Shown here one piece after another: positions 1 to 23,297 of a stretch of 23,297 nucleotides of DNA (its first letter is position 1; each line of letters opens with the position of its first letter). The translations under genes and the position numbers were made by a program. The DNA comes from Fonticula alba ATCC 38817 (lineage: Eukaryota > Protista > Nucleariida). The notes beneath the pieces are model-generated. The model ran no database searches. It saw only the letters and a program-made list of their open reading frames with translations, and was not told the origin of the DNA. The stretch lies in assembly GCA_000388065.2 (NCBI GenBank), contig KB932201.1; one strand, written 5' to 3'.

Positions 1-320
1 GGCCCCTGCAGGGGGCGGGAGGGGGGAGGGGGGGGGACGCCCGGGGAAGGAGAGACACACGAGGGGCCAAGGAGGCCCGCGAGGGTGGGCGCGGGCCACA
101 CCGGTGGAGCTCGACGACGAGATGCGCCCTCCTGGCTCCCCCCCTCGCCGGCCGAGGGGGTGCAGCATGGATCGCCCCGAAAGGGCATATCCCCGCGCGC
201 CGGCAGGAACGACGCTTGGCGGAGTGAAGCCTCGCCGCTGCGATGGGCTTGGAGAGAGAGAGAGAGAGAGAGCGAGAGAGCGAGAGCACGGCGCGCGAGT
301 GGCTCTCTCTGGCGGGGAGG

Positions 321-325
321 AAAAA
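321..325 (-). terminator. Pol III T5 terminator of tRNA-Phe
   Basis: AAAAA on + (TTTTT on -), 7 nt downstream of the tRNA 3' end. Confidence 0.7.
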
Positions 326-332
326 GAGAAGC

Positions 333-405
333 TGCCTCGAACCAGGATTGAACTGGTGACCTTGTGATCTTCAGTCACACGCTCTCCCAACTGAGCTATC
401 GAGGC
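333..405 (-). tRNA. tRNA-Phe (GAA)
   Basis: Reverse complement GCCTCGA TA GCTC AGTTGGGA GAGC G TGTGA CTGAAGA TCACA AGGTC ACCAG TTCAATC CTGGT TCGAGGC A folds into a complete 73-nt cloverleaf with anticodon GAA and intact A and B boxes. Confidence 0.97.
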
Positions 406-700
406 ATGAAAGCGGGACACCGGAGGACGTACTTGGCGTTTCGGCAAAGGGGGCGGGGGGCCCGGGCCGCGCGGCCGAGGGTGTCGTCCGTGCTGTGGGC
501 ACGCACAGCGGGGGCGGGGCGTTTTTCGCCCTCTTTCATCCGTGTAGCCCCCCCTCCCCCACCCCATGTGCATGCCCCGGCAGGCGCCTGTCCCGACCGG
601 GAGGCCGGGACAAAAAGTCTTGCGCACACACACTGTCCCACCGGCAAGGGGCGCGACCGGTCCCGGAAACCGGAAAGAGCGCAAAAGTAGCAAAAGAATG

Positions 701-772
701 GGGGAGATCCGGGAATCGAACTCGGGACCTCTCGCACCCGAAGCGAGAATCATACCACTAGACTAATCTCCC
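701..772 (-). tRNA. tRNA-Pro (CGG)
   Basis: Reverse complement GGGAGAT TA GTCT AGTGGT ATGAT T CTCGC TTCGGGT GCGAG AGGTC CCGAG TTCGATT CCCGG ATCTCCC C gives a 72-nt cloverleaf with anticodon CGG and one A.C mismatch in the T stem. T4 runs follow at 692-695 and 683-686. Confidence 0.95.
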
Positions 773-901
773 ACCGCTGGAGGAGGGGCACCACGATGTT
801 GTATTGATACCTTCGGCTGGGGACGCGGGTCGTGTGACCAGCCGCCCACCCCGGCGCATGATCTTCCCGGTTAAATGGGCATTGTGCGCAGCGTCCGTCA
901 A

Positions 902-989
902 CCAACCATAGCTCAATTGGTAGAGCATCAGACTGTAGTGGTAAAAAGCAATTATCTGAGGGTCGCTGGTTCGATTCCGGCTGGTTGGA
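902..989 (+). tRNA. tRNA-Tyr (GTA) with 15-nt intron (939-953)
   Basis: CCAACCA/TGGTTGG acceptor stem with the C1-G72 pair typical of eukaryotic tRNA-Tyr. TCAGA/TCTGA anticodon stem; loop CTGTAG|intron TGGTAAAAAGCAATT|A at the canonical 37/38 position; T arm GCTGG TTCGATT CCGGC. Mature length 73 nt. Confidence 0.96.
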
Positions 990-994
990 TGTCC

Positions 995-998
995 TTTT
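995..998 (+). terminator. Pol III T4 terminator of tRNA-Tyr
   Basis: TTTT 5 nt after the discriminator base. Confidence 0.6.
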
Positions 999-1947
999 GC
1001 GCGTGCGCCCGCGAGTTAACTGGGCTCCCTCTTCGGGCATTCCTGGATCACACCATTTCGGGTGTGACACCCCGGTTGTACCCTCTCTAATCGCAGATTC
1101 CGGCCCCGCGGCGCTGGCGCTCCAAGACGACAGCGTCCCCCGACGGCAGGGGGCAGCGGGGGCGATCACCCGGGGGGGCGGCGGCGGCCCACACGACACA
1201 TGGGCGCGGCCTGCGCACATGGGGGGGGGGGGGGGCGGCGCGGGGGGCAGGGGAGTGCGCTGAACGCCGCAAGAGCGGGGAGGGGGGGAGCTCGGCCCGA
1301 CGCGGGGTCCGCCTGCCGGCAACACCTCTGGCCATGATGTTGTCTGGCCGCCTTTTGCGTGTGTGCATATGCCGAGGCAGACAAGTCCGGCGGCCGGGGG
1401 GGGGGGGACGAGACATGCAAGAGGGGCTTGAGAAGTGTCCGGAAGAGGCGGCGACCACAGGTGCGGCCAGCAAGGACTCTCGCGAAGCGGCCGACCTGGC
1501 AGCCACCCCCACACAAGCAGGCCGAAATATCGCCACGGGTCCTCCCCCCCCCCCCCCCCCCCCGGAGGGACCTCCGGCCCGGAGTCAGGGGGCATGGCCC
1601 GTTCACGCATCGGGCGCCGGCGCGCGGATTCCAGGTGACGCGGGAATCTGGTGGATTTCTCGACGTGCCGAGGGGGTGCTCGCAGGTTCGCTCGTCTTCT
1701 CTCGAAGCCGGCGGCCATGGCCGCGGGGGGCAGGAAACCCGGGGAGGCGGGCGCCGGGGGCGCAGGAAGGAAGGGCCGCCCGCGCCGCCCCATCCCGCGC
1801 GAACCCGGCGCGGGGGGCCTCTCACACGCCCATCGGGCAGCGGCCATCCCGGGGGGGATGCGGCCAATCCCCAGCGCGAAAAGGACACCGCCCGGGGGCG
1901 GGCGGGCCAGGGCCGACCAGCACCCCCGGCCGGCGAGAGGGCCCGGA

Positions 1948-1987
1948 GCAGCAGCAGCAGCAGCAGCATTGTTGTTGTTGTTGTTTT
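1948..1987. repeat. Compound trinucleotide microsatellite (GCA)7(TTG)5 followed by TTTT
   Basis: Read directly from the sequence. Confidence 0.9.
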
Positions 1988-2841
1988 CCCCCCCCCCCCT
2001 CCCTCCGTCGTCCAACTTGGTGGGCGGGGTCCGGCACGCGGGATTCCGACCGCCTCGCGCCGGTCCCCGACGAGAGTGGGGCAAGGCCGGGTCCAGTGTG
2101 TGTTGGCCGCGTCCTCGGGCACACTCATGGCATATTAAATATGACTCAATGTGGCCCGCGCACTCCCGTTGCCCGAGGAAAGATCGCCGGGCCCCCTCCC
2201 TTGCGGGGACCGCCCGGCCCCGGATGCCGAGGTGCCCCCCCGCCGGCCGGCCAGCCCCCTGGTTGCTTTCTGGGGTGTCACCCGGTGGCGGACGTCCTCC
2301 AACGGTGCGCGGGGGTTGAGGACGCCGAGGGAGCTCCCCGCCCGGGGAGAGCCAGGTGCGTGTGTGTGTGTGTGTGTGCCTGCGGGTGCCGGAGGCGTGC
2401 CCGCGCGCGCATCGATTGCTCCCCGAACTCGCCCCCTGGCGCGCACATGGCCCCCACTGCGGGCCCGCCCCCCAAAATGGGGCCACCCGGCGAGGCTCCC
2501 TTCGCCTGGAAATATGCCCGCGCCCCGGCGGCCGCCTCTCGCGCCCATCGGCGCCAAGTTCGTGAGCCTGCACGAATGCCCGGCCGGCCGTGTTCCCACG
2601 TCAAGCACCCGGGCCGGGGGGTGCCGGACCTGCCCATGGCGCGCCACGCGCTTCATATCTCCCCGCCGCGGCTCCCCGCATCGGCGGCCCTTGATATAAT
2701 GATGCGGGTGTCCTCCGTCCGCCGGGCGGGGGGGGGGGGGGCGATGCCTCACCGAGCCTGGTCGGCCGGGCACGGGGGGACGCCTGCCAACGGGGCCGGC
2801 CCGTGCGGGGAGAGGGGCCCAGCTGCACGGCAGGAGCCAGG

Positions 2842-2873
<32 letters not shown>

Positions 2874-3465
2874 CGCCCGTCCGACTACCGGTGACGGTCG
2901 GCGCGCGTTCCGGCCGCCGGACGTTTTCTACCCTGCCCTTCTTCCAACTGGCCGACCAGCATTCCGCCCCTCCCGGCCGGGCCGGGGCGACCTGCAGCCG
3001 GTGGTAGTTGCTGCCCGAGCCGAAGACCACGCAGGTCCCCCCCGCCCCCGGGCCCTCGGCTCGTTCGGGTCGTCACCGGCAAGCGGGGGGGGGGGGGATC
3101 CCCGGGGGCGGCGAGGCAGACCGGGCCCTCGCCGTCTTCCCCGGAGAGAGAGAGCGAGAGAGAGAGACACACACCCCGGCTCGCACTTCACGGGGCCCTA
3201 CGGTGCCTTGCACCATTATTGTTTCTTTTCACGCTCTGGCAACCGCGTGCGCCGCCCGTGCCTTCGGCCAGCGTGAGAGCCGCCCGGGCCCTGGCCCACT
3301 TTCGGCCCCGTGAAATGAGCAGCGGGAGATCCTCTTGGCCCCTCGGCAGCCGGGGGTACTGGCGGCGGCCCGGCGGCCCGGGGCCCGGCGGAGCACACAC
3401 ACACACACGCACACTAGTTTGGACAAGGCTCGGTCCCCAGGCATGGAAGCCCCGCACCCCCGCCC

Positions 3466-3560
3466 NNNNNNNNNNNNNNNNNNNNNNNNNNNNNNNNNNN
3501 NNNNNNNNNNNNNNNNNNNNNNNNNNNNNNNNNNNNNNNNNNNNNNNNNNNNNNNNNNNN
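3466..3560. other. Assembly gap (95 N); further gaps at 5220-5629, 16782-16961, 17864-17906, 19377-19431
   Basis: Runs of N, mostly flanked by homopolymer or microsatellite tracts. Confidence 0.99.
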
Positions 3561-3615
3561 TTTCTCTTTTCCCCCTCTCCCCGCCTCTTCCGCGCTCCCC
3601 TTCTTTGTCCATAGC

Positions 3616-4248
3616 ATGACTGGACCATTGCCTGATCCGGCCCCGCCGCTAGCCGCCGGCCCCGCAGCTGGCGCCGCCCCTGAGGAGTTTGACGTTGTGA
3701 TTATCGGCGCCGGCCTCAGTGGCCTCTCTGCCGCCCGTCGGCTTCAGTCCCGCGTGCGTACCTGTCGCGGGTCTTGGCCCGTCCCGCTGCCGCTGCCGCC
3801 GCCGCCGCCGCCGCCGCCGCCTCCGGGCTGGTTCCGACCGCGTGCTGGCTCTTTCCCCCTGCCCTGTGTGCCCATCCTGACACCCACTCACCCGCACATG
3901 CAACGCACTCGCAGGGTCTCTCGGTCGCGGTGCTCGAGGCGCAGGACCGCGTCGGCGGCCGGCTTCTCACCAACGCCCCGATCGATTTGGCCGATGGCAC
4001 CCAGTCGAGGCCGATCGACTCCGGCGGCGCATATGTCGGCCCCCGCCAGCGCCGTGTCCTCGGCCTGGCCAATGAGCTGGACGTGACGACGTACAAAATC
4101 TACGACCAGGGCAATGGGCTTCTGCGTATGAATGGCCAGGTTACCGTATGTTCGGGCTCATCCCCGCGCCCCCCAAGCAAGCACAAGCGCCCCCTCTCTC
4201 TTGGACCAGCCGTCTCTCCGCCCTCGTCCTCGCCCTCACACCCTTTCC

Positions 4249-4282
<34 letters not shown>

Positions 4283-7072
4283 CGCACACATGCACGCACC
4301 CCCTCTTCCTCGCTCCGTCAGATCTCCGAGGACCCCCTGCCGCACAGTGCCATTGCCCGGCTGGACCTCAACGACTTGATCCTCAAGACCGACAGCCTGA
4401 TTGAGCAGCTGGAGGACAACTTCTGGGAAGGGTATGCCCGCCCGTGGGTCATTCTCTCTTCCGCTCCTCGAGATCGCACGACGCCTCCCCCTGCTTGGCG
4501 GCCTTCTAACGCTCCCTCTTCGCCCCCCCCCTCCCCCCTCGCAGTGCTCTTGCCAGCAAGCTCGACTCGATGAGCGCCGAGGCATGGATCACCACGACCG
4601 GCTGGACCCCCGAGGCCCGCGAGTATTACCGTGTCCTCATTCGGTCGATCACTTGTGTCGAGCCGCCCGAGGTATGAGCATGCGTCCTCCCTCCCGCCTC
4701 CCTCCTGCTTCTCTCTCTCTTTCTCTCTCTCTCGCTCTCTCCTCCCTGTCCCCGGCTGCCTTCTCTGACGGTCGTTTCGTCCCACATGCCAGGTCTCCTT
4801 CCTCCACTGGCTGGCTGGCATCCGGTCGGCCGGCGGCATGCGCCGGACTCTGGCCGGCGATGGCGGCGCACAGGAGCGCAAGATCATCGGTGGTGCGGCC
4901 CAGCTGGCGCACCGCCTGGCCGAGGACGTCCTCATGCCGGGCACCGTGCGTATGCTGCACCGGGTGATCAGCGTGCACTATGCCCATCCCGATTTGCCGT
5001 CCGCCGCCTCGGCCAGCGGCAGTCTCAATGTCGAGCGTCCGGAGGACGGCGCTCGCATTGCCTGCGAGAATGGCGCCATCTTCCTGGCGAAGTATGTTCC
5101 TCCCCCTGGGGTTTTCGCCCGTTCAACCCACCAACCGCCCGGCCCATGCGCACTCCTCTGACACCACCTCCCCACGGCTCTCCTCCTCCTCCTCCTCCTC
5201 CTCCTCCTCCTCCTCCTCCNNNNNNNNNNNNNNNNNNNNNNNNNNNNNNNNNNNNNNNNNNNNNNNNNNNNNNNNNNNNNNNNNNNNNNNNNNNNNNNNN
5301 NNNNNNNNNNNNNNNNNNNNNNNNNNNNNNNNNNNNNNNNNNNNNNNNNNNNNNNNNNNNNNNNNNNNNNNNNNNNNNNNNNNNNNNNNNNNNNNNNNNN
5401 NNNNNNNNNNNNNNNNNNNNNNNNNNNNNNNNNNNNNNNNNNNNNNNNNNNNNNNNNNNNNNNNNNNNNNNNNNNNNNNNNNNNNNNNNNNNNNNNNNNN
5501 NNNNNNNNNNNNNNNNNNNNNNNNNNNNNNNNNNNNNNNNNNNNNNNNNNNNNNNNNNNNNNNNNNNNNNNNNNNNNNNNNNNNNNNNNNNNNNNNNNNN
5601 NNNNNNNNNNNNNNNNNNNNNNNNNNNNNCCTCCTCCTCGCTGCCGCGCCCGCCTTTGCGACATCGCCCCCACCCCCCGCACGGGAAACAGGCGCGTTAT
5701 CATGGCCCTGCCGCCCACGCTCTACCCGACCATCGAGTTCTGCCCGCCGCTTCCGGCGCCCAAGATGCATCTGGCTCAGCGCATGCCGATGGGCTGTGTC
5801 ATCAAGACCATGACCTTCTTCAAGCGCCCGTACTGGCGTGAGAAGGGTCTCTCCGGAACCATCATCGACGACCAGGGCCCGCTGGCCTTGACTTACGACG
5901 ATTGCCAGCCGGTGCGTGTCGGCCGGGCGCGGCCCTCCTCCCCCCCCCCCCCCCCATCAGGATGGCTCCTGCCCCGCGCTGGTGGGCTTCATCGTGGCTG
6001 GGCGTGCTCTCATCGAGAGCAGTTCCCTCCTGCTGCCGGAATGCCCGGCATCACAGGCGGCCGCCGAAGAACAGCGCCGAAAACTGGTCGAGGCCCAGTA
6101 TCGCTCGATCCTGGGCGAGGACATAGAAATCACGGGGTATATAGAAAAAGATTGGTCCTCCGACCGGTTTTCCGGCGGCTGCTACAGCGGCGTCTTCATC
6201 CCCGGCACGGCCACCCTCCTTGCCGGCATTCTGGCCACCCCCCATGGGCCGATCCATTTTGCCGGCACCGAAACCTGCGACGTGTGGTTCGGCTACATGG
6301 AGGGTGCCATCCAGGCGGGCGAGCGCGAGGCCTGCCAGGTGGCCCTGTCACTTGGCCTGCCCTCGTTGCCCATCTCCACCTACCCATCGATGTCGCAGTT
6401 GAACAGCCCCCTGTCCAGTCGGTCCCCCTCGTCGATGTACCTGTCGACGGCCGCTCAGTCGGACTGCCAGTCGTCGCCCTCCTCCTCGTCCGCCAGCGAC
6501 AGTGAGACGTCCTCGCCGCTGGGCTTCGACCCGAAGGCCGGCGCCCCGTTGTCGGACAAGCTGGCCGGCACGGTCCCCGGAAGCCCGGTGCTTCCGAGCG
6601 CCAGCCCGTCGCTCTTTTCCCTGGCCGAGTCGGATGCCTCGTCCCCCTCGGACGAGGAGGGCTATGAGCCTCAGCAGTGGGCCGACCCGGAGTATGTGAA
6701 TTGGGCTGCCAAGGCCGAGCATATTCCCCTCTGGCCGTACCCCAAGATCCAGTACTGGCTGCCGAGTGTGCGTTCCGTGCCTTCCCTCCTGGCGCACGCC
6801 TACCTTGCGGTCTGGCCCCGGGTCCTGCGTTCCCTCCACCTCCGTCCCCTGTCTTCCCCTCCTGCCTTTCGTTGCTCAGCATATGCCGACACTGACTCTG
6901 GTGGTCGCTTTCGCGTGGCGGTTCTCTTTGGGACACTCGCGTCCATCGGCGGGGCGCGCACGCGCGGGTGCAGGTGTCTACCCTTGCCAAGATGACGGTT
7001 GGCGCGTCGGTGGTGGCCCTGGCCGCCTCGGCCGTCGCTGCTGGCGTCATCCTGCGCAGCCGTCTCAACTGA
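3616..7072 (+). CDS. MAO: Flavin-containing monoamine oxidase (MAO-A/B-like), ~676 aa, 8 exons, C-terminal tail anchor
   Basis: Exons 3616-3753, 3915-4145, 4322-4431, 4545-4671, 4793-5091, 5692-5911, 5961-6767, 6974-7072 (2031 nt; all GT-AG, phases consistent). Motifs: GAGLSG (FAD Rossmann), EAQDRVGGR, DSGGAYVGPRQ, GGAQERK, GCVIK, SGGCY, FAGTET...GYMEGAIQAGER. The last exon restores WLPS|VSTLAK plus a 21-aa hydrophobic segment and RSRLN, paralleling the MAO-A tail. Intron 5 spans a 410-N gap, but the flanking exons join seamlessly (AK|RVIMALPP). The last intron (6768-6973) is the least certain. Confidence 0.93.
5181..5639. repeat. (CCT)n microsatellite flanking both sides of the 410-N gap in MAO intron 5
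   Basis: CCT repeats run into the gap at 5219 and resume at 5630, so the gap is probably an unresolved long repeat. Confidence 0.75.
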
Positions 7073-7898
7073 TTGAACTTGGACCCTTGCGCCCTCCTTC
7101 TCCCCTCCGCGTCTGTGGCACTGCCCTCCCACCACCACCACCACCTCCTCCTCCTCCTCTTCCTCTCCCTTGCCACTGGCCGATGTTGGCGCATGTGTAG
7201 ATATGCGTCAATGTCGGTGGCAGGCGGGGTCGGTGAGTGCGTGTGCGTGTGCGGGTACGTGAGCCGGGGGCCGCCCTTGGCCAATGACTCGGTCCGGGCG
7301 CATGCCATCCTCCCCCCACCAGATGGCATGTGCCCAGCCCGCCGAGTGTCATTGGCGCCGGCCAGCCCGCGAGGCAGAGAGGGCGCCGACCGGCCAGCCA
7401 GCCAGCCGGGGCAGGGACGGAGCATGCCCGCGTGACTGCATGTATGTGTTGTCGTGCGCGCGCGCGTGTTTCTCCATGCCACTGCGCACATGCTCCACTT
7501 GCCAATGCTGTCCCTCTCCGCCGGTCGTGGCAGCTTTCGTGTTCCTTCTGGCCTTTTTGCTGCCAGGGGGGTGTACGGTGCGTGCTTGTCCTGCTGCGAA
7601 GATCTCCTCCTCGCTGCGCGCCCTCCCCGCAGCGGGGCGGTCCTGCGCCCGGGGTGGCGGGCGGCCCTTCCGGTCGCCCCTGTAGTAGGATAGCCATTGG
7701 GGTATCATCGCCCTCCGCCGCCTTCGCCGCCGCGCCACGCGCGACTGCCACCGCGCCACCACCGTCATCGTCGACACCTTTGCCACTGCCATTCCCCCTA
7801 GCCCGTTAAACGCCTTTATATTGACCGTTTTCCTCGGGCTGCGGGGGGAGGGGGGGAGGAGGGGGGTTGTGCTTGATCTCTTGTGTACACGGGGCTCC

Positions 7899-7904
7899 AA
7901 TAAA
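7899..7904 (+). promoter_or_regulatory. Candidate polyadenylation signal (AATAAA) for the MAO transcript
   Basis: Canonical hexamer in a GC-rich intergenic region, ~830 nt after the MAO stop. Assigned by position only. Confidence 0.35.
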
Positions 7905-8114
7905 CGTCAGATGTGGTCTATTGCCAGGCGGGAGAGCGGATGCGCTCGGGTGGTCTTATTTTGTTTGCGTCTTTTCCCCCTTCCCAATGGCTCCCCTCTT
8001 GTGAGGAGATCCGTCCGGCCATCCCCTGGGGTACTTTTTTTTTCTGCAGGGGGGGGGGGGGGAGTCAAGGCAGAAGTCGAGAATGTGCGAGAGGGAGGGA
8101 TCCTCTTCTGCTGC

Positions 8115-8902
8115 TCAAAGGCGAGCAACCTGGTCGCCACAGGACCGGGCGATGGCTTGCTTCCAGTCTTGGCGCATGATCTGGCACTCTGTGTGCGGTC
8201 CACAGCGAGGGGTTAGTCACAAGACGGGCGCGTCCGGATGGCCCTGCGCCTGTTGTGCGTGGGGCAAATGCACTGGCACGTACTCTCGGGAGCGATGTTC
8301 GGCCGGAAAGACTGCCGGCTGCCCAGGAGACTGGCCTGGTCGGCGTCCGGCCCGGTGGCATGGGGCCAGAGGCCAGCACCAACGCCGGCCAGATATGCCG
8401 CCCCGAGGGCGGTCACCTCGCGCATGTGCGGGCGCTCTGTGAAGAGCCGAGGAGGGAGGCGGAGCATGGGATGCATGAGAAATGGCGTCCCACGGGGTAG
8501 GGGCTTGATTTGAAACAGGCCGGAGGGGAATGAGGGAGAAACAAAAAAAAGGGAGGGAGGGGAGGGGGGGGGGGGCGGAGGAAGAAGGCACGCACCGACA
8601 GCCACGCCGGCCAAATCCGACTGCAGCTGCACCAGGAAGTCCGAATGCGTGACACCGCCATCCACATAGAGCGTGGTGTCGGGCTGGGCACTCGAGTCGC
8701 CTGCCGCCGACGCGCGGTCCATCTGGATGGCATCCAGCACATCGCACGTTTGGTGCGCGATGGCCTCGAGCGCCGCACGGCAGAGGTGCCTGCGGTCGGT
8801 GAACTGCGTGAGCCCGGTGATGATACTGTGCTCGGTGAAGGTAAGATTGTCAGAGCCCCGGGGTTGGTACATGAGGCGGGCGTGAGCATTCACGCGCGCG
8901 CG

Positions 8903-8939
<37 letters not shown>

Positions 8940-8942
8940 ACA

Positions 8943-8976
<34 letters not shown>

Positions 8977-11816
8977 AGCGTGTGTGGGCGTAAAAGCAAA
9001 CTGGGAAAGATGCAAGAGATGAAGGGGGAGGAAGTTCCAGGGGGGAGACGCACCCCTGGGCATCTGAGCGCCAGTATGGAGCAAAGAGACCGGAAAAGGC
9101 CGGCACAAAATGGACCCCAGCCGTCGTGTCAACCTCAGCAGCGTATGTGCCTGGTGGTGGCCCAAAAGATGTCAGTGGCGGAAGGCAACCCAGGGACCAA
9201 GGAGGTGGAGACCAAATCGACGCACTAATCTCCTCGGTGGTATTGACCACACCCATCTTGTCGCGAAGCCAATCGAGAGCGACACCGGCGCACGCAACGG
9301 AGCCCTAACAAGCAAGCAGGAGACAGCATGGGGGTCAAACGAGAGGATGTCCAGCATGCACCTCCGGAGTCAGATGGGGGCGGTGGCGATGAGGGGGGCC
9401 GGGTGGGAGATGCCTGGTGTATGGGCGCACCTCGATAGCATAGGCTGGCGGGGCGGTGGGACCCATCTGATAGGCCACCGTGGTCAGCAGGCCATGCTTG
9501 GAGAAGACGGGCCTCTCACCCGTGTTGGAGAGAATGAAGCAACCCGTGCCATAACTGGGGGAAAAGGGGGAAAGAGAGAGAGGGAGAGGGGGGGGGGGGC
9601 AATAGGGACCGTCAGAGAGACCGTGCAAGAAAGAGATGACCGCCCAGGTGCCATGGGCGGAAAGAAAAAAGAGGAGGCCGGAGACGACGTACGTGCTCTT
9701 GGTATCGCCGTCAGCGAAGCAGGAGTGTCCAACCAGAGCGGCCTGCTGGTCACCAGCGCACTGGCGAGCAGGAAAGGGCGCATACGCGGAATCAGTGGGG
9801 GGGGGGGGGGGGCATGTGCGGCAGTATGTTTAATTGGTGAGCGCGTACGCCGGAGAGGGGGATCCCCGCCAGAGGATGGTCCTTCGCGAAGTGGCCATAC
9901 ACCTCGGCGGAGGACCGGATTTCCGGCAGACACGCAGGGTCGATGTCGAAAAAGCTGTGCTCGAGTCAGCGAAAAAAAAAAAAACAACGGTGGGTCCGGT
10001 TGCAAGTCGAAAGGCCGCTGGCAGCATACCGGCAAAGGAGGGGGTCCCACTTGAGCGTTGACAGGTTCATAAGCATTGTGCGGCTGGCATTGGTGACGTC
10101 CGTAACGAAGGAGGCTCGCCCGGTCATATTCTTCGCAAGCACACGCACCACGGAGGGGGGGGGGGTGAGGGAGAAATGGTTAGAGAGATCATGCCGTATG
10201 TGTGTGTGTGTGGGGGGGGGGGGGCGAGAGGGTGCACGGAGGATTGTCCTCGGCAGAAAAGGCGAAAGGAGGGGAGGAGGGGCCCAATCAAGCACGCACC
10301 CAAATCAGCCAGCTGTCCACGGTCGACACGCAAAGGTCTCCGCGGGCGCGGGTGTCGGCGATCGGCCGCGCCTTTGCGCCGGGCTCCGCCTCAGCATCCA
10401 CCAGCCAGCGCCACTTGAGGGCCGAGAAGTAGGTCGCCAGGGGCAGGCCACACAGACGCTGGAAGATGTTGCGCCGGGAAAAGTCCGAGTCGGCGCGCGG
10501 GGTGGCCTGGACACCAGCGGCATTGGCAGTGTCCCGCTCCGCCGGACTGAGCGTGTCCAGGAAGTCATTGGCCCCGGCAGTCAGGCGGTTGACGGTGCCC
10601 ACCGTGCGGGTATCATTCCACACTGCCGGAGAAGAGGGAGGGGAGAATCGAGGAGGAGGTTGGAAAGGGGCGCGGGTGGGCGCAAGAGAAACAAGAGAGT
10701 GCCGGCGATGGAAGGAGGAAGAATGCGAACACACCAATGGCAGGACAGAGTGGATTCCCGGTGGAGCGGTCCCATACAACCAGGGTCTCCCGCTGGTTGG
10801 TCACACCGACGGCTGGGGGTACGCCACCAGACAGGGGTGAGAGGGGGGAAGAGAGGAGGACGCCGGTCCGAGGGCGGGTGTGAGTGGTCACCGGAGGTGG
10901 AAATGTGCCTCGCATGACAGGGAAGCACATGTCCGGACATGGCGGCATACCTTTGATGCTGTCCTTCGGAAAGCCGAGCGCCTCCATGCTGGCGAGGCAG
11001 GCCGCGATGCAGCGGTTCGCCGTGTCCAGCAGGACGTGCGGGTCATGCTCCACCCATCTGGCAAGTTTCAGGGGGGTGAAAAAAGAAGAGGAAGAAGAAA
11101 CAGCGACACATTAGCCAGCGGGGAGGGGGGGGAGGGGGGCCACATGGGAAAGGGGAACACTCCCCGGGCTTTCCACGTCGCAAGAGCAAGGAGCGCACCC
11201 CTCCTTTGGCAAGATTGAGGAGAACTTCTCGTGATGGCTTGCAACCATGGCACCGGCGCGATCGAAGACAATGAACCGAGTGCTGGTGGTGCCCTGGTCA
11301 ATGGCACCGACAAAGGGCAGGGCAAAGGCACGGGGCTGTGATTCGGGAGCCGCGTCCGACGCCGGGGTGTGGCTGGTCATGGTCGTGCTGGAGGGGAGAT
11401 TCTTCAAGGGGATGGCGAGGCAACACCATGCAGGACAGAGTCCGAGGGGGGAGGGGGGAGGGGGGGGGGGGGCATCAGCCAGGGATATGAGCACACAGGC
11501 CGGTCCGCCGTGCGAGGCCCGGCAGCGCCAGGCAGCACACAGACGAGGGCATCTGGAGCCAGCAGGAGGTGCGGGCCATGCGGGAAAAGCGAGGGAGACG
11601 CACACTGTAGTGCCGGAGACCGGTGCCAGTGCAAGGGGGCCGGGCGGGAAAGCGGCGCGAGCGACCGGGGAGGACACTCGGGAGGAGTGCCGAACCAAGA
11701 GGACGACAGGTGAGCTGGCGCAGGCGCGTGGGGGCGAGAGTGGAAGACGAGGTGGCTCGATGCGAGGAGACCACGATCCGTGAGGCCGCGGCGATAGCTC
11801 GCTCAGCTCGGAACAT
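8115..11816 (-). CDS. GK: Glycerol kinase (FGGY family); short form from ATG 11380 (573 aa), long form from ATG 11816 with mitochondrial presequence (~651 aa)
   Basis: Core exons (-): 11380-11199, 11057-10951, 10812-10735, 10622-10300, 10130-10030, 9954-9849, 9760-9693, 9554-9431, 9304-9226, 9150-9054, 8825-8596, 8436-8284, 8188-8115 (1722 nt, phases consistent). Motifs: GAIDQGTTSTR, GVTNQRET, GLPLATYFSALK, TVDSWL, TDVTNASRT, GDQQAAL, KSTYGTGCF, FVPAFSGLFAPYW, RAALEAI, DGG, EVTALGAA. Proposed upstream exon 11816-11604 is spliced in phase 0 to 11401 (lower confidence than the core). Confidence 0.95.
8905..8975. repeat. Interrupted (CA)n/(TG)n microsatellite in a GK intron
   Basis: Read directly from the sequence. 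Confidence 0.9.
11604..11816 (-). other. Putative first exon of glycerol kinase encoding a 71-aa mitochondrial presequence
   Basis: MFRAERAIAAASRIVVSSHRATSSSTLAPTRLRQLTCRPLGSALLPSVLPGRSRRFPARPPCTGTGLRHYS has 12 Arg and one acidic residue, ends in R-H-Y-S, and is followed immediately by donor GTGCGT. The acceptor ttgaag|AAT at 11402/11401 is in frame with GK. Confidence 0.7.
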
Positions 11817-12167
11817 AGGCGGCGCCAACGGCGAGGATTGGCAGGGGGAAGCGAGGTCGGCTTGAGAAGGGGGAGGGAGGAGCGAGAGATGAGCAAAGTG
11901 CAGGGTGGTTGGGCTTGAGAGGTGGGTGCCGGGGTTTGCCTGAGGCAAGGGGCCGGGGCAACATCTCCGCCCTGCCTGCTTGAGTAGTCGCATCGTCCCC
12001 TCGTGCCCCGGCCCGAGGGCTCCTGCTGGCCGGCCATGAGGACAAACGACGAGGAACAGGGCCAAGGGGGGGGGGGAGCGGGGCTCGGGGGGCCATCGAT
12101 CGGGCGATCTGGGTTCGGGGCTGGGGGGGGGGGGGGGGGGGGGGGTCCCCCGAGGGGGGCGCCCGCG

Positions 12168-12206
<39 letters not shown>

Positions 12207-12450
12207 GGGGGCCAAGAAAGATGGCCTCATGCGTTGGCACGAGGGCGGACGGAGCCCGGGTCCCAGCCAGCTGCCGAGTCCCTCCAGCTTCCTTGGTCGG
12301 CCGGTGGAAAAGGCGGCTGAGGAGGGGGGATGTGCGCCCGGCCCCTGGGGTGTGCTCTCTCGGCCTTCCTGTCCGAGGTGCGTGTGGGGTGCGCGGCGGT
12401 TTGGCATGCCGCCTGCGAAAAGGGACCGCGGATTTGAACATGGTTGTAGG

Positions 12451-12462
12451 TATATTATTTTT
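12451..12462 (-). promoter_or_regulatory. AT-rich island (AAAAATAATATA on -), candidate poly(A) signal region for COPB1
   Basis: The only strongly AT-rich patch about 370 nt downstream of the COPB1 stop. Assigned by position only. Confidence 0.3.
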
Positions 12463-12830
12463 GGGGCTGAGGAGACGCGCGCGAAGGAGCGGATTCGGGG
12501 ACAGGGCGTGTGGATGGAGAGGGGAGGGAGGGAGGGGGGAGGGGTCTGTATGAGGAAAATGGGGCATCGCGCGCGTCGGCGAGGGGAATCCGCCGGCCCG
12601 CGCCTTGCCATTCGCGTGCGCGGCAAATGTGTCTCTCCTGTCCCTTTGTCGGTCTCTGCAATGGTGCTCCCAAGCTGCCAGGAGCATGGTGCATCGCACA
12701 CCGCGCATGGGCCGGCCGTGTGCCCGGCGCCATGGCACCCCCCGGCGGGCGGGACAGCCCACTTGCTCCCACACAAGGGGGGGGGGGAGACATTTCACGT
12801 GCGAGGCGGCAGGCAAAGGCCAGCTGGTCA

Positions 12831-13450
12831 TCACACGACAATCGGGCTTCCGCTGGAGGCACTGCCCTCGGCGGAGGAAGTCAGCGCAGCCAGCTTCGGC
12901 GAGCCGAGCTTGCTCCGGCCAGCCGAGCCGGGCGGCGGCCGGGTGGGCTTATTCCCGCCGGCGGCGCTGGCCGACTTCTGAGACATGAGGATCTTGTCAC
13001 CCAGACTGATGGCGATGCCCTGGGTCTTGGCGCGAATGCGAATGTGGCCGACAATCTTCATGGCGCTGCCACCGGTGGCGGGACCACCAATGGGGCCGAG
13101 GACCGGCGAGCCGGAGCCCAGCCCGGCAGCCAGCGGGGCCGCCGCGCTGGTTCGCTCGAGGCTGACATTGGCCAGGCAATCCTCGCCGAAGATGGACCGC
13201 GCATACAGGTTGGCTGCCAAGAAGTCGCACTCGCCGGCGGTGGCGGCCGCCGGGGTGAGGCACTTCATGTTGGTCGACTTGACCAGCTGGTTCAGGTAGT
13301 CGTGGAGGTCGCTGGGTTGTTTTGTTGTTGGGGTTTGGGGTTTTTTTTCCCCCCCGGCCCCATTCAGGTGTGGATGTGTGTCAGCACATGGAGGATCATC
13401 CAGCCGAGCATGTGGATTGTGTCCGGCGGGAGCAAGAGAGAGAGAGAGGG

Positions 13451-13497
<47 letters not shown>

Positions 13498-16400
13498 GGG
13501 CGACCGGCTTCCCTGGGCGTTGGAGCAGCAAGGGCGCCCCCCGCGCGGTGACAGACGCACGTAATGTCCGTCATGACGGGGATCTTGTTCTCCCACTCGA
13601 ACTCGGTCCACATCCGGCGGAACTGCGACTCGGGGATCTGAATCGGCTGGATGTAGTCCATGACATCGATGCGAATCTCGTGCAGGACCACCACGCGCGA
13701 AGCCTCCGAGGCAGAGGACGAATCGTAGGAGATGTTGCCGAAGATGACCCCGGCCTCGGTGGAGGACACCTTGATGTGGGCGGTCATGTTGCAGAAGTCG
13801 TGCGGCGCCAGGACATGGGACGCCGGGCGCTCGGCCAGCTTCAAGTCGCCAAGGGTGGCCAGCTCGATGGTGACATTTTGAAGGGTGCTGCTGGTCTGAT
13901 TGACCACCAGAATGTCTTCGGGGCGCGTGCGTGCACAGGCACGTGGTGGATGCATGTGCATATGCATGGCCATCCATGCATCGGGATGGGGCCCCGGGTC
14001 AGACGCAGGCAGCCATGAGCGGCGAGGCAAGAGGCAAGAAACACGCACCGAGCAGGATATCATACTGGTTGACATGGACATACGCCTCGGCGTAGAGGGG
14101 GTCCGAGTGGCCAGTCAGCTGGACCACGCGGCTGAGGTTGGAAACCAGCTCCTGGGCGGCCGCGTCGTCGGCACCGATGGCCCGGTTGAGATCGGTCTCA
14201 TACTGCCATACGACGCCGAAGGCGCACCGGCAGCGGGGGGGAGAGGAGTCCAGGGGGGGGCGGGGGGGGGGGGCTCGGCGTCAGATGTGTGGCCCAGGGC
14301 GACTCGGCGGGGGCACAGCAGGCCAGGGGAGCCGGGGAGGAGACGCGAGAGAAAGAAAGAAAAAAAAGAAGAAGATAATAGATGCATCAATGGAGAGAGG
14401 GACAAACCTGATCTTCGGCATTCTCCACGGTCTTGCGGCTCTGCAGCTGGCGCAGGGACAGCCGGGTTTCCGGATGGTCGGCCCGGGCATCGGACTGCTC
14501 GCTGGCCGTGGACTTCTGGGCACGATGCTGCTCGGCCAGGAAGGTGGAGAAAGCCGGCCGGCTGGAGAGGAAGGCCTGCTCGGCCAGGGCATTGGGCTCG
14601 GTCAGCAGCCGAGCGCAGCCAGACAGACGCTCATACGCATCGGCGTCCAAAATCAGGTGCTGGTACAGGTGGCTGCCCTCGCCGGACTGGATCCCGGCCT
14701 CGGTGGCCGAGGCCGACAGGCCGGCCGTCATGTTCAGCGTGTCGCCACCGAGCTTCAGCAGAGCCCCGATGATGCGGATGGCCGAGGTGTAGAACTGATC
14801 CACCAGGCCCTCATTCAGGTCCGCGTGCGTCGGGCCATCCGAGAGGGCCGCCCGCAGGCGCAGGCAAATCTTGGTCACGGCCGCACCAAGAGCACTGGCC
14901 AGGTACGGGTCGCCGTAGAGCAGGAACGACCGGAGCGGGGTATCACACAGCACACCCGCCGGCACGTTCAGCGCCACGCAATAGTACCCGCCAGCGACGA
15001 CCGAGCTGCCGGTCACCTTGTTCCGGGCCGAATTGCCGGTGGCCGAGGAGGAGGTCCCGCGGCCGAGGCCGGACGCGGTGGAGGCCGACACAGCCGACGA
15101 CGCGGAGCCCGAGGACACCGACCGGTTGTCCTCGAAATCGGTGTTGTCCTCCTGGTTACCGGCCTCCTCGACGGGGGCCTCCAGCGGGAAGGGGCCAAGC
15201 GAGCGCTCGAGGGCCTCGAACAGCTCCGGCAGGCGCTCGACCGGGGCAAACTCGCTCAGAACCCAGAGGACCCCCTGGAACACGCGCGACAGGCGGATCT
15301 CCGGCAGCTGGGCAATCAGGCGCTGGGTGACGGCATCGCGAATGCTGACGTTGCGTTCGGCGGCCAGGCTACGGACGAGCGGGGGCGACGAGACGCACGT
15401 GCGCGCGCGTGCACACACACACACACACACACACACACGGAGGGGGAGGGGCCCAAGTATGTTAGACCCACCGAGGGGCAAGGAGAGGGCATGGGGCACG
15501 GGCACAGAGAGCCAGGCGGCGGAGCAGGAGCAAACCCCAGGCAGGACGTACCGAACAAAGTTCACAACATCAATGGCGGTGTCGCCGCGCGACTCGCCGA
15601 TGAGATCCATCAGAAGCTGCAGCGAGGATGAGAGCACGGTCTCCGGGAAGCGCACCGCGCACGAGTGAATCACCTTCACCAGGGCCTGGCGGTAGATGAT
15701 GGACGACTCGTCGTTCTCCGGGGCCGAGCTGGTCCGAGAAAGCTCCTTCCGCAGCAGGACCACCGCCTCGGTGACATGGCGCAGCGGGACCATGGTGATG
15801 GCCAGATCCAGCACGCGCAGGCGGACCTCCAAGTCCGGGCTGCCGCCGGTGGCCAGGGGCACATGAGCGCGGTGAGTGACTGGGCGACGGCCGCGAGGCC
15901 ATGCACATGCCACCAATGGCACGAGGGGGACAGGGGGATACACAGGCGCATGCGGGGGCGGGCGGAGGGAGAAGCAGCAGCGGTGAGTGCATACCTGTTG
16001 AGGATCTTCAGCAGGTCCAGGACCAGGTCGTCCAGAAGGTGCGGATGGCGGCGCTGGAGCTCCTCCACACGGTTGAGGACAATCAGCTTGACATTGTTGT
16101 CGGAGTCCTTCATCACCAGGTCGATGTAGGCAGAGGCAGCGGCTGCATGGGGGAGGGGGAGGGGGGAGGTCAGTGCACCGGCAATGTGTGCGCATATGTG
16201 TGTGTGTGTGTGCGTCTGAGGGGGAGGGGCGGTGGTCCAGGCATGTGGATGTACCCTTGACAGCGGCCGGAGCGCGGGTGATCGACATGAGCGTGGTCGC
16301 GCTCTCATACTTGACAGTGTGCGACTGGGACTCCAGCAGCGCAAAGATGACCTTGACAAAGACGGCCTGGGATTGTGCAAAGGGAGGGAGCAGAGGAAAG

Positions 16401-17696
16401 TCAGGGAGAGAGGGGGGGGGGGGAAAGGGGGCCGGGTGGAGCCGGGCGGCGGGTCGGAGACGCACACGCTCCGAAGGATTGGAGTGGCAATACTTGCGGA
16501 TGAGCTCGATGACGGCCAGCTGGAAGGACTCATCGAAGGTGAGGACATGCTCGATGATGGACCGCAGGTAGTCGATGGCCAGCGGCTGGTCGCAGTTGAT
16601 CAGCAGGTAGAAGGCGTTCTTCCGGGTGGTGGCATCGGTCTCGGTGCGGATGAACTTGGCAATCAACTCCGGCGCATCCGGCACCAGGGTCGAGTCGAAC
16701 TTAAAGATTGAGTGCAGGGCCAGGACGGCGTTCTTGCGGACGTAGCTCATCCGGTGCTCCTGCGCGAGGGGGGGGGGGGGGNNNNNNNNNNNNNNNNNNN
16801 NNNNNNNNNNNNNNNNNNNNNNNNNNNNNNNNNNNNNNNNNNNNNNNNNNNNNNNNNNNNNNNNNNNNNNNNNNNNNNNNNNNNNNNNNNNNNNNNNNNN
16901 NNNNNNNNNNNNNNNNNNNNNNNNNNNNNNNNNNNNNNNNNNNNNNNNNNNNNNNNNNNNNGGGGGGGGGGCATGACACGCACCAGGCACCCACGGATCG
17001 GGTCGATGAGGGGAACAATGATGTCTGCCTCGCGGAGCTTGCACAAGAAGCGCAGGGTAGACCCACGGACATACTCGTTCGGGTGCTGCAGGTCATTGCG
17101 CAGCGCGTTGCTGTGTGTGTGTGTGTGGAGGGGGGGGGGGGGGTGAAACATCAAAAGGCCGGAGGGAAGGGCAAAAGATGGGGCCCAGGGAGGATTGGCG
17201 GGAGCCGAAGACAGGGTGTCAGCGGGAAGAAAGCACATGGGTCGTGGGTGGGAAAAGGATTGACACCCCGGGCCACAGCGGATGTGTCTGTGCGCGCGCA
17301 TGTGCATAAACTCTCGTGCACGGGGGGGAGGGGGGGGGGCGGGGGCTCGCACCAGACCAGGATGAACTCCTGCTTCAGGGTGCCGGAGGGGGTGCGCTTG
17401 GGCACGATCTCATAGTACAGCAGCAGGAGCTTCTTCAGGTGCTTGTCCTTGGTCGGCATGACGAAGCGAATGACATGCATGAGCAGGTCCGGCATCAGGT
17501 CGCCAGCCATCATGGTGCTCAGCAGACGCTTCATGGCCGCCGTGCGGCTGACATCGTCACCGGTCTCGAGCATCTTCTTGAAGTCGTTGATGGTGGGTGC
17601 CTCGCTCGCCAGCGACCCGTAGCCCGGGTCGTAGGAGAGAAGCGTGTAGCAAGACTGGTTGCCGGCCAGCTGGCTGCGGTCACCGGAGGAGGCCAT
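12831..17696 (-). CDS. COPB1: Coatomer subunit beta (beta-COP), ~1087 aa, 10 exons
   Basis: Exons (-): 17696-17353, 17110-16984, 16759-16466, 16366-16255, 16142-15995, 15839-15552, 15368-14408, 14202-14049, 13915-13561, 13311-12831 (3264 nt, phases consistent). Hallmark segments: [164 protein letters not shown]. The gap at 16782-16961 lies inside intron 2. Confidence 0.97.
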
Positions 17697-17728
17697 CGTT
17701 CCGGACGGGTGCGCGCGGCGGAGGCGAA

Positions 17729-17770
<42 letters not shown>
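17729..17770. repeat. G42 homopolymer (C42 on the transcribed strand) 33 nt upstream of the COPB1 ATG
   Basis: Read directly; homopolymer length may be inaccurate in the assembly. Confidence 0.8.
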
Positions 17771-18884
17771 CGGGGGAGCGGGAGATGTGTCCATTTGTCG
17801 GGCCTCCGCACGCACTGTCAGCTTGCCACCGGGCTAGGCGAACGGTGTGAACGCAGATGTCCGNNNNNNNNNNNNNNNNNNNNNNNNNNNNNNNNNNNNN
17901 NNNNNNGACATTCAGCTGGCCGGTTCCGACAGAAGGAAGTCGGCGATGGGGTGCGAGGGCGGCGGGGTGGGGGCGCGGCGGCTGCTCGAAAGGGTGGCTG
18001 GGGTTGAGGGGAGGAGGGCCTCTATGGCACTGGCGCAGGGGCCGGGTGCCATGCAAGAAGCCGGCGACAGAGAGCCGATCGGAGGAGGAGGACCGAGGGG
18101 GGAAGGAGCGCAAGAGGGGCAAGGTCAGGCAGGGGAGGCGAAGACAAGGGCGGAGCCAGTCGCAGGGCGTCAGGCGCAGGAAGGGAAGAGGACGGGCAAA
18201 AGGGCATACGTTCAGAGCGCAGGAGGAAGAGGCGAGAGAGGGAGAGAGAGAGATAGAGGGAGAGAGAGAGGGGGGGAGGGGGGGGGGAGTGGTGTGACGG
18301 CGGCGGCGGGGGTGGCCGCTCGCCGAGGCACTGTGCTACCCGAAAGGAGCCAGTACGGACCGATCCTCCGCCCTTGGGTGCGTGTATATGCACCTCCCCT
18401 GTTGCGACCACCTACCAAGCGCCGCGCCCTGTGGCCCACCCACCGAGACCTGTCAATTTACCGGACCAGTGAGCGGGGCGCCGACGAAGACTCGCCCTCG
18501 GACAGACACATCGCGACGCGCGCAAAGGCCTCCCAGCCCCCTCCCCCAAGCCGGCGCATTCCCCCCACCCACCCAGCCCCCACCAAGTACCCGGGCCTTC
18601 CACCGTCAGCCGTGTCTAGTCTCTGTGGCCTGCGCCGAATGCAGGGGAAGAAAAAAGAAGCCCCAGCCACCGAGGGGAGGAACTTAAAGGGGGCGGGGGG
18701 GGGGGGAAATAAAAACAGCCCGCTCATAACACGACTAAGCCTGGGGTGCATCTAGCGCCCGCCATACATATACATGCATGTGTGTGTGTGTCTCTGCCCC
18801 CGGAGGAAATGCCCACCTACTGTGTCAACTGTCGGTGTTACTGGCGGTGCGACCGTCGCCCCCCCCCCCCCAGCCTCCGTCTGC

Positions 18885-19135
18885 CCCGCCACGACACACG
18901 GCGGATCCCCCTGCTGAGCGAGGACGAGAGAGAGAGAGAGAGAGAGGGAGAGCGCCAGACCAACAACACCCACAAACCGCCAAAACACCACCCCCCCCGC
19001 CAACGACACGGGAACCGCCCGCGCCCACACAACCCCCGCCCGGGCCCCCCCCCCAGCCTCTGACGGGCCCGCCACGACACACGGCGGATCCCCCTGCTGA
19101 GCGAGGACGAGAGAGAGAGAGAGAGAGAGGGAGAG
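18885..19135. repeat. Perfect 68-bp direct repeat, two copies (18885-18952, 19068-19135), period 183 bp
   Basis: CCCGCCACGACACACGGCGGATCCCCCTGCTGAGCGAGGAC(GA)10G GGAGAG is identical in both copies, and both are preceded by a C-run plus AGCCTC 7 nt upstream. Confidence 0.92.
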
Positions 19136-19623
19136 AGCAAGCCGCACAAGCCACCCCCCTCCCCCCCCCCCCCCCCCGCTTCTTGTCCCGGCTCCAGTTG
19201 CTTCTCAGACACATGCAGAAAAGGGGGAAAAAACGCATCCAACCAGGCGCGCGTAGGCCATTTTGGACGGGGATTAATTAGTGCGACATCACGTGATGCC
19301 ATCTATTGTGGTTATCGGAGTTCCCGACCGGCCGCAGCACAGCCGCCCGTGGCGGAAGGTCAGGAGTGGGAGGGGGNNNNNNNNNNNNNNNNNNNNNNNN
19401 NNNNNNNNNNNNNNNNNNNNNNNNNNNNNNNGGCGGCAGCAGCAGCAGCAAAAGAGGCCCAAGCAGCAACTAGAAGCAAGGGCAGGCGGCAACGCATGCG
19501 GACCCAAGGTGGCGACATGCTTTCCCTCCCTCCCATCTGCCGGGTCTTCCCCCGGGGCCGGGTCTTCGCCTTCCTGCCTGCTGGCTTGGGCCCCTGCATG
19601 GGCCCCCCCCCCCCCCCCATCCA

Positions 19624-22600
19624 TTAGAAGGGCGACACCCAGGAGGAACGAGTCTTCCGAAGGTGACGATTTAGCAGCAGGGCCAAGTCGCGCATCACAA
19701 ACGTGCAGAGAACCTCACGGAAAAAGACCGACGCGGTGCGCAGGGCATGGGCCACCAGGGCGGCCGTGGAGGTCTGCGGCACGGGCGGCATGCCGGGCAT
19801 GTGCTCATCCGGATCAAAGCGCAGCAGCCACCGCTCAAGAAGCTGCGCCAAATCGAAGAGCTTGACCAGCATGTCGATGTACGCGGTGTTGTCCTCAATG
19901 CGCAGACGAAGGACATTGGCCTGGAGGCGGCCGACATTCTTGGAAATGTTGTTGCCCACGCGCGACAGGTAATGGCCCACCGTGTCCATCTTGGACTCCT
20001 TGGCCTTCTCGATCTTGATTTCCCTGATGTAGGAAAGCTTCCGAGCCAGGTTGTTCTGGATGATGATCAGGCGACTGCAGAACTCCGTGAGATCCTGGTG
20101 CAGGGAGCTCACATCGTCGGGGTTGGCCTCCTGCAGCTTGTGAAGATAGAGCATCAGCTCATCGCAACAAGCAACCTTGGAGTCGATGGCCGTGATGCGG
20201 ACGTCGGGCTGGGTCCAAAGAGCCCGGGGGATGTGCAGCTCGCGGGTGACATGAGCACCGCGAGTCATCGACAGGGCCAGCGTGCGCATCAGCCAATAAG
20301 GGAACCGGAGCTTCGACGTGGGGGCCGGCTCCAGGATGGGCGACTATGGTGATGCGCGCAATTGCAGCATCCGGAGGGTGCATGCGTGTGTGTGTGTGGG
20401 GGGGGGGGGGAGGGGGTCAGGCAGAGCCAGCTGGCGTGCCATCGGCACGAGAGACAATCGATTGCCCGGGGAGGGGGGGGGGGAAGGAAGAAAGCAAACG
20501 AGCAGGGAAGATGGGGCACAGGATAACACCGATGCTCGCGTACCGTGGACAACTTCAACTCCTTAAAGGCGAAGGGATTGGAGCTGACCCCGCCGCCAAA
20601 GAGGTCGGCACCCTGCTCGGCGGCAGCCAGGGCGGCCGACAGAGCCCGAGCTCGGGCCCGATACGCGGCGGCCAGCATGCCCACGCGATCGCCGAAGAGG
20701 GCCCCTGCCTGGCCGGCGGTGCCGGCCTTTCGCGGCAGGGCACCCAACTGGCTCCGATCGACCGAGGCCAGCAGCCCGGCCGCCCGGCGGTAGGCGGCGA
20801 TCGCATGGACAGCAGCAGCACGGGGGTCCCCGCCAGATCCGACCATGGAGCTGGCCAAGTCCGCCCGGACGGCCAACTCGGCGGCTTGAAGGGCCGTCGC
20901 CAGCCGGGTCTTCACATCGACCATCGGGCCGACGACCTCCGTGGAGTCGGCACCGGGGGCCACCGGCACCGGGACCACCGACGGCACCCCGGCCGTCGCC
21001 GCGGTCGTGGTCGTCGCCGTCGCGGCGGCCGAGGCATTCACCGGCACCGGAGCGGCGCTTGCCAAGGCCGAGGGGGCCGCAGTGGCCGCGGTGCCGGAGG
21101 ATGCCGCGGCAACAGCAGCCGCTGCCGATGCCAAATCCCCCATGATGCCGGCCTCGGAATTGACCGACCGCAGGGAAATGGTCGAGGACGAGCTGGCCAG
21201 GGCAGCCTGCGACCCGAGCGACCCGGCGGCCGCGAGATGCCCGCTGGACCCGAAGGAGCCACTGGCTCCGGCCTGGCTGTCCGCCGCCTCGGCATATGTG
21301 CGCGCCATGCGGATGGCCTCCAATTGCGGGGCCAAGTGCTGCTCGATGCGCTGCTGGGCCTCCAAAAAGGAGGCCCCCTCGGTCCCGGGACCGGGGGTGA
21401 CCACCGACCCGCCCGGCGTCAAGGCCAGGTCCGAGTACGATTGGGCATACACATCGATCACCGACTCCAGGCTGGAGCTGGTGCTCAAGGGGGTGATGGC
21501 CCTGGGGGTGGCGGCATCCGGGACATCGGCCACAGGGATGCTTGGTGGCGGTGGTAGGAGTGTGGCCTGCTCCGGGATCGGAGCCGGAGGACTGGCGTTG
21601 ATGGGCCCCGCGCCGTCCTCCTGCTGATAGCGACGAATGACCGCATCAAGGGTGGAGGAGATCGAATCCCGCGCAGAGCGGTCCGGCACAGACGAGGCCG
21701 ACGCCATGACAAGGGTATCTGGCCGAGGGGCAGCCTGGGATTGGGGCAGAGAAACTGGCGTGTCAAGAGGGGCCGGAATCAAGATTTCAGCCGGAGCCGG
21801 AGCCGGGGCCGGGGCCGGAGCCGGAGCCGGAGCCAGGACCGACGATGAGACGGGGGCCGGAAGGGGGGCCGGCGCTGGGGCCACGAAGGCAGGCTTGTCC
21901 AGGATGGTCGGCTCGAGGGCCGGTGCGGAAGCGGCAACGGCAGTAGCAGCACCGGCCTCCGGGTGGGGCACCGGTGTGGCGGAGGTGGCGGTGACGCCGG
22001 ACTCCGGACCAAGAATCGAAGACAGCAGGCGATCAATGGTGGACGCCCGGATGTTGGTCGGGTCGGCGGCCGGCAGCGGGGGGATCACCACCGCCGAGAG
22101 ATTCGGCGAGTCGGGAACCGGCGCAGTGGGGGCAGCCAATGCGGCTGCCGCGGCCGCTGCCGACACCAGGGCCGAGTGGCGGCGACTGGCCGCATGGTGC
22201 TGGGGCTCGTGATAGTCGGAGTCCGAGTCGGAGTCCGAGTCGGAATGCGAGTCCGAGCCGCTGGACGAGTAGTACGACGAGCTGGAGTCCCCGTCTGACG
22301 AGCAGGACGACGAGCCATCCGAGGAGTAGATCACACGCCGGGGGGGGGCCTTCTGAGTTGACGCCACGGGAGCCGGGATCGGGCCTGGGGCACTGCCCGG
22401 CGGGGCGACCCCCATGGGCGAGACCGAGGTCACCGGTTGCGGCGGCGGCACGAAGGACCCCCCGGCCACCGAGGGGGACAGGCGCCCGGTTTCGCTGGTG
22501 CTCGTCGGGAAGTACCCGGTCGGGAGGACACGCGAGTGCCGAGAGGACACGGCCGCCGGCGAGAGAACCGCGTAGGGGCTACCAGAGGCATGGGACCCGC

Positions 22601-23153
22601 CATCGGTGGCCGACGCGGCCGCCGTCATGCTGGCCGCCTCGGTGGCGGTTGTGGCATCCGGCCGCATGCCCGGCACCAGGGTCTGATTGGCGTAGGATAG
22701 GCGCATGTTGGCCGTCGGCGAGGCGGGATTCGAGTAGGCCGGGATGCCGGCTCCAAGGGCGCCTCCGCCAGGGACGATGGTTTGCTGGGAGTATGGCTGG
22801 TAGACGAAGGCCGAGCCAGGGCCCGGGTTCGCCACCATCGGCGACAGGGGGATGCCCCCAGGCACATGCGACGTCGCAGGGTAGGGCATCGCGGTGGCCG
22901 GGCCGCCGGCAGCCGACGCCCCGACCATCGGCGAGGAGGGGCCGACACTGGGGGGCGCACTGCCGGCAATCGGCAACGGTGGGGGGATGGCCACCGGCGC
23001 GGGGATGAAACGCCGCTGGCCGCCGGCCGTCGAGGGCGGAAGGACACCACCGGCGCCGGGCGCGCCCGGGGTCAGCGTCAGCCTCTTGGAGGACTGGGAG
23101 TAGCCATTGTTCACCTTGGGCGGGAGAACATACGTCGAGGGGAGGTCCGACAT
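19624..23153 (-). CDS. ~1109-aa protein: long Pro/Ser/Ala low-complexity N-terminus, MIT-like three-helix domain, conserved helical C-terminal domain (uncharacterised family)
   Basis: Exon 1 23153-20544 (870 codons), intron GTACGC...CATAG (20543-20344), exon 2 20343-19624 (SPILEPAPTSKLRFPYWLMRTL...RKTRSSWVSPF*). MIT-like pattern at ~20915-20640: LATALQAAELAVRAD...AIAAYRRAAGLL...YRARARAL. From memory, the C-terminal domain resembles fungal MIT-domain hypothetical proteins (RPFWLMR...LFIPRxVW...FVLxDLxLLLDKFxKRGSEW); I could not run a search. Confidence 0.82.
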
Positions 23154-23297
23154 GTGGGGGCGGGGGGCGAGGGAGAGGAGGGAGGGGGGTGTCGGCTGCC
23201 CGGGGAGCGGTGCGGCGGACGAGCGTCGGCCGAAAAAGCTGGGCGTGGCGCGGCCCGGCGGTTTCGCCCTCTGTCACGCCGGCGAGCCGCGGCCGCC

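What the first reader, a model, noticed from the sequence alone, without database searches (positions are those of the whole stretch)
11380..11816. Hidden upstream exon gives glycerol kinase a mitochondrial presequence; one gene may serve mitochondrion, peroxisome and cytosol
A frame the ORF track does not link to GK encodes MFRAERAIAAASRIVVSSHRATSSSTLAPTRLRQLTCRPLGSALLPSVLPGRSRRFPARPPCTGTGLRHYS (12 Arg, 1 Glu, Ser/Ala/Leu-rich). It ends in an R-3-type R-H-Y|S processing motif exactly at a phase-0 GTGCGT donor (11603). Splicing to GAAG|AAT (11401) joins it in frame: ...LRHYS-NLPSSTT-MTSH...GAIDQGTT. The long form would go to mitochondria; the form starting at Met 11380 would lack the presequence and expose the -ARL PTS1. 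Competing N- and C-terminal signals on one GK would place glycerol-3-phosphate production in up to three compartments. The sequence features are seen directly; the targeting is inferred.
Basis: partly seen in the sequence, partly recalled or inferred. Interest (0 to 1): 0.78.

Follow-up and report, generated by a model that had tools for sequence, protein, structure and literature searches.

The report
Glycerol kinase with two address tags
The upstream exon of the Fonticula alba glycerol kinase gene is real and spliced as described, but the public gene model already includes it, and its proposed role in sending the enzyme to mitochondria, peroxisomes and cytosol is plausible and untested.

Summary
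The window is Fonticula alba. The exon at 11816-11604 (minus strand) exists and is spliced in frame to 11401. Transcript contigs from two samples carry the 11604|11401 joint and reach 116 nt upstream of the ATG. The exon is not hidden. The public protein XP_009492168.1 (651 aa) equals my 14-exon model.

The enzyme is a true glycerol kinase over residues 101-644. Residues 1-100 match no family and no homologue. The extension looks like a mitochondrial presequence: 12 Arg, 1 Glu, Ser/Thr-rich, RHY|S. Controls weaken this. On this C-rich strand 11% of non-coding 71-aa windows look as basic and acid-poor, and 56% of 78-codon windows are open. Synonymous codon use moderately supports real coding.

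The protein ends in -ARL, a canonical PTS1. Only one of 119 other homologues has one.

No RNA supports a start inside the intron. Leaky scanning fits better: AUG1 has C at -3, AUG2 has A at -3, and no AUG lies between them.

Proteins with both a mitochondrial signal and a PTS1, and peroxisomal glycerol kinases, are known. This is a candidate new member of a known kind, and the targeting is unproven.

The parts
11817..11932 (-). 5' untranslated leader, minimum extent, with no AUG
   Evidence: Transcript contigs of X1 and X2 both end at 11932. No ATG occurs in these 116 nt.
11604..11816 (-). Coding exon 1: 71 codons, MFRAER...LRHYS, a presequence-like extension. AUG1 at 11816-11814 sits in a weak context (ccgcctATGt).
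   Evidence: ORF and model. Identical to the public 651-aa protein. Present in spliced RNA contigs. Composition and motifs. Codon-usage test. Start context.
11402..11603 (-). Intron 1: 202 nt, phase 0, GTGCGT...TTGAAG, with a CTGAT branch-like site 73 nt from the acceptor and a C-rich tract
   Evidence: Skipped in RNA contigs of two samples. Splice-site summary.
11199..11401 (-). Coding exon 2: linker NLPSSTT, then the second in-frame AUG (M79, 11380-11378, context acgaccATGa), then the start of the glycerol kinase core (FVGAIDQGTTS)
   Evidence: The next ATG after AUG1 in the mRNA lies at +234.
8115..11816 (-). Whole glycerol kinase coding span: 14 exons, 13 GT-AG introns, 651 aa
   Evidence: Model equals P0001. 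Annotated gene range of 3702 nt. TIGR01311 at 621 bits, above the 590 cut-off. FGGY_N and FGGY_C.
8118..8126 (-). C-terminal Ala-Arg-Leu codons, a PTS1-type tripeptide, followed by TGA at 8117-8115
   Evidence: Matches [SAC][KRH][LM]; chance from composition is about 0.003; only 1 of 119 other homologues has such an end.

Best explanation
This is the single annotated glycerol kinase gene of Fonticula alba. Its one observed mRNA starts at least 116 nt upstream of the first AUG (11816). Shown: exon 1 is spliced in phase 0 to exon 2, and this adds 78 residues ahead of the second in-frame AUG (M79) and about 100 residues ahead of the conserved kinase fold. Inferred: translation from AUG1 gives a 651-aa protein. 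Its Arg/Ser/Thr/Ala-rich, almost acid-free N-terminus has an amphipathic start (residues 3-13) and acts as a cleavable mitochondrial presequence. RHY|S is one possible MPP/Icp55-type processing site. Also inferred: AUG1 has a pyrimidine at -3 and T at +4, AUG2 has ACC-AUG-A, and no AUG lies between them. Some ribosomes should therefore scan past AUG1 and make a 573-aa form without the presequence. In that form the C-terminal -ARL can act as a PTS1 and take it to peroxisomes, with the remainder staying cytosolic. The long form carries both signals, so it may also be shared between the organelles by competition, as described for yeast Ptc5 and Pxp2.
For: Exon, junction and leader come from RNA contigs. 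The model is identical to the public protein. The glycerol kinase equivalog model covers residues 101-644 only, and residues 1-105 hit no Pfam family. The extension is absent from the 119 other best homologues. Its composition is 12 R, 0 K, 1 E, 0 D and 16 S+T, which is more S+T than in any of 634 non-coding windows. The peak helical moment is 0.69 at residues 3-13, there is one R-x-Y-S motif, and there is no transmembrane segment and no PTS2. Synonymous codon score of exon 1 is 0.200 in frame 0 against 0.10 and 0.12 in the other frames. The kinase core scores 0.228 +/- 0.076 and non-coding windows score -0.01 +/- 0.087, with 1.4% reaching the exon 1 value. AUG contexts, and purine at -3 in all three neighbouring genes. 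No AUG in the leader or between AUG1 and AUG2. ARL matches the strict PTS1 pattern, with a chance of about 0.003. F. alba is reported to have MPP (PMC9291397). Proteins with a mitochondrial signal plus a PTS1, and isoforms made from alternative starts, are documented (PMC7217942; PMC9549241).
Against: The presequence look is cheap here. Non-coding 71-aa windows on this strand average 10.8 basic and 3.4 acidic residues, and 11% have at least 10 basic and at most 1 acidic. Stop-free 78-codon windows make up 56%, so an open in-frame upstream AUG has about a 0.19 chance. Absence of an AUG between the two starts has P of about 0.29 under shuffling. Exon 1 shows no GC periodicity by codon position. 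The 116-nt leader also scores 0.18 in one frame in the codon test. No close relative exists, since the best homologue is 49% identical, so conservation cannot be tested. No targeting predictor, Ribo-seq or localisation data were available. A matrix glycerol kinase has no obvious metabolic role (my own knowledge): mitochondrial FAD-linked G3P dehydrogenase faces the intermembrane space. Unchecked notes from this scan say one F. alba PEX5-like protein has an altered PTS1 pocket. The Kozak comparison rests on three genes.
Confidence: 0.42

Rival explanations
1. The extension is a by-product of composition. A C-rich leader happens to hold an in-frame AUG in a weak context. Most ribosomes start at M79, and the long form is minor and has no targeting role. 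Glycerol kinase is then cytosolic, or peroxisomal through ARL.
For: Open frames and Arg-rich, acid-poor peptides are common in non-coding sequence on this strand. AUG1 has the weakest class of context. The base composition of exon 1 is closer to introns and leader than to the kinase core. The extension is unique to this species. Other notes of this scan flag presequence-like N-termini on unexpected F. alba proteins, which hints at a genome-wide bias (unchecked).
Against: AUG1 is the first AUG of the mRNA, so under the scanning model it should be used at least in part. The frame-0 codon score lies in the coding range and above 98.6% of non-coding windows. S+T content exceeds that of every non-coding window. 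From my own knowledge, not checked here: random basic, acid-poor N-termini often do drive import, so even an accidental extension would probably redirect the protein.
Confidence: 0.3
2. The enzyme is mitochondrial only. The presequence works and dominates, and the -ARL ending is a chance feature that is not read.
For: An N-terminal signal is exposed first during synthesis. The C-terminus has the usual family length, so ARL merely replaces the common ...DWA/V ending. A scan note reports an altered PTS1 pocket in one PEX5-like protein (unchecked). Yeast Gut1 is described as a mitochondrial protein (PMC12904895).
Against: The strict PTS1 tripeptide has a chance of about 0.003 and is almost absent from homologues. 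Another F. alba enzyme is reported to end in ARL (unchecked). Proteins with competing signals do reach peroxisomes (PMC7217942).
Confidence: 0.15
3. One reading: a second promoter inside intron 1 yields an mRNA that starts at M79.
For: Alternative transcription starts are a known way to drop a presequence, as in carnitine acetyltransferases (PMC9549241). Contigs drop rare variants, so absence is not shown.
Against: Only the spliced form was seen. Apart from a repeat that also occurs elsewhere, no contig lies on the intron. The intron carries several ATGs. The last one (11429) opens an out-of-frame 43-codon ORF across M79, so a usable start would have to lie within about 48 nt of M79.
Confidence: 0.08

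Closest known systems
Fungal proteins with an N-terminal mitochondrial signal and a C-terminal PTS1 (S. cerevisiae Ptc5, Pxp2, Dpi8; carnitine acetyltransferase Cat2)
   Same: They have a basic N-terminal presequence plus an [SA][RK][L]-type end on one polypeptide. Distribution between mitochondria and peroxisomes arises by signal competition or by alternative starts (PMC7217942, PMC10906886, PMC9549241).
   Different: The enzyme family differs. Ptc5 has a transmembrane segment and transits through mitochondria, and none is present here. For F. alba nothing has been localised. Here the short form would arise by leaky scanning of one mRNA, which is inferred and not shown.
Glycosomal glycerol kinase of kinetoplastids and diplonemids
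   Same: A glycerol kinase with a C-terminal PTS1 that places glycerol-3-phosphate production in a peroxisome-derived organelle (PMC9512073).
   Different: Those enzymes lack a mitochondrial-type extension and work within a compartmentalised glycolysis. F. alba is an opisthokont, and no such context is known for it.
Mitochondrion-associated glycerol kinases of opisthokonts (holozoan forms with a C-terminal hydrophobic tail; yeast Gut1)
   Same: The enzyme is linked to mitochondria. Branchiostoma, Asterias and Capsaspora homologues carry a hydrophobic C-terminal tail. Gut1 is described as mitochondrial (PMC12904895).
   Different: F. alba has no tail. It has an N-terminal, cleavable-type extension, which would put the enzyme inside the organelle, not on its surface.
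Public annotation XP_009492168.1 / A0A058ZG85_FONAL
   Same: The 651-aa sequence and the gene span are identical.
   Different: The names attached to the record in these collections say only 'glycerol kinase' and mention no targeting.

Membership tests
Glycerol kinase (FGGY family, GlpK equivalog) | Full-length match to the curated glycerol kinase model above its cut-off | tested here: met
   TIGR01311 scores 621.4 bits against a cut-off of 590.35, over residues 101-644 and profile positions 2-494 of 496.
Glycerol kinase (FGGY family, GlpK equivalog) | FGGY_N and FGGY_C domains and the N-terminal DQGTTS phosphate-binding motif | tested here: met
   PF00370 at 5.8e-63 and PF02782 at 9.9e-40. 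AIDQGTTS aligns with all homologues.
Cleavable mitochondrial matrix presequence | N-terminal, net positive, almost no acidic residues, rich in Ser/Thr/Ala/Leu, outside the mature fold | tested here: met
   12 R, 1 E and 16 S+T in 71 residues, and residues 1-100 lie outside the kinase model. The test is weak: 11% of non-coding windows pass the charge criterion.
Cleavable mitochondrial matrix presequence | Amphipathic helix near the N-terminus | tested here: inconclusive
   The peak moment is 0.69 at residues 3-13, but 14% of shuffles and 19% of non-coding windows reach it.
Cleavable mitochondrial matrix presequence | MPP-type cleavage motif (R-2 or R-3) | tested here: inconclusive
   One R-x-Y-S lies at residues 68-71, and there are many R-2 candidates. 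One such motif is expected about 0.5 times by chance (my estimate counts). MPP is reported for F. alba (PMC9291397).
Cleavable mitochondrial matrix presequence | Drives import and is cleaved | not testable with these tools
   No predictor, proteomics or localisation data were available.
PTS1 peroxisomal matrix protein | C-terminal tripeptide [SAC][KRH][LM] at the very end | tested here: met
   The protein ends -ARL followed by TGA. The chance from composition is about 0.003.
PTS1 peroxisomal matrix protein | Recognised by PEX5 in an organism with peroxisomes | not tested
   Only unchecked scan notes mention PEX5-like genes in this genome, one with an altered pocket. No paper on F. alba peroxins was found.
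PTS2 peroxisomal signal | N-terminal R-[LVIQ]-x-x-[LVIHQ]-[LSGAK]-x-[HQ]-[LAF] | tested here: not met
   Neither the strict nor the loose pattern matches residues 1-111.
Two isoforms from one mRNA by leaky scanning | First AUG in a weak context, next AUG in frame and in a strong context, no AUG between them | tested here: met
   AUG1 reads ccgcctATGt and AUG2 reads acgaccATGa. The ATGs in the mRNA lie at 0, +234 and +366. Three neighbouring genes all have a purine at -3.
Two isoforms from one mRNA by leaky scanning | Both starts used in vivo | not testable with these tools
   The species-label RNA runs that I laid held nothing from this locus. No ribosome profiling was available.

The most novel reading that the evidence does not exclude
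Fonticula alba sends one glycerol kinase both into mitochondria and into peroxisomes from a single mRNA by leaky scanning. As far as the literature I searched shows, that would be a peroxisomal glycerol kinase outside the glycosome-bearing euglenozoans. It would also link the enzyme to mitochondria by a different route from the tail-bearing holozoan enzymes, using a presequence that arose from C-rich leader sequence.
Probability: 0.22. Interest if true: 0.5.

Novelty: new member of a known kind. Interest (0 to 1): 0.3.

Why it matters
If the targeting is real, it adds glycerol kinase to the enzymes shared between mitochondria and peroxisomes through competing signals. It would also show glycerol-3-phosphate being made inside organelles in a close relative of fungi. 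It could illustrate how a presequence arises from a compositionally biased leader. The practical lesson is a caution. In this C-rich genome, presequence-like N-termini and long open frames arise easily, so each such call needs a composition control. The gene structure itself adds nothing to the public annotation.

Tried and rejected
1. Word search with the 71-aa peptide, using the enclosing 433-aa ORF to set the length range. It found only the F. alba protein itself, so there is no sign that the exon was borrowed from another gene.
2. RNA runs X12 and X13, listed under the same species label. They held nothing from this locus beyond low-complexity fragments, so no raw reads were available to map transcript ends or count isoforms.
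3. PTS2 patterns and transmembrane or signal-peptide hydrophobicity in the extension. There is no match, and the best 19-residue Kyte-Doolittle mean is 0.59.
4. GC periodicity by codon position. It was uninformative for exon 1 at 0.66, 0.70 and 0.70. I replaced it with a synonymous-codon test.
5. Literature on F. alba peroxins or peroxisomes and on glycerol kinases with presequences. Nothing specific was found.
6. A nucleariid orthologue for conservation. The one unnamed EukProt hit turned out to be the amoebozoan Clastostelium. The best homologues are at most 49% identical.
7. I did not run the large representative search or a structure prediction. The protein family is settled, and the extension is low in complexity.

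Full report
**Identity and observation**

The frame ends at 11604, directly before a GTGCGT donor. I built the whole gene by hand from GT-AG sites and family motifs. It has 14 exons, 1956 nt and 651 codons with no stop, and it ends ...GDQVARL-TGA.

A word search with the 71-residue peptide returned one protein, 'glycerol kinase [Fonticula alba]', 651 aa and 100% identical. Its full sequence equals my model. The accessions are XP_009492168.1, KCV72467.1 and A0A058ZG85. The annotated gene spans 3702 nt on KB932201.1, which is exactly window 8115-11816. The exon is therefore real but not hidden.

**RNA evidence**

Four runs from 2012 held about 43% of the sampled words of the gene region, roughly what exons alone would give. 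I laid two of them, from different samples of one study, on 10700-12400. Each gave one contig of about 2.13 kb that skips 11402-11603, 11058-11198 and 10813-10950. All three skips are GT..AG on the minus strand. Both contigs run on to 11932. The 11604|11401 joint is thus confirmed, and the leader is at least 116 nt long.

No contig lies on intron 1, apart from a GAGGGGG-type repeat that also belongs to other loci. Contigs cannot exclude rare isoforms. The two raw-read RNA runs listed under the same species label held nothing from this locus, so I could not measure transcript ends or isoform ratios.

**What the protein is**

The curated glycerol kinase equivalog model matches above its cut-off (621 against 590 bits). 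It covers residues 101-644, and Pfam finds FGGY_N and FGGY_C. Residues 1-105 match no family.

The best homologues are zoopagomycete, chytrid, mucoromycete and animal enzymes, and they are only about 49% identical. Among the 120 best hits no other protein has a comparable basic extension. The two others with long N-termini are unrelated in sequence and composition. The alignment also shows two internal insertions unique to F. alba. Its C-terminus has the normal length, with ARL in place of the usual ...DWA/V ending.

**Is the extension a presequence?**

The descriptive features fit:
- It has 12 Arg, no Lys, one Glu, no Asp and 16 Ser+Thr.
- A segment at residues 3-13 has a helical hydrophobic moment of 0.69.
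- There is one R-x-Y-S motif at residues 68-71.
- There is no transmembrane stretch and no PTS2.

The minus strand here is very C-rich, with 44% C in exon 1 and 41% in the introns. That alone favours Arg, Pro, Ser, Ala and Leu codons and disfavours Asp, Glu and stop codons. The controls show this clearly:
- Stop-free 71-residue windows from the gene's introns and flanks average 10.8 basic and 3.4 acidic residues.
- 30% of those windows have at least 12 basic residues.
- 11% combine at least 10 basic with at most 1 acidic residue.
- 56% of 78-codon non-coding windows are open, so an in-frame open upstream AUG has a chance of about 0.19.
- Only the Ser+Thr content exceeds every control window.
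- I estimate the R-3 motif is expected about 0.5 times in such a peptide, so its position at the exon end is not strong evidence.

A synonymous-codon score gives a more discriminating test. I trained it on the neighbouring coatomer-beta gene.
- Exon 1 scores 0.200 in frame 0, against 0.10 and 0.12 in the other frames.
- The kinase core scores 0.228 +/- 0.076.
- Non-coding windows score -0.01 +/- 0.087, and 1.4% of them reach the exon 1 value.

This is moderate support that the frame is genuinely coding. The caveat is that the short leader also scores 0.18 in one frame.

**How a short form could arise**

In the observed mRNA, the leader has no AUG, and the ATGs lie at 0, +234 (M79) and +366. 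AUG1 reads ccgcctATGt, with a pyrimidine at -3 and T at +4. AUG2 reads acgaccATGa. The three neighbouring annotated genes all have a purine at -3.

Under the scanning model this arrangement predicts partial bypass of AUG1 and initiation at M79. One mRNA would then give both a long and a short form.

That idea has no RNA support. It would also have to start within about 48 nt of M79 to avoid an out-of-frame AUG at 11429. The support is modest, because absence of an intervening AUG has P of about 0.29 under shuffling.

**The C-terminal signal**

ARL fits the strict PTS1 pattern. From the protein's own composition the chance is about 0.003. Only one of the 119 other homologues ends in such a tripeptide: Capsaspora, with SKL after a hydrophobic tail.

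I could not verify whether F. alba reads PTS1. I found no paper on its peroxins. Unchecked notes of this scan mention two PEX5-like genes, one with an altered PTS1 pocket, and another enzyme that ends in ARL.

**Comparison with what is known**

- Proteins carrying both a mitochondrial presequence and a PTS1 are documented in yeast. So is their sharing between the organelles by competition or by alternative starts (PMC7217942, PMC10906886, PMC9549241).
- Glycerol kinase with a PTS1 is standard in glycosomes (PMC9512073).
- Glycerol kinase linked to mitochondria is also not new. Holozoan homologues carry a hydrophobic C-terminal tail, and yeast Gut1 is described as mitochondrial (PMC12904895).
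- MPP is reported for F. alba (PMC9291397).

**Verdict**

The sequence observation is confirmed and has RNA support, but the gene model is already public. The dual or triple targeting idea is reasonable and testable, yet it rests on features that this genome produces easily. Rough odds from the evidence above:
- About 0.55-0.6 that the long form is imported into mitochondria.
- About 0.5 that ARL works as a PTS1.
- About 0.4 that the combined picture in the best explanation holds.

It would be a new member of a known kind, of moderate-to-low interest.

Noticed in passing
window 5220-5629: A run of N (an assembly gap) flanked by (CTC)n repeats lies inside the flavin amine-oxidase/DAO gene on the plus strand. 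It explains the apparent GC dip at 5001-6000.
   Followed up: partly
window 12110-12220: Very long homopolymer runs lie in the spacer between coatomer-beta and glycerol kinase, about 180-290 nt upstream of the observed mRNA 5' end. They include 37 C on the plus strand at 12168-12204. The reads tool skipped this stretch as a repeat.
   Followed up: no
window 8906-8976: An (AC)35 microsatellite lies inside glycerol kinase intron 11.
   Followed up: no
P0005, P0011, P0079 (alignment): Holozoan glycerol kinases (Branchiostoma, Asterias, Capsaspora) carry a C-terminal hydrophobic tail that Fonticula and the fungal homologues lack. The Capsaspora tail ends in -SKL, so it combines a tail anchor with a PTS1-like end.
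   Followed up: no
P0001, about residues 219-241 and 279-285: F. alba glycerol kinase has two internal insertions relative to all 18 aligned homologues. The first is Ala/Asp/Thr-rich and the second is AEAEPGA. Their function is unknown.
   Followed up: no
window 8189-11603 (13 introns): All 13 donors read GT[AG][CT]G[CT], with a pyrimidine at +4. GTGCG[TC] accounts for 7 of the 13. Two acceptors are GAAG, not the usual YAG.
   Followed up: yes
window 12834-17696, minus strand: The upstream neighbour is coatomer beta (Adaptin_N, Coatamer_beta_C, Coatomer_b_Cpla; 1052 aa in the public model). It lies on the same strand as glycerol kinase.
   Followed up: partly
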